In this document: one piece after another, positions 1 through 64,000 of the stretch
How positions within the stretch are numbered: the first letter of the stretch is position 1
How the letters are laid out: every line of letters begins with the position of its first letter
Virus record (IMG/VR): IMGVR_UViG_3300050821_003995
Coordinates: 1 to 64,000 of that record
Origin: a virus
Direction: 5' to 3' (one strand)
Length of the DNA stretch: 64,000 nucleotides
Made by a program: the position numbers and the translations under genes
Notes under the pieces: generated by a model
What the model was told of the DNA's origin: nothing
What the model saw: only the letters and a program-made list of their open reading frames with translations
The model's database searches: none

Positions 1-517
1 ACGTGGCTGCCGGATTTGCCGGTTGGCTTTGCGGCGGCGTAGGCATTTGTGGTGCGGCCGTTGCAAACGGCGATGGCTGAGGAGATGCCATCACAGGGGT
101 GGGGGGTGTCACCGGCCCCGGATCAAACATTATTGGCGGGGTGGGTTGCCCCGGTGGTGAAACCGGACCAGGGTCAGACATTTGCACACCCCCAACTTGT
201 GTCGGGTTTGACACAGAGGCCGGGGAAGGGGGCGGCGAGTTTAAGAATGGCAGCGGAGCATTTTGGCTTGGCGTTGGGTTGGCACCTTGTTGCAAATTGT
301 CACGCCATCCCGGCACCGCAGATTGGGGTGGTGATGCAGGTGGAACAGAAGAATTTCCTTGGAGTTGAGCGTTGCCCAATTCACCCGCTGCTGGGTCAAG
401 TGTTGGCAATGACGAAAACGGGCTGCCCGTACCACCAGCCGACGACGGTGCCGTAGCGGCCGAAGCCGCACTGGCCGCGTTAGAGCCACTGGCTTGTATA
501 GGGTTGCCCAACGACAT
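1..517 (-). CDS. Pro/Ser/Gln-rich protein, partial (runs off window); candidate ejection/internal virion protein
   Basis: Manual translation from ATG at 517: MSLGNPIQASGSNAASAASAATAPSS...PQSQPANPAAT, open to the window edge; lies downstream of the tail genes. Confidence 0.6.
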   Translation of the reverse strand, partial: MSLGNPIQASGSNAASAASAATAPSSAGGTGSPFSSLPTLDPAAGELGNAQLQGNSSVPPASPPQSAVPGWRDNLQQGANPTPSQNAPLPFLNSPPPSPASVSNPTQVGGVQMSDPGPVSPPGQPTPPIMFDPGPVTPPTPVMASPQPSPFATAAPQMPTPPQSQPANPAAT

Positions 518-518
518 C

Positions 519-728
519 CTATTTCTGCCCCATCAAAGCCCGGATCATCATTGCCACGTTCGGGTTCCCGGCTAACGGATTGCTGCCATTCTGTTGTGGC
601 TGACTGAGATTGACACCGCCGCCCGTTGTCCCGGCCCCAAGGCGCCCCTGCCAATTGGGCAAGCGCCCGGTAAGCTGGTTGAATTGCTGGTTCGCGGGTG
701 GGGTACCTGCGCTTGGGCTAAGGATCAT
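519..728 (-). CDS. small Gly/Gln/Asn-rich virion-module protein
   Basis: 69 aa ORF coupled to the upstream stop (ATGA overlap); ends NVAMMIRALMGQK. Confidence 0.6.
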   Translation of the reverse strand: MILSPSAGTPPANQQFNQLTGRLPNWQGRLGAGTTGGGVNLSQPQQNGSNPLAGNPNVAMMIRALMGQK

Positions 729-1168
729 GACGCCGCTCGCTGTTCAAACTGGCACAATTGCTCCACACGCTCACGGAACATAACGAACCGCACGCCCGTG
801 TTACGCCGAATATCTTTATGCCCGTAAAAGCAGCGCTGGTGTCCTTCGAGGACAAAACCAAGCTTCTGCAACGCCCGCATGAGCCTGCGGCTTCGCTGGC
901 TCACCGTCACTGTAACACGGCTCACGTTGAATGTTGAGACTAAAATTCGCGCCAAGCATTTGATGATCCCTGGCGTCAAGGTTCCTGTGCCGTAGTAGCT
1001 GAGTTCCACATTAAAACCGTTCCAGCATTGGAACAAGACACCACCGGTCAATTGGTCATCGGTCATGATCCCAATGGCTTGATCGTATTTCATGCGTGGC
1101 GTCACATGCTTCGTGAACAGGTATTCGGCCACCTGACCGTCACAATGAAGAAGCAAACCCGTTTTCAT
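725..1168 (-). CDS. GNAT-family acetyltransferase-like protein of podovirus tail module
   Basis: GNAT C-terminal pattern (SRRLMRALQKLGFVLEGHQR); position after the nozzle gene is typical of P22/T7-like virion modules. Confidence 0.75.
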   Translation of the reverse strand: MKTGLLLHCDGQVAEYLFTKHVTPRMKYDQAIGIMTDDQLTGGVLFQCWNGFNVELSYYGTGTLTPGIIKCLARILVSTFNVSRVTVTVSQRSRRLMRALQKLGFVLEGHQRCFYGHKDIRRNTGVRFVMFRERVEQLCQFEQRAAS

Positions 1169-2818
1169 TTAGATAGCCCCGCCTGTTTCAAGAATTGAAT
1201 TGAAAGCATTGACCTGAAGCGTAATTGCCACGCCATTTGGTGTTCCATCGAAAGTGGCCGTGTCAAATACGGCCGAATCAAACAATGACACCCCTGAGGA
1301 AGGGGACACCGGCAACGTGGTATGTATTCGTGCCGCAAAGGCATGCCCTATGGCCTCCACGGTCAGCCATTGAGTGTAGTTCGTTGTGTTTGAGGGCCAC
1401 AGGGACACATCCCAAATAGCCGAATCCCAAAGCACACCCGTGGCATTGATGGACAAAGGCTGCGTGGCAGAAGATGTGCCAAAGTCAACATCAACCTCCA
1501 GCGCTGGCGTAATGGTGCCGTTGACGGTCAGCAGTGGCTGGATCATCGTCATACGCTTGACCTTCCCCGGCTCCTCAAACCAGTTGAAGGCACATTGCAT
1601 ATCTATGGTCACACCAACGCCACTATCCGAATAACCCGAATAACCCCTGATGACGAAGCCGTTGTTGTCACCCCAGTAAAGATTATCACCAAATATCTCA
1701 AAACAGTTGGCGTTCCATCCAGTAAAATGTGACCACGCGCCGGTCAATGTGTTCATGACAAATTGATCTTGGGCTTCGTTCTCAGCAAGCGGCACGTTTA
1801 GGATCAGCAATTGCTGAAGCGGGAAGGCCATCAATTGCCACCCGAAGAACGTGTTGCCTACCTGGGCAGCCTGAGCCATGGCATTTTGGATGCGTGCAGT
1901 GATTGCCACTGAGCGGTCGGCTGAAGGATCAAACGGCAGCGCCTGCGAAATTGGAAGAACACCCTGCTGCGTAATCAATGCAATATCTGAACCAATGCTG
2001 TAGGCGCAGCGCAGCCCCATGGGCGGCGCTAGGTTGAACACGCCAATCAGTGCCCACACACTTGAGTTCGTCGGATCAGTACCGGCGTATAGGGCAATTT
2101 GTCCACGGGAACTGACGAACGCCACGTAATCCTGCGGGCCATTGCCACCGTCAATGGTCCAATCCGTGACTGCAACAAGGTACCCACCCTTATTGAACAA
2201 CGGGCCAAAATCCTGAGTACCCGCAAGAGCACCTTGAATTGCTTGCGTAGCCAAAAAGCTGACAAGAGTAGAGTTCTTCCACACCAGCCAAATGCGCTGC
2301 TTCGCCGCATAAATGTTGATGGCTTGAGCGGTGGTGGTTATGCCTGAAGGGAACCCGGTAATGACAGGAACGCTCCACGCTGAGCCGTTCCATGACCGCA
2401 TTTGATCCACGCCATTCACGCAAAGCAGCACTGTATTCGCGCCCGCTGGCGTGAAATTGGTGTATTGCCAACGGCCGGACCCCAACCCGGTCACAACTGG
2501 GGTAGATAGCCCATAAGACGATACGTCAGAAATGGTAGTGCCGGCAGCAGCAAACATGGTTTCGCCGGTTGGCTGGCGGTACACCATGATGGTTTCAACC
2601 GGCGCCGTGGTGCTGGGGCGGCTCCACGGGTAGGAACCTTGCCGCACCTCTACATAGCCGGGGCGTGCCACCCAATTGACAAGAATGGGGGCGCGCTTGG
2701 GGTCCATCTCAGCCAATGGCGAAATGGCATCCCATCCATCCGTGGGTGCGGGTATGATCTTCGTTTCCACGTCAGGAGCAAGGAACGGGACCTTCGATAT
2801 CGTTTTGGTCTTCCTCAT
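1169..2818 (-). CDS. tail nozzle / packaged-DNA stabilisation protein (P22 gp10-like)
   Basis: 549 aa, beta-rich, C-terminal WDSAIWDVSLW motif; downstream of the adaptor gene. Confidence 0.75.
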   Translation of the reverse strand: MRKTKTISKVPFLAPDVETKIIPAPTDGWDAISPLAEMDPKRAPILVNWVARPGYVEVRQGSYPWSRPSTTAPVETIMVYRQPTGETMFAAAGTTISDVSSYGLSTPVVTGLGSGRWQYTNFTPAGANTVLLCVNGVDQMRSWNGSAWSVPVITGFPSGITTTAQAINIYAAKQRIWLVWKNSTLVSFLATQAIQGALAGTQDFGPLFNKGGYLVAVTDWTIDGGNGPQDYVAFVSSRGQIALYAGTDPTNSSVWALIGVFNLAPPMGLRCAYSIGSDIALITQQGVLPISQALPFDPSADRSVAITARIQNAMAQAAQVGNTFFGWQLMAFPLQQLLILNVPLAENEAQDQFVMNTLTGAWSHFTGWNANCFEIFGDNLYWGDNNGFVIRGYSGYSDSGVGVTIDMQCAFNWFEEPGKVKRMTMIQPLLTVNGTITPALEVDVDFGTSSATQPLSINATGVLWDSAIWDVSLWPSNTTNYTQWLTVEAIGHAFAARIHTTLPVSPSSGVSLFDSAVFDTATFDGTPNGVAITLQVNAFNSILETGGAI

Positions 2819-2991
2819 TCGCCACCGAACAGGGCTTTCACGCCTTCGGGGGGCACACCAAGCTTCGCAGCGTGTTCGCGGCTGTGCTTGAGTGAGTGCT
2901 TCTTGTCACCAGCCTTGAGAATAGGTTCGTGAATGGCAGCGTCCTGCTTCTTGCCATTTTCCTCGTAATAGAGCTCGTTACGGTCTGACAT
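2815..2991 (-). CDS. hypothetical protein (58 aa)
   Basis: Manual translation MSDRNELYYEENGKKQDAAIHEPILKAGD...LFGGE; overlaps both neighbours in coupled fashion. Confidence 0.6.
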   Translation of the reverse strand: MSDRNELYYEENGKKQDAAIHEPILKAGDKKHSLKHSREHAAKLGVPPEGVKALFGGE

Positions 2992-4309
2992 AAGCGTTGA
3001 ACCTGTCCATACTGGTGGGGTCCTTCAGATTCAGCTTACCATTCCATGAAGAATTCAGCAAAAGGTTCTTCCCAACCGTTTGCCCACCAGGGGCCATTGC
3101 CTTGATGTCTGAAATCGTCCACAACGCCTTTGGGTCACCACTATTGATTAGTGTTTGTACATGCTGACCTAATTCAGGATCAAGGCCACCCCTCAACATC
3201 CCACCAAGACGACCATTCATAAAGCGTTGCAGGGCCGGCATATCCCTTTCCTGAGGAAGAAAGCCATACTTGGCCCAGGCGTACCCACCCACGTCAATGT
3301 TGGCAAACAAGTCGGCCGATTTCAGCCCCAATTTGTTGTAAGTATCGATTTGATTACCAAGCAACTGTTTGGCAAGCCCGCTTCCCTGATCTGACTTCTC
3401 ATAGAATTTCAAATAGCCATGGTGCGCTTGCCCGGTATCCATGTTTATTTCACGGGCAATCTGGCCTATTTGATCGCCATTCTTATTGACTAACCCACCT
3501 TCAAATTCCAGCGAATTTGGGTCATAGAAACCTTTTCTGAATGTCATATAATCGGGGCTGTGCATCCCAGCAAAATACTGATTGGCAAATGTTTCTTCGT
3601 CCATGTGTGGGGCAATGTGTTTGTCAAATAGGGCATTGGCCGCGTTGCTGCCCCTAAGGAACCCAGCCGGGCGCGTGATAACAGATGGGGCACTTATCTC
3701 TGGTTGTGGGGCCTGCGGATTGTGCCCGGCAACGTCAAAAATGGATGCGCCTGGGTTCTGCTGCAATGCACGAATGATGTCGTCGTCATTCAACTTTGGT
3801 GGCGGGGCACCCCGCTCATTGCTCATATTCCATCTGGCAAATTCGGCATCATTCATAACCCGGCCTATCGGCCCTGGGGCCTGTGCGGGTGCTGTACGTC
3901 CAATGTTTGGCTGTGGGGCAAGCGTCGGGGGTTGACGCGCAACAACATGCGACGGATCAAGTGCTTGCCGAATGTTTTGTACGGTCATAAACGAATTAGG
4001 ATCGCCCGGTGGGTATAGATGTGGGAATAGATCACCCATTTCACGGCCGGGGCCGGGGCCGGGGCCGGGTGGGCTGGCAAGTACGTCATGGACCTGCTGC
4101 CTCACCGGGGGCAGTTGAGGCACAGGCCCCGTCGCAGGCTCAGGCGTGGCCCTGGGCGGCGTCCGTGGCAATGAAGCACCACCCCCACCCAACAGCAACG
4201 CATTGGCCGCGTCTATTTGCAGTATGGGGGGTGGCTTTGGGCCGGGGAAGCCATAGAGGTCATTACCTGCACCACTAAGTGCTTGAATAACTTCGGCAGG
4301 AGAAGGCAT
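2978..4309 (-). CDS. Pro-rich N-terminus plus C-terminal GNAT-like domain; candidate injected effector
   Basis: QGSGLAKQLL (acetyl-CoA-binding motif A-like) and ANIDVGGYAWAKYGF in the C-terminal half. Confidence 0.6.
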   Translation of the reverse strand: MPSPAEVIQALSGAGNDLYGFPGPKPPPILQIDAANALLLGGGGASLPRTPPRATPEPATGPVPQLPPVRQQVHDVLASPPGPGPGPGREMGDLFPHLYPPGDPNSFMTVQNIRQALDPSHVVARQPPTLAPQPNIGRTAPAQAPGPIGRVMNDAEFARWNMSNERGAPPPKLNDDDIIRALQQNPGASIFDVAGHNPQAPQPEISAPSVITRPAGFLRGSNAANALFDKHIAPHMDEETFANQYFAGMHSPDYMTFRKGFYDPNSLEFEGGLVNKNGDQIGQIAREINMDTGQAHHGYLKFYEKSDQGSGLAKQLLGNQIDTYNKLGLKSADLFANIDVGGYAWAKYGFLPQERDMPALQRFMNGRLGGMLRGGLDPELGQHVQTLINSGDPKALWTISDIKAMAPGGQTVGKNLLLNSSWNGKLNLKDPTSMDRFNAYVRP

Positions 4310-4324
4310 TGAAGAGCGCCCTCT

Positions 4325-5302
4325 CTAAACACCCTGATTAGGGCCTACTGGGCCAGGAAAGAAACCATCTTGCACGTTGGCGGGCGATACAAAAATTGGG
4401 TTCACCCTAGAAACAAGCGGAATGGTAGGCGCCGCACCGTCACGGGCAATCAACCGCTTCACATAATCGATCCAGCGGTTTTGCTGAGTGACGTAGCTGC
4501 CAAAACCCTTGGCCTCCCAGAACATCCATTTGATGCCCATGATGACTGCGTTTTCGTCCAGCAAACACGCATCGTCGTCATTGACAAAATACTGCGCGAA
4601 GGCGGCACCATCCGCCACGTTGCCGTGCACGGCCACTGCCGCGATGCTCAAATACTCAAACACAAGCTGCAATGGAGACACAATCTCAGAAGGAGCCGGC
4701 CATATTCTGAACGTGCTAGGGTACGGGCCAATCTTGCGGAAATGCCTACGCGGCCCGGTGGCCACAATGCCTGAGCGGTGCCATTGATCCAGTTGCGGGC
4801 TATCAGGCCCGATCAATTCCCACCGGTTGGTGCGGTCCCACATGGTCCTGTTGTTGAACCAATCAAAGTCAGGTGGCACCGGGTAGGTGTCACGCATGAA
4901 CAGGATAGTCTGCCCGGTCATCAGGGCAGTATTTGTGTTCTCCATATTCAAAGTGACTTGGGTAGCCGAATCCACTGTTTGAATTCGTGCCGCCACCGGG
5001 AGGCCCGGCCCTGACACTTGCCAATAGTTGGGTGCAAATGCAGCCGTGGACGGAATATTCTGAATGACCGCCGATTGTGACGGCAGATCGCCCGTGGTAC
5101 TGGTGGGCACTTGCACAATCAGGTCATATTCAAACTGAAGGGCCGTCCACCTGTTCATGCGCCTGAGTTCGTCAAGCACACGGTTGGCCAACGCCCCCAT
5201 CTGCGCATCGGTATTGGTGGCGGCAGCCGTATAGGCGCTGGTGCCTACAGGCAGGCCAAGTTCCAGCTCGGCCTTTTGCACCATCTGCAAAATTGACAGC
5301 AC
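4325..5302 (-). CDS. head-tail adaptor (tail tubular A / P22 gp4-like)
   Basis: GTG start; N-terminal helices LSILQMVQKAELELGL, YPVPPDF and RIWPAP motifs typical of phage adaptors; synteny. Confidence 0.7.
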   Translation of the reverse strand: MLSILQMVQKAELELGLPVGTSAYTAAATNTDAQMGALANRVLDELRRMNRWTALQFEYDLIVQVPTSTTGDLPSQSAVIQNIPSTAAFAPNYWQVSGPGLPVAARIQTVDSATQVTLNMENTNTALMTGQTILFMRDTYPVPPDFDWFNNRTMWDRTNRWELIGPDSPQLDQWHRSGIVATGPRRHFRKIGPYPSTFRIWPAPSEIVSPLQLVFEYLSIAAVAVHGNVADGAAFAQYFVNDDDACLLDENAVIMGIKWMFWEAKGFGSYVTQQNRWIDYVKRLIARDGAAPTIPLVSRVNPIFVSPANVQDGFFPGPVGPNQGV

Positions 5303-5605
5303 TTAAGGACTCACTGGGGCACTTGGCTGATTGAGGAGCTGCATAAGCCGGCTCATGTCGGGCTGCTGAGCCATACCTTGCTGCTGTTGGGCAAGCCCCT
5401 GATTTGGCATCGGCCCACCAAGTGGGCTATTCATGCCCTGACCCGGTGGGGGCTGCATTTGATTAGGGGGCGGTGGAAGCGCCCCCATACCCCCTGGGCT
5501 CTTCATCAGATTTTGGATGGTCAGCAATTGCTGAGGGTTGGGGGGAGGGGGTGGGGCACCCGCACCACCCTGCTTTAGGAGCTGTTGGAGAACCATTGGG
5601 TCCAT
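5303..5605 (-). CDS. Pro/Gln/Gly/Met-rich low-complexity protein
   Basis: MDPMVLQQLLKQGGAGAPPPPP; GAGG SD upstream. Confidence 0.6.
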   Translation of the reverse strand: MDPMVLQQLLKQGGAGAPPPPPNPQQLLTIQNLMKSPGGMGALPPPPNQMQPPPGQGMNSPLGGPMPNQGLAQQQQGMAQQPDMSRLMQLLNQPSAPVSP

Positions 5606-5613
5606 CGTGTGCC

Positions 5614-6420
5614 TCAATCGTTTAGACGCGCACGCTCACGCCTTGCCGGTTTGGCAGCAGCCTTTGGGGCTGCTTTCTTGGGTACCGGGCGCATGGCACG
5701 GCCGCTAGCGGCAATCTGTGCCTCTTGCGGGTCAAACTGCGCATGGGGCATGTGCGTGGGCCGCTCCATACCACCGGCCGCAGCAATATCCGCCTGCCGC
5801 AGCGTACCACCCTTGATCTGGTTCAGCAATTTGGTGACGGTGCTGTTGAGTTCGTTCACGTTGTGCTGAAGCTGAGCAATCTTCTGGTCACGTTCGTCCA
5901 GCTTCCTCTGAAACTCGGCGTGCTTGATGCCCTTCTCTGCCATCTTCAAGTATGACTGCGCCTGATTGACGTAGTTCTGGCAACCCATGCCAACATTCTC
6001 AATGGCGTTGCCGGAAAGATCGGCCAACTGCTCCACCGTGAAGATGTTACAGCCCTCAAGCAGGCCAACCACAGCCGGGTTGCCGGAAAAAAGGATGGAA
6101 ACTGGCGTACCGGAAGGCCGCTGCTCCATATTCTGCTGAAACTGCGCCCATTGCACCGGGAACCGCCGCTGATCACCCTGCGTCGCCGGCCGGTCAACCA
6201 CATTCAACCGTTCACCGGGGTTGCCAATCCGAACATACACAACATTATCGTAAATTGGGTGCCCCTGTTCCTGTGATTTTGCCGGATTGTGGCTTTTGTT
6301 CATATAAAAAATGGCATGCGTATTCTTGTCCTGGAAGTTGACGGTGCCAACCGTCTGCTCTGCGTTGTTCCAGTTGACCCCTTGCGGGCGGAAGGCCGGG
6401 CCATAATCTACATCACTCAT
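5614..6420 (-). CDS. phage head-module protein with C-terminal coiled coil
   Basis: 268 aa; IFTVEQLADLS motif, coiled coil, basic tail. Confidence 0.6.
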   Translation of the reverse strand: MSDVDYGPAFRPQGVNWNNAEQTVGTVNFQDKNTHAIFYMNKSHNPAKSQEQGHPIYDNVVYVRIGNPGERLNVVDRPATQGDQRRFPVQWAQFQQNMEQRPSGTPVSILFSGNPAVVGLLEGCNIFTVEQLADLSGNAIENVGMGCQNYVNQAQSYLKMAEKGIKHAEFQRKLDERDQKIAQLQHNVNELNSTVTKLLNQIKGGTLRQADIAAAGGMERPTHMPHAQFDPQEAQIAASGRAMRPVPKKAAPKAAAKPARRERARLND

Positions 6421-6432
6421 AGTGCTTCTCCT

Positions 6433-7833
6433 CTACGCAGCTACGCGCTGCCGGTGCTGATTGGCCAACGCCTGCAAGGGCATGACCATGCGTTCTACAA
6501 CTTCTTCCCAATCATACGGCTTCTTTTGAGTGAAAAGCCGCATGGTAGGATACCACGGCGTGTCGTCGCGGTCCATAAGCCAGCGCCAGCACGCATCGTA
6601 GCGGCTTAACAGCCACGTAGGCTTGCCCAAACCGCCTGCAACGTGCGCCACTGACGTATCCACACTGATCACAAGGTCAAGGCACTGGATCAAGGCTGCC
6701 GTGTCAAAGAAATCATATAGGTCACTGCCCCAATCGCCAATAGTCATGCCATCGGGGTGGAAGCGAAGCTGATCCCTGGGTGGCCCAAGCTGAAGGTTGA
6801 CCCATGAGATACCCGATATGGCCGCCAGCGGTGCAAACTGCTCCAGCCGCATTGACCGGCGCGCGTCAATGGACGTGGCTATGGGGTCCTGGTCCCTATT
6901 CATGCCGGCCCAGCAAATGCCCACCAGCAAGCCCTGGGGCAGCGCTGTGAGCCTTTCACGCCACACTGAGGCCCGGTGAGGGTCGTGAGGCAGGTAGGGT
7001 ACGTGGCCCGGCACCGTTTCAAGCGTGGTCTTCAGCACGCGGGGTACCGATAGCATGGCCGCGCACGCTTTAATTCCATAGGGGGGCTTCTCACCAAGCG
7101 TGACCACACCGTCCACGCCTTCAATTCCCTTCATCAAACGCGTCAAAGGATGCACCACCTCCAAAAATACCCTACCATGCCATTTGGCCTTGGCCAACTT
7201 GGCGTAACGGCAGAACTGAAGCACGTCACCCATGCCCTGCTCGCCGTAGATCAATAGAATATCGTCCGGGTGCTTGGCCTTTTCACCTTCCCAGTTAGGA
7301 AACGGGAAACCACGCGGCTTCATGGGCGCTTGGTTCCACCGGCACTCAAATTCTTGGAAGCCCTCCTCAAGCTGACCCAACATCAGCAACGCCATGGCTA
7401 GGCCGACGCGGGCATTATTGTAATCAGGCTTGATGCTGAGGGCCTTGCGGTAGGCTTCCAAAGCTTCCTTTGGCTTGCGCTGACGCATCAGCACATTGCC
7501 ACGGTTGTTCGGGGGTTCTGGTATCTTGTTGTTGCGGTTGGCGGCACGCTTGAAATCGTCCAGTGCCTGTTCCCATTTCTCCAGTTCCATATAGGCCGCG
7601 CCACGGTCGTTGTAGTAACCGCCATCGTCGGGCACCAGCCCTATGGCCTGATTGTAATTCAGCACCGCGTCAAACGGGTGCCCCAGCTTCAAAAGGGTGG
7701 ATGCACGGGAGGCCCACGCCGGGTGGAACTTTGGGTTTTCCAACAAAATGGCGTCAAACTGGGTCATGGCCAAAGGCAGGTTGCCTTTGATCTGGTTTTG
7801 GGTGGCTTTGGTAAAGAGATCAACAAAATCCAT
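6433..7833 (-). CDS. TPR-repeat glycosyltransferase (GT-B, GT9-like C-terminus)
   Basis: N-terminal TPRs; EQGMGDVLQFCRY and DLVISVDTSVAHVAGGLG motifs; AAGGAG SD before ATG 7833. Confidence 0.85.
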   Translation of the reverse strand: MDFVDLFTKATQNQIKGNLPLAMTQFDAILLENPKFHPAWASRASTLLKLGHPFDAVLNYNQAIGLVPDDGGYYNDRGAAYMELEKWEQALDDFKRAANRNNKIPEPPNNRGNVLMRQRKPKEALEAYRKALSIKPDYNNARVGLAMALLMLGQLEEGFQEFECRWNQAPMKPRGFPFPNWEGEKAKHPDDILLIYGEQGMGDVLQFCRYAKLAKAKWHGRVFLEVVHPLTRLMKGIEGVDGVVTLGEKPPYGIKACAAMLSVPRVLKTTLETVPGHVPYLPHDPHRASVWRERLTALPQGLLVGICWAGMNRDQDPIATSIDARRSMRLEQFAPLAAISGISWVNLQLGPPRDQLRFHPDGMTIGDWGSDLYDFFDTAALIQCLDLVISVDTSVAHVAGGLGKPTWLLSRYDACWRWLMDRDDTPWYPTMRLFTQKKPYDWEEVVERMVMPLQALANQHRQRVAA

Positions 7834-7864
7834 TGAACGCTCCTTGCAACATGGCACCAATAAG

Positions 7865-8209
7865 CTACCCGGTCAAAGGCGTTCTAAATTTACCGCCAGT
7901 TTCGATGTTGTAATCGTACCCATGGCTTTGAACTATCTTACCATCGATACCTGCTGTCGGGTGATAAATGCACCAACGGCCTTCGGCGTCAATAACCTTA
8001 ATGGCCATCGGCATCTCGTCAGGAAATTCGCCACCATGCTCCAAAGTTTTAAAAGTTAATGTAGAGCCATCCATCCCTTCATCCTGAGGGCGCATTTCTT
8101 CTGTCATTCTCTTAAAACGATGAGAACTGACAAGAACAGGCTGCTCAGCGGCTGAGAACGCCAATCTGTTAATTGCTGCTTCAACAGGGTCACGTTGCGT
8201 TTCACTCAT
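7865..8209 (-). CDS. hypothetical protein
   Basis: MSETQRDPV... with AGGAG SD. Confidence 0.55.
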   Translation of the reverse strand: MSETQRDPVEAAINRLAFSAAEQPVLVSSHRFKRMTEEMRPQDEGMDGSTLTFKTLEHGGEFPDEMPMAIKVIDAEGRWCIYHPTAGIDGKIVQSHGYDYNIETGGKFRTPLTG

Positions 8210-8232
8210 GAATAACTCCTCTGGTTGCATAC

Positions 8233-8269
8233 AAAGAAAAACCCTGCCGGGGGTGTGGCCCGGCAGGGG
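8233..8269 (-). terminator. intrinsic terminator after the capsid decoration gene
   Basis: CCCTGCCGGG/CCCGGCAGGG stem followed by TTTTTCTTT on the minus strand. Confidence 0.8.
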
Positions 8270-8278
8270 TAGCATGTT

Positions 8279-8857
8279 TTAGTTGGTCAAGCCAATCGTG
8301 GGCCAATTGAGGATGGCCGTGTTGGGGCCTGCCGTGGAGCCGGTGGCCTGAGATATGACCATGCCGGTGATGTTGTACGTGGTACCGGAACCACCACCGG
8401 ACGAGGACACCTGACCGGCAACGGTCGCGCTCGAGTGGAGCTGAGCATCCTTGGTGGTTGACGCCGCGCAACTCACGTTGGCAGCGTTGCCGGCACGTTG
8501 CAGCCAGAAGTACGAAGCGGTTTGGGTGCCGGAAGGAGCCGGGATACCCAAGGTGCCGCCAGGGCCACCAACCACACCGACAAAGTCTCCGGTGGGGGCA
8601 GTGGCAATGGTAGCGCCGCCAATTGGTGCAACGGACCAGGAGCCGGGCACTTCCGACACGATGCCCACCATGCCGGCCGACAGCGTTTGGCTGGCAGTGC
8701 AGTACACCCATGAGGAACCGTCCGTGCCCCAGGCAATTTCACCAGGGTAAAACGGCGGTGCGGGGTATTCGGGGGCCGACTTCGTGTCCAACAGGAATAC
8801 GGAGTTGATGTCAACACCCGACTGCACCGTAGTTGAGTAGATCACAGGGTTGGCCAT
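8279..8857 (-). CDS. capsid decoration / minor capsid protein
   Basis: Small-residue, beta-rich; GTDGSSWVY and YFWLQRAG motifs; strong SD; downstream of the major capsid gene. Confidence 0.65.
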   Translation of the reverse strand: MANPVIYSTTVQSGVDINSVFLLDTKSAPEYPAPPFYPGEIAWGTDGSSWVYCTASQTLSAGMVGIVSEVPGSWSVAPIGGATIATAPTGDFVGVVGGPGGTLGIPAPSGTQTASYFWLQRAGNAANVSCAASTTKDAQLHSSATVAGQVSSSGGGSGTTYNITGMVISQATGSTAGPNTAILNWPTIGLTN

Positions 8858-8910
8858 TATTGGCCTCCTCTACAAGGGTTGAAGTTCGTTGACGCTGCTT
8901 CCACTCTTCA

Positions 8911-8968
8911 GGCATTGGTTTGCCATGCGGTGGTTTACGCGGGTGGCGGGGCATTGGTTTGCCCCGCC
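8911..8968 (-). repeat. three tandem hairpins with AAACCA loops in the 5' UTR of the decoration gene
   Basis: GGCAAACCAATGCC twice (8911-8924; within 8945-8968) plus GCGTAAACCACCGC (8927-8940). Confidence 0.6.
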
Positions 8969-9086
8969 TAGAATTGGAGCCAAGCCCATTTAACGCCTAG
9001 CTGGGCATGTGTTTCGGCTAGGGCTTGGCATTTTATTGGGGTTGATCTTGAGTGCCCACAAGCAATATCCCAATAAAAAGATCGAG

Positions 9087-9446
9087 TTATGCCGTCAGAA
9101 TCGACATCCAGGCTTTGGCCTTGTACTGGACGAAACACGCACCCTTGTGGGTGGCAAGGCTCAGGCCAGTAGTACCAGCGACCGTATTGAGCGTATGCCC
9201 AACCGGCACGTAAACGATGCCTGTCGAACCCGACGAGTTAAAGACCCAGCACGGTGTGCCCTGATCGACATTCGGCAAAATGATGCCATCAGCACCAGTT
9301 GCCGTCATCTCGATCATCTTGGAATTGACCGTTGCTGCGTTGGCTTGGGTAGAACCAGCGGCAGCAACAAGCGACGGGGCATAGCCAAGCAGCCCGGCCA
9401 AGTTGTAGGGCATACTCGCGCCCATCAGATCAGTTTGCAAAGCCAT
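9087..9446 (-). CDS. small structural (head-associated) protein
   Basis: AAAGSTQANAA and VYVPVGHTLN motifs; capsid operon position. Confidence 0.6.
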   Translation of the reverse strand: MALQTDLMGASMPYNLAGLLGYAPSLVAAAGSTQANAATVNSKMIEMTATGADGIILPNVDQGTPCWVFNSSGSTGIVYVPVGHTLNTVAGTTGLSLATHKGACFVQYKAKAWMSILTA

Positions 9447-9538
9447 CGGTTGTTACTCCTCTCGTTCGTTCCAATCGAAGACGATGTTACTCGTAGTAGC
9501 ACCGCCGCAATTGGTTTCACGACGGGAACTGGGAGAGC

Positions 9539-10600
9539 CTAAGCTCTCAAAGCTTTTTCAATCGGCATCTTAGCCCGGTTGATCCTATTTTTCAAGGTGC
9601 TTAAGGGCAGCTTATACTCCAGCGCCCAAGCAGTCATGGATTGGGTTTTGCCAAAAGCCGTAAACAACTTATATCCAATTCGTGGGCCTGCTTTGCCTTT
9701 TTTGAGTGGCCCGGCAAACAAAGCCTTCTCAAGCGGCATGTTATACTTCAGAACACGTTGACGTATGGTTGAACGTGTGAGGCCAAGTTCTTCAGCCCAT
9801 TCTACCAATGTAAGTGATTTACCAGCAAATGTGTATTTTGGGGCTCTGGATTTCACTTTACGCCTTTTGAGAAGTTTGCCATCGCCGGCATAACGGGAAT
9901 AGCTTGGGGCAAATAGTTCGTCACCTATCATCCCGGCGTGAAAACGCCTTCTCAAAAGATCACGTGGCATTCCCTTTTCATCAGCCCAGTCAATCAAGAG
10001 CTTCTTCACTCCATTATGGGCTATGTAAAGATTATTCCTTAAGTTCCTTTGCTGCTGACCCGCCGTAGCCCACCGACAATTTGTTGGTTCATAATTACCA
10101 TGTTTGTCAGGGAACCGATCAAGGCTGGTGCCTTCGGGGCGTTCACCCATATCATCAATGAAACGCTCAAAACTATTTTTCCAACGCCTACAAACAACAA
10201 CTCCTTTACCACCATAACGGTGATAGTCGGGGGAATTCTTATTCGTACAGCGTTGCAACATGGATTCCCAAGATTTGAAGGTTCTGGTTCCAGTCATCCC
10301 ATGCTTATAATAATTGGCAATCGCGCTGGGGTGACTATTGAGAAGTTTGTCCTTAAACTTCTTTATAAACCGATCCTCAGTTTCCCACATCTTGACGTGT
10401 GTACGACAAATCCTGAAAAGCACAATGTCGAAGTTTGCTTCACCGTATTTGTCCCAGCACTGCTGCAACTTCTTATGGATGCTCTTGCCGGCACGCAAAT
10501 ATACCAAGTGACGCCGTGTTCTGTTTTCCCAGTTTATTCCCGAACCAACATAAATCTCACCCGTAACTAAACAACGAATACCATACACACCTGCTTGCAT
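9539..10600 (-). CDS. free-standing homing endonuclease: GIY-YIG + HNH-type domain + 3 HTH-like repeats
   Basis: GVYGI...YVGS...R...E; then SWESMLQRC...YGGKGV...SLDRFPD...YEPTNCRWAT; repeats HNGVKKLLIDWA / FAGKSLTLVEWA / FGKTQSMTAWA. Confidence 0.85.
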   Translation of the reverse strand: MQAGVYGIRCLVTGEIYVGSGINWENRTRRHLVYLRAGKSIHKKLQQCWDKYGEANFDIVLFRICRTHVKMWETEDRFIKKFKDKLLNSHPSAIANYYKHGMTGTRTFKSWESMLQRCTNKNSPDYHRYGGKGVVVCRRWKNSFERFIDDMGERPEGTSLDRFPDKHGNYEPTNCRWATAGQQQRNLRNNLYIAHNGVKKLLIDWADEKGMPRDLLRRRFHAGMIGDELFAPSYSRYAGDGKLLKRRKVKSRAPKYTFAGKSLTLVEWAEELGLTRSTIRQRVLKYNMPLEKALFAGPLKKGKAGPRIGYKLFTAFGKTQSMTAWALEYKLPLSTLKNRINRAKMPIEKALRA

Positions 10601-10667
10601 TTGAAGGCCCCTGCCGGTTGATTGGGCTAAGAACTTAACCCATTTCACCGGCAGGGTCAACTTTTCA

Positions 10668-13351
10668 TTACGCTGTCAACACACCCTGGAGAACAGTTTT
10701 GTTATCGTTTTGGCTCTTTATCCAAAACTTCTGCATGTTGCCATGCAGCTCGGACTATATCATCACCATTTGCGGTGCCGGGGGCTCGTGGCTGGGTTAT
10801 TCTTTCGTCACCAGCTAGTCTCTAGACCTTCCGCAGCCCTGGGCTTCACCCTACGTCTGCGGCTTGGTACGGGATTGTCTCATTTAAGAGGTTTTCCCCG
10901 TTTCACCCGGTTTTCCTCAGTTTAGTGGTAGGTCTGAGGGCGCGTCTCATTACACGCATTGGACAGGGTCATATTTCCAGCCCAACCAATTAATCTTACC
11001 ATGGCGTCTTGATTTATCGAGAAGCGGTCTGGATCAAGAGGAACCATGTTACGCCTCGCATGGGGTCTCCAATGTAGATATTTGGTATTGAGCATGTAGC
11101 CGGTGGTCGAAGGAGCACCGCCTACTGCACTTGTTGAAGATGACACCTGGGGTGGCAGCGGATCGCTGCTGAAGCCCTGGAAGCCACCATCCAGCACAAC
11201 GTCGCTGTTCAGGTACTTGAGAACCTGAAAGCCAGCCTCAGCCATGTCACCCGGCACTGCCTCAGGGCCAATCCGCTGAATGGATTGGAGGGCCTGGAGG
11301 TAGTACCTGTACATCACGTTATCCATGATGATCAGGTCAGGGTAGTCACGGCCACGGACGAGCTGCACCCACAGCGCGTTCATTTGGCTGATGATGTTTG
11401 CCGCACCCAGCGTGACGCCGCCGTTGGTGTTGGCGGACCACGCCTGATTGCGCCAGAACGTCCACTGTGCACGGTCAATACCTCCAACTGTACCGGAGGT
11501 TGGTGTGCTGGCCACCAAGAGCTGGAGGCCACCCACCGAGTTGGTCACCGTGCCGTCTCCGTAAACTCCCTGGCTCAATCCGTTCATGAACGTATCTTCC
11601 AGATATGTTAGCGTCCCTTTGTGAGGGACGCCGGGGATTTTAACATCCCCCTGCATATTCCTATGCAGCTCGGAGCACATCTTCCCTTCCGGGGTTGGCT
11701 CATGCTCTCTACGCGCGCCCAGAGCAAACTTGCTCTTGCTTGGTTCGGGATTGTCCTTCCGCGTTCCATTGGAACCGGGCATCGGATGTTCCCCGACTTC
11801 GCCAACATTCTGACTACGGCCTTTTAACTCCGTAGCAGGCCCAGCGCTTTATGCGCAAGCGTTCATGATGCGGGATTCGAGAAGGTCAATGATGGCCTCC
11901 TCACCAGAGTTTTGTAACTCCTCAAGGCCGGAGATGGATACCGCGACAGCCGCTTGGCGGATTGGGTACTCCGCCGCAGAGAACACTTGGGAAGGCGCGA
12001 TATTAAGCGTCTGGTACCCAGAATCGATATGTTATTTGTCGACCTGTTTATGATCGGCTTCTGCATGTCACCATGCAGTCCAGACTATCTCTTCCCTTTC
12101 GGGTTGGGCGCTCGTGGACCCGTTACTGCTTTCGCTCGGGGTCTAGTCGTTACACCTTCTGCACCCCTCCTATTCCTAAAAATAGTACGTGTGCAGCTTG
12201 GCTCGGTATTTACTCCACCACCTACCAGCGGTACTGTGGAGTGGTTCACCGACTTCACCCAAATTTCACTAGGAAGCCAATGCCAGCAAACCTGAGTACA
12301 CCATCGATCCGGCCTTGGAGAAAGACTGGATTTGAGTTCCCATGCACAATCTGCGGTAAGATTGTTTACCGCAGGGCATCACAAATAGCCCGTGGTATAG
12401 TCAAAACCTGCGGTGCTCCTGAATGCAAAAGCGCTTCAATGAGCGGTGATAAGAACCCTTTTTGGGGTAAATCACACCCACCAGAAGTACGCGACCGGAT
12501 CAAGACTGGCCGCGCTCTTGCAGTAAAACACAAACGCAAATCAGGACCGCCTAAAACCAACAAAGTCAGAATAGAACGTAAGAAAGCTGTCCGACTTCGT
12601 TGGTTTTCAAACCGGGATGTGATGCTGGCCGGTCTTAAGCCATCAGAAAAGGACAAAACCCGTGAGCAAAAGCGCTACAGATATTGCTTCACTCGATGGC
12701 AACGTGAGAACTGGACCGGTGACAAGTGTGCTTGGTGTGGCACTACGGATGATCTTGTACTTGACCACATCCTTCCAGTTGTATGTGGGGGCAAAAACAA
12801 ACGTACAAACGCACAAACACTTTGCCGACCGTGCAACTTATGGAAGATGGTCTACGTTGACCGCCCGCTGTATCTTGCTGGTTTAGGCCTCGAAGGAGGC
12901 TAGGGGTTTAACCCCACCACTGATATGTCTGATTATCGGCATAATTCAATTCCTGAACTATGGTCCGACCACCAGAAAACGTCTTCAGGTTCCTATGTTA
13001 GCCGCAGTGGCTCTTTATCCACTGCCTCAATGGCTTCACTTCACCATTGTTCGGACTATCTCTTCACCTTTCGGCGCTCCGCGCTCGTGGGTAGGTAGCT
13101 TTCACCCCCACCTAGTCTCTACACCTTCCATGCCCCTGAGCCTTGTTGGGCCTACGTGCATGGCTTGGCTCGGTATTAGCATCTCAGCCTTCACCGAATT
13201 CACGGAGTTACGTGGCAACCTAGATACAACTTTTACCACGCCTTGTGAGCCTCAGCAACGCTGCGTTGTTTCGGCTCATGTTATCAGCGAGTTCCCCGGT
13301 ACGATTTCGGAGAGTCGTAGTTACGATCTCCGATAAGTTTGGGAAGGCCAT
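10668..13351 (-). CDS. major capsid protein, 343 aa, join(13351-13235,12991-12916,12024-11858,11599-10954,10693-10668)
   Basis: Removing 4 introns gives one 1032-nt frame: MAFPNLSEIVTTTLRNRTGELADN...RRG/NLKTFSGG...YQW/YSGYQTL...RIMNA/EDTFMNG...TLSNA/FLQGVLTA; follows the scaffold gene. Confidence 0.93.
10694..10953 (-). mobile_element. group I intron 4 of MCP (260 nt, no ORF)
   Basis: P1 GCGU|GU:ACGCGC with U-G; P AAACGGGGAA, Q AAUCCCGUAC, R UAGAGACUA, S AUGAUAUAGUC; restores SNA-FLQG. Confidence 0.92.
11600..11857 (-). mobile_element. group I intron 3 of MCP (258 nt, no ORF, variant P7)
   Basis: U/G boundaries restore MNA-EDTF; P AAGUCGGGGAA, Q AAUCCCGAAC, P3 GUUGGC/GCCAAC, P7 GAGCA/UGCUC. 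Confidence 0.88.
12025..12915 (-). mobile_element. group I intron 2 of MCP (891 nt) carrying an antisense HNH gene
   Basis: U/G boundaries restore WYSGY; core AAGUCGGUGAA, AAUACCGAG, GUAACGACUA, AAGAGAUAGUC in about 12025-12270. Confidence 0.9.
12280..12903 (+). CDS. intron-borne HNH homing endonuclease (Zn-finger + NUMOD3-like + HNH), antisense to the intron
   Basis: CTICG..CGAPEC; GDKNPFWGKSH; CAWCG...DHILPVVCGGKN..TNAQTLCRPCN; AGGAAG before ATG 12280. Confidence 0.85.
   Translation: MPANLSTPSIRPWRKTGFEFPCTICGKIVYRRASQIARGIVKTCGAPECKSASMSGDKNPFWGKSHPPEVRDRIKTGRALAVKHKRKSGPPKTNKVRIERKKAVRLRWFSNRDVMLAGLKPSEKDKTREQKRYRYCFTRWQRENWTGDKCAWCGTTDDLVLDHILPVVCGGKNKRTNAQTLCRPCNLWKMVYVDRPLYLAGLGLEGG
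12992..13234 (-). mobile_element. group I intron 1 of MCP (243 nt, no ORF)
   Basis: Exon ends in U, intron ends in G; P1 CGUGGU:GCCACG with U-G; P10 AGGUU:AACCU; P AAUUCGGUGAA, Q AAUACCGAG, R GUAGAGACUA, S AAGAGAUAGUC. Confidence 0.93.
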
Positions 13352-13614
13352 TTTCTTTTACCTTTCATGGTTCCCAACCGGTTGATGTTTATGCGCGCTG
13401 CCCTACGGCGTGGTTCGCGGTGCGCCCTGTCCTTGGCCCGCTAATGACGCCTGTCTGACTCTTACGCCCGCACGGTTTGTTACGCTTGCGGCTGACTGCC
13501 CTGTGAGGCACCCCTGACCGCTATGGGGTTTGTTTGTTGAAGCTTTTAGCCCAGCTTCAAGGGCTGACCGTACCTTGTGGGGCACGGCTTGCTTTTTATC
13601 TTTTCACTTGTCAA
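13352..13614 (-). promoter_or_regulatory. structured leader of the MCP gene with upstream TTGACA
   Basis: TTGACA at 13614-13609 (no clear -10); pseudoknot-compatible pairings at 13565-13537 and 13528-13488. Confidence 0.45.
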
Positions 13615-13638
13615 ACAGCGAACGCTTACAAAATTGAA

Positions 13639-14928
13639 TTATACACGCCCCGCCCGCTCAGCGACTTCGCGCTGCGCATCTTCAAGGGATTCACGCACGG
13701 ACTTGCCACGCTTCTGGTTCTTGGGCGCAGCGCCATTGGGCGCACCCGGTGCGCTGATGGGGATGCTACCTGACGCCTTGCGCGCAGCTTCCAGCTTCGT
13801 TCGTTGTGCGTCCTTTTCGGCCTGTGCCGCAGCAGCCTTGGTGGCCGCTTCGGCGTCAACCATGGCCTTCTGGGCTTTGGCGCGCACGGCCGGGTCGGCA
13901 TACACCGCCATATCGTAAGCTTTGTCCAAATCAGCATTGCCATTGGGCAACGGTGGCACCACGGCCGGTTCGCCGTTTGGCCCAGGTGACAGGAACTTCG
14001 CCATGAGGCCGCGCACTTCACCGTAAAATGGCTTGTCCTTGGACCACATGCCCAGCATTTCTTCGGTCTTCTGCATCGATTGCTGCTGGACCGTGGTGGC
14101 AAGCTGGTTGATGCCTTGACCCACCGGGGCAATGATCGAATCGATGTATGCCTTGACGGCAGGATCAAGCTGACCGTTCGGTTGACCCTGCGGGGCACCC
14201 TGTTGCTGCTGTTGAGCCTGCGGGTTCTGCACCATGTGGGCCAACAGCTTGACCGGGTCGATGCCGTAGCTCTGCGCCAGCGCGGCGAACACACCCTCGG
14301 GGGCTTTGCCAGCTTTCAAGCCCGCTGCTTCGCGGGTCAGTGCATCCATCCAGCCAAAGAGCTGCTTGACGGCAGCGGCAGGGGTGATCTTGTGATGCTG
14401 GATGGCCCCCAAGTAGGGCTGGATGGCACCATCAAGTTCGGCGTAGCCCTTCTTCAACTGCTCAACACCGGCCGCCATGTCGGTTTCGCGCTTGGCAACG
14501 GCAGCCTGTACGGCCGGGGGCACCTTGGCCCACTCAGCCTTGGCCTCTTTGGGCCAACCCTCAGGGGCAGCTATTTGCTGTTGTTCCTGCGGCTTCGGCT
14601 CTTGGCCTTCCTGCTCCCCCGCTTCAGGGTCCGGCGCTAGCCCTTCCTGACGGGCGCGGCTTTGCTGCTGACCTTTCTTGGGTTCGGGCTGAGCCTTGCG
14701 AGCTTTATTGGCAGCGCCCTCAAGCTGCTTGCGAAGCTTGCTGCGTCCACTACCTGGTCCTTCCGGCTGCTGTTCCTGCGGTTCCGGCTCCGCGCCCTCA
14801 ACTTCGCCACCCGTGTCGGCTGGCGGCGGGGCAGCCCCACCCGGCTCGGCGCCGGTATCAGCGCCCGCACCGGCACCTGTCTCGGGGGCATAGCAAGGAA
14901 GGGGACCGAATGTTCGCACCAACATCAC
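13639..14928 (-). CDS. capsid scaffolding protein
   Basis: Acidic disordered N-terminus, APEGW..EW motif, LDKAYDMAVYADP; lies between portal and MCP. Confidence 0.8.
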   Translation of the reverse strand: MMLVRTFGPLPCYAPETGAGAGADTGAEPGGAAPPPADTGGEVEGAEPEPQEQQPEGPGSGRSKLRKQLEGAANKARKAQPEPKKGQQQSRARQEGLAPDPEAGEQEGQEPKPQEQQQIAAPEGWPKEAKAEWAKVPPAVQAAVAKRETDMAAGVEQLKKGYAELDGAIQPYLGAIQHHKITPAAAVKQLFGWMDALTREAAGLKAGKAPEGVFAALAQSYGIDPVKLLAHMVQNPQAQQQQQGAPQGQPNGQLDPAVKAYIDSIIAPVGQGINQLATTVQQQSMQKTEEMLGMWSKDKPFYGEVRGLMAKFLSPGPNGEPAVVPPLPNGNADLDKAYDMAVYADPAVRAKAQKAMVDAEAATKAAAAQAEKDAQRTKLEAARKASGSIPISAPGAPNGAAPKNQKRGKSVRESLEDAQREVAERAGRV

Positions 14929-14997
14929 CGTAACTCCGTGGTTTTAAGCTTCGCAGCCAAAGACATGTCTAATTGTCTTCTTGAACGGCGTCAATCG

Positions 14998-15297
14998 CTA
15001 TTTGTTCCTGGCTTCGTACAACGCTTGCCTGATCTGTTCGCGGCGTTGCCCACGATCCATTGGGATCATTTTACGGGGACGTGGCAGGGCCTGTGCATCG
15101 TTGCCATATTCGATACAGCCAGATGCTTTGGTGTCTTTGCGGAATTCCGATTTCGACGTGTGATAGCGCTTCGTAGCCATGTGCAGCGTTGGCTCCATAA
15201 TATCTGAGATCACGCCGGGCGCGCTCTGACTGAAATGCAAGGACTTGGCACGGCGCTTGTCAACAACTTTACCATTACGATACACATAAACCGGCAT
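14998..15297 (-). CDS. small head-module protein
   Basis: MPVYVYRNG...YHTSKSEFRKDTKASGCIEYGND; GAGGAG SD. Confidence 0.65.
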   Translation of the reverse strand: MPVYVYRNGKVVDKRRAKSLHFSQSAPGVISDIMEPTLHMATKRYHTSKSEFRKDTKASGCIEYGNDAQALPRPRKMIPMDRGQRREQIRQALYEARNK

Positions 15298-15385
15298 TGT
15301 CTGCTCCTCAACTTGTTCAAGCCATGATCTTAGCGTTGGTCTAGGGCGCTTACGCTTGCGCCCGCGCCTGATCCTCAATCTCATA

Positions 15386-18007
15386 CTAGGCTGCCGGGTT
15401 TGCAGCCGGTTTTGGCACTTCGGGGGGCTGCATGGCTTCCTTGTGGAGCTGCGCAGCCTCAAACTGCATACGCATCTGCTCCATCTGCACTTCCATTTGA
15501 CGCATCAGCACTTCAAGTTCCTTGACTTTGATGTCTGCGGCCGAATTCTGTTGTTCGGTTTGGCTTTCCATCTCTTGTTTTTGTATTTCAGCGCCTGCCT
15601 GCTGCTGCTCGGCCTGCGATTTGAGATTTGTTGATTGGATCTCCGCGTGAGCCTTGACTGTATCGGCCTGAGCGCGGATTTTGCCAACCTCAACGGCAGA
15701 TTGAGCCTTGTCGGCCGCCGCCTTGGCCTTGATCTGCTCTGGGTTGGGCTGGTTGGCCTGATTTTGCTGTATCTGCTTGGCCTTGACCACCAGTTCGTCA
15801 ACAAGTTTCTCAATCGAACCCTCAAGTGAGCGCCCGACCCGGTAGGCACGTGAGGCAAACTGCAACATCTCACCCAGAAGCGGGATGGCCTCAGGCACCT
15901 GGGCACCCAAAGCAGCCGCTTCGCCAATGTACTTGGTGACGGCCTGCACGAATTCGGTTCTATCCTGCCGATCTTGTGCCTGATCGGGGAAGATAGTGCT
16001 GTCAACTTCAATATCTACCCTGAAACCACGCAGCCGCTCGTCACGCAACAGTCCAATGGCCTTGGCGATCTTCTGCAACGCCTGCATCTTGGCCACCATT
16101 TCGGGCGGCATAGGCGGTTGCGGGGGTAAAATGGTGCCATTGAGCGCCGGGGGCGGCGGTGTTGGTGCCTGACCGGGCATGCCGGGCTGCGGCGGCCCCC
16201 TGAATGGCACTACGTTTGAGGGTGATGGGGGTGCGCCCGGCTGGCCACCGGCCATAGGCGGCTGATTTTGGCCCGGTGGCGGGGCAGGCAGACCCAAAGG
16301 TGAGGGTGGGGCACCCGGCATAGGGGGTTGACCACCTGTCGGGGGTGCCATTTGGCCCCCTCCCTGACCCCCAGGCGGTGCCAAAGCGCTGAGGGTGGGC
16401 ATATCGTCAGCCCCAAGCCCTTCGTCGTAAAGCGCGCCTGAAGCTTCAATCAATGACTGCGGCGAAAAGTGCTGGCACATGATATCGGCCATGATCCTGA
16501 CCGTGTCGCGTGCCAACCGGGCCACTTCGTTTTGGCGGTTGGTCAAGCGGGTGCCGGTAGAATTGGATTTCAGCCGCACACCACCCAATGTTTCGCGGGC
16601 ATCGCTGGTGCCACGCATGATGTCGTTGATGCCGGTCAGCCGATCCATGTCCTCAAGCAGCTTGGCTTTGACCATCACAAGTTCGTTGATCAATCCAATG
16701 ATATCCTTGAGTGGCAGGAAGCTGATATTTCCGGCAACGCCGCCTTCTTCGGCAAACGCCGCCCAATCGTCCACCGGTATGAGTTCGTTCTCTACTGATT
16801 CCTGGAACATCCGCTGGATGTCCTTGGCGGCGGCATTGTACACACCCGTGATCTTGGCAGCCTTCACCAGCATGGCAATGCGCTGGGTCAGGTCATCAAT
16901 TTGAATTGCCTGATCCTCATACTGAATATAATCCGGTACCGGGATCAGCGTATTGGTGGTGGGGTTGGCAAAAATGGGCCGTGGCGTGGGGAAGAACTTC
17001 TCAAGGTTCAGCGGGTCGTCCTTGCGGTCACACAGATAGTTATAACCCATGGCCACCCAGTACACCGTTTGGTCGTCACGGTTCCAAATTTCAAAGATTT
17101 CACCCTTGTCCTGATCGGCCGCCTGCAACGTGGTGTTCTGCGTCTTGTCGCCACGGTGATCCTTTTGCAGTGCAATGGCCTTGCCAATTTTCTTGCCAAA
17201 ACGGCGGATCATTTGATCACGTGACAGGTACACACGCTTGCCTACTGCCGTCACTTCCTTCCAAATGCGGGCACGCACCGGGAACGTGAAGAAGTCATTC
17301 CATGGCACATAGTCAACCGGGGTGGATTCCCGCACCACCCGATCGTCGGTTTCCTCAAGCTTGGTGGTTTCGGGGTCCTGATCTTCACCCTCGTCGGGTT
17401 CCTCATTGCCTTCGGCCAAATGGGTGCGCTTGCGCCCCTTGGGGGTGAGGCTGTCATTGCTGCCGTCGTCCTCAGGGTAATCGCGGTCTGATTTGTCAGG
17501 CAGATGACCCTGAGAGTCACGCATGTCGGTCTGAGTTTCGACCGGCAGTGAAACGCCTTCGGCAATCTGCGGCTCATAGCGCACCCACACCACGCCCTGA
17601 CCGGGCAGCAGGTAGTCATCAACCGCTTGGCCCAAGGATTCATAGTAACCACAAATTTCGACTTCGTTGCGCAAGGCGCGCTCAAGAATAGTTGCGGCAC
17701 CGCGCGCCACCGGGTCCTTGTCGTTGAAACGCCTATCAGCAATGGGCAACGGCTCACGGCCCAGGAGGGCAGGCTTCAAAATTTGCACGTTTGACCACAA
17801 CGAACCGTAGCGCCGTGATCCATCCTCACCTGTCATGCGGATGCGGTCATCACGGTAGCGCTTTTGGATGGCTTCGCCACGCTTCAGATGGCGTTTGACT
17901 TCGGTGTTATCCAACACCGTTTGAATTTGATCCAGCCAGTATTTGGCTAGACGGCGGCTTTCATCACCACCATCGGGACCTGCCAGTTCGTCGAGTTCAA
18001 TGGCCAT
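15386..18007 (-). CDS. portal protein (P22-like with long C-terminal barrel)
   Basis: 873 aa downstream of TerL; TGINDIMRG and FRVDIEVDST motifs; C-terminal coiled coil; Pro-rich insert. Confidence 0.88.
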   Translation of the reverse strand: MAIELDELAGPDGGDESRRLAKYWLDQIQTVLDNTEVKRHLKRGEAIQKRYRDDRIRMTGEDGSRRYGSLWSNVQILKPALLGREPLPIADRRFNDKDPVARGAATILERALRNEVEICGYYESLGQAVDDYLLPGQGVVWVRYEPQIAEGVSLPVETQTDMRDSQGHLPDKSDRDYPEDDGSNDSLTPKGRKRTHLAEGNEEPDEGEDQDPETTKLEETDDRVVRESTPVDYVPWNDFFTFPVRARIWKEVTAVGKRVYLSRDQMIRRFGKKIGKAIALQKDHRGDKTQNTTLQAADQDKGEIFEIWNRDDQTVYWVAMGYNYLCDRKDDPLNLEKFFPTPRPIFANPTTNTLIPVPDYIQYEDQAIQIDDLTQRIAMLVKAAKITGVYNAAAKDIQRMFQESVENELIPVDDWAAFAEEGGVAGNISFLPLKDIIGLINELVMVKAKLLEDMDRLTGINDIMRGTSDARETLGGVRLKSNSTGTRLTNRQNEVARLARDTVRIMADIMCQHFSPQSLIEASGALYDEGLGADDMPTLSALAPPGGQGGGQMAPPTGGQPPMPGAPPSPLGLPAPPPGQNQPPMAGGQPGAPPSPSNVVPFRGPPQPGMPGQAPTPPPPALNGTILPPQPPMPPEMVAKMQALQKIAKAIGLLRDERLRGFRVDIEVDSTIFPDQAQDRQDRTEFVQAVTKYIGEAAALGAQVPEAIPLLGEMLQFASRAYRVGRSLEGSIEKLVDELVVKAKQIQQNQANQPNPEQIKAKAAADKAQSAVEVGKIRAQADTVKAHAEIQSTNLKSQAEQQQAGAEIQKQEMESQTEQQNSAADIKVKELEVLMRQMEVQMEQMRMQFEAAQLHKEAMQPPEVPKPAANPAA

Positions 18008-18419
18008 TGAGATACCAATCCTTCAATGCCCTTGCGTCAGACAGTGCATTGTGTGGAGTTACTGGCACTGGGGCACCTTTAGGTGTCTTCAGGACACGCA
18101 TCGTGCAAGCAAAATCAAGGCTTGATCCATAATCGCGTCCAGCAAGCAAACTAAAAAAGTGTTCTGCGTCAGCGTGCCAATCACAATAGATCTCTGGATC
18201 GGTAAATTGTGTGATGAAGATGTGAAACATCATCCTAAAAACATCCGGGTTTAAGGGCACCCTATCAAGAACTGGAAGCACGTGTTCCTTAACCCACGGG
18301 TGTGGGTTGGCCGGCAGGTCACACACTTCATACCAAAAATCTCCCGTCTCAGGCACAACTGCCATGGAAATCAATTCACCACCAAATCCATTAAATTCAG
18401 TATCCAAAAACAGACGCAT
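17997..18419 (-). CDS. DEDDh 3'-5' exonuclease-like protein
   Basis: FLDTEF...HNALSDARAL. Confidence 0.8.
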   Translation of the reverse strand: MRLFLDTEFNGFGGELISMAVVPETGDFWYEVCDLPANPHPWVKEHVLPVLDRVPLNPDVFRMMFHIFITQFTDPEIYCDWHADAEHFFSLLAGRDYGSSLDFACTMRVLKTPKGAPVPVTPHNALSDARALKDWYLNGH

Positions 18420-18426
18420 CTTACCC

Positions 18427-20097
18427 TCAATGAAGTCGTATGATGCCCACCGGGCGCTTGCGTTCGTTTGCTTCGAACATGTCCGTCAGCGTCACCGTAC
18501 AATCAGCCGGGTTGGTTGAGAACACCTTGGGCTTCTCAGCCTCAGGATCAACCACACGGCCAGCAACCATTCTGTCCAACACCTGACCAATGAGGCCCAA
18601 GGCGTCAACCATATCATCGTTTTTGCCCGCTGGGAAGGTCATCAATTCCCGCTTGAACTCTGAGAACCACTTCTCATGAAACGGGCAATAAAGCCCATCC
18701 ATGGCCATCCTGCCCCGAATTGACTGCGCACGAATAGACTTATCCCCCTTGGTCGGAAACTGCTTACGAGCAATATAAAGACGGCGCTCACGCAGGCGTT
18801 TAACAAGAAACGGCCCCACGCCACTTTTGATTTGCCCTGCTTCTTCAGCCCAGCCAAGTGGTTTCCACTTTTGAATAAGGTCACACAGCGCTTCCACCCA
18901 TTTATCAGAAGCCGCCTGCTGGCGCCAGAGGTCTAGCAGGAATACCCTGCTAGCATGATCCACCCCCACCACAATATGCACGGTGTAATCGTTCTTGCCC
19001 TCACTGACCGCATAATCGCTTGCCCCATAGATGTGCAAGCTTTCGCGTGACGGCATTTTGCCGCCCGGCCACGGCTTCAGCCAATCACCTTGGAAGAAAT
19101 CACCGGTATCCGGGGCCGGGCGCTGCTGATACAAGGCGGACCAGGTACGGGGCTGGCGCTTGAAGGTCTCAAAATGATCCTCAGGAAAGTGCTCGGGCCA
19201 AAGGCGCTCACCAATTTGGCGCCCTAGAGGGTCGTCGGCCTTTTCGGCCTCAGCCGGCAAGCACACCACATACCAATCGTTGCCATCACGGCACTTTATC
19301 CAACCTGATTCCTGATTGTAATCTTCAGGAAGGATACGACCCACAGGATCGTCCTCATTCCAGTGGGTCATAATACCAACTTCGAACGCATTGGGCTTTT
19401 TACGAGTCAGGAGGTCATCAGTATAGGCATCCCAAATCTTACCCCTGACCAATTCTGAATCCGCCTGTTCACGTCCCTTGATCAAATCGTCCCAAACAAT
19501 GCCATCGGCACGGTTACCGGTGATGCCGGTCAAAATACCGGCAGCCATCCACTCACTTCCGTTAGTAAGCATCCATTCGTCAACCGCTGATGATTCTTCA
19601 GACAACGAACAATCAAAAATTCGCCTGTAATTTGGCTGTTGCACAATAGTACGAGCGCGGCGACCAAATTTCTTGGGCAAATCGCTGCCATAACTAGCCA
19701 GAATAACAGACCGTTTTGGGAATCGACCCAGAAAATGAGTGGGAAACACCACACTCGAGTACGTGCTTTTTGCTGACCCAGGTGGCCAGAGGCCAAGAAG
19801 CCGTTTTATCTGCCCATCTTCAACCTTTTGCAGGCAGTCAATCCAAAGCAGGTGGTGGGCACCAAATTTTTGTACTAATGGAACGAACTTCTCACGTTCA
19901 TTGTCATCATCAATGGACTGGTTCGTCGGGACTGTGGGGATTTCGATCGAGCTTGCGTAAGTTAGCAGGCTGTTTCTTGCCCTTAAGCGCTTGCTGCTCT
20001 CGTCCTGCAATACTTTCAACTCGTTTGAGAGCCTCCGCAATTCGCTGATTGAGTTCGGCCCCACTGACTTCGCTGATTTTGCCATTGGCATCAACAT
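18427..20097 (-). CDS. terL: terminase large subunit
   Basis: PPGSAKST Walker A, TGNRADGIVWDD Walker B, nuclease SDYAVS and KNDDMVDALG. Confidence 0.95.
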   Translation of the reverse strand: MLMPMAKSAKSVGPNSISELRRLSNELKVLQDESSKRLRARNSLLTYASSIEIPTVPTNQSIDDDNEREKFVPLVQKFGAHHLLWIDCLQKVEDGQIKRLLGLWPPGSAKSTYSSVVFPTHFLGRFPKRSVILASYGSDLPKKFGRRARTIVQQPNYRRIFDCSLSEESSAVDEWMLTNGSEWMAAGILTGITGNRADGIVWDDLIKGREQADSELVRGKIWDAYTDDLLTRKKPNAFEVGIMTHWNEDDPVGRILPEDYNQESGWIKCRDGNDWYVVCLPAEAEKADDPLGRQIGERLWPEHFPEDHFETFKRQPRTWSALYQQRPAPDTGDFFQGDWLKPWPGGKMPSRESLHIYGASDYAVSEGKNDYTVHIVVGVDHASRVFLLDLWRQQAASDKWVEALCDLIQKWKPLGWAEEAGQIKSGVGPFLVKRLRERRLYIARKQFPTKGDKSIRAQSIRGRMAMDGLYCPFHEKWFSEFKRELMTFPAGKNDDMVDALGLIGQVLDRMVAGRVVDPEAEKPKVFSTNPADCTVTLTDMFEANERKRPVGIIRLH

Positions 20098-20557
20098 TCA
20101 GGTTGGTGTTCGTCTGATTGGGCTTGCCATAGGCACGGTTGAGGATCAAATCCGCCGCCTGCAACACCGCTGTGTCGGCCGCCGTAGGGTCATTGATGAC
20201 GTTGAAGGCCCGCTGCATGGCGGCGCTGGCGAACCGCCGCGCCATATCCTGAATTTCACGGGCTTCGCGTGCCACCGTCTCACGCAGCACAACCCTGGGA
20301 TGACGCGGGGGCTTGACTTTCATGTAACGTGACCTTCGTTTGGAGTAGATTGATATACCGTCCAACTCACCCTTAGCCGCTTTTTTGTTATGAATAGCCC
20401 AAGTCTTGCGTAATCCTTCCAACCGACGCGCATTGGCCTCAGGCGAGTAGTTTTCCGCTAGGCCAAATTGGCTGCCTTTCAATCTCTCTGACATGGCTTG
20501 ATGCTGCGGATAAGCCGTCAGTGTGGTTCGCCTGTCAAGTCTGTTCGGGGCGGTCAA
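19910..20557 (-). CDS. terminase small subunit candidate
   Basis: AADLILNRAYGKP motif; immediately upstream of and overlapping TerL. Confidence 0.65.
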   Translation of the reverse strand: MTAPNRLDRRTTLTAYPQHQAMSERLKGSQFGLAENYSPEANARRLEGLRKTWAIHNKKAAKGELDGISIYSKRRSRYMKVKPPRHPRVVLRETVAREAREIQDMARRFASAAMQRAFNVINDPTAADTAVLQAADLILNRAYGKPNQTNTNLNVDANGKISEVSGAELNQRIAEALKRVESIAGREQQALKGKKQPANLRKLDRNPHSPDEPVH

Positions 20558-21066
20558 TGCATCGCCTTCTTCATGCGCGCCAACAGCCTAGGATCATCGA
20601 CGTAAGGCGTCAAGTCGAGGTCTTTTGGCACCTTGATCAGTTTTTCGTGTTCGTCGGCCTTGATGTAGGGCCGGTAGGCTTCCTGATAGGGTTTCCAAAT
20701 AAGTCCAGCCTTCATGACCGCACGGCGCTCGTAGCCAGTGGCAGCCGCATGGGCATGGGCATACTTCCAGCCCAGGGCATCAATCACGGCCTTCTCAAAC
20801 GATTCGTGATCAATCAAGAACTGACGAACGTTGTATTCTTTGGTTTTGCCATCGTGGTGGTACGAAAACATTTCAGGAAGGTGCCGGTCAATGTAAATGA
20901 CCTTCCCGTCCTCGGAATAGCCAGCCAAATATGGCAGGTCGAAGTCGTCACAGAGCCGCTCATACCTGTGCAGCCGGCTCCTGATCTCAGGGTCCTTCTC
21001 AAGGCGCGTAACCAGCAACGTGCTCTGGCTGCCGGCCGCTTCCACATGTCTATGGCCTGTTGACAC
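20554..21066 (-). CDS. HExxE zincin-like protein
   Basis: IDHESFE...YAHAHAAATGYE pattern. Confidence 0.5.
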   Translation of the reverse strand: MSTGHRHVEAAGSQSTLLVTRLEKDPEIRSRLHRYERLCDDFDLPYLAGYSEDGKVIYIDRHLPEMFSYHHDGKTKEYNVRQFLIDHESFEKAVIDALGWKYAHAHAAATGYERRAVMKAGLIWKPYQEAYRPYIKADEHEKLIKVPKDLDLTPYVDDPRLLARMKKAMH

Positions 21067-21346
21067 TAGGGGCCTTCATTCTGCTACCCACCCGGTGAGC
21101 GTTCGGTACGCCTGATAACCTGTAGTGACCCTTACGGGCGTGCGGTGGATGTCCGTATCCGTGGGCACCCTTAACGTGACCATGCTGAAAAGGCTTGGGC
21201 AACGTGCCTACACCGTGCATGACACCGGGCGTCTCAGGCACTGAGGGCGCCGCGTAATTGCCAACCCCAGGCCCAGGGATAGGATTTGTGCCGGCGATTT
21301 GGTTCGCCGGAACCGCTGGGGTCTGACTATAAAACCTCTTGGGCAC
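21050..21346 (-). CDS. small Gly/His/Pro-rich basic protein
   Basis: C-terminal GAHGYG..RKGHYRLSG..AHRVG shared with the upstream gene. Confidence 0.65.
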   Translation of the reverse strand: MPKRFYSQTPAVPANQIAGTNPIPGPGVGNYAAPSVPETPGVMHGVGTLPKPFQHGHVKGAHGYGHPPHARKGHYRLSGVPNAHRVGSRMKAPSVNRP

Positions 21347-22084
21347 TTATCTCTTTCCCAGCATGTGCGCCCCGGAATGTCCCGAGACGCGGTGAGCGCC
21401 CCGCCTGTGTGTACCGGTGAAACCGTGCGCACCGCTGGTGGCCGGCATTTTGAAGCTGTGTGCTGGCCCCATGCCGTGACCGATATGGTGTTCAGCAATG
21501 TCCTTGCTGCCCGCACCAATGGGTTTGCCGTGGGGCTGCTTCTCATGCCCCTCACCATCCTCATGTACCAAATGACTGCCACGCTTCTCACTTCCCACAT
21601 TAGCTACGGGTTTCATTGAGTGTCCTTCCTTGCCATGGGCTTCACTGCCCCAATGCTCACGCTGCTCGCCAGCAAAGCTCTGGCCTGAATGCCCCTGTGG
21701 GCCGTCATGAATGCCGATTGACTTGCCGCCCGGCTGCTTGGCCTGCTTGCCGCCGTCGTATTTGCCATACGGGGGCTTGCCCTCACGCTTGAAACCTGGG
21801 TTCCCCGGAAAGTGCCCACTACGGTCGTAGTTCTTTTCCTTCTTGGGTTTTGACTGACCACTTTCGGACAGCGCAATAGCCTGCGCTTGTTTGGGGTTGG
21901 TCACCACTGGGCCTTTGGGCGATCCTGAATGAAGTTCCCCTTGTCCAAACTTGTGCATCTCAGTTTTGACAACCTTGCGCTTCTGCGCCTTGGTGCGCGT
22001 GGGGCCTACGGGCATCGCCTTGCTCCTGTTCCGCAACGTAGTTGTTGCTATTTCGCTTAAATTCGGGTTTGGTGAGTTGACCAT
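21347..22084 (-). CDS. MCP-N-arm-tagged, DUF6496-like, His/Gly/Lys-rich protein
   Basis: PNLSEIATTTLRNR matches MCP; EMHKFGQGELHSGS..VTNPKQAQAIALSE resembles DUF6496. Confidence 0.75.
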   Translation of the reverse strand: MVNSPNPNLSEIATTTLRNRSKAMPVGPTRTKAQKRKVVKTEMHKFGQGELHSGSPKGPVVTNPKQAQAIALSESGQSKPKKEKNYDRSGHFPGNPGFKREGKPPYGKYDGGKQAKQPGGKSIGIHDGPQGHSGQSFAGEQREHWGSEAHGKEGHSMKPVANVGSEKRGSHLVHEDGEGHEKQPHGKPIGAGSKDIAEHHIGHGMGPAHSFKMPATSGAHGFTGTHRRGAHRVSGHSGAHMLGKR

Positions 22085-22085
22085 T

Positions 22086-22922
22086 TCAATATCTCACAAG
22101 AACAAAGCCCTGCGTACCCGCACCGCCCGAGCCGGTGCCATCAACATTGCTCGGGCCACCGCCACCGCCACCGCCGCCGTAGCCAATAGTTGGTGCGGCG
22201 CCAGATGTAGGGGTTGAGTTGCCGCCCGCCCCTCCATTGCCCCAATAAGATGTGGCACCACCACCGCCGCCCGATGTACCTGTCCCGCCAGCGCCGGCAG
22301 CAAAACCACCAAGTGCAGCACCATTACCACCACTTGATGCCGCGCTGCCACCACCGCCACCGCCGCCGCCTGCACGAGCATAAAATCCTGGTGTAGTTGC
22401 ACCGGCAGCACCGCCATTACCGGCCACAGCACCGCCAACACCACCTGCTGAGCCTCCACCGGCACCCCCAACTCCTCCAGTGGTACCCGTAGTCCCAACC
22501 CCAGGGAGACCACCCGTTAACGACGGAAATGAACTATTTGCCCCAGTAATTGTTGTGGCCCCACCCTGCACACCTGTCACGTTGTGTGCACCACCAGTAC
22601 CCGCAATGCCAACCGTGATAGTAAGCGTGGCCCCAGCCGTGACGTTTAGCGGATAGCCGCCAGTGCATTGTGCTGAGCCACCGCCACCACCACCGGCATT
22701 CGCGCCGGTCGCGCCGCCACCACCGCCACCGCCACCGCCGCCACAACCATCAACGTAGATAACAGTCACACCACCCGGAACCACCCATGAGTTCGCACCG
22801 GTCGTGGTGAAAAGTTTGGAGGTTTGTGCGTAGGCAGGGAACCCGACTTCGGCGTAGGCAAAATTTGTCAGCAAAATCGAAGTGAGCAACAGCCCCGCAA
22901 GGAATGTGCTTATCTTTTTCAT
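22086..22922 (-). CDS. glycine-rich fibre-like protein with signal peptide
   Basis: MKKISTFLAGLLLTSILLTNFAYA-E; WVVPGGVT...GGGGGG...GFVLVRY Gly-rich phage fibre domain. Confidence 0.75.
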   Translation of the reverse strand: MKKISTFLAGLLLTSILLTNFAYAEVGFPAYAQTSKLFTTTGANSWVVPGGVTVIYVDGCGGGGGGGGGGATGANAGGGGGGSAQCTGGYPLNVTAGATLTITVGIAGTGGAHNVTGVQGGATTITGANSSFPSLTGGLPGVGTTGTTGGVGGAGGGSAGGVGGAVAGNGGAAGATTPGFYARAGGGGGGGGSAASSGGNGAALGGFAAGAGGTGTSGGGGGATSYWGNGGAGGNSTPTSGAAPTIGYGGGGGGGGPSNVDGTGSGGAGTQGFVLVRY

Positions 22923-22923
22923 G

Positions 22924-23814
22924 TTACCAAATCCTGTACGCGAGCTTGTGCCCTGTTGTCGCACACATGACGTGCGGGATGCCGGGCTTATAAGCATCGG
23001 GGGATTTTACCCATCCACCATTGGCTGCAAGAACATCACCCGTGCTACTTGACGCCGCCGTACCCTCTGACACGTTGCACGACTCGGACGGGTCGGGATT
23101 TGAAATCTGGAAACCATTCGTCGGCGTCGCCAGTGTCTGATCGACACCGCCGGTCGCAATGGTGATCTGCGAATAGGTTCCGGCCTGACCAATGTTTACT
23201 GCTTGAGAAGTCGGGAAGCTATCACTCGACACCGTGACGCGCGGGATACCGGCACCACCTGTACCCGTTCCGGTCACAACATTCGCACCACCAAATTGGG
23301 TTACGTTGTCAACCCAAGGGGACGTGCCCTGATTGGCTGTGACAGTGCCACCACCACCGTTGGTGCTGGCACCACCACCAATTGTCGTGGCCGCAATGGT
23401 GACCGTAGCCGCCGCCGTGGCAACCGTGTTGCCGCGTGCTCTTGCGGCACAAAAGCCAACTGCCGAACCTTGGAATACACCGTTAGCCGTGATGGTTGAC
23501 TGCCCGGTGGTTGAGTTAAGCGGATACACCTGAAGGGTGGACCACGTACCAGCACTGTCACAACTTTGCACTTCAGGAACGATGGTGCCCGACCAACTAC
23601 CCGTTACCGTAAAGGTGAAAGTGCCATAAGCACCAAACAGGCTCAGCGGATCGGTAACCTTCGCACCAACCGATACTGTGCCGGTGCCGGGTGACGTGGG
23701 GATGGTACCAAAATTGACCTGTGAGCCAAGTGTAACTTGATTGCCCTGCGCAAACGCCCCACAAAGCGAAGCAAACAAGAAGAAGCCGGTAAGAAATGCC
23801 CTCAGCTTGCCCAT
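22924..23814 (-). CDS. Thr/Gly/Ser-rich beta protein with signal peptide
   Basis: MGKLRAFLTGFFLFASLCGAFA-Q; composition resembles virion appendage proteins. Confidence 0.7.
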   Translation of the reverse strand: MGKLRAFLTGFFLFASLCGAFAQGNQVTLGSQVNFGTIPTSPGTGTVSVGAKVTDPLSLFGAYGTFTFTVTGSWSGTIVPEVQSCDSAGTWSTLQVYPLNSTTGQSTITANGVFQGSAVGFCAARARGNTVATAAATVTIAATTIGGGASTNGGGGTVTANQGTSPWVDNVTQFGGANVVTGTGTGGAGIPRVTVSSDSFPTSQAVNIGQAGTYSQITIATGGVDQTLATPTNGFQISNPDPSESCNVSEGTAASSSTGDVLAANGGWVKSPDAYKPGIPHVMCATTGHKLAYRIW

Positions 23815-23825
23815 TGCCCTGCTTC

Positions 23826-24164
23826 CTATTTTAGGAGTTCAACGCTCACCGGGCCTAGCCCGGCCAAATGCAACATATTGGCAACCGCCAATGTTACATC
23901 GAGAATTCTATGTTTCTTATATGGCCCCCTGTCGTTTATCCTTGCCACCACGTGATACCTGCCGTGTTTGACCAGCACCTTGGAGCCTAACGGCCACGTG
24001 CGGTGTGCCACCGTCAAGGCGCGATCATTCATGCGCTCACCTGAAGCCGTCCATTTGTTGTGGCGTTCATGGGACGTGTACACGCTGGCAATACCATTTT
24101 GCGCCCCAGCCGTGCCCGTGAGTGCTATCAACAGTGCAAGCGCGGCGGGGGTAGCGCGTCCCAT
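23826..24164 (-). CDS. rlpA: RlpA-like (double-psi beta-barrel) lytic transglycosylase
   Basis: TASGE...LTVAHRTWPLGS...RINDRGPY...RILDVT; signal peptide. Confidence 0.9.
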   Translation of the reverse strand: MGRATPAALALLIALTGTAGAQNGIASVYTSHERHNKWTASGERMNDRALTVAHRTWPLGSKVLVKHGRYHVVARINDRGPYKKHRILDVTLAVANMLHLAGLGPVSVELLK

Positions 24165-24454
24165 CAGGGTGCCTTGTTGGCCGTTATTTTGATGTCTGTG
24201 GCGTATAGGCCCTTGGGGCCGGTTACTGCCGTGAAACTCACCTGGGCACCGTCATTGAGGGCCACAATGCCTGACTTACGAAGTTCCTTGACGTGGATGA
24301 AGACATCCTTCTCGGCTCCAACGTCAATGAAACCGTAGCCTTTCTCAGGGTCAAAAAACTTTATCTTGCCTGAGGACGGAAGCACAACAGCCCCGTTCGC
24401 CGGGGCAGTTCCAGTTTCGCTTGTCATCACAGAACCCACTTTGACGCCTGCCAT
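24164..24454 (-). CDS. csp: cold-shock domain protein
   Basis: GKIKFFDPEKGYGFI...DVFIH...GPKGLYATDI. Confidence 0.92.
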   Translation of the reverse strand: MAGVKVGSVMTSETGTAPANGAVVLPSSGKIKFFDPEKGYGFIDVGAEKDVFIHVKELRKSGIVALNDGAQVSFTAVTGPKGLYATDIKITANKAP

Positions 24455-24498
24455 TGAGAATGGACAAGCGCGATGACTAATTTATTGAATGGGTTCTG

Positions 24499-25230
24499 TC
24501 AAGGCTGAGGAGCCAGCCGATCAAGTATTGACGCCCTGCGGCCAGCTTCCAGCTCCTTGAGCTTCTGGCCTTTTTGAATATAGGGGTTGGCTTTCATCAG
24601 CCTGACCCGTTCGTCCAGCCGGTCACCGCTCAATACGACCGGGAAGTTGAAGCTGTCATGAAACATAAAATGTTTGGAATCAACGGAAGGACGTGTACAC
24701 TCGAAAGCGAACTTCGACGCAAGCTGTTCGGGTGCCCATTTGAAACCGTGTTGCTCCAAGGTGGGACGGTAAACCCGGCACAGAAGTTCGTCCTCTTTGC
24801 CTTTGACCGGAAATACATCACGGTGCTTGACCAAAAAATCCATCAAGCGCTTTGATCGCAAGCCTGTACCGTTGCCTACGTTGTGGCCGTCATTGTACCA
24901 CCAAGGTGCCCCAACATAATCGTATTCCAAATATTCTGGGTCCCACATTTCCGGGTTGGTTACCCAACCATCCCATTGGATGGTGAGCATGTGTTTTGAC
25001 GGAATATATTCTGGCAATTTATACCAAAGAAATTCACAATAACCCTGCACTGTGTTCCATGGCTCAATATCAACTTGACGGCCACCATGCGGTCCCAAAT
25101 ACTTATCGGAAATAACAAGCAAGTCTTCCGGTTCAACTAATTCTAAAGTATCCCGCAAAGCCAGCTTGGCCAGTTCGGGGCAGGTGGCATCCATCATTAC
25201 CAAAGTAACGCCCGGCAAATGCAACGCCAT
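24499..25230 (-). CDS. DUF5672-like GT-A glycosyltransferase
   Basis: LTIQWDGWV..W..EYLEYDYVGAPW..VGNG..LRSKRL..ED. Confidence 0.75.
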   Translation of the reverse strand: MALHLPGVTLVMMDATCPELAKLALRDTLELVEPEDLLVISDKYLGPHGGRQVDIEPWNTVQGYCEFLWYKLPEYIPSKHMLTIQWDGWVTNPEMWDPEYLEYDYVGAPWWYNDGHNVGNGTGLRSKRLMDFLVKHRDVFPVKGKEDELLCRVYRPTLEQHGFKWAPEQLASKFAFECTRPSVDSKHFMFHDSFNFPVVLSGDRLDERVRLMKANPYIQKGQKLKELEAGRRASILDRLAPQP

Positions 25231-25416
25231 TTAGGTGCGGTGTTCCCCACACCACTCAGCGGGGCCTTTGTAAACCACGGTAGGGTAACGCCGACAAGCC
25301 CGATTGGTTGTGTTCAACCCCCGACCTGGGACCTCAAAATCGTGAGGGTCCTTGGTCTTCAAATCATAGTGCTTGCAGGTGAGACAGGTGGGTGAGTCTT
25401 CGGTTCGCTCGGCCAT
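25231..25416 (-). CDS. small Cys-rich protein
   Basis: CLTCKH..CRRYP..WCGEH; GGAGGG SD. Confidence 0.6.
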   Translation of the reverse strand: MAERTEDSPTCLTCKHYDLKTKDPHDFEVPGRGLNTTNRACRRYPTVVYKGPAEWCGEHRT

Positions 25417-25572
25417 GGGTCCCTCCAAACTGTTCACAATGTATCACGATGCTGCCTACAGGCAACAGTAACCGGTTAATCGGCGGTTAGCGGTTCACGC
25501 GCAGTAGGTGGCTATGAACCACCAGAAAACTATGAAACCCAGAAACACGAATATGATTGTCGTCATCGGCGG

Positions 25573-26052
25573 TTAACGCCCGTTTGTTGGTTCAAGGATA
25601 AAACAGGCGATATGCCGGCCGGTCCCTTTGCCTTGGGATCCATCCTCGGTCGCCAGCCACCGCACGCCGCCGAGATTCCGAATCTCCGCACCTGCCTTGA
25701 CCAACATCAGCACCCATTTATTGACCGGATAGACCAGCACGACGCGCTTGCCCTTAGCCTGCTCAGCTAGAGCCTTTCTGACCCATGCCGTGGGGCCTTT
25801 CTTGCGGCCCTGGTGCATGATGGATCCGAAGGGTGGATTGACATAGTTGGATTGGCCCCACTCACAGGTGAGGCCGTCAAAGCCGTCTGGCAGGGGATAG
25901 GGCGCTGGGTCGAAGTCAAAATCAAATTCGAGTTGGAGCTGCGCCATCAGCTCGGGTGGCGTGATCCAGTAATGCTTGCCGTCGTCGCCGTTGCCTACAT
26001 GGAATTTGTTGTCGGCAGGCGCGAGTAAAGATTGGTGCGGTGCGCCAGACAT
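25573..26052 (-). CDS. phage-type DNA N6-adenine methyltransferase
   Basis: W.TPPEL, FDFDPAP, DGL..EW..YVNPPF. Confidence 0.8.
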   Translation of the reverse strand: MSGAPHQSLLAPADNKFHVGNGDDGKHYWITPPELMAQLQLEFDFDFDPAPYPLPDGFDGLTCEWGQSNYVNPPFGSIMHQGRKKGPTAWVRKALAEQAKGKRVVLVYPVNKWVLMLVKAGAEIRNLGGVRWLATEDGSQGKGTGRHIACFILEPTNGR

Positions 26053-26091
26053 TCGGGTGTTGTCGTCCTGCTTTAGCGTTCGTGTCGGCGG

Positions 26092-26262
26092 TTAGTCGTC
26101 GCGAAACGTCGTTTGAGAGCGGTCCATCACGTCGGCAATACGCTCAACTGCGGTCACAAAGCGGTCTAGCATGTCGATCATTTCCGCGTCCTTTTCCGCG
26201 AAGTCGAGCTTGCGTTTTACTCTCGCCGCCTTGCGGGCCTCGTATTGCTCTTTCGGCGTCAT
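26092..26262 (-). CDS. hypothetical protein (56 aa)
   Basis: Manual translation MTPKEQYEARKAARVKRK...TFRDD. Confidence 0.55.
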   Translation of the reverse strand: MTPKEQYEARKAARVKRKLDFAEKDAEMIDMLDRFVTAVERIADVMDRSQTTFRDD

Positions 26263-26286
26263 GGCGACATACGTCCTGTTAACCGG

Positions 26287-26649
26287 CTACAGCCGGCTTC
26301 TCACGTTGCTGTCAAAGCCCTTGACGGCGTTGAATTGATCCGTGTTGACCGTAATGGAGCAAGGCTCACCTTTCATAGCCTCAAGCACCGCCCAATCGTC
26401 CACCCGCTGCAACGGCGGCATGTCGGGGTCACCGCCGCCTTCCTCAGCCCGGTAGCGGTCAAAGAAATCAGCCGTATCCTCAACGCTTTTAACGTAAATA
26501 GGGTCCATGCCCAGTTCATTGGCGGCCTTGGCATAAGCCCTCAGCGCAGTCGGTGCAGCGGGGTCACGTGCCCCCAACACAAACTTCGGCCATTTGGGTA
26601 TGGTGCCGTCACGGCGAACCACTAGGTACTTGTCGGTAAGCTGAGCCAT
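26287..26649 (-). CDS. hypothetical phage protein
   Basis: KYLVVRRDG..FVLGARDPAAPTALRAYA; SD present. Confidence 0.65.
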   Translation of the reverse strand: MAQLTDKYLVVRRDGTIPKWPKFVLGARDPAAPTALRAYAKAANELGMDPIYVKSVEDTADFFDRYRAEEGGGDPDMPPLQRVDDWAVLEAMKGEPCSITVNTDQFNAVKGFDSNVRSRL

Positions 26650-26660
26650 TTTGTTTCCTT

Positions 26661-26852
26661 TTATAAACGCCCCATTCCGTCCTTACGCCGCTGGTCTTCG
26701 AGTGCTACAGCGTCGTTGTACCATTTCTCGAACCGTTGGAGGCGTTCAATCTCGACTATCGCGTCAGCGATATCAATTGCCGTTTGCTTGTCACTGGCAA
26801 TGGTACGATCCGGGGGGTTATAGCCACGCAGCCTTTCCAAAATATCACTCAT
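26661..26852 (-). CDS. hypothetical phage protein
   Basis: MSDILERLR...ADAIVEIERL motif common in phage accessory genes. Confidence 0.6.
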   Translation of the reverse strand: MSDILERLRGYNPPDRTIASDKQTAIDIADAIVEIERLQRFEKWYNDAVALEDQRRKDGMGRL

Positions 26853-27064
26853 GAATGCTCTACCCTTTCAAGCTTCATCACATAGCCCAAAGCGTTGGCC
26901 CAATCAACGAAGGCGTTCAGGCTTGGTGACTGCACGCCACGCTCCCAGCGTCGTATGGTGTCAGGGTGATAGCCAAGCCGCTGACCCAAACGGCCAGTGT
27001 CAAGCCGTTTTGACCTGCGGGTGCCACGTAAAAGGTCAAGTGACTCGCGTACAATCACGGCCAC
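26849..27064 (-). CDS. XRE-family HTH protein
   Basis: LGQRLGYHPDTIRRWERGVQSPSL..WANALGY; start uncertain. Confidence 0.75.
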   Translation of the reverse strand: MAVIVRESLDLLRGTRRSKRLDTGRLGQRLGYHPDTIRRWERGVQSPSLNAFVDWANALGYVMKLERVEHS

Positions 27065-27396
27065 TCCATGCGGGCTATCGCGGCTTCGGCACATGCCCGA
27101 TCCAGTGATGATTTTATCACGTGTGCTTGCTCGGTGATAGTGAAAGCTGAGAACCACTTGCGGCAGTCAAACTCACGGCACGCCTTGGGCGCGCGGTCGT
27201 GAATTGAACAGCCCTCACCTTCCAAATACCAGCAATCACCATTTGGCTTGTGTGCCAACATGAATTCGGTGGGGCCATCGTTGCCCTTGCGGGTAGGCTC
27301 AACCACATAGGCTTGACGGTCTTCTGTCGGGTCAAGGATAATACGCTGGCTCTTGCAGCAAGCGACACATCCGTTGCAAGGAACATAAGTCATCAA
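27055..27396 (-). CDS. YkgJ-like Zn/Fe-cluster protein
   Basis: CNGCVACC...CWYL...CSIHDRAPKACREFDC. Confidence 0.8.
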   Translation of the reverse strand: MMTYVPCNGCVACCKSQRIILDPTEDRQAYVVEPTRKGNDGPTEFMLAHKPNGDCWYLEGEGCSIHDRAPKACREFDCRKWFSAFTITEQAHVIKSSLDRACAEAAIARMEWP

Positions 27397-27532
27397 ATGC
27401 CCTTACCAGTAAGCTTGTCAAGGTTTCGAATTTGCACCGCCAGTATTGTTTCTATTTTCCCCAAAGTTCGGCTTATTGACCACAAAATACCAATCAAGAT
27501 TACCCCTATGACAACCAGAATATATTCCATGT

Positions 27533-28167
27533 TCAGTGTGCCCTGTTGCCCAAACTATACGTCCCGTCGCCGTGCTGCTCCACCCACCTGAGCCAGCGCC
27601 AGTAGCCGTTGCGGCACTGCACCGGCCACCAAGCTATCTTGTACCAGCCAAACGGGTCGGTAACATGGCGAAGCTCAGCATCGTAACTCTGGCACTGGAT
27701 AAAACCATCCTTCATTTTGTGGTAGGCGTAGTAGGGCACGAAGACCTTTCTGATCCTGGGCTGCATGCCCAACGCGCAGCAAGCACACCGGGTTTCCACA
27801 GAAATACCAAATAGAGTCATTTGTGGGCCTTCAGCTTCCAGTACAAATTAACCATATCGGTTTGGGTCATATGAATAGCCCTGTAGAGAGCCTTACGATC
27901 AATCCACGAAAGCAAAACTTCGCGCCCAGTGCCACTATTGGTGCTGTTATCAGAATTTATCTTAGCTTCGGTCAAAAGTTTTATTCCATAGTCCTCATTG
28001 GCGGTCCAAATGCCCAGTGAAGAGCCCCTATGAACCATGACGTGAGAACCTACCACCCAGTTATTGCGGTTCTCAAGCAATCGAAGTACTTCCTGACAAG
28101 TAGGCGAAGGCTGCCGGTTGAGCCATCGCAGCCATATCCTTTCCCAAATGCACCGCCACCAGTTCAT
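27533..28167 (-). CDS. two hypothetical proteins (27533-27820, 27817-28167)
   Basis: Coupled ORFs with ATGA overlaps. Confidence 0.5.
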
Positions 28168-28643
28168 ACGGACACCACAACAACACCCCCAATGGCGCTG
28201 AACGCCAAGCAGCAGCCAACCGGGGTTATCTTGTTGGCAGGGACATAAAGACGTGGCAAGATATGCACAAACTCAGCGGCAGCAGGCAACAGTTCGGAAC
28301 AGATCCAGCGTTCGGGGTTGCGCCAATCGCGCCCGGTCACAAACCCCCAAATTGCAGAACTATCGTAAGGCTTGCCCACCTGATTGCGCAGGTAGCCATA
28401 GAAGCCCTGTTCCTGTTCGTCAGAGCAAGGAACTTCCATGACCACCCGGCGCACAAAGGTAGAATAATCAGCGGGCCGGATTTGCACCCCACCTTCAGTG
28501 CCACCAATAGGCCGATGCCGCGCCCCCAATAGCCGCCCGTCGGGGAATACAGCGTCCACGTGGCTGAACTCGCCGGCCCCAAACCAAGCAATCAAGCCTG
28601 AGGCCATGTGAGCTTCGCGCACGAACTGAAGGGTGATGGGCAT
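28164..28643 (-). CDS. permuted NlpC/P60 (YiiX/YaeF-like) enzyme
   Basis: FSHV...GKPYD...WICSEL (His precedes Cys). Confidence 0.8.
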   Translation of the reverse strand: MPITLQFVREAHMASGLIAWFGAGEFSHVDAVFPDGRLLGARHRPIGGTEGGVQIRPADYSTFVRRVVMEVPCSDEQEQGFYGYLRNQVGKPYDSSAIWGFVTGRDWRNPERWICSELLPAAAEFVHILPRLYVPANKITPVGCCLAFSAIGGVVVVSV

Positions 28644-28663
28644 ACCCTAACTATACGTCGCTT

Positions 28664-28891
28664 TCAGGCAGCCAAGCGCTCAAAAGTGATCTTGACCCTA
28701 TCACCGGGTGAAAGTGAAGGCTTTTCGTCGCCCAAGTACAGAGCCTCGTGGCTATGTTCAAAATTGACATACCAGCCGCAGGACTTTCTGGCGAAGCTGG
28801 CCTTGCCGCCTTCAAAGCCAACGCCTATGACTTCCGTGCCCTCGTGCACGGCTTTGACAACGGCAAAGACCACGTAATTGATCTTGGGCAT
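28664..28891 (-). CDS. hypothetical protein
   Basis: MPKINYVV...; AAGGGA SD. Confidence 0.5.
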   Translation of the reverse strand: MPKINYVVFAVVKAVHEGTEVIGVGFEGGKASFARKSCGWYVNFEHSHEALYLGDEKPSLSPGDRVKITFERLAA

Positions 28892-28965
28892 GGGCGTATC
28901 CCTTAGTTCGTAACCCCAATACAAGAACCCAAGAGCAATGTCCAGTCGAATTCAGGAACCTCAAA

Positions 28966-29250
28966 ATGAAACCGGCTACCACCAAGGATTTCAAAGCCAG
29001 ATTGCAGTGGCTGTACCCAGGACAGGAACTAAGCCACTGGTACTTGCTGTGCGATCCACAAACCGTGAGCCTGCCCACCTATATCAAGGGTAGGGCCAAA
29101 CGCACGCTGTTGAGGAACAGCCATCACGGTTGCTGGCGTCAGGTGATTACACTGGGTGACAAGAACTTGGACGGCGCGAATACCCAATGGGCATTTGTGG
29201 ACAACCCCGGCGTGCCAATCACGCTGGATGATTGTGAAGCCAAACGATAG
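28966..29250 (+). CDS. LPxxIExRA-motif family protein
   Basis: SLPTYIKGRAKRTL. Confidence 0.6.
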   Translation: MKPATTKDFKARLQWLYPGQELSHWYLLCDPQTVSLPTYIKGRAKRTLLRNSHHGCWRQVITLGDKNLDGANTQWAFVDNPGVPITLDDCEAKR

Positions 29251-29521
29251 CATTTTCAGAATCTATATTGGCTACTCAGACGTGATCCTGAGAAGTATGT
29301 TATCTAAAGATATGAAGGTCAAATTCGTGGTGCGCAATTCGTGGGGAGGAGGCACCGCATACAGGCAGGGGGAGGACCTCTTTCATCTCATCGGGCCGTG
29401 CTTCCTGGGCGGTGGTGTCGTGCCAGTGGGGTGTGTCTGGAGCCATGCGGGGCTCTGGAGGAGCGCGGGAGCTTCTCAGCTCCCGCTTCCTGCTCCTCAG
29501 TGGGTTAGCGGGGGGGGGGGG

Positions 29522-29713
29522 CTAGAGCTGCGCCAGAACGCCATCGCAGATCTTCTTACGGAGCTGGTGCGCGTCTATTGCGCGTTGACGCCACAACTCC
29601 ATTTGGGATGATCCGGTTGTCCACAAGCTGTTCTCACAGCGGCGGTACTCAGACTCAGCAACGGCCAATGCTTGATTAAGTGTCGCCATTTCCTCGGGGG
29701 TTAGCCTTGTCAT
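29522..29713 (-). CDS. hypothetical protein
   Basis: AAGGAG SD; 63 aa. Confidence 0.5.
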   Translation of the reverse strand: MTRLTPEEMATLNQALAVAESEYRRCENSLWTTGSSQMELWRQRAIDAHQLRKKICDGVLAQL

Positions 29714-30026
29714 GATCCTGCTCCTTGTTCGTGCCCCTGCTGTGGGGCATTGCTTATTTCGATATCACGTTGCAGGCATAATCACAATGCACCTAGCTAT
29801 GAAAGATAGCATGGCGGTATGCAAACAAACATGCCTTTTCTCGTTTCAACCCCATTGTGTTTTGCCTTCAAATAAATTACTATTGTTTTGTTGGTTGGGC
29901 ACGGGCATATAGCCCTAAAGGCTCAAAATACTACCGCACTAGCCGCACTGAGCGGTTTGCAGGGTAGCCCAACGGGCCGCGCGGTGCGCCCACACAAAGT
30001 CACCGCACAAGCAAGGGTAAACTACA

Positions 30027-30521
30027 ATGGCACAAGTGAAGCATATCAGCTACTACACCAACGTCACCGCGTCATGGTCAAAAGCTGACCTGGGCAAAAT
30101 GCCCAGTGAGGCCAACCTGTCACTGGCGCACGTTTTTGGGCGGCCCGGCAAGCAAAGCATGGCCGTTGCAATGGCGTTGCGTGACGGCGGCGTGACCGGC
30201 AAGCAAATCAAGCTTGCCAGTGCGCTGTTTGACGGCAAGGCTACCCCGCAACTCAATCACATGCGTGACTTGATTGCGGCCAAGCTGTTCACCCGTGAGG
30301 CCGTCAGCGGCGCCTATGTGATAACCCTGGCACCCAAGGGTCAACAGTTTGTTGATCTGCACGGCGCCAAGGCGGCCGCCAAGGTGACCGGTGACAAACC
30401 GGCCGCCAAGGCCGCCAAGCCGCGCAAAGCCAAAAAGGTGAGCGTGGCGCCGGTCACTGAAACGCCTGTCAGTGAAGCCCCTACGGTCAGTGAAGGCCAA
30501 CCGGCTGAATTGACCGCCTAG
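30027..30521 (+). CDS. winged-helix-like DNA-binding protein with Lys/Ala tail
   Basis: PGKQSMAVAMALRDGGVT..I pattern (DUF3489-like); KAAKPRKAKK tail. Confidence 0.6.
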   Translation: MAQVKHISYYTNVTASWSKADLGKMPSEANLSLAHVFGRPGKQSMAVAMALRDGGVTGKQIKLASALFDGKATPQLNHMRDLIAAKLFTREAVSGAYVITLAPKGQQFVDLHGAKAAAKVTGDKPAAKAAKPRKAKKVSVAPVTETPVSEAPTVSEGQPAELTA

Positions 30522-30698
30522 CCACCCTGCCCGGTTGCTGGCGCGCAAATGCGCCAGTGGCTGGGCATTTCACTTTTGAACGGGGCCGTCTTCGCGGCGG
30601 CCTCTTTTTCTTGTCCTTTTCCTTCTTCCTTCCCGCCCCAGCGCTTCTTCCAGAGCGCGACCGGAGGCTCGTCGACTCTAGACTGCGACCGGCTCATC

Positions 30699-31232
30699 TC
30701 AATCGTTCGCCCATCCGTGTCTTTTTGTCTTCTGGACAAATGTGTTCTTTGGTTGAAGCCTTCGAATCATCTCATCCAAGCGTTGTCGCTTAGGCTCATC
30801 GAGCTCATCCACGTGATCAGTCATCTTGGAGTAATAGTGTTTCTGCTTAATGCACTGAATCCTGTGCTTCGTGATCTTGTAGTCACCTGCAATTTCAGCG
30901 TAGTTCCGTTTGTCTAGATAGACTGCAAGCACAACAGCCATAGGAAGTTCTTTGTACACCCATCCTCGCGTAGACTTCCTATTGACGTTGTACTCAATGT
31001 GATTGTCTTGGCTCAGGATGCATTTGGTGTTGTCCCACGTGTATGGGCCTTTGTCTTCGTGACGTGCCATCACATATTGATCGCGACAACACCCACGTTT
31101 ATTCATCCAGTCATCGCCAAGATGGTGCTTCCACCAAACAACCCATTCATCGTAGGTGAAATCAAATTTAATGCCACGCCGTAGCGCCGTGCTCTTCTGC
31201 TGTCTGAACGCGGTACGAAGCTTGGAACGCAT
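30699..31232 (-). CDS. free-standing HNH-like endonuclease, paralog 1
   Basis: RGIKFDFTYDEW..WW...YVMARHEDKGPY..DN..CI. Confidence 0.7.
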   Translation of the reverse strand: MRSKLRTAFRQQKSTALRRGIKFDFTYDEWVVWWKHHLGDDWMNKRGCCRDQYVMARHEDKGPYTWDNTKCILSQDNHIEYNVNRKSTRGWVYKELPMAVVLAVYLDKRNYAEIAGDYKITKHRIQCIKQKHYYSKMTDHVDELDEPKRQRLDEMIRRLQPKNTFVQKTKRHGWAND

Positions 31233-32231
31233 CTAGAACCCCTACACTACATTAGGCTCATCCTCTACACCTCTAGACACCAACTGTCTAGGTTACCCTA
31301 CGAGCGCAGCAATTACCCTCGCATTTAATCATGGTTTATTCGCTCAGCCTGTGGCATGGTGGTTTTGTTGTTAGCGGCACCTTGCCCCTGAAACCTGACA
31401 CCCTACCTAGCAGGTGCTTCAGGCTCACAGGTACCGGCCACAACACCGCCCCGGCTCAGGTTTGTTGCGTGCCGGGGCGGTTACTACCCAAAGGTTTTGA
31501 CCTGCCCCCGCAAGGCGCTAATGCGGCCGGGTGGTGACCGCCCTAGCAAAGGCTTTGCCTGGGATACGCCACCAAGCTCCCCGGCCTAGCCTAAAGGTGG
31601 TGACGCGGTTTGCCCCGTTAAGTACCCGCCCTAGTACCCCACAGGCAAATGTGGAGCAGGAAGACCGGTACTAGGTTAGGCGGGGGCCGATCAAAGCCTT
31701 ATGGTGTGTATTATGGAACGGTAACGTACTGCTGACCGAAGCCAATGACCCTGCCAACCTGTTGAATTGGGGAAGCGGGAAGTACAGGCAAGAATACCCG
31801 TTCTTCTGGATTGAGAGGAGCTCACCTGCGTCGCATTCGCTTGCGGCGACGAGCGCCTTACGCAGGCGTACCAACAAAATCGTCCAGAGTCAAGTCGGAG
31901 TCCAGAAGATTTAATAGCTGAAGATCACCCACAGAAGCAGGAACAGGACGATCAGCAATGTTAGCATTACACGGCTAGTCGAGTTCATCTATGTTATTAC
32001 TCTTGTCACACGTCTTAGATCACTGCCAATGCTAAGAACCTCAATGTGCTGCGCTCTGGACGCATTTATAAATAGGTTCGTCCACTCACGCTGGCATACC
32101 GGGCAATACGCTTTCCCATTCAGGATCGGTGCTCTGCTCCTAGGAGCCCAAACAAAGCCATCCGCATGCCACCGCCTAATCAACATTGTTTGACTATGTA
32201 TATTGCAAAACCAGCTTCTCATCCTGTATTC

Positions 32232-32498
32232 CTAAGATCGCCGAATACCTAGAATACTCTTTTTCAACTGTTGAAAGATTGACGCTTTAGGCTTGTCTAT
32301 ATCAAAAGGTGCCTGCTTTGGCTTCTCATACCCCACAAACTGATCGTGCCTGATAAATACCTTCCCGTCACGCATCTTCATAATACCCCGTGCCTTGCCT
32401 TCTATCACCTGAAACAGTGTGAATTGGGCGTCCGTTCTGTACCAGTACCCATCGTCATCCTGCCAACCTTTCAGTTCAGTTTTTGTGTCCTCACTCAC
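32232..32498 (-). CDS. LPxxIExRA-motif family protein
   Basis: TLFQVIEGKARGIMKMRDG. Confidence 0.65.
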   Translation of the reverse strand: MSEDTKTELKGWQDDDGYWYRTDAQFTLFQVIEGKARGIMKMRDGKVFIRHDQFVGYEKPKQAPFDIDKPKASIFQQLKKSILGIRRS

Positions 32499-32770
32499 GG
32501 TATTTCATCCCTCCAAAGCATCCACGCCTGCCAGCCCACCAGTACTTGGATCGTTACGCCCATTGCTTCCAGCTTCTTGAGTGTCAACTTCTCATTATTG
32601 ATTGCTCTTTCAGCTTCATCTACCCAGCTTGGTGTGTAATGATCTTTATCCAGCCTTTGAGTGATCCTGTCTAATGCGCCCGGCATGAATACGTGTTGGG
32701 CTTCCAGTTGCCTGAGCGTGGTTGCAATGATGTCCCTGGTTGAGATCATCTGGGTGTGCTCCGTGCCCAT
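32495..32770 (-). CDS. hypothetical protein
   Basis: Coupled ORF within the cluster. Confidence 0.5.
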   Translation of the reverse strand: MGTEHTQMISTRDIIATTLRQLEAQHVFMPGALDRITQRLDKDHYTPSWVDEAERAINNEKLTLKKLEAMGVTIQVLVGWQAWMLWRDEIP

Positions 32771-32955
32771 TCATCCTGTGAATCCTTGATCTTAACATAA
32801 ATTTCCCCATTGACCCGCTTCATCGTACCCTTGGCATTCCCCTCAATCCATTGTGGCACCGTGACACCTGCCGGGTGTACCCTGATCCACCTGATCCAGT
32901 TGCCCTTGCCATCATCCTCCAGCATGGTGCCGTTGTAAAATTCCCTGACGGTCAT
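32746..32955 (-). CDS. LPxxIExRA-motif family protein
   Basis: TVPQWIEGNAKGTMKRVNG. Confidence 0.65.
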   Translation of the reverse strand: MTVREFYNGTMLEDDGKGNWIRWIRVHPAGVTVPQWIEGNAKGTMKRVNGEIYVKIKDSQDEWARSTPR

Positions 32956-33215
32956 CTTGTTGATGTCCTTGGTGCGCCCATGACCAAATAGCTTGGCAGC
33001 GAGAAAATTGTCTGATTGCTCTTGATAATCTCAATAGGTGCCAGCAGGAACACCCTGTTGCAATCACACGTCCTGAAATGAATCTTTTCATGCACAAGTT
33101 TAACATCATAGCCAAGCTCCATGGTTCCCCTGGCCCTGCCTTCAATCCACCTAGGAATACTGATCTTGTCCCTGTTGATTACAAACCACCAAAACTGCGG
33201 TAGAATATTAGTCAT
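32952..33215 (-). CDS. LPxxIExRA-motif family protein
   Basis: SIPRWIEGRARGTME. Confidence 0.65.
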   Translation of the reverse strand: MTNILPQFWWFVINRDKISIPRWIEGRARGTMELGYDVKLVHEKIHFRTCDCNRVFLLAPIEIIKSNQTIFSLPSYLVMGAPRTSTR

Positions 33216-33406
33216 GATCGTGGGATTGTCCTCAGGATGTATAGGGCGCCGTACATTTTCTTGATCGTCCCCCTTGCGGTTCTCTCAATATACTCGGGAA
33301 GAGTCAGGCTTTTGAGTTCTACCGGTTCCCAATAACTTTGGGTGTTGTCTTCGTTCATCGGTTCCCACACCCTGGTGGGCTTGGTCCAGTGCGGTGGCCA
33401 GTTCAT
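33212..33406 (-). CDS. LPxxIExRA-motif family protein
   Basis: TLPEYIERTARGTIKKMYG. Confidence 0.65.
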   Translation of the reverse strand: MNWPPHWTKPTRVWEPMNEDNTQSYWEPVELKSLTLPEYIERTARGTIKKMYGALYILRTIPRS

Positions 33407-34083
33407 CTAGTCGTTCTCGTACAAGTAGTTGCCCCTTCTCACGGCTAGCGTTTTGCCCTCATGTTCGTATGAGGCTTCTTCAAACGCATGGCCGGTTGAC
33501 ATCCCTGCTAGGGTTTCGGTTTGCAGCGAGCCATCATCCAGCAGTTGCAGGCATTCGTATTCCCATACCTTGCTGCCGTCAGCGTCATCCGCACCCGCAT
33601 CGTGCACCGGGCAACCTGCGCTGCCGCCCGCATTACACGTACAGGTCTTCCAGCCTAAGCCTAGGTGCTTGACCACCCATTTTTCGTCGGCGGTTTGTGA
33701 CATCTTCATCCTCCTTTCTTTTTGTTGCTCAGCCACACCCAAAATTCCCGCGTCAGGTGTTGCTGGTAGTTTTGCCAATAGGAATGCTTTTGCCGTGCCC
33801 GCAGCAAATCTTTGGTGATGGGGAATTTCATCACATTGGCAAACCTGTACTGATTGCTGTCGGAATCAGGTGAGGCTGCCTGGGCAATGTGCCAAGCCCA
33901 TGCGGCCGCCCGTTGCTGCGGCGTGCGTCGGTCAACAGCGCAAGCCTCAACCATTTTACGGCCGCCCATGCCGCTTGCCTTGCGGGCTTGCGCTGCCGCT
34001 GCCGTGGGGTTGGCCGCGTAGGCAAAATGCCATTCATGCCATGCCCCGTTTGTGAGATTCACCTTGTACCATTCTTTGGCCAT
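33407..34083 (-). CDS. two hypothetical proteins (about 33407-33709 and 33706-34083)
   Basis: Coupled ORFs with SDs. Confidence 0.5.
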
Positions 34084-34189
34084 GATGCTTCACCTTGGTT
34101 TGGGTTTAACAGCGCAGCATAGCAAACCTGGGGCGAAGTTTCACCTGGGATTATGGAGATCTTGCGACTGAGCGTTTCACCGGCACGTT

Positions 34190-34468
34190 TCACGTTCCAT
34201 GTTTGTCTCCATACAGCATCTTGATCAGGTCCTGATCCATTTGATCATACATCCCGTCCAGTGCTGCCTTGCGTTCTTCCTCAACCTGAGCGTTGTATTC
34301 GTCCCACGTCATCGGTATGAGTTCCCGAATGACGCCGTTTTCACGCTTCATCGTGCCGCGTGCGCGCTTCTCAATGAACTCTGGAAGTGGGACACGGCGG
34401 GTGACAGTCTTCCAGAATGCCGCCAGGGCATTCGGCTTGAGGGTGTCGCTCTCAAACTCTGGTTCCAT
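34190..34468 (-). CDS. LPxxIExRA-motif family protein
   Basis: PLPEFIEKRARGTMKRENG. Confidence 0.65.
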   Translation of the reverse strand: MEPEFESDTLKPNALAAFWKTVTRRVPLPEFIEKRARGTMKRENGVIRELIPMTWDEYNAQVEEERKAALDGMYDQMDQDLIKMLYGDKHGT

Positions 34469-35084
34469 GCTTCATCTCATTGCGCTTGCGGTCCAGCAGT
34501 TTCTTGATCTCATCTTTGGGCATGGTGCCAAGCTTTGCCAACAGTTCGCGCACCTTGGGATCACGTGGCCGTGACCGTTCGGGTATCTTGCGACCAAGCA
34601 TGGCGCAGCTATTGGCACGCTTGCGCTTGTGATCCTTGCCCGTCCACGTGATATAACCCAATAGTATTCCCAACGCGGCGGCACGTCCATATTCGTGGCT
34701 TGAGTAGGTAATGTGTTCTTCCCATGTTTGACCCTCGTGCTGCCTCATGGTGCCCTTGGCGCGTCCTTCAATAAACTCAGGCAGCGGGGTCGTCCCTTTG
34801 GGCAAGATCAGCCATTCACGATGCTTGTGCTGCATGATCTTGAACGGCATGTTGGCCATCGCATCGCGCCACTTCTCAAACCAATAGCCTTTGTCGCGCG
34901 TGTCCCATTCGTGCTTGAGGGGAACCGCTTTGATCGCGGTGGCATTCTTTTGGTAACGGGTAAATGTTTCCAGAGCATCATCATCAGACGATGCTGGTGT
35001 CTTACACCAATCCTTATAGGGCTCTTGCTCATAGCCCAGGTTATCCAATGGCTGGTATTGCCAGTACCTTACGTCATACCACAT
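34452..35084 (-). CDS. LPxxIExRA-motif family protein (long)
   Basis: PLPEFIEGRAKGTMRQHEG. Confidence 0.65.
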   Translation of the reverse strand: MWYDVRYWQYQPLDNLGYEQEPYKDWCKTPASSDDDALETFTRYQKNATAIKAVPLKHEWDTRDKGYWFEKWRDAMANMPFKIMQHKHREWLILPKGTTPLPEFIEGRAKGTMRQHEGQTWEEHITYSSHEYGRAAALGILLGYITWTGKDHKRKRANSCAMLGRKIPERSRPRDPKVRELLAKLGTMPKDEIKKLLDRKRNEMKHGTRV

Positions 35085-35120
35085 ACCAGCACCCTAGCAT
35101 ATTGATAACGAGTTTGCAGC

Positions 35121-35161
35121 GAAAATTAAAGAGCCAGCGCCTTTCTATCGGCCGCTGGCTC
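35121..35161 (-). terminator. intrinsic terminator
   Basis: GAGCCAGCG/CGCTGGCTC stem followed by TTTAATTTT on the minus strand. Confidence 0.6.
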
Positions 35162-36035
35162 CAGTTCCAAAAAGGTCCAATTTGGGGGGGTTACTTCATG
35201 CTCATCCTCCTAAGTCATTGCTGGTGCCACCCCACAATCACTTTGGCGTGCCCACACAGTAATTCACCTAACCGGCGAACTTGCAACAGAATTTTTGGAC
35301 CGCATCGCATCAACTCGTAATTAGGCGTAGTTTATTCGTTTGAAATTTGCTGTAGTGGTTAAGTGTGCCCTGTAGTCGTCACCTTGGCGGCTTTGACCGG
35401 GCACGTTTTGATAGGGGCACCTAACCCCTAGCTGCGCTGCCCCAGTGTACCGGGCAGCCTATGATAACAACGGGCAAACCTCAACCGTTGCCAAGCAAGC
35501 CGGTCAAACCGGCACGCTGCACTTGATGGGATAAACTGATAATGCGTATGCCCCAATACGGTCAAAGCAAAAAGCGCCTTGTGGCGCCAATGCTGCCGCG
35601 CGAAAATGCGCTGCTTGGCCGTGTTCACTATCATGCAAAGCGTGACCGTAAAAAGTCACGCAACGATCACCGGGTGTACCATTGGGATATTGGCTTCAAT
35701 AAAGTCGATAACGGCCCAAGGTTTTGAACGTCACTAAGCGGCAGGCAATTGGAAGGCAGCAGGGCAATTGATCCCGTAGGGTGGCCGTATCAGCCGTCCT
35801 ATCCCGTCCCCCGGTTGCGTGGCACTTGATTGGGCCACGTCGGGCGTCAGCGGCGAAGCTATGCCCACAAGCCACTTGCAGATAATTGGCAAAAGGGCTG
35901 ATCCACGTCAGCATCGTTCATTTCAAATTAGATGACCCACCAAGTAAAATTCCAAGGTGAAAACCCTTGGCCGGGCGCTCCCCGCGCGAACATGGGCATT
36001 TGGTTTGAAGACCTGAGTGATGTTGCCCCTGTCAG

Positions 36036-36515
36036 CTAACCTTTGATGCCAATAGAAGCGCGTGTTTTTCTTGAGGGTAAGTTCTGTGTTACGTGTTTCC
36101 AATACTTGCCCCGGCATATGTCCTGAACATAACCACGGTTTAGGCCATATTGCCGGGCAAGCTTCTTGTACCCCAATGGTGATGTGTAAAGAGCAATGAC
36201 TTGTTCTTTAGTCAATTTAGCATTGTGGTGGTTCTCACCACATCTTGCTAGATGATTGCAATTATACTTACCAGCCGCAGTGTTCTCAGTTGCTAAAATG
36301 CACTGAACATTGTTTGGATGATAAGGGCCAACATCATTGTTCCGTGCCATTACATATTGACCATGATGCAACCCCCGCTTCTCAAACCAGCGGTAACCTA
36401 GGTGGTCTTCCCACCACTCAACCCATTCATCGAATGTAAATTGAAACTTGATGCCCCGGTTCCTGGCGGCAGAACGCTGCCAACTAAAAGCATCACGTAT
36501 TCTATCTTTTGACAT
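36036..36515 (-). CDS. free-standing HNH-like endonuclease, paralog 2
   Basis: RGIKFQFTFDEWVEWW...YVMARNNDVGPY..NNVQCI; C-terminal GENHHNAKLT..V HTH. Confidence 0.75.
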   Translation of the reverse strand: MSKDRIRDAFSWQRSAARNRGIKFQFTFDEWVEWWEDHLGYRWFEKRGLHHGQYVMARNNDVGPYHPNNVQCILATENTAAGKYNCNHLARCGENHHNAKLTKEQVIALYTSPLGYKKLARQYGLNRGYVQDICRGKYWKHVTQNLPSRKTRASIGIKG

Positions 36516-36587
36516 AAGTGCCCCTTGATTGAATTGTATATAACAACACATAACCCGACCCCACAACCTCAAACTAAGGAGACTGCA

Positions 36588-36976
36588 ATGAAATACAATG
36601 TGATCTTTAGCCGCGAAGTGTTTTACTCAGTTCAAGTGGATGCTGCCAATGCTGAAGATGCTCAGCACATGGCAGAAGAAATCTTGGACCCGCCAAGCCA
36701 CTACTTCGCTGAGAGCAAAATTGAGTTCTCAAGCGTCGAACCGGATGGAAACTAGCCATGACGCAGAACCCGAACTGTGACGGCGACAAGTGCCAGTACG
36801 GCACAGGTGAAGTCCGCGTCTACCCGTTGGGTGGCGGCGGCAATCTCATCTTGTGCCGTGCGTGCTGGATACACGAAAACAATTACCGCCATTCCCGTGG
36901 CGTTGAAACGGGAGCACCTGAGAATTGGCCCCAGGTCATGTGGGCCTCATCCAAAGTCTACAACACAGGAGCTTAG
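36588..36976 (+). CDS. two small early proteins (36588-36755, 36758-36976)
   Basis: AAGGAG SD; first genes of the plus-strand arm. Confidence 0.6.
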
Positions 36977-36979
36977 ATC

Positions 36980-37429
36980 ATGTCGACACGTGCCTTATAC
37001 TCGTTCATCGGTGACGATGGTAGCTACAACATCTACAAACACCACGATGGATATCCAAGTGGGGCTGCAAAAGCAATAAAATGCACCATCGACTGGTTTG
37101 CGTGGCAATTACCACGCTACGAAAGCGATGAATTTGCAGCGGCGTTCTGTGCTGCCGGGAAAACTCATAGCTTTGAGAACGTTGACGAACTTGTTCTTTA
37201 TGCCACAAACTATGGCCCGAAGGGTCAGTACCACACTTCCAAAGGTGGTGGCGTGCGTCTCATGCCACAAGGCAACCCCGGTGAGGTGGCTTGCAAGAAT
37301 TGCAGCGACATTGCGTACCGCTATGAGATCAAAATGGGCACGCCACTTCCCGAATATATTGAAAAACGCGCCCGTAAGATTGCACAAACCCCAACCCTTC
37401 TTGTCAAAGCATTTGAAGGCAATTGGTAG
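36980..37429 (+). CDS. phage protein with embedded LPEYIEKRA motif; possible amber-truncated C-terminus (to 37516)
   Basis: MSTRA..IYKHHDGYPSG..DIAYRYEI; frame continues 28 codons past the TAG. Confidence 0.7.
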   Translation: MSTRALYSFIGDDGSYNIYKHHDGYPSGAAKAIKCTIDWFAWQLPRYESDEFAAAFCAAGKTHSFENVDELVLYATNYGPKGQYHTSKGGGVRLMPQGNPGEVACKNCSDIAYRYEIKMGTPLPEYIEKRARKIAQTPTLLVKAFEGNW

Positions 37430-37578
37430 GATGGCGTGGCAAAAGAAACTGAAATCTTCAGCGGCACCTTTGACAAGTTCTATACCTGGGTCATGAAGAA
37501 GGAAAAAGCTGCCTAAGTGTTACTAGAGCCCACTGCTAAGCCGGTGGGCTTCAGGGAACCCTTGCAGAGGAGTGGATT

Positions 37579-38589
37579 ATGAAAGTTGTTGTGGGATGTA
37601 ATGCCAGAGACTACTGGCTTACTGAATATACTGCATGGCATGAAGAACACAAAGTGCCATTCGTTGACATAGCCGATGAGGACTGGCGTGATTACTGTCA
37701 GCATCTTAACGAATGCCAAGAGTGGACCGACTTCATCGTCGGGCTGGAAGCCGAGCAGAAAGCCAAATCATGAAGAACAAAGAACCCACGATGGCCAAAT
37801 ATCTGGACCGGCTAACGCACCGGGAACAGCAGATCATCTGCCATCAAGTGAGAACCCACAACAGCGAGCAAAGGTATGCTCATCTGCATCCTTGGCTGTT
37901 GCCGTTCATCCCACTTCATCTAGTTCTGTTTTGTCTGGGCAATAGCAAAACAGTTCGCCCAATAGCCGTTATCATAGCCAAGCTCCCTGGGGCCGAATAC
38001 TGGGACCTGCCTGATAAGATTGTTCTGCGGGACAAGAAGGTTCACAGAATGTTTGGCCCACACCCTGAAAAGGGAAAAGCCATCACATGGCTTCCCAAAC
38101 GAACAGCAGGCAGGACGGTGGTCAGCCCCATTGTGACACTGGTCCGTAAGCATCGCGGCACCGGCTACGGTTCATGGGAAGTTGGCGTAGCCCCAGAGTA
38201 CAAGATGGCCGTGCTGAATTGGCTTAGCGACACCTGCGGCTGAGCAAGCCCCTAGGCGTGCCATTACCGGCCGCGCTATACCCCTAGCGCCTTACCTTAA
38301 ACCCCTATTCAGCGCCGCTTAAAACGGCAGCAAAGGCCACCCTATGAACCGTCAACCGCGTGCCACGTTGATTGAGCAAGAACCAAGTACCGCCTACATG
38401 GTCAAAACCGGCAAGCGTGAGCATGAGAAGGTCTTGCTCACCGCCGATGGGGTTTCGTGCATGGTCAATGAGGACGGGTCCATTCGCATTGAACTATATA
38501 CCGATGACAAGCGCATTGGTATTCACCTATCACCTGACGACGCCAAGAGTCAGGTGCATGTATTCCGTAGGTGGCAAGAGTTTCGATGA
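37579..38589 (+). CDS. three hypothetical early proteins (37579-37773, 37770-38243, 38344-38589)
   Basis: SDs or coupled starts. Confidence 0.55.
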
Positions 38590-39015
38590 TTAGATGTGTT
38601 TCCAAGTTTTTCTAGCTCTAATCAACCAAATGTTATTATGGACTACCTTGTATCTTTTAGCTAATAGGGAGAGTGGCTCTTTTGATGCCCTGATTTCCAA
38701 AACTTGTTTTTCAGTCAACTTAGAACACGCACATGCAGACCCAATAGCTTCTTCACGCTCAGCCGTATTGGTTCGATTGGTTATACATTTTATGTTTCCC
38801 CTTTCGTAAGGCCCCTTATCGCCTTTGCGGGCCATGCAGTATTTGCCCGCACCACGTCCACGCAATTCAAACCAATTTGAGCCTAGTTGCTCGACCCACC
38901 ACACAATCCAGTCTTGCACTGTAAACTTAAACCCAATGCGCCGGCAACGAGCCATGCGACGTTGGTTCCAATAGGCTGTTCGATGAGCATAAGGGATAGG
39001 ACTACGGTGTGACAC
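38590..39015 (-). CDS. free-standing HNH-like endonuclease, paralog 3
   Basis: RIGFKFTVQDW..WW...YCMARKGDKGPY..GNIKCI; SKLTEKQVLEIR HTH. Confidence 0.75.
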   Translation of the reverse strand: MSHRSPIPYAHRTAYWNQRRMARCRRIGFKFTVQDWIVWWVEQLGSNWFELRGRGAGKYCMARKGDKGPYERGNIKCITNRTNTAEREEAIGSACACSKLTEKQVLEIRASKEPLSLLAKRYKVVHNNIWLIRARKTWKHI

Positions 39016-39103
39016 TGAAAGCTCCTAAAATGTACTAGTAATTTATACATACATCAGTCTAAACTACCACTCAACCACAATCCACGATGAAGGAGTCCTA
39101 ACT

Positions 39104-39973
39104 ATGAAACTACAAGAGCGTGCACTTCTAACTTCCTTACATCTTGGTTCCTGGGGCGGTCAAGCAGTTGATCGCCAAGTAACTGAAGAAGTGGGCGAGT
39201 CCCACGGCGCTGATCCAAAAGATTCAGGGAAGTATAATAAACAGCTAATCTCACGCAAAGCTTTGCGTGAAGTTCTTGGCAAAGTGAATGTGTGCCGCCA
39301 AACCCACAAAATACTCTCATTGCCTTGGGATGACAGTGCGCGTATTCTCAGCGCCCAAGGGTACAATCACTACACGCAACAGATGCGACTTCATCGGTTG
39401 GCGGTTGAGGCGGCAGCCAAGAAGCTAAGTGAAACGTTCCCTGAGCATGTCAAGGAAGCCAAAGTGCGTCTTGGAACCATGTTTAATAGCGGTGACTACC
39501 CGGACGCGGCTGAGATGATCAAGCGTTACTACGTTGACGTTGAGATCAAACCAATCCCCGAAGCAGCCGATTTCAGAACGAAGTTGGCTGATGGCACAAT
39601 CAAAGCCCTTGCGAAAGACATTGAGCGGCGCACCAACGACCGTATCAAGGCCGCTGTGGAAGACGTATTCAAACGTGTGGCCGACGTGACCGGCAAGATG
39701 GCCGAGCGGCTGAGCAACTACGAGCCCAAGGGTGAGGAAGGGGCCAGCAATACGTTCCGTGACTCGCTAGTCTATAATTGTGTGGAGCTTGCTGACCTAC
39801 TTCCTAGCCTCAACATTACCGATGACCCACGTTTGGCCGATCTTGCCAAGCGTCTGAAGACCGACCTTGGGGCACACAGCCCTGAAGTGTTGCGCACCGA
39901 CGCCAAGCTGCGCAAGACTACAGCCCTGGCCGCTGAAAAACTCGCAAAAAGGGTTGGCCAGTACCTCGCCTGA
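39104..39973 (+). CDS. DUF3150-like protein associated with the AAA/VWA module
   Basis: SLPWDDSARIL..DYPD..LNITDDPRL pattern; synteny. Confidence 0.55.
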   Translation: MKLQERALLTSLHLGSWGGQAVDRQVTEEVGESHGADPKDSGKYNKQLISRKALREVLGKVNVCRQTHKILSLPWDDSARILSAQGYNHYTQQMRLHRLAVEAAAKKLSETFPEHVKEAKVRLGTMFNSGDYPDAAEMIKRYYVDVEIKPIPEAADFRTKLADGTIKALAKDIERRTNDRIKAAVEDVFKRVADVTGKMAERLSNYEPKGEEGASNTFRDSLVYNCVELADLLPSLNITDDPRLADLAKRLKTDLGAHSPEVLRTDAKLRKTTALAAEKLAKRVGQYLA

Positions 39974-40006
39974 AATGCTAGACTACTCAAACCAAAGGAG
40001 AGACCC

Positions 40007-40324
40007 GTGAAAGTCAAATGGAAAAAGCTGTGGATCAAGGCGCTGCTCAGTGGCAAATACAAGCAGACACATCAAAACTTGCATGACACCGATGGTTACT
40101 GCTGCCTTGGTGTGCTGTGTCGTGTTGTCAGCCCTAACACCAAATGGGAAGATGATATCCAAAACGACGGAAATTACACCTTCAAAGGTGAAGGCTTGAT
40201 GCCCCCACGTGACCTGTTGAAGGACATAGGATTGTCCTACCAATCGGCCAAGGCACTAGCGCGCATGAACGACAACGGCAAGTCGTTTGAGCAGATTGCC
40301 AAGCGCATCAAAGCCAAATACTGA
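40007..40324 (+). CDS. hypothetical phage protein
   Basis: WIKALLSGKYKQ..YCCLGVLC..MNDNGKSFEQIA. Confidence 0.7.
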   Translation: MKVKWKKLWIKALLSGKYKQTHQNLHDTDGYCCLGVLCRVVSPNTKWEDDIQNDGNYTFKGEGLMPPRDLLKDIGLSYQSAKALARMNDNGKSFEQIAKRIKAKY

Positions 40325-40352
40325 AACCCCACACACTAAGGAGTGAGCCATC

Positions 40353-41372
40353 ATGGCTAAGGACCTAGCTGACAACAGTGAAAGCATTCGTGGGGCAAAA
40401 GAACTTGCTCTGTACTACCGCAGCAAGAACATACCGGCCTACTTCCATGGTGGGCCGGGCTTGGGTAAGTCAGCCGTCGCCAAGCAAATGGCCAAGGAGC
40501 TGAAAATCGGCTTCAAGGACATCCGCCTGGGCAGCAAAATTCCGGAAGACCTCAGCGGTATCCCGGTGCCTGATCTTGAGAAGCGCATGGCGGTGTGGCT
40601 GAAGGCCGAGTTCTGGCCCAACAAAGAGCGTGACGGCGACAAGGGCATCATCATCTTTGACGAACTGAGTGACGCCCCAAAATCGTTGCAGTCATGCGCC
40701 TATCAGGTGATCCTTGATCGCAAGATCAATGATTTTGAATTGGGTGCGGGCTGGTGGCCGATGGCTGCCGGGAACCGGCGTGAGGATCGCGCCGCTGCCG
40801 GTACGTTGTCCACCGCGTTGGCAAACAGGTTTGCCCACATTCACATTCACGCCGACCCCGAAGCCTTCATTGAGTGGGCCAACAACAACGACATTGACCC
40901 GCTGGTGCCGGGCTTCATCCGCTTCAGGCCCAACCTGCTGTACAGCATGGAGGGCGCGGATCTGCTCAGCTTCCCCACGCCGCGTGCATGGGAGCAGGTG
41001 GCCAAGTGCGTGGATGCGGACCCCAGCATCCGCTTCCGCTTGGTGCGCGGGCTGGTGGGTGATGGCGCGGCCGGTGAGTTCGAGGTCTACATGAAGGGCC
41101 TCAACCTGCCGACCATTGAGGAGATCGTTGCCAACCCCAAGAAGTGCCCCATACCACGCGAACCTTCAAGCAAGTATGCGTTGAGCAGCATGCTGGCTCG
41201 CTATGCCAAGCGTGACAACTTCGCCGCCATTGTGGCCTACGTCCAGCGCAGTGAGTTCGGCCGTGACTTTGAAACCGTCACCGCACTGGATGCCACCAAG
41301 CGTGACTCGTCACTGTGCGACACCAAGGCTTGGATCGAGTGGGCCAACAAGAACTCCGACATTCACCTGTGA
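40353..41372 (+). CDS. MoxR-like AAA+ ATPase
   Basis: GGPGLGKS, IIIFDEL, AAGN, ALANRFAH, FPTPRAW. Confidence 0.9.
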   Translation: MAKDLADNSESIRGAKELALYYRSKNIPAYFHGGPGLGKSAVAKQMAKELKIGFKDIRLGSKIPEDLSGIPVPDLEKRMAVWLKAEFWPNKERDGDKGIIIFDELSDAPKSLQSCAYQVILDRKINDFELGAGWWPMAAGNRREDRAAAGTLSTALANRFAHIHIHADPEAFIEWANNNDIDPLVPGFIRFRPNLLYSMEGADLLSFPTPRAWEQVAKCVDADPSIRFRLVRGLVGDGAAGEFEVYMKGLNLPTIEEIVANPKKCPIPREPSSKYALSSMLARYAKRDNFAAIVAYVQRSEFGRDFETVTALDATKRDSSLCDTKAWIEWANKNSDIHL

Positions 41373-41379
41373 GGGCAAG

Positions 41380-41879
41380 ATGCTGAAACTCACCAAAGAG
41401 GAATGGATTGTATTGCAAAACGTGCTGCTCGATCCAACATTCCAAGCACTCATAGGCGCTGAGGAATGGGCATTGACTGAAGATGCCGAAGAAACCTTAT
41501 GGGGTATCATCCACAAAGCTGAAAAGGCACAATTATGAAAACGATCACCAAAACCGATCTTGAAGACCTTGCCCTCATCCTGGAGGACATGGTCAAGCGC
41601 CTTCCCGACATGAAGCGCGAGGAACGGATTGACGTGTGTGCACGCATCCGTGCCGTGATCAAACAGGCCACGCTGATTGAGACCACAGTCAAGGAGGAGA
41701 TCAAGGCCAGCCGCAAGGGCAAGGAAGGCTATGTCAATGGTGAGACATGGCGGGCCAAGCTCTCACTGGTGCCCACCGTGCGCCTGGATCAAAAGGCGCT
41801 GAAGGAGGGCAACCCCAAGGTTTACGATCAGTACACCAAGGACGGTGAGGATCAGAGAATAACATTCGAACCGCGTTAG
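41380..41879 (+). CDS. two hypothetical proteins (41380-41538, 41535-41879)
   Basis: Coupled ORFs; the second has an RLDQKALK..P..Y motif. Confidence 0.55.
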
Positions 41880-41892
41880 AAGGATAGTTACA

Positions 41893-43143
41893 ATGCCCGA
41901 CAAGAAAGCACGCGACAGTATAATAAGAGCGAGAACGCAACTTATCGTGCGTGAACCTTTTTTCGGCACTCTATGCCTGCAACTCAACTTAGTTGAGAGC
42001 CCAGTGGGCACCATGGCCGTGGACGGGATCAACCTTTACTACGACCCCAAATTTGTTCACGAATGCAATGAGGAGGAGTTGGTTGGTGTTATTGCTCATG
42101 AAACCTTGCATTGCTGCTACAGTCACTTTTCGCGTAGGGGCCATCGTGACCCTACCAAATTCAATATAGCCGGAGATTTTAGGATCAACGATGACCTAAA
42201 ACACGTACCATTCACACTCCCCTACAAACCGGCCACGTTGAAAGAGTTAATGTCCATGCCGCCTGGGCAGCACTTTCATCTGTACGACCCGCAGTTTGCC
42301 AGCATGAATACCGAGGAGATCTATGAAAAGATACCCGATCCGCCCAAGCAGCCGAGTGGTGGCGGGGGTGCCGGGAAGGTCATTGACGTGGGCGGGTGCG
42401 GTGCCGTGCTGGATGCGGGCAGCGGCCCCGGTGACCCTGACGGTGACCCGCAGGGCAATGGCGGGCAGGGCAAGCTTAGCCCCGCTCAGGTGGCGCATGA
42501 GTGGCAAGCCAATGTACGCATGGCGGTAAGCGTTGCACGTGCCAACAATGCCGGGCAAACCCCCGGCTACCTGTCGCGCCTTGAAGTGCAACTGAAGAAG
42601 CCCAAGGTGTCATGGCGTGATCTAACCGCCCAATTCATAGATCAATCCATGACGGTGGATTACAGCTACCGGCGCCCGAACCGCCGCTATGCGGGGTTGG
42701 GGATGATCATGCCGGGGGTGATCCCCGACGCCCTGCACAAGCTGGTGGCGTTTGTGGACGATTCAGGCAGCATTAGTCATGAGATGATGAACGCCTTCCT
42801 CAGTGAAGTTGCGGGGGCGCTGGATCAAGGTACCTGTGACAACCTGATTGTGGCCTACGCGGACACCCAGGTGCATCACGTGGATGAGTACGTGCAAGGC
42901 GACGTGATCAAGTGCAATGCACGCGATGGGGGTGTCACCGACTTTGATAACAGCTTCGAATGGCTGGCCAAAGAGCACCCCGACGCCGCCTGTGTGGTTT
43001 ATCTAACCGACATGTGTACCAACAGCTTTGGCAAGGACCCCGGTTGTCCAGTTCTTTGGGGTGCCTTCACAACGGAGGATATGCTGCGTCAGTATGTTCC
43101 GTCGTTTGGTCAAGTACTGCACATTGAAAGCCCACACTACTAA
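41893..43143 (+). CDS. metallopeptidase (HExxH) + VWA domain protein (DUF2201-like)
   Basis: AHETLH; VDDSGSI MIDAS; GGVTDF; YLTD. Confidence 0.9.
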   Translation: MPDKKARDSIIRARTQLIVREPFFGTLCLQLNLVESPVGTMAVDGINLYYDPKFVHECNEEELVGVIAHETLHCCYSHFSRRGHRDPTKFNIAGDFRINDDLKHVPFTLPYKPATLKELMSMPPGQHFHLYDPQFASMNTEEIYEKIPDPPKQPSGGGGAGKVIDVGGCGAVLDAGSGPGDPDGDPQGNGGQGKLSPAQVAHEWQANVRMAVSVARANNAGQTPGYLSRLEVQLKKPKVSWRDLTAQFIDQSMTVDYSYRRPNRRYAGLGMIMPGVIPDALHKLVAFVDDSGSISHEMMNAFLSEVAGALDQGTCDNLIVAYADTQVHHVDEYVQGDVIKCNARDGGVTDFDNSFEWLAKEHPDAACVVYLTDMCTNSFGKDPGCPVLWGAFTTEDMLRQYVPSFGQVLHIESPHY

Positions 43144-43154
43144 GGAGAAAGATT

Positions 43155-43538
43155 ATGGCTACCGTGTATCTTGTTACCCTGCACGTCAACGACAAAGACT
43201 TGCCGGTTGTACTTGGTGCAATATCTGGAAGTGCCAAGCTGGTGAGTGTCACACCCACCGAAGAAGCCAAGGCTGAGAAGCCAAGGAACCAGCACTACGT
43301 AGATAACAGGCGTAACAAGGGCATCAGAGGTGAAGACCTCATCCTAAATACCTTGCAAAAGGAAGCACGGGCTTTTACCGTCAAAGAAATTGAAAGCCGG
43401 TTTGTTGAGAACCGATTCTCAGTCAACAGCGTATCTCCAGCTCTCAACCGGCTGGTTACTGCCGACAAGATCAGGAAGGTGGGCACCGGGTCCTACTGCC
43501 TGAAGGGCACTGTTCTGAAGTTTGGTGCCGGCTCCTAA
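43155..43538 (+). CDS. winged-helix-like protein
   Basis: FTVKEI...SVSPALNRLV..IRKVGTGSY. Confidence 0.55.
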   Translation: MATVYLVTLHVNDKDLPVVLGAISGSAKLVSVTPTEEAKAEKPRNQHYVDNRRNKGIRGEDLILNTLQKEARAFTVKEIESRFVENRFSVNSVSPALNRLVTADKIRKVGTGSYCLKGTVLKFGAGS

Positions 43539-43556
43539 ACTGTAGAAAATACCTCC

Positions 43557-43585
43557 TTGACAGCCCTTTCCACTCCACTTATATC
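43557..43585 (+). promoter_or_regulatory. sigma70-type promoter
   Basis: TTGACA-17nt-TATATC. Confidence 0.65.
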
Positions 43586-43628
43586 AAAACGAGTGGTGCT
43601 GATAGGGGCCAACCCCAGGTGATGTTCC

Positions 43629-44222
43629 ATGATGCACCCCAGTGACGACCTGCCGCTTGACCCATCCCCGGATGAAGGGATACCTGATTTCTTGCGGCGT
43701 AAAGAGGAAGTGAAACCAGAAGTACCTGTAACCCCTAGCAAGAAAGTTGAGGTAACCCCCATGCGTACCGATGATGAAGCGGCCGACGCCACTGAAACTG
43801 AGGCCCCGGCCAAGCCCGCAAAGGCCCCCAAGGCCAGCAAGCCCCGCAAACCGGCTGCAAAGGCTGCTGGTAAGGGCAACGGCAAAGCCCCGGTGAAGGC
43901 CAAGGGTAAGGCCCTGGCCAAGGCAGCGGCCCCTGCAAAGCCCGCAAAGGCCAAGGCCAAAACCGCCAAGGCTGAGCGGGTACGTGACCCGGCTAAGCTG
44001 GACGCCTTTGGCTTCCGCAAGGAAAGCATCAAGTCCAAGGCTGCGGCCATGTACGCCAAGGGCAAAGGTGCGACGCTGGCTGAGGTCAAGGAGGAACTGG
44101 GCTCCGTCCAGTTCAACCTGCTCACGGAGCTTCAGGGCAAAGGCCACAAGGTGGACAAGTCCGAAGTCAAGTCCGCCAGCGGCCGGATGATCACCCGCTA
44201 CAAGCTCCACGGCAAGGACTAA
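43629..44222 (+). CDS. histone H1-like Lys/Ala/Pro-rich protein with C-terminal winged helix
   Basis: PAKPAKA repeats; DAFG..K..AAAMY..GAT..E.K.EL..NLL..KGHKV. Confidence 0.75.
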   Translation: MMHPSDDLPLDPSPDEGIPDFLRRKEEVKPEVPVTPSKKVEVTPMRTDDEAADATETEAPAKPAKAPKASKPRKPAAKAAGKGNGKAPVKAKGKALAKAAAPAKPAKAKAKTAKAERVRDPAKLDAFGFRKESIKSKAAAMYAKGKGATLAEVKEELGSVQFNLLTELQGKGHKVDKSEVKSASGRMITRYKLHGKD

Positions 44223-44248
44223 GCTTTGTGGCGTTGCGTTGCGTAATG

Positions 44249-44280
44249 GGGGTCGGGGCCTAGCTCCCCGGCCCCTTTTC
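44249..44280 (+). terminator. intrinsic terminator
   Basis: GGGGTCGGGG/CCCCGGCCCC + TTTT. Confidence 0.7.
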
Positions 44281-44288
44281 ATATCTCA

Positions 44289-44939
44289 ATGGAGGACTGC
44301 ATGTTACGAAACCGTGGCAACGAACTGCACAAAGTCAATCTGGAGCGTGGTGACCACAACAAAAACCCTTACCCCAAGGGGTTTGAGAAGGTCACCGTGC
44401 CGGCCGGCAAGAGTGGTGAGTGGGAAGTTACGAAACTTGACTTGACCGACAAAGACCTTGGGCTATTCAATCTGCGTCTCATCCGTGACGGCTTTTGGCA
44501 CCGTGTTGTCCCGCCCGGCTCCTACACCCGATTAACCTGTGGGCACACCGTGGTCATGACCGACACACCGGCTGAGGCTCACGAACACAGGAGGCTGATT
44601 GACATGGCTGAGGGTAGGGTCCTACTGAATGGCCTGGGCCTGGGCTTCGCGCTGCACAACATCCTGCGCAAGAAGGAAGTCGAACACGTCACGGTGATTG
44701 AGAAATCACCCGATGTCCTCAAGCTAGTTGCTCGTTACTTTCGAGGGCCACGTGTTGAGATCATTCATGCCGATGCCCTTGAGTGGCGGCCAAAGAAAGG
44801 CCAAGGCTTCAACGTCGTTTGGCATGATATTTGGAACGACATCAGTGAAGACAACAAGGAGCAGATGACCAAGCTGAAGCGTGCCTATGCCCGTCGTTGC
44901 GGCTGGCAAGCCTGCTGGTCGGCTGAGTACATGCCATGA
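44289..44939 (+). CDS. spermidine-synthase-like class I SAM-dependent transferase
   Basis: VLLNGLGLG, VTVIEK, IIHADA, VWHDIW. Confidence 0.75.
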   Translation: MEDCMLRNRGNELHKVNLERGDHNKNPYPKGFEKVTVPAGKSGEWEVTKLDLTDKDLGLFNLRLIRDGFWHRVVPPGSYTRLTCGHTVVMTDTPAEAHEHRRLIDMAEGRVLLNGLGLGFALHNILRKKEVEHVTVIEKSPDVLKLVARYFRGPRVEIIHADALEWRPKKGQGFNVVWHDIWNDISEDNKEQMTKLKRAYARRCGWQACWSAEYMP

Positions 44940-45675
44940 CCGAACGCCCACTCAACTTCGCCACCGCCCAAGAACGGCAAGACTGGATCATCCAAAACGC
45001 CGATCATTTCGTCACCTGCCGACGAATAGGCGGTCATCTACTCAGGCAGGAACACAAAACTCTGGAGCTAGCCCGTGACTTCGCCAAGGGGCTGCTCATC
45101 CAAAACGCCAGCAAACCCGTCCTCATCTACGCGGTGAAGGATACTTCCGACACCTACGTTGAAATGGTGAAGCCATGAAGAAAATTCTGATAATTAGCTT
45201 AGTGCTGGTGACTGGCTTGGACCTGTTCCTAGTCACCCAAGTTCGGATAGCACACACGGCGGTTGCCAGTGCCCTGGTGACAATTAAACGTCAGAATGAG
45301 GCGCTAGCCAACTCAAACGCTGCAATGAAAGATCTAATGGAGGCGGATGACAAACTCAAGCACGCTGACCAAGAGCTACAAACAGCCTGCAAAAATACCC
45401 TAAGCCTGTTGAACACGTGTGTATCTTCACGCACGAAGAAACAGTAAGGAGCGACCATGAAAGCCGACGACAAAGTAATCACGAAACTGCAACTGCAAAG
45501 CCGCAAGCATGAGGGTGAGCCGTGGGGCACCCTCAACACGGTTCTCATCCAGCACATGCCCGGCGACACTGAAGCCAGGGCCATGAAGAAGGCTCATGCG
45601 GAAGTTGACAGCATGCGAAGCCGGTGGATCGAAAACTACGACCGCACGCTTCAGTTCCGCGTGGTTGAGTTGTAA
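44936..45675 (+). CDS. three small proteins (44936-45178; 45175-45447 TM + coiled coil; 45457-45675)
   Basis: Coupled ORFs or SDs. Confidence 0.55.
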
Positions 45676-45957
45676 ATTCCTGTAGCCTCATCTGCCAACC
45701 TGTATTATGTTGCCGGGTTGAAGGAGGGTACACTCCTGCCCCAGCCGCAGAGACAACGGGGGAGCGTGCGCAACCAGAGCTACTTGGCCCTTTTGATCGC
45801 TTTCCGGCCACCATGATCGCTCTGGCCAATAGCAAGCCGCGACAAGGCGCTGTTCTGGTCCTCCTTCAATTAGTAGTGCATTGCCAGTGAAGCGGCGCAA
45901 GTCTCAGCCCGGTGGGGGCCTTAAACCCTCACCGGGCACCAACATAAAGGAAAGCTG

Positions 45958-46452
45958 ATGGTCAAACATACCGATCCTTTCTATATTGCAATTGCCCGCA
46001 CCATTGAAAGGTACGACCGGCAGGTGCTTGCCATTGCACCTGAGAAAAAAGCTTTGGGCTTCTACTATACCATTGGCAACTCGCTGAAAGACTTGCCTGA
46101 ATTACTCTTGATCGGCAACTTTGAGCCAAAAGCCGCCACATCGGTTCTCAACAAACTGTCCGACAAAATGGTGGAAGCCGGCAGGCGCTTCCTCAACGGT
46201 GAACGGGTGCCCATGGGTGGTGAGTATGATCCTCAAGTGTGGGATACCACCGCCATTGCCCAAACCATGTTCACCTTGCAGGTAACTGAGTTCTTTCAGT
46301 CAAAAGAATACACGGTGCAGCAGGTGGTGTTGCCTGACCCAAAGGGCCGGTACCCCACTGACAAGCGCTGCCACAAGCGCTACCGGGTGCCGGTGCTGCG
46401 CCCCACCGTTGACCTGATGGCTGAGGCCATGCAATCAACACAGGTTCACTAG
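45958..46452 (+). CDS. DUF4262-like protein
   Basis: FYYTIGN...LPELLLIG...QVVLPDPKGRYP. Confidence 0.75.
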   Translation: MVKHTDPFYIAIARTIERYDRQVLAIAPEKKALGFYYTIGNSLKDLPELLLIGNFEPKAATSVLNKLSDKMVEAGRRFLNGERVPMGGEYDPQVWDTTAIAQTMFTLQVTEFFQSKEYTVQQVVLPDPKGRYPTDKRCHKRYRVPVLRPTVDLMAEAMQSTQVH

Positions 46453-46554
46453 GCCCCCGCGTGGGGCCAAGCCGCAAGGCCAAACCCCCTGAGCGCAACC
46501 CCTTCCCCCCGCTCTCAGGCGACTTCTTGTGGCTTATTTTCTTTCAGGTGCAAC

Positions 46555-47326
46555 ATGCGACGCAAGTACGCCCTTGACCAGTTGCGCTCCATGCTGGTGG
46601 GGAAACGCTGGTGTGATTTCAAAAAGCCGAAGGCTTACAAATCACATCGGTTCCTTTCGGTGAAAAATGTCTATTTCACCCTGGTGCTAACCAAATTTAT
46701 GCTGCGCCCCGCGCTGAGGATTAAGGCTGATGGGCAATTTGTGGTGCTTCAATTTATACCCAAATCTTTGCTTGAAGAATACAAAACTGATTTTAACCTT
46801 ACGGAAAGATGGAATATGTACACCGGATATGTGTTAACTGATGACACTTGGAACAAGATGGAAGCCAATGAGCCAGTGGAAGCAGCACAAAACGTCGCTT
46901 GAGGAATACCAAGCGCGGCAGCTTGACCGGTGGATCAACAAGGTCAGCCCCAGGAACTACCCACCCACCTTTGAGGAGCTACGTGATATGCTCAAAGGCT
47001 TGCGATGGAACTTTTTCAACAATAACCAGACCGTCAGCATAGGGCGCTTCAAGTTCCGTGGTGGTATTGGTATTCACCTGGGTAGGGCAACAGCAGCGGT
47101 TGCTTCTCATGCACGTTTTCTGGCCCTCAAGCCGGTGCCCCCCCCCGGTGTTGTGCAACAAATAGACGCAGCGAAGGCAGGCGGCTTGGCTATGCTAATT
47201 GTTGGTATCTATGGTAATATAAGGATATTAACCCCCACCAACGTCCACAAAAGTGGGATTGCCCTAACAGCCCTGCGCGGCAGTGAAATGTGGAACGAAC
47301 TGATCATACCAGATAGCGGTATTTGA
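46555..47326 (+). CDS. two EELRxMLxGxxW-motif proteins (46555-46902, 46868-47326)
   Basis: ALDQLRSMLVGKRW; TFEELRDMLKGLRW. Confidence 0.6.
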
Positions 47327-47352
47327 CAGGCCCCAAACCACAGGCTTATAAA
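47323..47352 (+). promoter_or_regulatory. sigma70-type promoter ahead of a structured non-coding region
   Basis: TTGACA-18nt-TATAAA. Confidence 0.6.
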
Positions 47353-47354
47353 AA

Positions 47355-47900
47355 GGTGCCCCGGTCTGGTGCGACCCAGCCGGGGCTGATCCTGATGGTG
47401 ATCCTTGGCGGGAAATCAGGACCGGTAGCAGTGAGACGCCCTATATAGGCAAAACTCACCCTGCCGTCAATAGTTCCGCCAGCCCGGCTTTTAGCCGACT
47501 GAGCCGATCACCCACCCCCAAGATCGCGTGTAAGGATGCGCCGGGCATTCCCTAATAACCCGGAACCAAAGCGGGCTACCGTGACCCATAGGACCCGCGA
47601 CCATACGGTGCCGGGCAATACCCGGAACGGCCGGGGGCCGTGTTCTTGCGTCAATCAAGGTGGCACCTTGACCCGCAAGCGCGGTGAGAGCGCCGAAAAA
47701 AGCTCTCAGGTAACAGCGTGAGGACAACACGCTGTGCCGGGGTTCTTACCCTGGCAAAGGGAACCTAGTATTCGGACCTGGAATTGGTATGTTCTAGGTC
47801 TCTGTCTAGCCAACAGCTCCAGTAAGGGCAAGCCAAACGGGCGCGGCCCATACCGGAGGGAGAAAGGGTAGAACTTTGCCTGTATGCCTGGATTAGACCC
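47355..47900 (+). ncRNA. candidate structured ncRNA or replication origin
   Basis: About 550 nt with no convincing ORF and numerous inverted repeats. Confidence 0.4.
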
Positions 47901-47918
47901 TAGAACTGGACCTAGATC

Positions 47919-49208
47919 ATGGATCAAGAACCAGATCAAGAAATTTCCAAGGACAATTCTAGTGCGCGAACTGCCTCAAAAGCCAAGTCAAGATCAATTG
48001 AGGCACTTCGTGCCCTGCTTCGTGGTGTCCATTGGGGTCAGTTCGTCAGCAAGGATCAATCTACCCGCAAGCGGGTTCGCCGTGGTGGGGTTTTGTTCAG
48101 CGCACGCTACGGCTATTTCATGAAGATGACCGGCGTTGGGGTGATGGCAGATGACATAATGATCCGCTTCATCCCCTGCTACTGTCCGATGCGCGGGTTG
48201 GATGATCCAACGGACAATAAAGTGCTCCTGTCAGGTGGTGGTTATTACTTGGTGAAAGCCGATATGACTTTTGTGTCCAAGAAGGGCCGGCGCCGTGATC
48301 GGCAGTTCTACCGCTGCATGATATGCTTGTCCAAGGACACGGTTGGGGAACCGGCGCTGTATGCCGAGCGCAACGTGATGGGGCCAATAGCATGAAACTT
48401 CGCAGCAAGAAGCATACAGTTGAGGAATTAAAGCAAATGCTTGTTGGGATTACTTGGCAGCAATTTCTCACCGTTTACAACCCCAGAGTACGTCAACGCC
48501 CCACTATCACCCTTGATGGCGTCACATTTGCAGCTCGCTACGGCATTTTCCTTAACATCACTGGGGTGGGTATCGTAGCAAATGGGGATCTCCTCAGATT
48601 TATTCCATGTTGGTGCCCGGTACGAGATAGTTTGAAGAATGCAATTATCATGGGTGATTATAACCCTGAATGGAATTCATTTCACAGGCTTGACCTTGTT
48701 TGGTCTGCTAGCCAAAACCAAGATCAAAGGCTGGCCCTTCAATCGTTCAAAAATAGTGGGGTTTACCCGCTTAGAGCAGATGACCCAGTTCTAGGATGGC
48801 AAGATGCAAGCTGACATCTACCGCTACAAGCACAAATTCTACGATCAGGAACGGCTTGATGCCATCCAGCAGAACTACACGCTGGATGATCTCAGGCTGA
48901 TGCTGAAAGGCAAAACCTGGGAAGACGTAGTGAAAATGTCTATCGCTACCTTCGGTGTTGACGGCGTGCATTTCACCGCCCGAATGGGTTGCTTCCTTGC
49001 ACGCCCCGCCATAGCTGTGTGCGCGCTGAACAAGCTGGTGGTGCTGCGCTATATCACGCCTGGGAATACGGTCAGGCCAAACTGGACTTTTGATTCGGTG
49101 CTGGACGGCACCACCCACTGTGGCTTCGTAATTTTGGAGGGTGATTTCACCAATGGCCGCATTGGTGATATAAAGATCACCGATCTGGTAATAGGAGAAG
49201 ATCAATGA
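47919..49208 (+). CDS. three EELRxMLxGxxW-motif proteins (47919-48395, 48392-48814, 48804-49208)
   Basis: IEALRALLRGVHW, VEELKQMLVGITW, LDDLRLMLKGKTW, each followed by GVxFxAR(Y/M)GxF. Confidence 0.65.
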
Positions 49209-49402
49209 GCAAGAAAAAGCTCCCAAGAGCACGAAAAGGTGACCTACCACTAATGCCCGGCGACCCAACACGAGATCCTTACGCTGAAGGGGCCGATGCA
49301 GCACTTGCTGGTGCCAGTGACACAACAAATCCATATCCAATAGCTAGTGATGAAGAAGCTAGCTGGAATGATGGCTACCTTTCAATCGCTGATTATGACT
49401 AA
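49205..49402 (+). CDS. Rmf/CrpP-like small protein
   Basis: YAEGADAALAG...NPY......WNDGY pattern. Confidence 0.55.
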   Translation: MSKKKLPRARKGDLPLMPGDPTRDPYAEGADAALAGASDTTNPYPIASDEEASWNDGYLSIADYD

Positions 49403-50505
49403 CACCAGCAAAATACTGGCCTGCCTGCCAACCCTGAGCAAGCCTGACCTTGCCCAAATCAGGGCCGCCGCTGACAGCCTGCTAGGGCCTGGGGCTGCGC
49501 CAAATGATAGCCCCGCTACCCCCCTATTTGACGCCATAACGCGCGCCCTGGGCTTGCGCCTGGGCTGGGCTGAGTTTCAGGCCGGCACGACGTATAAACC
49601 CTATAAGCGCGGTGAGCGGGCTATTGCTGAATTTTTGGGGTCAACCTTCCCCAGCGCAGCAGACCGCGTGCAGTTCAACGCCATGCTGACTTTCATGATC
49701 GAATGTCTAGTAGACGATTTGAAAGAACGAAAGGTGCCGTTGTCCCTGGGCGCGCTGTGTGTAAATCTGGAGCGCTGCCCTGAGGTCTTCAAGGCAGCCT
49801 TCCCCGGCTACATTGAGGGAGGGGCTGCTCATCTAATCCTGCAACGCATGAAAAGAGGGAAAACATGATAAAGCTTCTGAGCCGGTGGCCACTCATGCTG
49901 AAAAGCACGCACGAAGCAACGCGTCGTGAAAATTGGGAACTGCGTGGGGCTTTGACGGCGGCAAACGCCGAACTGCGGAAGCACCGGCTATTGATTGGTG
50001 GGCTGCGTAGCGGCGCCATCGACCTTACCGATAAAATTAAACAAAAGGTGTGACGATGACCGACCAACCTGCCATAGACCCAACCAGAGCATTTCGTGAC
50101 TACGCCACGCGCATCTCATTCAACATGAGTCTCAGCCGCAATCAGGTAGGCCATCTTGCCGGCGTGGTTATGGAGATTGAGAATGAAGAACTGCTCAATC
50201 AGCTTGATTTTGACACGCGGGTTAAGAGGAAAGATCAAGAGGTTGATAACAATGGTGGGCGTTCCAATTTGTTTGTGACCGGCCGCAGGTCACTTCTCAA
50301 CATGGGCCTTGTAGTGCACGACCCACGCTGGTTGGCTGCTTCTAAGGCTTGTGAATTGGACAAACGCCTCTTTTGGAAATACACCGGCCCCTCCTACCAA
50401 CTCACACCAGCGGGGCAGCACGTCGTTGAACTGTTGCGTATTGCCGGGCTGATCCCCAAAGCCGCTGCCAACAGCAATAAGAAGCACAAGCGCAAGGCAG
50501 CATAA
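49395..50505 (+). CDS. three hypothetical proteins (49395-49868, 49865-50053, 50050-50505)
   Basis: Coupled ORFs upstream of the helicase. Confidence 0.55.
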
Positions 50506-51911
50506 TGCTCCTTGGTGCTTTACAAGAGAATCTCATAACTCTTTTGAGTTGGGACGATAAGCGCGCACCCATAATCCGTGGGGTGGTGGCGCCTGAGCTA
50601 TTCGGTGGTCATTACCGCACCATTGTCGCCCGTGTGTACGACTACATCGATAAATACAAGAAAGCCCCCAAAGACCACCTGCCCGACTTGCTCATGGACA
50701 AGCTTGAGGCACCGGGGCGTGAGGCAGACCTGTACATTGAAACCGTTGACTCCATCTCATCTGCCCGTGACGGCATTAACGCCACCTACGTCATGTCGCA
50801 GTTGGAGCTTTTTGTAAAGCGGCAATCATTCAGATCATTGGGCATTGAGTTTGTCAACGCCATCAAGAAGGACACTGAGGAATCACTAGCCGAAGCCGAA
50901 GCCATCATGGCCAAGGCTAACACCCAAGCCCTGAGCGTGTTTGACCCAGGGATCAGGCTCAGCGACAAGCGCGCCATGAGCTTCCTTGATATTCAGGAGC
51001 ACAGCTTCCCCACTGGCATACCTGAATTGGATAAACGCAGCTTTGGCCCTACCCGCAAGGAGCTTTGGCTGTTTATTGGCAACACCAAGGCCGGCAAGTC
51101 ATGGGCGCTCATCCAATTGGCCAAGATGGCGGCGCTGCACCGTTTCAAGGTGTGTCACATATCATTGGAAATGTCGCGCGAACGCTGTGCGCAGCGCTAC
51201 TACCAAAGCCTGTTTGCTATCTCAAAACGCAAAGAGACATTCAGGAACACCAAGTTTCAGAAGGACAAGCTTAACCGTATCACCGGCTATGACGATGTGA
51301 GGGTGCAGCCATCATTGACCTATGATGACCCCGACATCCGCAGGAAGCTGGGTCGGCGTATTGACCGCTATGCTGACCGGCTGCTTGACAATATCGTTAT
51401 CCGTGACTTCCCCATGGGCACGATGACCATTCAGCACATGAAGGCATATTTGGATAACCTTGAGCAAACCCAGAACTTCGTACCCGATCTGCTGATCATA
51501 GATTATCCCGATTTAATGCGGTTGGACAAGGACAACTACCGGCTCAGCATTGATGAAGCCTATAAGGATATCCGTGGCATAGCGGGCACCCGTAACATAG
51601 CCTGCGCGGTGGTGAGCCAATCACACCGGGCCGGTGCCAAGGCCAAGCAGGTTGGGGCTGAAAACGTGGCTGAAGCCTACTCAAAAATTGCCCACGCCGA
51701 CACCATTGTGACCTATAGCCAAACCCCCCAAGAGCGTAAGCTGGGCCTAGCACGGCTGTTCGTAGCCGGTGGCCGCAATGACGAGGACAAGATGACTGTG
51801 GTAATCAGCCAACAATATGGCATGGGGTCTTTCGTTGTGGATAGTACCCTGATGCTTGGTCAGTATTTTGAATCTATTCCTCAAGACGGGCGTGAAGATG
51901 ACGATGCGTAA
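50505..51911 (+). CDS. DnaB-like replicative helicase
   Basis: PTGIPELD, GNTKAGKS, SLEM, IIDYPDLM, VSQ. Confidence 0.88.
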   Translation: MLLGALQENLITLLSWDDKRAPIIRGVVAPELFGGHYRTIVARVYDYIDKYKKAPKDHLPDLLMDKLEAPGREADLYIETVDSISSARDGINATYVMSQLELFVKRQSFRSLGIEFVNAIKKDTEESLAEAEAIMAKANTQALSVFDPGIRLSDKRAMSFLDIQEHSFPTGIPELDKRSFGPTRKELWLFIGNTKAGKSWALIQLAKMAALHRFKVCHISLEMSRERCAQRYYQSLFAISKRKETFRNTKFQKDKLNRITGYDDVRVQPSLTYDDPDIRRKLGRRIDRYADRLLDNIVIRDFPMGTMTIQHMKAYLDNLEQTQNFVPDLLIIDYPDLMRLDKDNYRLSIDEAYKDIRGIAGTRNIACAVVSQSHRAGAKAKQVGAENVAEAYSKIAHADTIVTYSQTPQERKLGLARLFVAGGRNDEDKMTVVISQQYGMGSFVVDSTLMLGQYFESIPQDGREDDDA

Positions 51912-52830
51912 GTCTACAATGATGACGAAGGAGACGAAGCCTGAGGGTGCCCTCTCAATAGAGGAAGCACACAAAGCTCGGTACACTGTTTATAGCGCAA
52001 TATACAAGCATAGGGAAATAACTAAACGCAATGTCGCGCCGGGGGCCTTTTGGTTCCATTCGAAACCTGGGGACTTTGTCCAAATTGGTTGGGCGTTTGA
52101 AAACTACTTCCACGCCTACGCCTACAGCCTCAAATGCAAAGAGCAAGCCCGTGAGCAACCTATGGACCCCTGAAGACACTCAAGGCACCATTACGCAGGT
52201 CATCAAAGAGTTGCCTATGGGTGCCGTGCAAACCTGGGAAGGCGTTGCGCTGCTGGTGAGCGGGTCACAAAAGCCAATCTACCTGTTTGTGATTGAGAAC
52301 CAGGGCAAGAACCCACTTTTGCAATTTGCCAATCCCAAAGACAGCTTGACCTTGCGGGGTGACGTAATCCAATACACCACAGGTGAAACCGTGTGTCACA
52401 AGAAGTTCTTCAACCGCAACTTCGTGCCAACCTTCTTCATCTTTGACAACTACCTGCACGCCTATGCGTTTCAGCGGAAGCTGGCTGCGGTTGGGCATGT
52501 GGTTAGAGTGGAGAAGTACAAATGAGGACCAGCACACCAGAAGGTGCACTCAATCAAATTGAAGCTATTGCAATCGCAAAACAAAAAGGAATTATCTACA
52601 AGGTGTACTCAAACGGCTTTAGCACAATTAAAAACGATAGAGGAAAGCTGATTGCAGCCCGTACCACCAAATACAATATGAGTATAAACAAAATTGATAC
52701 AGTAGGGCATAAGTCAGATATTGTGTTGGGGGCTTGGTTCAGAAGTGAAGTCCAGTTGGGCTATCTATTTGATAATTATTTCCATGCTTATGCCTATAGC
52801 CTGAAGCGAAAGGGCGTCACTTGTGATTAA
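51904..52830 (+). CDS. three FxNYxHAYA-motif proteins (51904-52173, 52151-52525, 52522-52830)
   Basis: FENYFHAYAY, FDNYLHAYAF, FDNYFHAYAY. Confidence 0.65.
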
Positions 52831-54382
52831 CAAGCGTGCCATCCGCAAGTTTCTTGAGCGCAAGCTTACCAATTTTGATTGGATAAAGAAGTACAAGAAA
52901 TTGGAACTGCTCAATGAATTGTCCTACCTGAAACCTGCCCCGCAGTTTGGCAAGATCAAGCCATGGCTGCACCAAATGGCATGCTTTCTCATCTGCTTGG
53001 AACTAAAGCGCTTCATGTTTAACATTGACATGGGTGGGGGCAAATCGCTGCTGACCATCATGCTGTTGATGTACCGCAAACAGCGCGGTGAAAAGCCCAG
53101 GACCATTGTGTTTGTGCCTTATATCACCAGTGTGCTGACGTGGATAGAACAAGTTGAGGAGCACCACACCGGCCTTCACATCGTGCCCCTATTGGGTACG
53201 GGTGAGGAAAACCTAGCGGCGCTGCAAGGCCCCGGTGACCTGTTCGTGATCTGCTACCAAAGCGCAGTAGCCATGGTCACTGAAACGGTCTTCAACAAAA
53301 AGAAACAAAAGAACCAGTGGCAATTGACCGCCGCGCAGGTGCGCAAGTATTTCGCCGGTTTTGATATGATTGTATGTGACGAAATACACAAGTGTTCGTT
53401 ACCTAGCAGCCTCACCTACCGCATGTGCCGGGCTATATCAGGTCAGTGTGAATGGGCTTTTGGCCTTACCGGTACCCCCTTTGGCAAAGATCCCATTGGC
53501 TTGCAGCCGCAGTTCTATCTGATTGATTTTGGTGAAACGCTAGGCACCACGGTTGAGTTCTTCAGGGCAGTCTTTTACACGGAGGGCAAGAACTATTGGG
53601 GTGGCTACGAATTCACCTTCAAGAAAAAGCTGGAACCTGACCTTCATAGGATGGTCAAAAATTGCTCTATTTATTATGGCATTGATGATCTGCACGACAT
53701 GCCCCCCAAGGTTTATATCTCAAAAAGCCTGCCACCACCGCCCGACTCGGAGGGCTATTGCAAAGCAGCTCTCAAGCAGATCAACGACGCGGTCAAAGGC
53801 AAGGAAAAAGGTGCCTACCGGGTTGTTGAAAGCAATTACCTGAAGCTGCGACAATTGTCATCCGGCTTCATGACCCTGCGGGGTGAGGACAACGACAAGA
53901 TACAGATTAAGTTTGAGGACAACCCCAAGCTTGAAGCTTTGGTGGATTTGGTCGAAAGTATGCCCTCCACTTCTAAAATGGTTGTATTCCATCATTTTGT
54001 GTACACCAACCAGCTTATCAGTGACCGGCTCAAGGAACTGAAGATCAAGCATGCCCGCGTATGGGGTAAAGCGCGTGATCCCATAGGGCAGTTGCAGAAG
54101 TTCAAATCAGACCCTAACGTGCGCGTGCTGGTCATCAATGTGCGATCTGGCTCAAGTTCTCTCAACTTACAGTTCGCCAACTATTTGGTGTTTTTTGAGC
54201 AACCCGACAACCCCATCGACCGTCAGCAAGCAGAGCGCCGGTTATGGCGCCCCGGTCAGGCCAAGCGCGTCCTCATCTACGACCTGCTCACTCGAGCGAC
54301 AAAAGACCATGCCCTTCACGCTAGCAACAAAGCTGGTGAAGATCTCATGCAATCAATTATCGCTGGGCGTACCAAACTCTAA
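52823..54382 (+). CDS. SNF2-family helicase
   Basis: DMGGGKS, CDEIH, LTGTP, LNLQ, QAERRLWRPGQ. Confidence 0.9.
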   Translation: MINKRAIRKFLERKLTNFDWIKKYKKLELLNELSYLKPAPQFGKIKPWLHQMACFLICLELKRFMFNIDMGGGKSLLTIMLLMYRKQRGEKPRTIVFVPYITSVLTWIEQVEEHHTGLHIVPLLGTGEENLAALQGPGDLFVICYQSAVAMVTETVFNKKKQKNQWQLTAAQVRKYFAGFDMIVCDEIHKCSLPSSLTYRMCRAISGQCEWAFGLTGTPFGKDPIGLQPQFYLIDFGETLGTTVEFFRAVFYTEGKNYWGGYEFTFKKKLEPDLHRMVKNCSIYYGIDDLHDMPPKVYISKSLPPPPDSEGYCKAALKQINDAVKGKEKGAYRVVESNYLKLRQLSSGFMTLRGEDNDKIQIKFEDNPKLEALVDLVESMPSTSKMVVFHHFVYTNQLISDRLKELKIKHARVWGKARDPIGQLQKFKSDPNVRVLVINVRSGSSSLNLQFANYLVFFEQPDNPIDRQQAERRLWRPGQAKRVLIYDLLTRATKDHALHASNKAGEDLMQSIIAGRTKL

Positions 54383-54393
54383 GGAGAAGCCCC

Positions 54394-54936
54394 ATGACGT
54401 TGCTAGGAGCAGACGTGTCACATCGCAATCAACACAACACCGCATGGACATTCGACAAGAAAGAGAAATTAAAGGAGCTGTTCTTAGCCGGCCTTTCAGG
54501 GGGTGCCATAGGTCATGCACTGGGGGTAACCCGCAATTCAGTCATAGGTACCATACATCGCATGGGCCTAAAGCGCAGCAAGTGTGACAGCAGCAGCCCC
54601 ACCACTGCCCACAACACCAAAGCTTTCAAGCCCCGCAGGGCACGCCTACAAGCAAACAGCGGCCCCCTCACCCATTTCACCCAACGCAAGCGACTCAGGG
54701 TAGCCTTGGTGGAAGCACCCGACACGTCCCCAGCCGAACTCACTTTCATTAAAATGTCGGCTTTTGATGCAGCTATACCAATAAAACAACGCCTTACTCT
54801 TTTTCAACTAAACGGTCACACATGCAAGTGGTCTATAGGGAACCCAGGAGAACCAGATTTTTTCTTTTGTGGCGGTGCCCCGGTAAGCGGCTTCCCATAT
54901 TGTCCGCAGCATGCGATACGGGCGTACCGCGCATGA
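54394..54936 (+). CDS. gcrA: GcrA cell-cycle regulator homolog
   Basis: WT....LKELF..GLS...I...LGVTRNSVIG.IHRMGL; TCKWSIGNP..FFFCG...PYCPQH..AY. Confidence 0.9.
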   Translation: MTLLGADVSHRNQHNTAWTFDKKEKLKELFLAGLSGGAIGHALGVTRNSVIGTIHRMGLKRSKCDSSSPTTAHNTKAFKPRRARLQANSGPLTHFTQRKRLRVALVEAPDTSPAELTFIKMSAFDAAIPIKQRLTLFQLNGHTCKWSIGNPGEPDFFFCGGAPVSGFPYCPQHAIRAYRA

Positions 54937-55103
54937 CCGGGAAACGCCATGGTCACACCAAAGGCAGCCGCAAGCCCAACGGCAAATGGAAAGTGGTCAA
55001 ATCACTGACCTATTGCTCTTGGGAGTCAATGAACAGCCGCTGCTACCAAACATCCCATAAATGGTACCATTTATATGGTGGCCGTGGTCATGAACCTCGC
55101 TGA
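54933..55103 (+). pseudogene. truncated HNH endonuclease remnant
   Basis: HG..TYCSWESMNSRC..YGGRG, then an abrupt end; compare the intact paralog at 62597. Confidence 0.7.
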
Positions 55104-57723
55104 AATCAAAACCGCCCGCTCTGGCTTCCTAGCCAAAGCCAAGGCAACCGATGATCCCGGCGAGAAGCATTGGTGCAAGGTCTTTATCGCCAATCTCGAC
55201 TTGATGGCATCGGACGACGAGGAAGAACGCGAGCGCGGCAAGCGGACGTTTGAACAGAACGTCGATTGGTACACGCGGCTGTTTCTGCCGACGCGGCAGA
55301 AAGCGGCCGATTAGTGCGTCGTTACTCGACAACTTCATTGGGATAAAATGGGCTGCGATATTCACCTAGTTCTGGAACAACGCGATGGCGACAAGTGGGT
55401 TGGCGTCGATACCTTCGTCTCGCACAATCGGGCCTATGCGAAAGACGAAATGGATGCCTACTCGTCCCCGATAGCTCGCCAGCGCAATTACAATCGCTTT
55501 GCTGCCCTTGCGGGCGTTAGGGGGAAGGGGCCGGCGGCACGCGGTATCCCCGACAATGCTTCCGACACTGCGCGCTTCCTGGTCAAGAGCTGGGCCAGCG
55601 ACGGACATTCTCACTCGTGGCTACCGATGAAGGAGGCAGCACAAATCTGGCTCAACACCGGATACCACGATCTGAAAGACGCGGCAGACTTCATCAAAAA
55701 ATATCCAGAGTGCCACTACTTCAATGTCGATTGCTCGGAAGGCTCCGGGAAAAGTGCAGACGACTTTCGCGTCGTCTTTTGGTTCGACAACTAACGACAT
55801 ACAGGACGTTAACAGGGAGAGAACAACGATGGCTTACGGGGACCGGATCAACGCGATTAAGCAAGACTGGATCGATGACATTTTGGAGATTTTGCAGCGC
55901 TGGGACGGCCATGGAAAGTTGGAGTTAAAATCTCTCAGCCAAATGTCGTCCGCCGACTTGAGCCGGCTACAGACGATCCTCGATTCAAAGGACCGCCATA
56001 TGCAGACGCAAGCGGTCATACCGAGCATTGCTCTACCCGACAACGGGCACTAACCGCCGACAAGCATGGAGATTGAAATGCCGAAGAAAGACCCGACGCC
56101 GCTTCAAATCACCATGCAAGAGCTTGGTGAAAAGCTGGCTTCAATGAAGGTGGCTTGCGGCCACGTCGGCGCTCCCTGCGTTGAAATCCCGATGGACGAG
56201 ATCAGCGTGTTCACGGATAAGGAAGGCGTGATGCACGCGATCATGACCATGCAAAATCTGATCTACATGGTTGACCGCGTTCTGAGACAGTAGCCGACAT
56301 ACCCGTCCAATGCAGGGAGATTGAAACGTGGCACCATTGAAAGAAAAATATCTCCGAGATCGGTTGCTGCGCATCGTGCTTGATTCACTCTCGATGAAAG
56401 AGGTAACGCGCGAGGAAGCTCTAGCCGCGTGCATGGGCGCCGCTGCCACCGTTCTCGGCACTTACTCCGCACACGATCGGGAAGCGGTCGCCGCGGCCTT
56501 GGATGGTGTCCTGCTCAAACATGCCAATGCGCGTGCCCGAGAGCTTCGCTCTGGCGATGTCGATGCCGACATGGCCCGCAGTAATCAGTAGAATGTAGGA
56601 GGATGACGATGCGCTGCTGCAAGATCAAATGCGACAAGCCGGCCGAATATGAAATCTGGCATGGGCCACATCACGATGACTATACACATTCTTGTTTGGC
56701 TCACATCCCAGACCTGATGACTGATGCGAAAGAGCATCGGATCGTAACGCTACAGCAGATCATCCCGAGTGTTGGCTGTGTTTTTTGCGATCTTAATCTT
56801 ATTCCTAGCGATGGTACACATTCGTTGCCGGGTGGGCGTCAGGCGCTATGCTCGCGCTAACATCACAACAACCGGGACCGCGACGAACGAAACGACTGAT
56901 CCCTGAACAGCAGGCAGAATCATGAGCATTGAAAGCCTCCGCGCCATTGCCACCGATCCCGACGTAATCGATCGCGACTATGCACCGGAAATTGAGGCAG
57001 CGATTACCAAGATCGAAACCGACGTGAAGGTAATCGCGGAGAAGGACGCCGAGATCGCGCACCTCAACAGCGCCTTCGACGATTGTGTCGAGAACGCCAA
57101 CTCATCCCAAGCCGAAGTCGAACGCCAAGCGAAGGTGATCGTGGCGTTAAGGGAAGCGCTTAAGCCGTTCGCCAAACTCGCAAAGGACGACGACTTGAAG
57201 GGCATGCCACCGAGCACAAAATATCTATCGTGGGCCGAGCTAACGATTGCGGATGTACAGCGCGCCGGCCGGGTTTATGAGCAGTCAACACCACTGAGCA
57301 AAGCCGACCGCGACGCCGAAATTGCCGACAGGCTATAGTTAAGCGATATGTCGGGAAACTCAATGTGGGCTGTTTGGGTTGAAGGCGAGAATACCGAACT
57401 TGACCGCGTTGTTAAACGGCGTGGCGGTCCTGGCTTCGATTACCCTTGCGCCAGTAAAACGATGGTCCAATGCGCGCTGTGGGAGTGTCAAAGCCAAGGG
57501 CGCTGCCGCTTAGGCGGCATCCTTGATCTACCGGAGCGCCGCAATGGCCATTGATCGAAACAAGCCGCCGAAGAATCGCCCCGGCTTTCGTTGGGAATGG
57601 CGAGACGGATGCGACTGCGAGAACTGTCCGTGGCGCGGAAGCTGTAGAGGCCAGACATGGCCTCACTGGATCGAAGTGCCGACATATGGCCAATTAACAG
57701 GTAATTATAAATGGACTGGATAA
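55090..57723 (+). other. block of 9 small accessory genes with foreign composition (starts 55090, 55348, 55829, 56066, 56328, 56603, 56922, 57348, 57544)
   Basis: Rich in CGA/TCG/GATC unlike the backbone; begins where the HNH remnant breaks. Confidence 0.6.
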
Positions 57724-58670
57724 CATTCTTGGACAATAGTCATATAGATTATGTGACAAGTGGCCCCAACGTACGTCGGGGGCAAATTGCCCTAAAGTGC
57801 CCCTGGTGCGGGGATGATGATCCCTCTGAACACCTCTCCATTTCACTGACCAAGGACGCTTTTGGGTGCTGGCGCAATGCCAAACACGCCGGGCGCAAGC
57901 CTTATAGTTTGGTGGCTGCGCTGTTGGGCTGCTCATATAGCCAAGCGCGAGTCATTGTGGGGCAGCACAGTGCCCCGGACCCCTCAAACCTTGATGAAGC
58001 CCTGACGGCCCTGGGGGCCACACACGCGCCCGTACAGGGTGCCAAAGCACCCCCTGAGGGGCTACCCCCTGATTTCAAGCCAATCAAGCCCACGGGCCTC
58101 ACAGGCCGTTTTTGGCGGTACCTTAAGAACCGGGGTTTTGATGATGTTGGGGCACTGATCAAAGAATATGGTTTACTCTGTTGTCAGCATGGACGATGGA
58201 AGGATCGAGTAGTGCTTCCACTTTACCACAAAAAGCAATTGGTGGGCTGGACCGCCCGTGCCATTCAGCCCACCGTCAGTGCACCACGCTATCTAAGCTC
58301 TTCAGCCGCGATCAAGACCATTGTGTTTAATGAGGATACCTTGATGAAAGGTGGCAAGCTGTTGTACATAACCGAGGGGCCATTTGATGCTATCAAAATG
58401 GATTTCTATGGTGAGCCTCACGGACTACGGGCAACGTGCCTCTTTGGTGTCAACCCTACACCATCGCAGATAGCAGCACTACAAACTCTAACCCACAAAT
58501 TTGATCGGGTTAGAATATTATTTGACGAAGGGGCTTTTGATGCTGCCCTACAACTTCGTGATTGGCTACCGGGCCGCAACGTGCGAATTGAAACCCTACC
58601 GGTAGGGGTTAGTGATCCTGGGTCACTCAACCGCAAGCAAATCAAAAAGCTTATTCCCATTGTATCCTGA
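57711..58670 (+). CDS. DNA primase (Zn finger + TOPRIM)
   Basis: CPWCG..H..CWR; ITEGPFDA; LFD; DPG. Confidence 0.88.
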   Translation: MDWITFLDNSHIDYVTSGPNVRRGQIALKCPWCGDDDPSEHLSISLTKDAFGCWRNAKHAGRKPYSLVAALLGCSYSQARVIVGQHSAPDPSNLDEALTALGATHAPVQGAKAPPEGLPPDFKPIKPTGLTGRFWRYLKNRGFDDVGALIKEYGLLCCQHGRWKDRVVLPLYHKKQLVGWTARAIQPTVSAPRYLSSSAAIKTIVFNEDTLMKGGKLLYITEGPFDAIKMDFYGEPHGLRATCLFGVNPTPSQIAALQTLTHKFDRVRILFDEGAFDAALQLRDWLPGRNVRIETLPVGVSDPGSLNRKQIKKLIPIVS

Positions 58671-58729
58671 TTTTGACCCGTAGTAGGCTTGAGCCTCAAC
58701 GGGGATCTTCAACATTTTGAGGGCAGGCC

Positions 58730-59260
58730 ATGGCACGCAAACAAATGCGCGTTCAAACGGCGTGGGAACCTACCTGGGATGGGCCGATCAAAGAATGGAC
58801 ATTAAAATTCATATGGAACCAAAAGTGGCGCTGCGATCAAGCCACCAACGAAGTAGATGATTTGCTCCAAGACGGTCATATTGTTTTTATGAGAATATCC
58901 ACCCGGTACCCACGAGTCATGCAGCCAAACCAGTTTATGGCTTTGTACAAAACCGCCTACGCGAACCTCATCCACGACAAGTCATGCCACAAGCGTCGCA
59001 GGCACCATAAGCGCGTGACCAAAGACATATCAGAATTGCATGGCCTTGTGGGTGAAACAACGAATACGGGGTATATCAAAGCCCTGCTCGAGGAAGCCCC
59101 CGACGAACTAAAACTGGCCATGGCGCTGGTAACCAGCGGCACCGTGGCTTTGAGGGGTGACGAACCATTGAAAACATTGAACGCCAAGCTTAGACGTATT
59201 CTAGGGCTTGAGAGCACTTTTGACCTGAAACAGGCCATTCACGAACTGCTGTTCAACTAA
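58730..59260 (+). CDS. sigma-factor-like protein (region 2)
   Basis: EVDDLLQDGHIVF...Y...F....AYANLIHD. Confidence 0.55.
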   Translation: MARKQMRVQTAWEPTWDGPIKEWTLKFIWNQKWRCDQATNEVDDLLQDGHIVFMRISTRYPRVMQPNQFMALYKTAYANLIHDKSCHKRRRHHKRVTKDISELHGLVGETTNTGYIKALLEEAPDELKLAMALVTSGTVALRGDEPLKTLNAKLRRILGLESTFDLKQAIHELLFN

Positions 59261-59271
59261 AGGAGCACCCT

Positions 59272-60015
59272 GTGACCAGCAAGCTTGAAAATGAACTGAT
59301 CAAGAAGACCAAATTTGAAGCCCCAAAGGGGGGCTATGATGATCGGCAAGATCATCTTGCGGCTTTGGCCCGCACCGGCAACAAGCTGACCGACGCGCAG
59401 TTCGACAAACTTACCGATGATGCCGCGAACTGGGTCACCGACGCGATCAAGGCCCTCAACGGCAAACGTGAAATTGAGGAGTTCAGTGACTATAAGGATG
59501 ACGAAGCAGGTGAAAGCGCTGACGAAGCTGGCGATGACGAAGCTTCTGCAAGTGGCGACGATGAAGCCACCGAGGCCGATGACAGTGACGGCGCTGAAGC
59601 TGATAGTGGGGATGATGCGGACGCCGAGAGTGAAAACGAAGCGGCGGAAGCAGCGGCGGATGCCAAGTCCGCTAAGCGCAAGACAGCTAAAAAGGCTGGG
59701 GCTACCGATAAAAAACCCGAAAAGCCGTTACGGGAAAACTCGCCGAACAAAAGGCCAAAGCTGAGGGACTACAGCGGCGTTGACGCTGCCAAGAAGGACC
59801 GCTTTGGGGTGGTGATTGGCACCAAGACCCATGATGCCATCAAGATGTACGAAGTCGGTTGTACCTCCACTGAAATCAAGAAGGAGCTAGATGGGCGGTT
59901 TTACAACATCCTCAAAGTCATGGAGGACAAGGGCCACCGGGTGGAGCGGTTCCCTGGCGGCAAATTCAAGCTAACGCATCGTGAAGATTTGCCCAAAGCC
60001 AAAGGCAAGAAGTAA
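59272..60015 (+). CDS. acidic-linker protein with C-terminal winged helix paralogous to 43629
   Basis: Asp/Glu-rich centre; DRFG..K..AIKMY..G.T..EIKKEL..NIL..KGHRV. Confidence 0.7.
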   Translation: MTSKLENELIKKTKFEAPKGGYDDRQDHLAALARTGNKLTDAQFDKLTDDAANWVTDAIKALNGKREIEEFSDYKDDEAGESADEAGDDEASASGDDEATEADDSDGAEADSGDDADAESENEAAEAAADAKSAKRKTAKKAGATDKKPEKPLRENSPNKRPKLRDYSGVDAAKKDRFGVVIGTKTHDAIKMYEVGCTSTEIKKELDGRFYNILKVMEDKGHRVERFPGGKFKLTHREDLPKAKGKK

Positions 60016-60016
60016 C

Positions 60017-60295
60017 ATGGGCAAAGCCGACGAAATGGTGGCACGCAAGCGCCACAACAAAGCCGTCATGGACCTGCCGGCCACGTTCTGCAATACGGTA
60101 GAGTTCAACTTAAGCGAATTGGGGCTACGCTTCACCTTTGGGGAGCTGCCACTAATTGACGGTGAGGAAGCAACCTATCGAGTTGCTATATTCATACCTG
60201 CTTCAATGGTAGCCGGCATGAGCCAAACCCTGGTCAAAATTCAACAGGATCAAGCAGCCAAGCAGCAAAAGGCCAAAGATGCTCTACAAAACTAA
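60017..60295 (+). CDS. hypothetical protein
   Basis: PATFCN...LRFTFGE pattern. Confidence 0.55.
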   Translation: MGKADEMVARKRHNKAVMDLPATFCNTVEFNLSELGLRFTFGELPLIDGEEATYRVAIFIPASMVAGMSQTLVKIQQDQAAKQQKAKDALQN

Positions 60296-62318
60296 AGCGG
60301 GCGGCAGGACCCTATATAAAAGCCGCCCGCTGCTGCTCAGCCCCCAGCAAGCCTATACGCGCCCCAGCCCCGGCAAAGCGTGGTTCATGACCACAACTAG
60401 CGTCTGGCGCGTGGACGAAATTATCAAGCGCAGAGTACGTGATTGGCGACGCCTGACTGGTGAAACAGGGCATGACGGCGAACGATCAGAAACCATGAGG
60501 GCAGATCATGACTCGGTTTACACCGGAACGCATAGCGTATTCCCGGCACCTTTGGTGGAGTGGATTCTTCTGCGGTATGGCGGCGCTTCTGGTGGCCGAA
60601 TTCTTGATGCTTTTGCTGGTGGTCCTCCGCGTGGTCTAGTAGCCACAATCATGGGATATTCCTATGTAGGTTTTGAAATTCGACAGGAGCAGATCGATGA
60701 GAATTGTAAGACCCTCAAAGAGCTTCAACTCGAAGGCGCACGGTATATCTGTGGCGATGGGCGCTATTTACAGCCGCAGGAAGACCTTGGTACCTTTGAT
60801 GCGGCTATCACGTGTCACCCGGCAGACACAAAAATTACGACCGCATCAGGCATCAAACCAATTGATGCTGTCACTACCGACGACTGGGTCTTCACTCACA
60901 CAGGAAGCTTCAAACCAGTCACCGAAAAACTGATTAGGCACTATGACGGTAAGCTTTACTCATTCTATCGTGACTACAAAGATTTACCTTTACGTGCCAC
61001 AGCAGAACATCCCCTTTTGATAAGCAGACGTGGTTTTGTCAGTTGGACACGTGCCGATGAAGTACAGGTAGGGGATTGTCTCCTGGAACCAGTCAAACAC
61101 GAGCCTAGAATAAAAATTGACGGTGGCCTTATATGGAAACATACCTACCCAGTCGGACGCAGCGGCCGGAAATTACGTGGGCGTGACAAAGTCTACGCAA
61201 CCAAAGATGTGCTTCGTCTAATAGGTTACTTCCTTGCCGAAGGAAACACAAACAATAGAACAGTGCATTTTGCATTTAATGCAATAGAAAATAAATATAA
61301 AGCAGAAGTTGTGCGTTCATTTCGACGGACATTTTTTAGCAACACCTCTCTAAAAATTGCACGTAAGACCACTCACAGTATAGAAGGTCATAGTTCGGCA
61401 GCAGCACAATTCTTTGACGCCAATTGTGGGCGCGGGGCATCTAACAAGCACTTTCCTGGGTGGGTATGGGGCTGCTCTGATAAGTACCTTACAGAACTGC
61501 TTAAAGCTCTTTGGAATGGTGATGGATGGATGGAACGAAATAGCCCATCACAATTGGGGCACACGCGGTTCGGTTATGCCACCGTATCAGAACAATTGGC
61601 AGAGGATATTCGTCATCTGTTAATACGGTTAGGTGTAGTCCCCTCAGTAAGGGTCAGACCGCCACGGGCCAAAGGTCTTTTCACAGATGGAAAATATCAC
61701 GTTTTCAAATCAGTACTTCCCCAATACAATCTAACAGTGAGGGGAATATATGCAGATAAACTTGCTCAGATATTGGGGGTTAGAATACAAAAATCAAAAA
61801 CGAAACGAAGGCCATCCCGTAGCCCACAACTCACAAAAGATTATGTGCTATACCCAATTCGTTTAATAACCAAACGAAGGGTTAGTAATCTCCAAGTGTT
61901 TAACTTAGAGGTTGCCCACCACCATTCCTACGTTGCTGATGGGGTATGTTCTCATAATTGCCCGCCATATTTCGATCTCGAAAAGTACAGTGACCGGGCC
62001 GACGACCTCAGCAACCTCGCCACCTACGAACAATTCAACTACGGAATGTTTGCTACCGCTTTGGCCCACAAAGCCCTGATGAAGCCCGGTGCCTTTGTGT
62101 GCATTGTGGTGGGTAATTTCAGGGACAAAGAAGGCGAACTCATAGATTTTAGGGCACATACGGTTGAGAACTTCCGAGAGGTTGGTTTTGTGTTTTGGCA
62201 GGACATCATTCTGAGCAAGAACTTCGGCAGCGCTGCGCAACGCAGCACCAACTCCTGGAAAGGGCACAAGCTCGTGCCCATTCACGAACACCTACTCATT
62301 TTTCGTCAACCGGAGTAG
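60279..62318 (+). CDS. DNA amino-methyltransferase (m4C/m6A) with intein; 297 aa after splicing
   Basis: ILDAFAG motif I; spliced motif IV T-CPPY; HEHLLIF. Confidence 0.88.
   Translation: MLYKTKAGGRTLYKSRPLLLSPQQAYTRPSPGKAWFMTTTSVWRVDEIIKRRVRDWRRLTGETGHDGERSETMRADHDSVYTGTHSVFPAPLVEWILLRYGGASGGRILDAFAGGPPRGLVATIMGYSYVGFEIRQEQIDENCKTLKELQLEGARYICGDGRYLQPQEDLGTFDAAITCHPADTKITTASGIKPIDAVTTDDWVFTHTGSFKPVTEKLIRHYDGKLYSFYRDYKDLPLRATAEHPLLISRRGFVSWTRADEVQVGDCLLEPVKHEPRIKIDGGLIWKHTYPVGRSGRKLRGRDKVYATKDVLRLIGYFLAEGNTNNRTVHFAFNAIENKYKAEVVRSFRRTFFSNTSLKIARKTTHSIEGHSSAAAQFFDANCGRGASNKHFPGWVWGCSDKYLTELLKALWNGDGWMERNSPSQLGHTRFGYATVSEQLAEDIRHLLIRLGVVPSVRVRPPRAKGLFTDGKYHVFKSVLPQYNLTVRGIYADKLAQILGVRIQKSKTKRRPSRSPQLTKDYVLYPIRLITKRRVSNLQVFNLEVAHHHSYVADGVCSHNCPPYFDLEKYSDRADDLSNLATYEQFNYGMFATALAHKALMKPGAFVCIVVGNFRDKEGELIDFRAHTVENFREVGFVFWQDIILSKNFGSAAQRSTNSWKGHKLVPIHEHLLIFRQPE
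60813..61958 (+). mobile_element. intein with LAGLIDADG endonuclease (382 aa)
   Basis: Starts CHPADTKI; block B TAEHP; LIGYFLAEG and LWNGDG; ends VFNLEV...SHN followed by Cys. Confidence 0.93.
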
Positions 62319-62321
62319 CCT

Positions 62322-62600
62322 ATGTCTGACACCTTCAAATGTCCCGCATGCGGCTTTGGCAGCATGATGGTAATGGACAGCCGGCCCTCCAAAGTTGGTG
62401 AGGAACCGGCCGTGCGCAGGCGGCGCAAGTGCAAGAACTGCGATACCCGAATAACCACCTATGAAATTGCCGGTGCACAGGATATTGAAGACCTGAGATT
62501 TTCATTGGGACGTATCATAGGGTTGGCCCGCAATGCCCAAAGTGCTTTGACCATTCTGCTGGATCAATATGAACCCCTGAGAGCAAGGCTTGACCGATGA
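62322..62600 (+). CDS. NrdR-like Zn-ribbon protein
   Basis: CPACG..VMDSR..VRRRRKCKNC..RITTYE; no ATP cone. Confidence 0.8.
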   Translation: MSDTFKCPACGFGSMMVMDSRPSKVGEEPAVRRRRKCKNCDTRITTYEIAGAQDIEDLRFSLGRIIGLARNAQSALTILLDQYEPLRARLDR

Positions 62601-63082
62601 GATTAATTGACCTAACCGGGCAAAAATTTGGTTTGTTAACTGTCCTCAAGCGTGGGCCAAATGCTACCGGTCACCATACTAGATGGTGGTGTCGTTGTGA
62701 ATGTGGAAGTAAAAGCCTGATACAGGCTGTTTCACTACGAAGCGGTGATTCTACTGCTTGTGATGCCAACATACATCGGAAAGGGAATAATAAAACCCAT
62801 GGGTACAGTAAGACAAAAACCTATTATGTCTGGTGGTTTATGATCCAACGTTGTCACAATGAGAATGTGCCATGTTTTGAGCGCTATGGTGGACGAGGAA
62901 TTTACGTTAGCCAAAGATGGATTAAATTTGAGAATTTCCTTGCTGATATGGGACCAAAGCCGGAAGGCTTAACATTGGAACGGATTGACAACGACGGCCC
63001 TTACAGTCGTAAAAATTGCAAATGGGCCACCAATGCAGAACAACAACTAAATAAACGTCCTAAAAGAAAGAAAATAACATGA
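62597..63082 (+). CDS. HNH homing endonuclease
   Basis: DLTGQKFG.L..WWCRCECG..YGGRGI..LERIDNDGPYS..NCKWAT. Confidence 0.85.
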   Translation: MRLIDLTGQKFGLLTVLKRGPNATGHHTRWWCRCECGSKSLIQAVSLRSGDSTACDANIHRKGNNKTHGYSKTKTYYVWWFMIQRCHNENVPCFERYGGRGIYVSQRWIKFENFLADMGPKPEGLTLERIDNDGPYSRKNCKWATNAEQQLNKRPKRKKIT

Positions 63083-64000
63083 ATAGAACTGAGTTGGTGG
63101 CAAAATTAGAACTTGTGAGCTACGCCCTTGCACAAAATAATCTTGTCCCGGTATTTGAATGTTTCTGTTTCAACACAAAGACAGTAAGTTGTTATAACGA
63201 TGCACTTGCCATTATTGCGCCGTGCAAAACCAAGGATGCCTTTGCGGTCAATGGCAGCACGCTGTTGGGGCTGCTGAAAAACAGTCATGCGGACGAAGTT
63301 GAATTCTCAATTGAGAACAAAGAGGACGTCAGCATCAAAACCGGTAAGAGCCGCTTCAAGCTGCCCTATTTCACCAAGAATGAGTTCTTGTTTGAACCGG
63401 TAGATGATACTTGGGACAACAGCCTGCCAATTGACGAAGCTTTTCTGAAAGGGCTTGAAGCGTGCCTGTTGACCTCCTCACGTGACTTGGCCCAACCCGC
63501 ATGGCTAGGCGTGAGCCTTCAGCCCAAGGGCAAGCGCATGGCACTGTATTCCTGTGACGGTGATGGTGTCACCCGGCACGTAACCGGCACCAAGGCCACG
63601 GACGTGACCGCCATGCTGCCAAACGCCTTTTGTGAGGCTGTGCTCCGTACCTGCAAAGAGACCGACTGCAAAACCGGCACCTTGAGTATCAACGCTGATT
63701 GGGCCAAGGCTGACCTGGGGGCCTATATCATCCTGGGGCGCTTGATTGAAATATCTACCCCAGTTGATTTTGAACATGAGATTGAGAACACCTTGAAGGG
63801 TGAGCCTGCGTTCATACCGCTGCCCAAGGGGCTGGATCACGCGCTATCACGTGCGCGGGTCATTGCCGATCCTGAAAGTGCCAAAACGTCGCTAGAAGTA
63901 GGTGAGGGTAAGCTTTACCTTTATACAGAAACACAAATGGGTTTGGTCAAGGACGTATTGCCGTGCCCCAAACACGCAGAGGTGACTGCCGACGTATTTG
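63079..64000 (+). CDS. DNA polymerase sliding clamp (beta/DnaN-like), partial
   Basis: Manual translation MNRTELVAKLELVSYAL..VPVFECFCF..LLGLLKN..FKLP..LYSCDG; open to the window end. Confidence 0.7.
   Translation, partial: MNRTELVAKLELVSYALAQNNLVPVFECFCFNTKTVSCYNDALAIIAPCKTKDAFAVNGSTLLGLLKNSHADEVEFSIENKEDVSIKTGKSRFKLPYFTKNEFLFEPVDDTWDNSLPIDEAFLKGLEACLLTSSRDLAQPAWLGVSLQPKGKRMALYSCDGDGVTRHVTGTKATDVTAMLPNAFCEAVLRTCKETDCKTGTLSINADWAKADLGAYIILGRLIEISTPVDFEHEIENTLKGEPAFIPLPKGLDHALSRARVIADPESAKTSLEVGEGKLYLYTETQMGLVKDVLPCPKHAEVTADVF

Follow-up and report, generated by a model that had tools for sequence, protein, structure and literature searches.

The major capsid gene examined here is, at a probability that we put at about 0.9, interrupted by four group I introns. 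Their cores are of two kinds, type A (introns 1, 2 and 4, hereafter I1, I2 and I4) and type B (I3), and all four introns have to be excised if capsid protein is to be made. In this reading the introns are selfish mobile elements in the sole capsid gene of the genome and not regulators of its output. The division of the gene is supported by four kinds of sequence evidence, namely homology, Rfam matches, covariation and guide pairing, and from the same material we infer actual splicing, endonuclease activity and a route of spread. The window is the whole stretch of DNA analysed, 64,000 nucleotides (positions 1 to 64,000 of IMG/VR record IMGVR_UViG_3300050821_003995). Its source is an uncultured soil phage with a 95-kb genome. 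Coordinates of the features are collected in Table 1.

Table 1. Exons and introns of the capsid gene and the two endonuclease genes, in window coordinates; "site" is the insertion point in the joined capsid coding sequence (nt).
Feature	Position	Strand	Length	Remarks
Capsid exon 1	13235..13351	-	117 nt	aa 1-39; U at 3' end; aligns with N-terminus of intron-free homologs
Intron 1 (I1)	12992..13234	-	243 nt	type A group I core; no ORF; site 117
Capsid exon 2	12916..12991	-	76 nt	U at 3' end
Intron 2 (I2)	12025..12915	-	891 nt	type A core in 3' third (12061-12334); antisense endonuclease gene in 5' two thirds; site 193
HNH homing-endonuclease gene	12280..12903	+	207 aa	wholly inside I2; antisense to intron and capsid gene
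Capsid exon 3	11858..12024	-	167 nt	U at 3' end
Intron 3 (I3)	11600..11857	-	258 nt	type B group I core; P2, P3, P4, P6a, P7, P8 and P9 present; site 360
Capsid exon 4	10954..11599	-	646 nt	aa 121-335; U at 3' end; phrog_9953 match and tblastn matches to annotated capsid genes
Intron 4 (I4)	10694..10953	-	260 nt	type A group I core; no ORF; site 1006
Capsid exon 5	10668..10693	-	26 nt	completes 8 codons and stop
GIY-YIG homing-endonuclease gene	9539..10660	-	373 aa	free-standing; 8 nt downstream of capsid stop

The five exons, 1032 nt in all, join into a single frame of 343 aa with one terminal stop, as the first-pass annotation had described. This is also the product length of the intron-free homologs, and the exons contain neither a frameshift nor an internal stop. 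The peptides across the junctions (RRG/NLK, QW/YSG, MNA/EDT and SNA/FLQ) are those given in that annotation. The joined protein aligns without gaps over all junctions with the capsid proteins of Bradyrhizobium phage ppBjS10J-1, Stenotrophomonas phage BUCT555 and Mx8 (51-58% identity over about 315-320 aa). Even the smallest exon can be traced in this way: FLQGVLTA, encoded by exon 5 and the last base of exon 4, matches the C-terminal FLQGVLT of the Bradyrhizobium phage capsid and of uninterrupted relatives. When an intron-free relative was used as reference for a spliced alignment with no splice rule, four introns of identical lengths were obtained, with the cuts exact for I2 and I4 and displaced by 2 nt for I1 and 1 nt for I3. 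The cuts of I1 and I3 were placed after a U, with the intron ending in G, because the alternative cuts encode the same protein and only these boundaries fit group I introns. Read without splicing, the capsid frame meets a stop at codon 43. Since CheckV puts the completeness of the record at 100% and the genome has one capsid gene, splicing of all four introns would be obligatory, in line with the earlier claim.

The naming of the gene as a major capsid gene has also held. Exon 4 matches phrog_9953, a major head protein family, with E 5.8e-53 (profile positions 125-320 of 329), and by its sequence similarities the joined product is identified as an Mx8-type major capsid protein. No Pfam family matched the capsid exon, and a PDB sequence search with the capsid protein gave no match. 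An AlphaFold2 model of the capsid from one relative (L013) is of low confidence (mean pLDDT 52.5, pTM 0.56). In a Foldseek search all of the top 50 matches were HK97-fold capsid or encapsulin shell proteins, nearly all with probability of at least 0.87 and with TM-scores of only 0.23-0.45. Because the model is of low confidence these matches give weak support, and the protein probably has the HK97 fold.

The inserts have the boundaries of group I introns. In all four, the upstream exon ends in T (U in the RNA), the intron ends in G, and UAACA stands 4-6 nt ahead of the terminal G; the first-pass annotation had pointed out each of these features. Across the whole gene family 42 of 59 introns have UAACA among their final 22 nt, compared to 1.1% of the other 22-nt windows in these introns. 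Inteins are ruled out by the stop codons and the RNA cores. Group II introns gave no match, the inserts having U...G boundaries and group I cores instead.

Cores of the P/Q/R/S type had been proposed for all four introns, and the claim stands, by two routes. The Rfam model RF00028 matches I4 (51 bits), I2 (44.3 bits, E 2.7e-9) and I1 (32.6-36.8 bits, E 9e-6 to 3e-9), with E values for the three between 3e-11 and 9e-6; I4 alone reaches the gathering score of 50 bits. These type A introns align along the full model. For I3 there was no Rfam match at E <= 1, either with the region or with the whole window, so the covariance-model scan proposed earlier recovers three introns and leaves the fourth unmatched. 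The core of I3 is seen instead in an alignment (A2) with 11 related introns, where 94.9% of the cells in 41 pairs are paired, compared to 30-42% in slid controls. Both sides have changed in 26 of the 41 pairs, and none of 500 shuffles reaches the observed values. P3 is 100% paired with five of its six pairs covarying, and the P7 sequences are altered in a compensatory manner. Profiles of the two types were then built from the relatives' introns only, with those of the window left out. Searched against the whole 95-kb genome, they match the four introns and nothing else, over nearly the full length of the cores (type A: I1 E 1e-20, I2 E 3e-41, I4 E 1e-54; type B: I3 E 3e-48). Introns of subgroup IA have a hairpin between P7 and P3', and P7.1 and P7.2 are known from the IA2 introns of phages (T4 td, nrdB and sunY). 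The type A introns of the window resemble subgroup IA in that I1, I2 and I4 have one hairpin-forming insert of 25-35 nt between P7 and P3'; this is absent from I3.

A P1 helix can be drawn for three of the introns. In I1 the guide GCCACGU pairs with the exon end GCGUGGU over 7 bp with a U.G pair at the splice site. I3 has a P1 of 8 bp with one bulge (guide GGC with exon GCU), and in I4 the guide GCGC (4 bp) is extended by two intron-side pairs and followed by the P2 hairpin. Unconstrained minimum-energy folds form P1 in I1, I3 and I4. Over the 59 introns of the family, guides pair with their cognate exons over 5.31 bp, compared to 3.96 ± 0.14 for non-cognate ones. For I2 no convincing P1 was found, and its 5' end folds into local hairpins; it may therefore need help or splice poorly. 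Three candidate guides were considered in I2, none of them convincing: GCUUCC, which precedes the core, and GCC (intron nt 16) and GCCAC (nt 175, within the antisense ORF), the latter two being weak or possibly due to chance.

The lack of a clear P1 in I2, and the scores of I1 and I2 below the Rfam gathering score, would be expected if the gene were decaying, with some introns (I2 above all) no longer splicing and the genome non-viable or helper-dependent. We consider this very improbable. The exons are intact and give a product like that of intron-free homologs, the cores match their family profiles over nearly the full length, and the genome has no second capsid gene. Joined frames are likewise open in 11 of the 12 interrupted relatives, and the two stops in the remaining one, L051, are explained by a 51-nt mini-insert.

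The record is a metagenome assembly, and the inserts could in principle have been stitched in by misassembly. Among public sequencing runs the record was found in one DNA run and in no RNA run. The contigs of the DNA run, which is probably the record's own source, reproduce the assembly. However, other samples, assembled independently, have related introns at the same sites (117, 193 and 1006), the frame is restored to the base, and each insert is a complete ribozyme, so that the chance of an artefact is vanishingly small. The contigs of the same run also showed a single joint of low likeness (11458 to 11952, side 30), besides loose ends, most likely derived from related introns of other phages, and we give these no weight.

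Relatives of the phage show how variable these insertions are. In about 35 close relatives (62-89% identical) the capsid is encoded by one uninterrupted frame over all four junctions, the contiguity expected from the earlier annotation. A further 12 relatives are interrupted, by one to nine introns each. The gene family as a whole contains 59 introns at 29 sites in 13 genomes, and for all 59 a solution with an exon-terminal U and an intron-terminal G exists. One distant relative (L064, 53% identity) was left out, its spliced alignment giving implausible small "introns" around an insert of about 750 nt near aa 291. ORF-less introns in the clade measure 179-346 nt, and some exons are micro-exons of 22 nt. 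Searched as DNA against 50,697 phage records, the locus matched only group I cores of unrelated phages, over 50-75 nt; hence no close cultured relative is known.

The occupied sites change over short distances. No intron site is shared between the capsid gene of the window and those of the two closest capsids (94-95% identical), and in L057 and L048 (95% identical) the sites used in the window are empty. Site 117 is also occupied in L051 and L052, site 193 in L016, L041 and L050 (by ORF-less introns), and site 1006 in five relatives; site 360 is occupied in the window alone. The sequence at insertion sites is more conserved than at random positions. Every type B intron follows C-U, in most cases as CCU (guide GGG) or GCU (guide GGC), and type A introns follow G-U or A-U. 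At sites 117 and 360, both in phase 0, many intron-free relatives have C or G where U is required.

The first-pass annotation had suggested that four obligatory splicing events gate capsid output, the introns being kept because serial splicing dependent on Mg2+ and GTP tunes or delays it. Capsid synthesis does logically presuppose the splicing of all four introns, and phage introns have been speculated to act as molecular on-switches in a 2025 survey of Bastillevirinae (PMC11878797). Against this, about 35 close relatives make the same capsid intron-free, and the number of introns varies from zero to nine at sites that differ between capsids 94-95% identical, leaving nothing conserved that regulation would require. 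Regulatory gating is thus quite improbable, and the suggestion gives way to the pattern of mobile elements: intron-free relatives, variable numbers and sites, and endonuclease genes. It is the many intron-free relatives, the one to nine introns in 12 others, the absence of a shared site with the closest capsids and the endonuclease genes that lead us to regard the introns as selfish and mobile.

Two endonuclease genes are associated with the capsid gene of the window. The product of the gene inside I2 matches HNH_5 (36.7 bits, cutoff 27.5) and HNH (26.9 bits, cutoff 21.4) of Pfam, and AGGAAG is found just 5' of its ATG. No homolog was detected by tblastn in any related locus, and comparison with cultured phages gave distant HNH domains only. 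A simple scan for a sigma-70-like promoter of this gene found none, a result that is uninformative for an uncultured phage. The free-standing gene has a GIY-YIG domain (Pfam 32.8 bits, cutoff 22.6) and also matches PHROG endonuclease families. Homologs lie downstream of the capsid gene in L052, L051, L038, L007, L041 and L040 as well as in some intron-free relatives. Three arrangements of endonuclease genes are thus found in the clade: sense within an intron, antisense within an intron, and free-standing. The downstream GIY-YIG gene is a candidate mobiliser of the ORF-less introns. Zeng, Bonocora and Shub reportedly described such "collaborative homing" in 2009 for cyanophage psbA, where a free-standing endonuclease is said to mobilise an ORF-less intron. 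The arrangement of I1, I3 and I4 beside the GIY-YIG gene is alike, except that one and the same gene houses these three introns without an ORF and a fourth that contains one.

The endonucleases might also benefit the phage itself. They would cut the intron-free capsid genes of co-infecting relatives while the introns mask the carrier's own sites, in an arms race that is compatible with selfish mobile introns. Endonuclease genes within the capsid gene or adjoining it, in the window as in many relatives, would fit this, as would the C or G that many intron-free relatives have in place of the required U at sites 117 and 360, and an intron endonuclease of PhiPA3 is reported to mediate interference between co-infecting phages (PMC11620839). 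However, the free-standing GIY-YIG gene also adjoins intron-free capsid genes (L024, L022, L019 and L047) and so is not tied to introns. We regard this role as rather unlikely.

With selfish mobile introns as the preferred explanation, each intron would excise itself from the late mRNA, joining the five exons into the message for the 343-aa capsid protein. A guide near the 5' end of the intron would pair with the end of the upstream exon to form P1, in which the terminal U of that exon faces a G. The attack at this U.G splice site would come from a free guanosine that P7 binds, and the freed exon would then attack right after the terminal G of the intron. The three ORF-less introns most likely spread among co-infecting relatives when breaks made by endonucleases within or close to the capsid gene are repaired, and new sites may be reached thanks to the short guide requirement (3-7 nt).

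Group I introns of phages are textbook elements, usually found as single insertions in nucleotide-metabolism genes. A 2025 survey reported them only in such genes and in terminase (PMC11878797). The similar background given in the first-pass annotation, that they usually reside in DNA-metabolism genes and mostly one per gene, needs correcting in that single introns in capsid genes have been published for LittleE and Tuc2009 (PMC3706429). Pope et al. (2013, PMC3706429) used RT-PCR and N-terminal sequencing to demonstrate that the major capsid gene of the mycobacteriophage LittleE is spliced; the intron of the lactococcal phage Tuc2009 is taken here as cited in that paper. LittleE resembles the window in that its major capsid gene is interrupted by a group I-type intron, with an exon-terminal U and an intron-terminal G, an endonuclease ORF antisense to the capsid gene (as in I2) and free-standing endonucleases nearby. 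It has one intron in the capsid gene, whereas the window has four of two core types and relatives have up to nine, and its ORF was likened to LAGLIDADG/HNH, compared to an HNH gene and a downstream GIY-YIG gene here.

Landthaler and Shub (1999) reportedly described three group I introns in orf142 of Staphylococcus phage Twort, a gene now assigned to the tail tube (PMC11878797). This is likewise a late structural gene with several group I introns and short internal exons. It has three introns in a tail tube gene, whereas the window has four in a capsid gene and its clade has 29 sites with rapid turnover. The published precedents in phages thus have a single intron where the gene encodes a capsid protein and three where it encodes a tail protein, and the close parallel is the capsid gene of Faustovirus. 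The major capsid genes of Faustovirus and Kaumoebavirus have 13-18 group I introns each at 25 sites, with GIY-YIG in some introns and birth-and-death between strains (PMC7290515). The picture is nearly the same as the zero to nine introns, 29 sites and GIY-YIG ORFs of the phage clade. However, Faustovirus and Kaumoebavirus are giant viruses that infect amoebae; their capsid protein is of the double-jelly-roll type and their introns measure 343-4635 bp, whereas the virus of the window is a tailed bacteriophage with a predicted HK97-type capsid protein, and the ORF-less introns are compact (179-346 nt).

A more far-reaching proposal, which we offer tentatively and with the odds against it, is that the capsid gene of this clade of soil phages (genomes of about 90 kb) is the phage counterpart of the Faustovirus gene. 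Two lineages of compact ORF-less ribozymes would proliferate by moving to ever new sites of a single 1-kb gene, which would thus come to contain as many as nine full introns besides mini-introns that lack a core, with guides of 3-7 nt picking the sites. Transposition resembling reverse splicing would create each insertion, and GIY-YIG and HNH endonucleases would then drive it through the population. If such spread is true, this would be the densest intron load reported for any gene of a bacterial virus, and a natural data set on how ORF-less group I introns reach new sites.

Gene callers fragment genes of this kind, and capsid-based classification and completeness estimates of uncultured phages can therefore mislead. 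Judged from its sequence, the most abundantly made protein of the virion would depend on four working ribozymes, and on up to nine in relatives. Within one small gene the clade has 59 introns, distributed over 29 sites, and two ribozyme types, one of them invisible to the Rfam model, and sites are found empty in relatives that are nearly identical. This amounts to a natural experiment in compact form, which bears on how introns are gained and lost, how their sites are chosen and how efficient serial self-splicing has to be.

The source record of the capsid gene, from an uncultured phage, is 95,021 bp long and 100% complete (CheckV), and the window is its first 64 kb. A soil metagenome is the sole public sequencing run containing the locus. 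Read without splicing, the gene meets a stop at codon 43. The five exons join into 1032 nt and one 343-aa frame with a lone stop at its end. The introns, termed I1 to I4 from 5' to 3' along the gene, are 243, 891, 258 and 260 nt long with a G+C of 0.50-0.56; each upstream exon closes with T and each of the four introns with G, which bears out the single frame and the exon-final U and intron-final G of the first-pass annotation.

A scan of IMG/VR and GTDB genomes gathered 83 related loci. Intronless homologs, whose contiguity across the junctions had been proposed as a check, are indeed contiguous: the entire 343-aa protein comes out as one unbroken tblastn segment of 1029 nt in each of about 35 close relatives (62-89% protein identity), and in nucleotide comparison the nearest relatives have clean empty sites. 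A purpose-written protein-to-DNA spliced aligner, which allows split codons and has no splice rule, recovered four introns of exactly the lengths listed when the protein of the intron-free relative L013 served as reference. With shifts of up to 6 nt scored, the solution in which the exon ends in U and the intron in G (U|...G) coincided with the first-pass coordinates for all four. One relative is found in a MAG of 'Candidatus Angelobacter' (Acidobacteriota), which says little about the host because the relative sits on a phage-sized 92-kb contig.

Exon 4 by itself hits the 'major head protein' profile PHROG 9953 (E 5.8e-53), where it covers positions 125-320 out of 329, the expected place if exons 1-3 supply residues 1-120. 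Annotated major capsid genes matched by tblastn are those of Bradyrhizobium phage ppBjS10J-1, Stenotrophomonas phage BUCT555 and Myxococcus phages Mx8 and Mx9; the joined protein aligns with three of these capsids from end to end (51-58% identity), and no gap falls at a junction. Exon 5, eight residues (FLQGVLTA), is the counterpart of the Bradyrhizobium phage C-terminus FLQGVLT. The structure predicted for an 89%-identical uninterrupted relative is of low confidence (pLDDT 52.5); the best 50 Foldseek matches to this model are all HK97-fold capsid or encapsulin shell proteins, a hint of an HK97-type fold. No second capsid gene was found in the whole 95-kb genome. The Pro/Gln/Ala/Glu-rich 429-aa gene directly upstream has no Pfam or PHROG match; judged by position, its product is a candidate scaffolding protein.

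Coordinates of the capsid gene, its neighbours and inserts in related loci (L handles)
Feature	Location	Strand
Capsid exon 1	window 13351-13235	minus
Capsid exon 2	window 12991-12916	minus
Capsid exon 3	window 12024-11858	minus
Capsid exon 4	window 11599-10954	minus
Capsid exon 5	window 10693-10668	minus
I3, type B intron	window 11600-11857	minus
Free-standing 373-aa GIY-YIG gene, starting 8 nt past the capsid stop	window 9539-10660	minus
429-aa gene	window 13642-14928	minus
Core segments matched in cultured phages	window 10697-10770, 12054-12105
Type B introns of relatives, among others	L010:5728-5998; L052:5744-5998; L011:2653-2904; L050:6510-6779
51-nt insert	L051:4570-4620
346-nt insert	L051:4964-5309
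Micro-exon regions	L051:6776-7593; L050:6828-7643
Insert region of a more distant capsid gene	L064:4119-4953

A group I core had been noted in all four introns. The Rfam group I intron model RF00028 matches I4 (51 bits; gathering score 50), I2 (44.3 bits) and I1 (32.6-36.8 bits), the full model each time, with E of 3e-11 to 9e-6, but it gives no match to I3, whose core shows instead by covariation and a type B profile. Two core types are distinguished: type A (I1, I2, I4) has a hairpin-forming insert between P7 and P3', and type B (I3) is without it. Relatives of I3 occupy other sites of the capsid gene in other phages (72-77% identical; 93% over a shorter 55-nt match). For I3 and 11 related introns, aligned with helices P2, P3, P4, P6a, P7 (pseudoknot), P8 and P9 written down, 94.9% of cells are paired versus 30-42% with partners slid by 1-3 columns. 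Both sides change in 26 of 41 pairs, P3 is 100% paired with five of its six pairs covarying, and none of 500 shuffles reached the observed pairing values. The type B P7 reads GAGCAU/GUGCUC. Profile HMMs trained on the relatives' introns alone matched exactly four places in the whole 95-kb genome, type A finding I4 (E 1e-54), I2 (3e-41) and I1 (1e-20) and type B finding I3 (3e-48); weak matches across types tie both to a common core. Elsewhere in type B, RF00028 gives nothing for L050 s869 and 15-33 bits for two relatives. A whole group I intron type is missed or barely detected by this model, and surveys based on it will undercount phage introns.

The P1 guide of I1, GCCACGU, lies 19 nt into the intron, pairs with exon end GCGUGGU and is unchanged in the L051 and L052 introns at the equivalent site. 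In I4, ACGCGC pairs with GCGU|GU and is followed by a P2 hairpin; P1 of I3 has 8 bp and one bulge, with GGC opposite exon GCU. These three helices are present in unconstrained minimum-energy folds. I2 is the weak point of the guide-pairing case: no candidate for its P1 guide is convincing, and its 5' end folds as two local hairpins. Over the 59 introns of the window and 12 interrupted relatives (13 genomes), the mean exon-side pairing is 5.31 bp for the cognate exon versus 3.96 ± 0.14 for exons of other sites (maximum 4.42, 500 permutations). The type B guide follows its target (GGG with CCU|, GGC with GCU|). The UAACA reported shortly before the terminal G is real, lying 4-8 nt ahead of it in 42 of the 59 introns versus 1.1% of control windows.

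Intron numbers in the 12 relatives vary: nine in L050 and L051, six in L041 and L052, five in L011 and L053, four in L016 and L038, two in L007 and L010, at least two in L040 (a partial contig) and one in L042. A U|...G solution exists for every one of the 59 introns, among about 2.4 near-best placements per intron. The introns are spread over 29 different sites, none of them outside CDS nt 17-381 and 866-1006. Sequence at insertion sites is more conserved than at random positions (0.837 vs 0.800 ± 0.011). RF00028 matches number seven in the record of L050 and five in that of L051, reach 96 bits at most, and are confined to the capsid gene in every virus record searched, including four rated 97-100% complete. 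Leave-one-genome-out profiles recognise 9/9 inserts of L050 and 8/9 of L051.

Intron turnover is fast. The capsids nearest the window, L010 (95.3%) and L011 (94.4%), have no site in common with it. The window's sites are empty in L057 (95.5% over aa 1-222) and in L048 (95.1% over aa 182-343). Sites 117, 193 and 1006 (counted by the preceding CDS nucleotide) are occupied again in more distant relatives; site 360 is used in the window only. At the phase-0 sites 117 and 360, many intron-free alleles (L057, L013, L017, L032) have wobble C or G in place of the U that intron-bearing alleles supply for the U.G pair (e.g., GGU|AAC vs intron-free GGC|AAT). The difference could mean that exon flanks were co-converted, or that intron-free alleles resist invasion.

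Several inserts depart from the common pattern. In the 51-nt insert of L051, at about CDS nt 78, the guide pairing spans 8 bp (exon ACAUGUCU with GGACAUGU) with U.G at the cut, but the insert is too short to hold a catalytic core and so is a mini-intron lacking one. At about this site other phages have a full intron with an endonuclease gene, and the window has no mini-intron. The 346-nt L051 insert (site 185) follows the U|...G rule and contains UAACA close to its end. Neither of the two intron profiles nor RF00028 recognises this insert, which may represent a third type of intron. Micro-exons of 22, 22, 33 and 45 nt in L051 and of 44-48 nt in L050 separate neighbouring ribozymes, so two adjacent introns must make their P1 and P10 pairings on one very short exon. 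A more distant capsid gene, L064 (53% identical), has an insert of about 750 nt near aa 291, close to main-clade sites 866-869, that the spliced aligner did not resolve.

At the DNA level, the only stretches matched by cultured phages are parts of group I cores, 50-75 nt long, in Clostridium phages phiCP13O, phiCP34O, CPQ4 and 17DYC, Lactobacillus phage JCL1032 and Erwinia phages phiEa1H and phiEa100. The genes around the Clostridium and Lactobacillus segments carry a tape measure or minor tail protein annotation, and from this position those structural genes probably hold introns as well; the JCL1032 introns are published.

I2 encloses a 207-aa HNH endonuclease gene on the opposite strand (Pfam HNH_5, 36.7 bits), with AGGAAG directly ahead of its ATG and no homolog in any related locus. 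Long introns of relatives have sense-strand ORFs, GIY-YIG in 6 of 10 tested. In L052, L051, L038, L007, L041 and L040 a homolog of the free-standing GIY-YIG gene follows the capsid gene on its downstream side, and homologs also adjoin some intron-free capsid genes. The product of the window's free-standing gene combines an N-terminal GIY-YIG domain (aa 23-105), a 200-aa region matching PHROG HNH endonuclease families (phrog_3377, E 1e-58) and a weak sigma-70 region 4-like helix-turn-helix. These predicted endonucleases may serve competition between phages, a role shown for an endonuclease of PhiPA3 (PMC11620839).

The four-intron capsid gene is confirmed, and the mechanism predicted from sequence is a conventional one, self-splicing of mobile group I introns. 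Logically, a viable phage needs all four to be spliced. The suggestion that the introns gate capsid output finds no comparative support; near-identical capsid genes that differ in whether they carry introns, the large number of sites, and the endonucleases within and beside the gene argue for selfish mobile elements. Introns without an ORF probably hitch-hike on endonuclease-triggered repair, and the short guide requirement, with core type tied to the target dinucleotide, leaves room for site-to-site transposition.

Mycobacteriophage LittleE has a single capsid-gene intron, spliced in vivo, whose endonuclease ORF is on the opposite strand as in the window (PMC3706429); that paper also cites a case in lactococcal phage Tuc2009. 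Twort orf142 has three introns, and its product is a tail tube protein. A 2025 survey of Bastillevirinae lists 45 introns in 37 genes, none a capsid gene (PMC11878797), and searches of the literature turned up no report of a bacteriophage capsid gene with many introns. A close parallel is the capsid gene of a giant virus, Faustovirus, with 13-18 group I introns, 25 sites, GIY-YIG endonucleases and a birth-and-death pattern (PMC7290515). What is unusual here is the degree: four introns in this phage, and up to nine in its relatives, in the one gene most expressed by a phage.

Follow-up and report, generated by a model that had tools for sequence, protein, structure and literature searches.

Homing endonuclease genes of phage group I introns lie, in the textbook cases, on the intron's own strand. 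How such genes can be translated without upsetting the fold of the ribozyme has long been discussed. The HNH endonucleases I-HmuI, I-HmuII and I-BasI, encoded in DNA polymerase introns of Bacillus phages, are sense-strand genes. A further HNH enzyme, I-PfoP3I, nicks one strand of its target DNA (PMC3428280). An opposite-strand arrangement was described for the capsid intron of mycobacteriophage LittleE, in which gp14 is on the bottom strand (Pope et al., 2013, PLoS One 8:e69273; PMC3706429; JF937101). Splicing of that intron was demonstrated by RT-PCR and N-terminal protein sequencing, and the endonuclease was described as LAGLIDADG-like with an HNH-like tail (PMC3706429). The layout was confirmed here in the GenBank record (JF937101), with the core match on the strand of the major capsid protein (MCP) gene. 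Outside phages, I-DirII, from the Didymium iridis intron Dir.S956-2, is described as an antisense gene driven by a separate promoter on the strand opposite the ribozyme, in an intron that is still self-splicing and mobile (Johansen et al., 2006, as cited in PMC3073962 and PMC3679873).

The locus analysed here lies in a window of 64,000 nucleotides (the whole stretch of DNA examined) of a soil phage from a metagenome assembly, and viability of the phage was assumed. The MCP gene, on the - strand, is interrupted by four group I introns; at all four the terminal base of the 5' exon is U and that of the intron is G. In-silico removal of the four introns gave an MCP of 1032 nt (343 aa), which aligned without gaps and with 88% identity to the uninterrupted MCP of locus L006. 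For intron 2, exon 2 ends in ...CAGUGGU (final U at 12916), the intron ends in ...AUAUCG (final G at 12025) and exon 3 starts with AUUCUGGG (12024). Joining of the two exons gave QW-Y-SGYQTLNI, matching the uninterrupted homologues, which are contiguous at this site. The coordinates are listed in Table 1. A megablast search of positions 9000-16000 against cultured phages gave no match.

Table 1. Features of MCP intron 2 and its antisense gene (slash, splice site).
Feature	Positions	Strand	Description and basis
Group I intron 2 of MCP	12025..12915	-	891 nt, inside codon Tyr66 (TGG T/AT)
MCP exon 2	12916..12991	-	NLKTFSGGRTIVQELNYADNQTYQW + T of codon 66; homologue comparison, in-silico splicing
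MCP exon 3	11858..12024	-	AT of codon 66, then SGYQTLNI...RIMNA; homologue comparison, in-silico splicing
Ribozyme core P3-P9 + 3' tail	12025..12271	-	P3 UUUGGGUG ... J8/7 AAGAGAUAGUC ... P9 CUGCAUGGUGACAUGCAG ... UAACAUAUCG; cmscan alignment
P1	12895..12918	-	Exon GGU (12918-12916) : GCC (12900-12898); read from sequence
5' strand of proposed P2-like helix	12873..12880	-	CCAGCAAG; overlaps HNH codons Leu-Ala-Gly
3' strand of proposed P2-like helix	12283..12290	-	UUUGCUGG; overlaps HNH codons 2-4
HNH homing-endonuclease gene	12280..12903	+	207 aa, stop TAG 12901-12903, antisense to intron
Shine-Dalgarno-like AGGAAG	12270..12275	+	4 nt ahead of ATG 12280; read from sequence

The ribozyme core was matched by RF00028 on the - strand (12334-12061) over the full model (1-253), with 44.3 bits (E 4.8e-9), which is below the gathering score of 50; the cores of related introns scored 50-78 bits. 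In an alignment of 28 related cores, compensatory changes were found in 32 of the 40 predicted core pairs, spanning P3, P4, P5, P6, the P7.1/7.2-like helices, P8 and P9. As part of the best explanation set out below, intron 2 is probably a phage-type group I intron that lacks a P2 of its own and has additional helices resembling P7.1/P7.2. P1 holds three exon:guide pairs only, and GCCUCC stands where ORF-less relatives have the guide sequence GCCACU. The U at the end of the 5' exon faces G12900, so that a U.G pair is possible as the sequence reads. The inner hairpin of P1, GGGG-UUAAA-CCCC (12915-12903), is followed by a UA bulge. This bulged design recurs in loci L108/L109 (GGU/U-GCGGG-GCAA-CCCGC-UA-GCC) and L121 (GGU/A-ACGGC-GAAA-GCCGU-AA-GCC), and the inner hairpin covaries between these and the window. 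The idea that the GGGG/CCCC hairpin is a relic of a codon-69 intron shifted by 9 nt was dropped as unnecessary, because codon-66 HNH-bearing relatives share the P1 design.

The + strand ORF extends over 12073-12903, and the start typical of the family (Table 1) gives the 207-residue product. The gene occupies the entire P1-P3 junction of intron 2, and the GCC of the guide sequence is complementary to GGC, the final Gly codon of the gene. A Shine-Dalgarno-like motif is present in only some of the HNH relatives. The protein has an N-terminal CxxC...C....C zinc-finger-like motif, then a NUMOD3-like motif, and a C-terminal HNH motif (DH...N...N, 4 Cys). Pfam matches were obtained to HNH_5 (PF14279; 36.7 bits, cut-off 27.5) and HNH (PF01844; 26.9 bits, cut-off 21.4); NUMOD3 (PF07460, residues 51-74) scored 14.1 bits (E 0.045), below its cut-off of 20.4, and a precomputed PF07460 match is carried by most of the homologues. 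An alignment of 27 sequences (that of the window included) has 26 invariant columns, and the protein keeps every one of them, including C150/C153/C182/C185, D162-H163, N177 and N186. The protein model was modular (pTM 0.36); Foldseek against the PDB matched the HNH domain only, with weak E-values, the nearest solved structure being the nicking HNH enzyme 4h9d. A tblastn search with the protein against cultured phages returned short HNH-motif matches only. ORF and boundary mapping bear out the first-pass annotation, which had placed the HNH gene antisense within intron 2 between the 5' splice site and the core, had given intron boundaries identical to those found here, and had drawn the bulged P1 as GGU/GGGG-UUAAA-CCCC-UA-GCC.

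Searches with the HNH protein yielded 37 homologues, mostly of 200-210 aa, and a family of 33 clusters at E<=1e-30. Through the protein, 16 viral and 19 metagenome loci were collected (35 in total; HNH relatives 39-62% identical). In 30 of these (14/16 viral, 16/19 metagenome) an RF00028 core was located immediately upstream of the start of the HNH gene and on the strand opposite to it; most of the remaining loci had core motifs on the opposite strand, and no same-strand RF00028 core with an HNH gene was found among the 35. The group I core was always within the MCP gene, at codon 66 or 69, and the HNH-bearing introns were flanked by MCP exons that share 27-75% identity with L006 and are interrupted at aa 64-72. 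HNH-bearing introns at these two codons were found in about 50 loci from soil and freshwater metagenomes, and relatives as low as 39% identity retain both length and layout. For the closest homologues, P0002 (84% identical), P0003 and P0004, the only basis for deducing the layout was the protein ends: wrongly called extensions at the N- and C-termini correspond to the intron core and P1 in antisense. In the family the gene is packed so closely that its stop codon extends up to the 5' splice site or spans it. The antisense layout, viewed in the first pass as a single oddity, is a fixed design of the whole HNH/intron family.

The MCP gene was uninterrupted in most of 80 related loci, and in five it carried an ORF-less intron at codon 66 (L054, L030 and L061, about 247 nt; L010 and L048, longer). 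The ORF-less introns share the insertion site, core and 3' tail of intron 2 (75.6% over 176 nt against the core and 3' tail of L054) but have no endonuclease gene. In L054, L030 and L061 a 6-bp P1 (AGUGGU/..GCCACU) is followed by UAA, with P3 3 nt on; since P1 nearly abuts P3 in the ORF-less introns, the HNH gene is read as an insertion at the P1/P3 junction. The presence of intron-less, ORF-less and ORF-bearing alleles at one site suggests that intron 2 belongs to the class of mobile introns with a homing endonuclease.

Pairing between the two ends of the ORF had been proposed to loop the gene out of the intron. The two strands, CCAGCAA(G) and (U)UUGCUGG, exist as described and can form 7-8 bp. 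By itself the window helix was only modestly beyond chance (z -1.5 versus shuffles). A first duplex test (80-90-nt flanks, mononucleotide shuffles) gave mixed z-scores and was replaced by tests of cognate versus non-cognate ends. The cognate pairing of the window ranked best of 28 against non-cognate partners; the mean ORF-end pairing was -32.1 kcal/mol for cognate versus -26.5 kcal/mol for non-cognate ends (p 2e-5), and once double-centred the cognate pairing was negative in 27 of the 28 loci (p about 1e-4 by permutation). The position of the helix slides among relatives and does not keep to fixed alignment columns. The proposed long-range helix was absent from the minimum free energy fold of the whole intron, a prediction that is unreliable at 900 nt either way. 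At the level of sequence, the proposed loop-out helix is supported by the finding that, across the family, the two ORF ends complement each other well beyond the non-cognate controls.

Since the HNH gene is antisense to the intron, a separate + strand transcript is required; the earlier statement that the protein is unreadable from the intron RNA, and needs such a transcript, follows from the anatomy. Neither a sigma-70-like promoter nor a terminator-like site was found on either strand of 11600-13400, and an 11-mer search revealed no recurrent phage promoter motif upstream of the ORF. Among the listed sequencing runs the sequence occurred only in the DNA run that is its probable source, and in no RNA run.

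The anatomy, the in-silico junctions, the intact ORF, the family-wide antisense layout, the core covariation and the complementarity of the ORF ends, all established here, support a reading that we consider likely, that of a functional mobile intron whose looped-out antisense HNH gene is separately transcribed and which homes to intron-less alleles. The antisense ORF (roughly 620 nt) would be looped out of the pre-mRNA by pairing of its two ends in a P2-like helix, which would let P1 dock on the core; the intron would then splice in vivo and normal capsid protein would be made. The endonuclease would come from a + strand transcript with its own timing, starting somewhere opposite the ribozyme core or the 3' exon, and translation would begin at AGGAAG-ATG (12270-12282). 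Judging from other HNH enzymes of introns, the protein would most likely nick or cut the intron-less capsid alleles of co-infecting relatives near codons 66-69, and repair of the cut allele would copy the intron in.

Speaking against it are the empty promoter and motif searches, the core score below the gathering score, the three-pair P1, the sliding helix that is missing from the whole-intron fold and the sub-threshold NUMOD3 match. This reading was weighed against others. The splice sites might be different ones, at codon 69 (after GGGU) as in most HNH-bearing relatives, with splicing after ...UGGUGGGGU (12911) and before UACCAG (12016). The start of intron 2, GGGGU-UAAAC, does resemble the exon end GGGU and intron start UAAC of the codon-69 relatives, but splicing there would give QWWGYQ, which lacks one residue and matches none of the homologues, would put the perfectly conserved AUUCUGGG (Y-S-G codons) inside the intron, and would pair the splice-site U with A instead of G; the 3' tail, moreover, aligns with those of codon-66 relatives ending ...AUCUG/AUUCC. 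Such a shift of the junctions is extremely improbable. The HNH gene might also be dead, a silent remnant with no + strand product in an intron that persists only by splicing, much as the first-pass annotation had allowed in the form of a decayed insertion. The empty promoter scan of 11600-13400 fits a dead gene, as do the sub-threshold NUMOD3 match of the window copy, the frameshifted C-terminus in the relatives L084/L085 and the existence of ORF-less derivatives of the same intron. Such derivatives are the expectation of the gain-and-loss cycle of homing endonuclease genes. The 207-codon frame is, however, open, with the usual start and length of the family and all the invariant catalytic and zinc residues, and length and layout are kept down to 39% identity, which calls for purifying selection on the protein over a long time. 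With the layout also found in dozens of diverged loci with covarying cores, decay is very unlikely.

Alternatively, the endonuclease may have been domesticated and be more than a simple homing enzyme, serving the phage mainly by damage to the capsid gene of intron-less competitors in co-infections, with the two antisense RNAs controlling each other in addition or instead. Phage PhiPA3 offers a precedent, as its intron HNH endonuclease is reported to act in interference competition (PMC11620839). The HNH mRNA would, in addition, be fully complementary to P1 and the guide sequence and, in many relatives, also to the 5' splice site, and the family is always antisense whereas most of the other endonuclease genes found in this capsid gene have the sense orientation. 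Against domestication, plain homing would lead one to expect just this mixture of intron-less, ORF-less and ORF-bearing alleles, and an invariant orientation can be explained by inheritance from one founding insertion; we judge it unlikely. The antisense layout as such, in which the C-terminal Gly-Gly codons of the HNH gene double, in complement, as the guide sequence, might represent an evolved control circuit with mutual shut-off of both RNAs rather than an accident of insertion, a suggestion drawn from sequence that we think unlikely. If it held, early + strand transcription would make the nuclease and block premature capsid splicing; later, abundant capsid pre-mRNA would form duplexes with the nuclease RNA, lead to its degradation and so shut the nuclease off.

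Under the preferred reading, that of a functional homing intron, a backward-written and tightly packed gene would be a different, family-wide solution to the conflict between translation and ribozyme folding. The family lends itself to the study of how a protein and a ribozyme that share one stretch of DNA, each on its own strand, constrain one another, and of convergent transcription within a phage's most strongly expressed late gene. The colonisation of an intron by an endonuclease gene can likewise be studied here, because ORF-less and ORF-bearing versions occur at the same site. For annotators the family is a warning that an antisense ORF within a split capsid gene is a genuine gene.

The phenomenon as such has been published before, for LittleE and for I-DirII, and the present locus extends known biology without adding a new principle. 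The first-pass view that antisense endonuclease genes are unusual in phage introns needs the qualification that a published phage case, LittleE, exists (PMC3706429). Both that phage and the window have a major capsid gene with a group I-type intron and an opposite-strand ORF annotated as HNH. The two endonucleases are, however, unrelated (BLASTP E 7.6), and the LittleE ORF is 3' of the core (core 1859-2062, ORF 2065-2598 in L188), whereas that of the window lies between P1 and P3. Of six Cluster J phages LittleE alone has this arrangement, and the window layout is that of a broad family; no overlap of the LittleE ORF with P1 or a splice site was reported. The I-DirII system likewise has an endonuclease gene antisense to the ribozyme, but there the intron lies in the nuclear rDNA of a eukaryote, so that the host gene encodes rRNA and not a protein, and the enzyme is of the His-Cys box type and is expressed by Pol II, with a spliceosomal intron and poly(A). 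The sense-strand phage HNH enzymes (I-HmuI, I-HmuII, I-BasI and I-PfoP3I) resemble the window system in having a group I intron in an essential gene and accessory DNA-binding modules; no close sequence relationship of the window HNH protein to them was detectable in the phage collection. Their ORFs are on the intron's own strand and that of the window is on the opposite one, and the order of domains also differs, the HNH motif of the window protein being C-terminal.

The record is a 95,021-bp IMG/VR virus from a soil metagenome (CheckV completeness, 100%), and the window covers its first 64 kb, with the structural genes on the - strand at positions 1-36.6 kb. The largest exon of the window's major capsid protein (MCP) gene was used as query to obtain 80 related MCP loci from IMG/VR (L numbers denote related metagenomic or viral loci), most of which carry an uninterrupted gene for a 344-aa protein (e.g. 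L006, 5638-6669). Exon peptides were mapped onto the uninterrupted relatives, which revealed four interruptions in the window gene; junctions were chosen with U at the end of every 5' exon and G at the end of every intron. The introns measure 243, 891, 258 and 260 nt, and the joined coding sequence (1032 nt, 343 aa) aligns with L006 without gaps at 88% identity. The Rfam group I model gave three - strand matches in the window (13263-13030, 12334-12061 and 11002-10731). Exon mapping and the junction rule thus place intron 2 at 12915->12025, in exact agreement with the first-pass annotation, and its insertion point falls inside codon Tyr66 (TGG T|AT TCT GGG). Among cultured phages, the closest capsid matches come from Bradyrhizobium phage ppBjS10J-1 (52%), then Stenotrophomonas phage BUCT555 and Myxococcus phages Mx8/Mx9 (about 46%); the capsid gene is uninterrupted in all of them.

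Exons of the MCP gene in the window
Feature	Positions	Strand	Basis
MCP exon 1	13351-13235	-	exon mapping and junction rule
MCP exon 2	12991-12916	-	exon mapping and junction rule
MCP exon 3	12024-11858	-	exon mapping and junction rule
MCP exon 4	11599-10954	-	exon mapping and junction rule
MCP exon 5	10693-10668	-	exon mapping and junction rule; peptide FLQGVLTA*

Intron 3 (11600-11857, -, 258 nt), between MNA and EDT, gave no RF00028 match at a threshold as loose as E<1; P4-P6-like and P9-like motifs are present all the same, its 3' tail UAACAUAUCUG is common to the neighbouring introns, and its J8/7 is diverged (AAGAUGUGCUC). A GIY-YIG gene (9539-10660, -; Pfam PF01541, 8.7e-8) lies outside intron 4: the last MCP exon finishes before it, which makes it a free-standing gene immediately after the capsid stop codon.

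The HNH gene proposed to lie antisense inside intron 2 was confirmed by its ORF, the in-silico splice junctions and conservation of the layout in relatives. The + strand frame is open from 12073; the family start is the ATG at 12280, just after AGGAAG, and the 37 database relatives, mostly of 200-210 aa, can be aligned from this Met. The protein exceeds the Pfam cut-offs for both HNH_5 and HNH, and its NUMOD3 motif stays below the threshold that most relatives exceed. It keeps all 26 columns that are invariant in a 27-sequence alignment, including two Cys pairs, the Asp-His and two Asn of the HNH fold, and an N-terminal CxxC...C....C motif. The AlphaFold model is modular (mean pLDDT 75, pTM 0.36), and the Geobacter nicking HNH 4h9d is the closest solved structure by sequence and fold alike. 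The TAG stop (12901-12903) is 12 nt away from the 5' splice site, and the GCC paired with exon GGU is, on the other strand, the last Gly codon (GGC). At two loci of identical sequence, L084 (3560-3680) and L085, an additional A in CCUAAAACC puts the C-terminal end of the HNH gene out of frame, and the ORF continues into exon antisense; the cause is either decay of the copy or a sequencing error in the homopolymer.

Five related loci (L054, L030, L061, L010 and L048) carry an ORF-less intron at the same codon-66 site, about 247 nt long in the first three and longer in L010 and L048. There P1 (AGUGGU|loop|GCCACU) is followed by UAA and then directly by P3, and hence P2 is missing. The core and 3' tail of intron 2 are homologous to these introns (75.6% over 176 nt with L054), and by this comparison the HNH gene is an insertion of roughly 640 nt at the P1/P3 junction. 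GCCUCC in intron 2 takes the position of the guide sequence GCCACU of the ORF-less forms.

HNH-alignment scans yielded 24 viral and 80 metagenome loci, all displayed with HNH on the + strand. By cmscan, a - strand group I core ending just upstream of the HNH start was present in 14 of 16 viral and 16 of 19 metagenome loci, and none of these had a core on the HNH strand; most loci lacking a cmscan match had all three core motifs, likewise in this antisense order. The flanks are - strand MCP exons split at aa 64-72, from MCPs that share no more than 27-75% identity with L006. The introns occupy two neighbouring sites: codon 66 (the window, L108/109, L111, L116, L121 and the L090/L119/L123/L127 groups) and codon 69 (GGG T|AC; L086-L089, L094-L099, L112-L117, L122, L132, L133 and others). 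In at least 10 codon-69 loci the splice site is straddled by the stop codon of the HNH gene, which is complementary to U(-1)|U(+1)A/G(+2). In several homologues a mistaken gene call adds an N-terminal stretch, ...SPDY(L/I)(F/I)PFG.GARG..., that is no more than the conserved J8/7-P8-P3' core translated in antisense. Where introns of this capsid gene carry endonuclease genes of other kinds (GIY-YIG, LAGLIDADG, a different HNH), these mostly have the sense orientation.

The first-pass annotation had also allowed for a decayed insertion. An alignment of 28 cores from HNH-bearing introns gave a consensus of 40 pairs, 32 of them with compensatory changes, covering P3, P4, P5, P6, a P7.1/7.2-like helix, P8 and P9; such covariation is the signature of ribozymes under selection. 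As the phage cannot do without its capsid protein, these covarying cores speak for working splicing in spite of the antisense insert. Decay is unlikely, given the intact HNH, its invariant residues and the covarying cores in the family.

Both heptamers suggested to loop out the ORF are present, and a G.U pair lengthens their helix to 8 bp. Taken by itself, the window gives modest evidence for the helix (z -1.5 against shuffles), and the MFE fold of the whole intron 2 does not contain it. At 28 loci, duplexes were computed between 60 nt at the 3' end of the ORF antisense and 60 nt before P3: cognate pairs averaged -32.1 vs -26.5 kcal/mol for non-cognate ones (p 2e-5), the window being the best of its row. 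After row and column effects were subtracted as a composition control, 27 of 28 cognate pairs were favoured (mean 7.6 kcal/mol, permutation p about 1e-4). The paired segments shift by a few nucleotides from lineage to lineage, and for this reason column-wise covariation could not be demonstrated. The drawing of a bulged P1 is supported, as GGU:GCC, a 2-nt bulge and an inner hairpin recur in L108/L109 and L121, with differing hairpin sequences.

The intron RNA has the wrong sense for translation of the HNH protein, which therefore needs a + strand transcript. Scanning of both strands of 11600-13400 gave no sigma-70-like promoter or intrinsic terminator, no recurrent phage motif was found upstream of the ORF, and SD-like sequences there vary among relatives. 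A sequencing-run search returned no RNA run containing window sequence. Early HNH timing, preceding late capsid transcription, and RNA-RNA interplay are speculation.

The MCP family (L004-L083, e.g. L048, L057, L059, L060, L061) is an intron hotspot. Pieces in tblastn placed breaks at aa 27/28, 40/41, 55/56, 58-60, 63/64, 66, 69, 72, 80, 106/107, 121/122, 128/129, about 290, about 311, about 320 and 336/337, well over ten positions, with up to six interruptions in single genes and GIY-YIG, HNH and LAGLIDADG ORFs in the introns. In L059 (6538-6999, -) an insertion around aa 292 contains a LAGLIDADG-like ORF (..YVAGLFDGEG..) antisense to MCP; a similar ORF in L060, almost identically placed, is in sense. 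The capsid exons of L005 (4406-6657) are 93-100% identical to the window's, yet its intron set differs: the HNH intron is missing, and an insertion at aa 59/60 bears a GIY-YIG gene on the sense strand, which indicates very fast turnover of intron content. In L111 (1-1310; metagenome contig Ga0222737_1008701), read on the intron strand, an MCP exon and a 900-nt HNH-bearing intron are followed, after the terminal G, by 70 nt repeating intron positions 2-71 in place of the 3' exon. The repeat resembles a circle junction, which would mean circular intron RNA if the contig comes from a metatranscriptome; the alternative is a tandem or assembly artefact.

The cultured-phage search returned no member of the HNH family, and no description of the family or its layout was found in open-access text. 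The family itself, without cultured-phage members, appears new, as do the fixed antisense orientation in the P1-P3 junction, the spread across divergent capsid genes at two sites separated by 9 nt, and the way in which the ORF end overlaps P1, guide sequence and splice site. Two reports (PMC3073962, PMC3679873) document antisense endonuclease genes in nuclear rDNA group I introns and expression of I-DirII of Didymium from its own Pol II promoter. The view that such genes are unusual in phage introns needs qualifying in the light of a published case: the capsid gene of mycobacteriophage LittleE contains a spliced intron of 820 bp in which gp14 occupies the bottom strand (PMC3706429), a layout confirmed in GenBank JF937101. 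The enzyme in the window is not related to LittleE gp14, whose ORF follows the ribozyme core on its 3' side, whereas the window's HNH gene lies at the P1-P3 junction.

Follow-up and report, generated by a model that had tools for sequence, protein, structure and literature searches.

The capsid targeting sequence (CTS) of bacteriophage T4 targets the scaffolding core, copies no capsid protein and is removed by the prohead protease. As a short N-terminal peptide on otherwise unrelated, often basic proteins (IPI-III and Alt), it directs them to the prohead, and its fusion to a foreign protein leads to encapsidation of that protein (PMC3012670). Other systems depend on the N-terminal arm of the capsid protein (MCP) itself. 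In P22, scaffold residues R293 and K296 touch D14, E15 and E18 of the N-arm, which forms the scaffold-docking site of the inner surface, and during maturation the arm refolds to a loop that reaches the neighbouring subunit (PMC9965877). In 80alpha, the 'helix-and-hook' of the scaffold packs on the N-arm helix of the MCP, where CpmB of SaPI1 competes (PMC5644958); in HK97 and BPP-1, the N-terminal peptide of the MCP docks by strand augmentation on adjacent subunits or a cement protein (PMC3863775). Capsid-interior address tags (T4 CTS) and docking-motif mimicry (CpmB) are therefore already known. A tag that copies the phage's own capsid arm is another matter: our literature search on capsid-arm mimic tags returned only work on the T4 CTS and nanotechnology reviews, and we found no description of such a tag.

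We analysed a 64,000-nucleotide stretch of a viral record (IMGVR_UViG_3300050821_003995, positions 1-64000; hereafter the window). An ORF at 21347..22084 on the minus strand encodes, as its long, tagged isoform, a protein of 245 aa that consists of the tag, a DUF6496 domain, a His/Gly/Lys-rich tail and a C-terminal motif. Its N-terminal extension (residues 1-23, 22016..22084, minus strand) bears a copy of the MCP arm, with the core PNLSEIATTTLRNR at 22025-22066. Tag residues 7-20, PNLSEIATTTLRNR (nt 22066-22025), correspond to residues 4-17 of MCP exon 1, PNLSEIVTTTLRNR (nt 13342-13301). The two peptides are identical at 13 of 14 residues, but their DNA agrees at only 25 of 42 nucleotides, and 12 of the 13 common residues use different codons, including Ser (AGC vs TCG). 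When the window was shuffled 100 times, the best six-frame match to the 14-mer reached 6-8 of 14 positions and never more than 8, compared with the observed 13. A profile built from MCP residues 1-42 finds the tag at E 4e-9 among 15,653 ORFs. The initial annotation had reported this match and its codon differences, and had argued that the copy is no recent DNA duplication; each of these points was confirmed, and the copy is old. Tag residues 2-22 are the only part of the protein that matches phrog_9953 (profile positions 2-22 of 329, E 0.094). The 245-aa protein is a carrier of an MCP fragment and is not itself an MCP, having no full-length match to phrog_9953 or the HK97 fold. The tag covers only the first ~17 residues of the arm, and the helix that follows in the MCP is missing.

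The original N-arm lies in MCP exon 1, which comprises 39 codons (13235..13351, minus strand, in a short ORF at 13220..13351, core at 13301-13342). Exon 2 is found in the ORF at 10922..11782 on the same strand and belongs to the phrog_9953 major head protein family (2.3e-53). Three matches to group I introns (Rfam Intron_gpI) at 13030-13263, 12061-12334 and 10731-11002, all on the minus strand, split the gene. In a related 96-kb phage (L008), the MCP is uninterrupted and 343 aa long, with residues 1-39 as in exon 1; both observations bear out the earlier view that the MCP of the window is intron-split. Within the interrupted stretch, the other strand carries an ORF for an HNH endonuclease (12073-12903), and in another phage, L018, the MCP is interrupted directly after exon 1. 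The MCP family includes proteins of Myxococcus phage Mx8, Bradyrhizobium phage ppBjS10J-1 and Stenotrophomonas phage BUCT555. The arm is the same or related in ppBjS10J-1 and more divergent in BUCT555.

Across 31 distinct DNA versions, the MCP arm shows a pS of 0.75 and a pN of 0.05 (pN/pS 0.07), and it is near-invariant across MCPs that are ~50-65% identical overall. Arm-bearing MCPs were found in soil and marine records and in prophage-like regions of Rhizobium, Methylobacterium and Inquilinus assemblies. Near-invariance of the arm among MCPs that are only ~50% identical implies a tightly constrained contact. The structure model of the MCP has the HK97 fold, with low confidence for the first 27 residues. 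A fold search with the MCP gave generic HK97-fold matches, the best being cyanophage Mic1 (6j3q) at 20% identity, which do not inform the location of the arm, and a sequence search of the intact MCP against the PDB gave nothing at E<=1.

The tag is very probably a translated peptide under purifying selection. Its 14 codons occur in 17 distinct DNA versions in related phages, with a pS of 0.74, a pN of 0.19 and a pN/pS of 0.26. Little or no change is seen at Pro1, Glu5, Thr8-Thr10, Asn13 and Arg14, although the codons at these positions vary without constraint, and we read the tag as translated and selected because residues stay fixed and codons drift over these 17 versions. In the readable DNA of the relatives, the upstream frame is open as far as a start codon that precedes the conserved Pro by 3-6 codons. 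Part of the conservation has another source, as that of the Asn-Arg-Ser codons is explained by a Shine-Dalgarno sequence (SD) embedded in them and not by the peptide. Variant tags such as F-S-E-I-V-T-T-T-R-Q-N-R are present on long contigs (P0010, P0032, P0014 and others), with changes of Leu to Phe and of Leu-Arg to Arg-Gln.

The codons also speak to the age of the tag. Its Ser is written AGY and has Thr, Asn and Gly as variants, where TCN prevails in MCP arms; this indicates one old acquisition with a lineage of its own rather than repeated fresh copies. This pattern points to a tag that stayed MCP-like after that single event. Between tags and MCP arms, pS is 0.85. The initial annotation had called the copy recoded; the codons do differ, but the differences equal ordinary synonymous saturation after an old acquisition, so we reject deliberate recoding in the proper sense. 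A chance MCP fragment or recombination scar is likewise rejected, given purifying selection on the tag in 17 lineages. Homologues lacking the extension had been named as the sign of such a fragment. They do exist (L018, L017, L048 and L077), but most relatives keep the tag under purifying selection. Co-variation of the tag with the MCP of the same genome could be compared in three genomes that show both (the window, L008 and L014), a comparison without power since the MCP arm hardly varies and is almost invariant in its 31 distinct DNAs. One anecdotal hint comes from L008: an Ile that is constant elsewhere is replaced there by Val in the MCP and by Leu in the tag.

Behind the tag, residues 36-76 (21857..21979, minus strand) form a DUF6496 domain, a small helix-hairpin-helix unit (Pfam PF20106, E 2.1e-6) that belongs to the family with 28.4 bits against a gathering cut-off of 24. 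Residues 85-245 (21350..21832, minus strand) make up the basic tail, defined by its His/Gly/Lys-rich composition. The tail ends in the motif R-x-S-G-H-S-G-A-H-x-x-G-x-R (21350-21391, minus strand), in which R232, S234, G235, A239, H240 and G243 are invariant. The whole protein has a pI of 10.1 and contains 16% G, 11% K and 9% H. In an AlphaFold2 (AF2) model based on 45 homologues, only residues ~31-80 are confident (pLDDT 85-91) and the tail is not (pLDDT about 45-55); the tail is probably disordered. The initial description of a DUF6496-like segment followed by a disordered H/G/K-rich tail is upheld in its first half and, as regards disorder, is probable. A fold search with the model of the 245-aa protein reached Z 3.1 at most, without a meaningful match for DUF6496, and look-alikes in a protein atlas were small viral DUF6496 clusters, all scoring <0.9 and to be taken as leads only. 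No paper on DUF6496 was found in the literature search. Typical DUF6496 proteins found here differ from the tagged one in being ~55-90 aa long, with neither tag nor His/Gly tail (e.g. L020, 1353-1529).

A protein search returned 111 homologues of the 245-aa protein, and comparison among relatives shows that its parts are exchanged. The tag is kept when the middle changes from DUF6496 to a phrog_16759 module, a Pro/Lys linker (L059) or an Ala/Lys peptide (L057); the phrog_16759 module weakly resembles the N-terminal part of proteins annotated as virion structural components. Minimal forms of 95-117 aa retain the tag, DUF6496 and the C-terminal motif. Conversely, L017 has the tail gene only, L077 has a plain DUF6496-tail protein and L048 possibly a decayed tag. 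Given that the close relatives L018 and L017 lack the tag on their DUF6496/tail protein, the tag is an accessory, dispensable extension, as judged from these comparisons. In some relatives, the tag, the middle domain and the His/Gly tail have ORFs of their own or are present twice: L055 combines a truncated copy that is tagged with a full copy that is not (2749-2930 and 3500-4522), L012 has such separate or duplicated ORFs at 3412-3699 and 4286-4711, and in L057 (2192-2963) the tag is fused to an Ala/Lys-rich peptide in a small ORF of its own. The phage collection contained no tagged homologue in a cultured phage, its sole match being a DUF6496 stretch in an uncultured record.

A scan of the whole genome revealed a third copy of the arm, outside the window, at the C-terminus of a basic protein of 128 aa (genome 74743-75129 = L079:8744-9130, plus strand). 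Aligned with MCP residues 3-39, the final 37 residues of this protein are identical at 23 of 37, with only 3 codons in common; against the profile of MCP residues 1-42 the protein has an E of 1.4e-11. The C-terminal arm is kept in two database homologues (P0117 and P0118) and in the syntenic 155-aa gene of the L017 phage (L080:1492-1959), and a partial ORF at the edge of L020 has an arm-like C-terminus. Unrelated Gln-rich tails take the place of the arm in an adjacent paralogue (L079:9127-9768) and in the homologue of the L008 phage; closely related phages do without the arm on this family (L085). The gene is located between a RusA-like resolvase and an SbcD-like nuclease, with a UvsX-like gene nearby, in a recombination/replication block. 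The arm peptide is accordingly common to the MCP, the N-terminus of the 245-aa protein and the C-terminus of the 128-aa protein, that is, to two accessory carriers of which one is not N-terminal. In these alignments the arm has the character of a portable module that two unrelated proteins have acquired, one at its N-terminus and the other at its C-terminus. Its position at the C-terminus of the 128-aa protein favours a binding peptide over a signal bound to the N-terminus.

The tagged gene itself lies among structural genes. The source record, of a soil phage, is 95,021 bp long and labelled linear, and its first and last ~145 bases (1-145 and 94877-95021) have the same sequence; this overlap implies an essentially complete genome, either a circular assembly or a terminally redundant one. 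The late block runs from Gly-rich fibre-like genes through the tagged gene, a 98-aa basic gene, a 170-aa gene and a probable small terminase to the large terminase, the portal, a scaffold-like gene and the MCP. On the 5' side of the tagged gene (22086-24164, minus strand), the genes encode a Gly_rich_2 protein (PF21722), a 296-aa protein rich in Thr and Gly, and a DPBB_1 (RlpA-like) protein. The conserved neighbour on the other side (21050..21346, minus strand) encodes 98 aa, is Pro/Gly/His-rich and basic (pI 11.1), and its product ends in R-x-S-G...A-H-x-x-G, a sequence related to the C-terminal motif of the tagged protein. This pair of genes is kept in L017 (6538-6813 and 6813-7106) and L018 (9974-10270 and 10270-10533). 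The 170-aa gene (20554-21066, minus strand), flanked by the basic pair and the probable small terminase, encodes a protein with a His-rich N-terminus and an H-E-x-x-E stretch; it is kept in L017 (7106-7642) and absent at the same place in L018. Apart from the arm itself, the 128-aa, 98-aa and 170-aa proteins have no PHROGs or Pfam match.

Directly 5' of the MCP, a scaffold-like gene (13639..14928, minus strand), recognized by position and composition, is a candidate partner of the arm. Scaffold-like proteins from ~30 loci are ~25% identical overall, and their C-termini conserve S-[VL]-x-G-S and S-[VIL]-R-[ED]-x-L-x-x-A. The second motif looks helix-like and would be circumstantial support for a contact with the arm. 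A complex prediction with the last 100 aa of the scaffold and tag residues 1-45 gave no answer (score 0.00, controls not run) and weighs neither way.

Phages lambda (C/Nu3) and Mu (I/Z) produce from one frame two products that share their C-terminal part, the long form adding an N-terminal function in head assembly. The tagged gene has a similar nested, in-frame layout with two starts, although the extra part of the lambda and Mu proteins is a protease domain of hundreds of residues and here it is a 20-residue arm copy. The internal ATG (Met24; 22013..22015, minus strand) begins a predicted short isoform of 222 aa, and Met24-Pro25 is invariant in 45 aligned homologues. Its AGGAG Shine-Dalgarno (22023..22027, minus strand) is encoded within the tag's Asn-Arg-Ser codons and is separated from the ATG by 7 nt. 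In all 14 tagged loci examined, an AGGAG, GGAG or AGGA-type element built from the tag's Asn-Arg-Ser/Arg codons lies ~4-11 nt 5' of the internal start, which is GTG at one locus. The final Arg of the tag is AGG in 11 of 17 tags, compared with 1 of 31 MCP arms. The start of the tag itself has little or no SD in most loci and none that is clear in the window. The TGA stop of the upstream Gly-rich structural gene (22086..22088, minus strand) precedes the tag ATG (22084-22082) by 1 nt (TGA-A-ATG), and at 8 of 14 loci the tag start stands -1 to +2 nt from the upstream stop, including TGATG overlaps. The window's own protein had been gene-called as the 222-aa short form, relatives are mostly called from the internal Met, and tagless relatives start exactly there, L018 having a stop 2 codons 5' of it. 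The layout is thus that of a two-start gene, in which a conserved internal start with its SD is combined with an open and conserved extension. Tagged and untagged isoforms had been proposed from the AGGAG and the ATG at 22015 of the window, and the same design recurs in every tagged homologue examined.

This arrangement suggests that the tag start is translationally coupled to the upstream gene, which in the window appears to be the Gly_rich_2 gene (PF21722). Ribosomes ending the upstream structural gene would occasionally re-initiate at the abutting ATG and yield a rare long form, while most would use the internal Met behind its strong SD and yield the untagged basic protein of DUF6496 and tail. 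The simplest reading of a strong internal SD together with an SD-poor tag start at the upstream stop is that termination-reinitiation yields the long form in small amounts, while the internal site yields the short form in abundance. During head assembly, the arm copy might then dock at the site normally held by the MCP arm, for which the candidates are the C-terminal helix of the scaffold and, at the inner face, an adjacent capsid subunit. A few copies of the basic protein would in this way be tethered in the procapsid, where the tail could touch DNA.

Our favoured reading, for which we consider the case evenly balanced, is that the arm copy is a docking peptide, or address tag, that brings the rare long form into the assembling head. 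The tag is kept though the middle domain changes, and the gene lies in the late block just 5' of the terminase and portal genes. On the other side, sister phages dispense with the tag, and it lacks the helix that is the contact of the scaffold in P22 and 80alpha. The detachable arm peptides of P22, HK97 and BPP-1, which bind scaffold and then subunits or cement, offer a site that a copy could occupy, but those contacts belong to the MCP itself, and an arm copy on a non-capsid protein is not described there (PMC9965877, PMC3863775). For the binding partner of the tag, its presence in virions and the role of the protein in the virion, we infer rather than observe, and the DNA-condensing and metal-binding functions proposed initially are putative roles suggested by composition alone. 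The interpretation offered by the initial annotation is partly supported, whereas its factual elements were all correct.

The same mimicry could serve to regulate assembly and not to carry cargo. Arm copies might bind the scaffold or the MCP as competitors and so delay, cap or size-tune heads. Such a role draws on the logic that also underlies the docking model, the 128-aa carrier is encoded in the recombination/replication block and so may precede the late genes, and in 80alpha/SaPI1 the mimicry of a docking motif redirects assembly (PMC5644958). However, the tagged isoform, having no SD of its own and depending on coupling, is probably scarce relative to the MCP, the most abundant late protein, and sister phages do without the tag. 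Because of the low stoichiometry predicted for the tagged form, an anchor fits better than a competitor, and we regard a regulator as improbable, if less so for the 128-aa protein.

The maturation pathway bears on another explanation. We found no match to the prohead proteases Peptidase_S78 or S49 in the complete genome; a search for S77 matched none of the control genomes and is hence uninformative for this one. The MCP starts directly with the arm and, as read from its gene, has no propeptide. With no S78 or S49 protease detected, assembly looks scaffold-dependent and free of proteolysis. In Staphylococcus phage 80alpha, capsid and scaffold proteins have a common N-terminal sequence, and one host protease trims both. 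Likewise, the arm might be a recognition signal for a third factor with the MCP as its substrate, be it a chaperone or an enzyme that modifies or processes it, and copies of the arm would recruit the same factor to other proteins. The 80alpha precedent and the extreme invariance of the MCP arm would fit a conserved factor of this kind. Nevertheless, the arm stands at the C-terminus in the 128-aa family, which argues against signals tied to the N-terminus, and the lack of a detected S78 or S49 protease and of a propeptide argues against processing; we find a shared recognition signal unlikely.

Capsid-sensing defences exist, and detached copies of the arm might titrate or mask a host sensor of an invariant capsid peptide. 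The arm is invariant over a broad MCP family in soil, marine and rhizobial prophage records, and one of its carriers is encoded among non-late genes, as an immune decoy could be. However, a copy that bears the trigger would be expected to activate such a sensor rather than block it, the tagged gene is weakly initiated and belongs to the late block, and we saw no defence-related gene context, which makes a decoy very unlikely. Slightest of all is the chance that the extension is a leader with no docking role, kept for its SD and coupling and MCP-like by the accident of capturing an MCP 5' end: the SD does sit in the tag's last codons, stop and start overlap at many loci, gene callers skip the extension and tagless forms exist, but Pro, Glu-Ile and Thr-Thr-Thr, far from the SD, are held at the protein level despite codon saturation, a functionless peptide would not remain MCP-like so long, and an independent arm copy on another protein family is equally conserved.

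A docking peptide would place this locus near two described systems and apart from both. It resembles the T4 CTS as a short peptide on accessory proteins. In contrast to the CTS, the peptide copies the arm of the MCP itself, is carried by a predicted minor isoform only and also occurs at a C-terminus, and the genome has no S78 or S49 prohead protease that was detected. The scaffold of 80alpha and CpmB of SaPI1 provide the other likeness, a terminal docking motif copied to a second protein at the capsid-scaffold interface of the MCP N-arm (PMC5644958). In that case a parasite has copied the scaffold side and alters capsid size; here it is the capsid side, the arm itself, that a phage has put on accessory proteins of its own. 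More broadly, and with slightly less assurance than for the docking role itself, we propose that arm copies may be an either-end docking module that loads or tethers a changing set of accessory proteins in the heads of scaffold-dependent phages with no prohead protease detected. They would then form a cargo-tag system that arose in nature and differs from the T4 CTS.

The near-invariance of the arm marks an assembly contact that is worth a structural solution. If arm copies do act as docking peptides, they would account for unannotated upstream extensions that small phage genes keep and gene callers miss, and they would offer a natural tag of ~20 residues for loading the capsids of a very widespread MCP family, known from soil, marine and rhizobial prophage records. 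They would also show by what route accessory proteins reach the head interior in phages that have no core or prohead protease of the T4 style.
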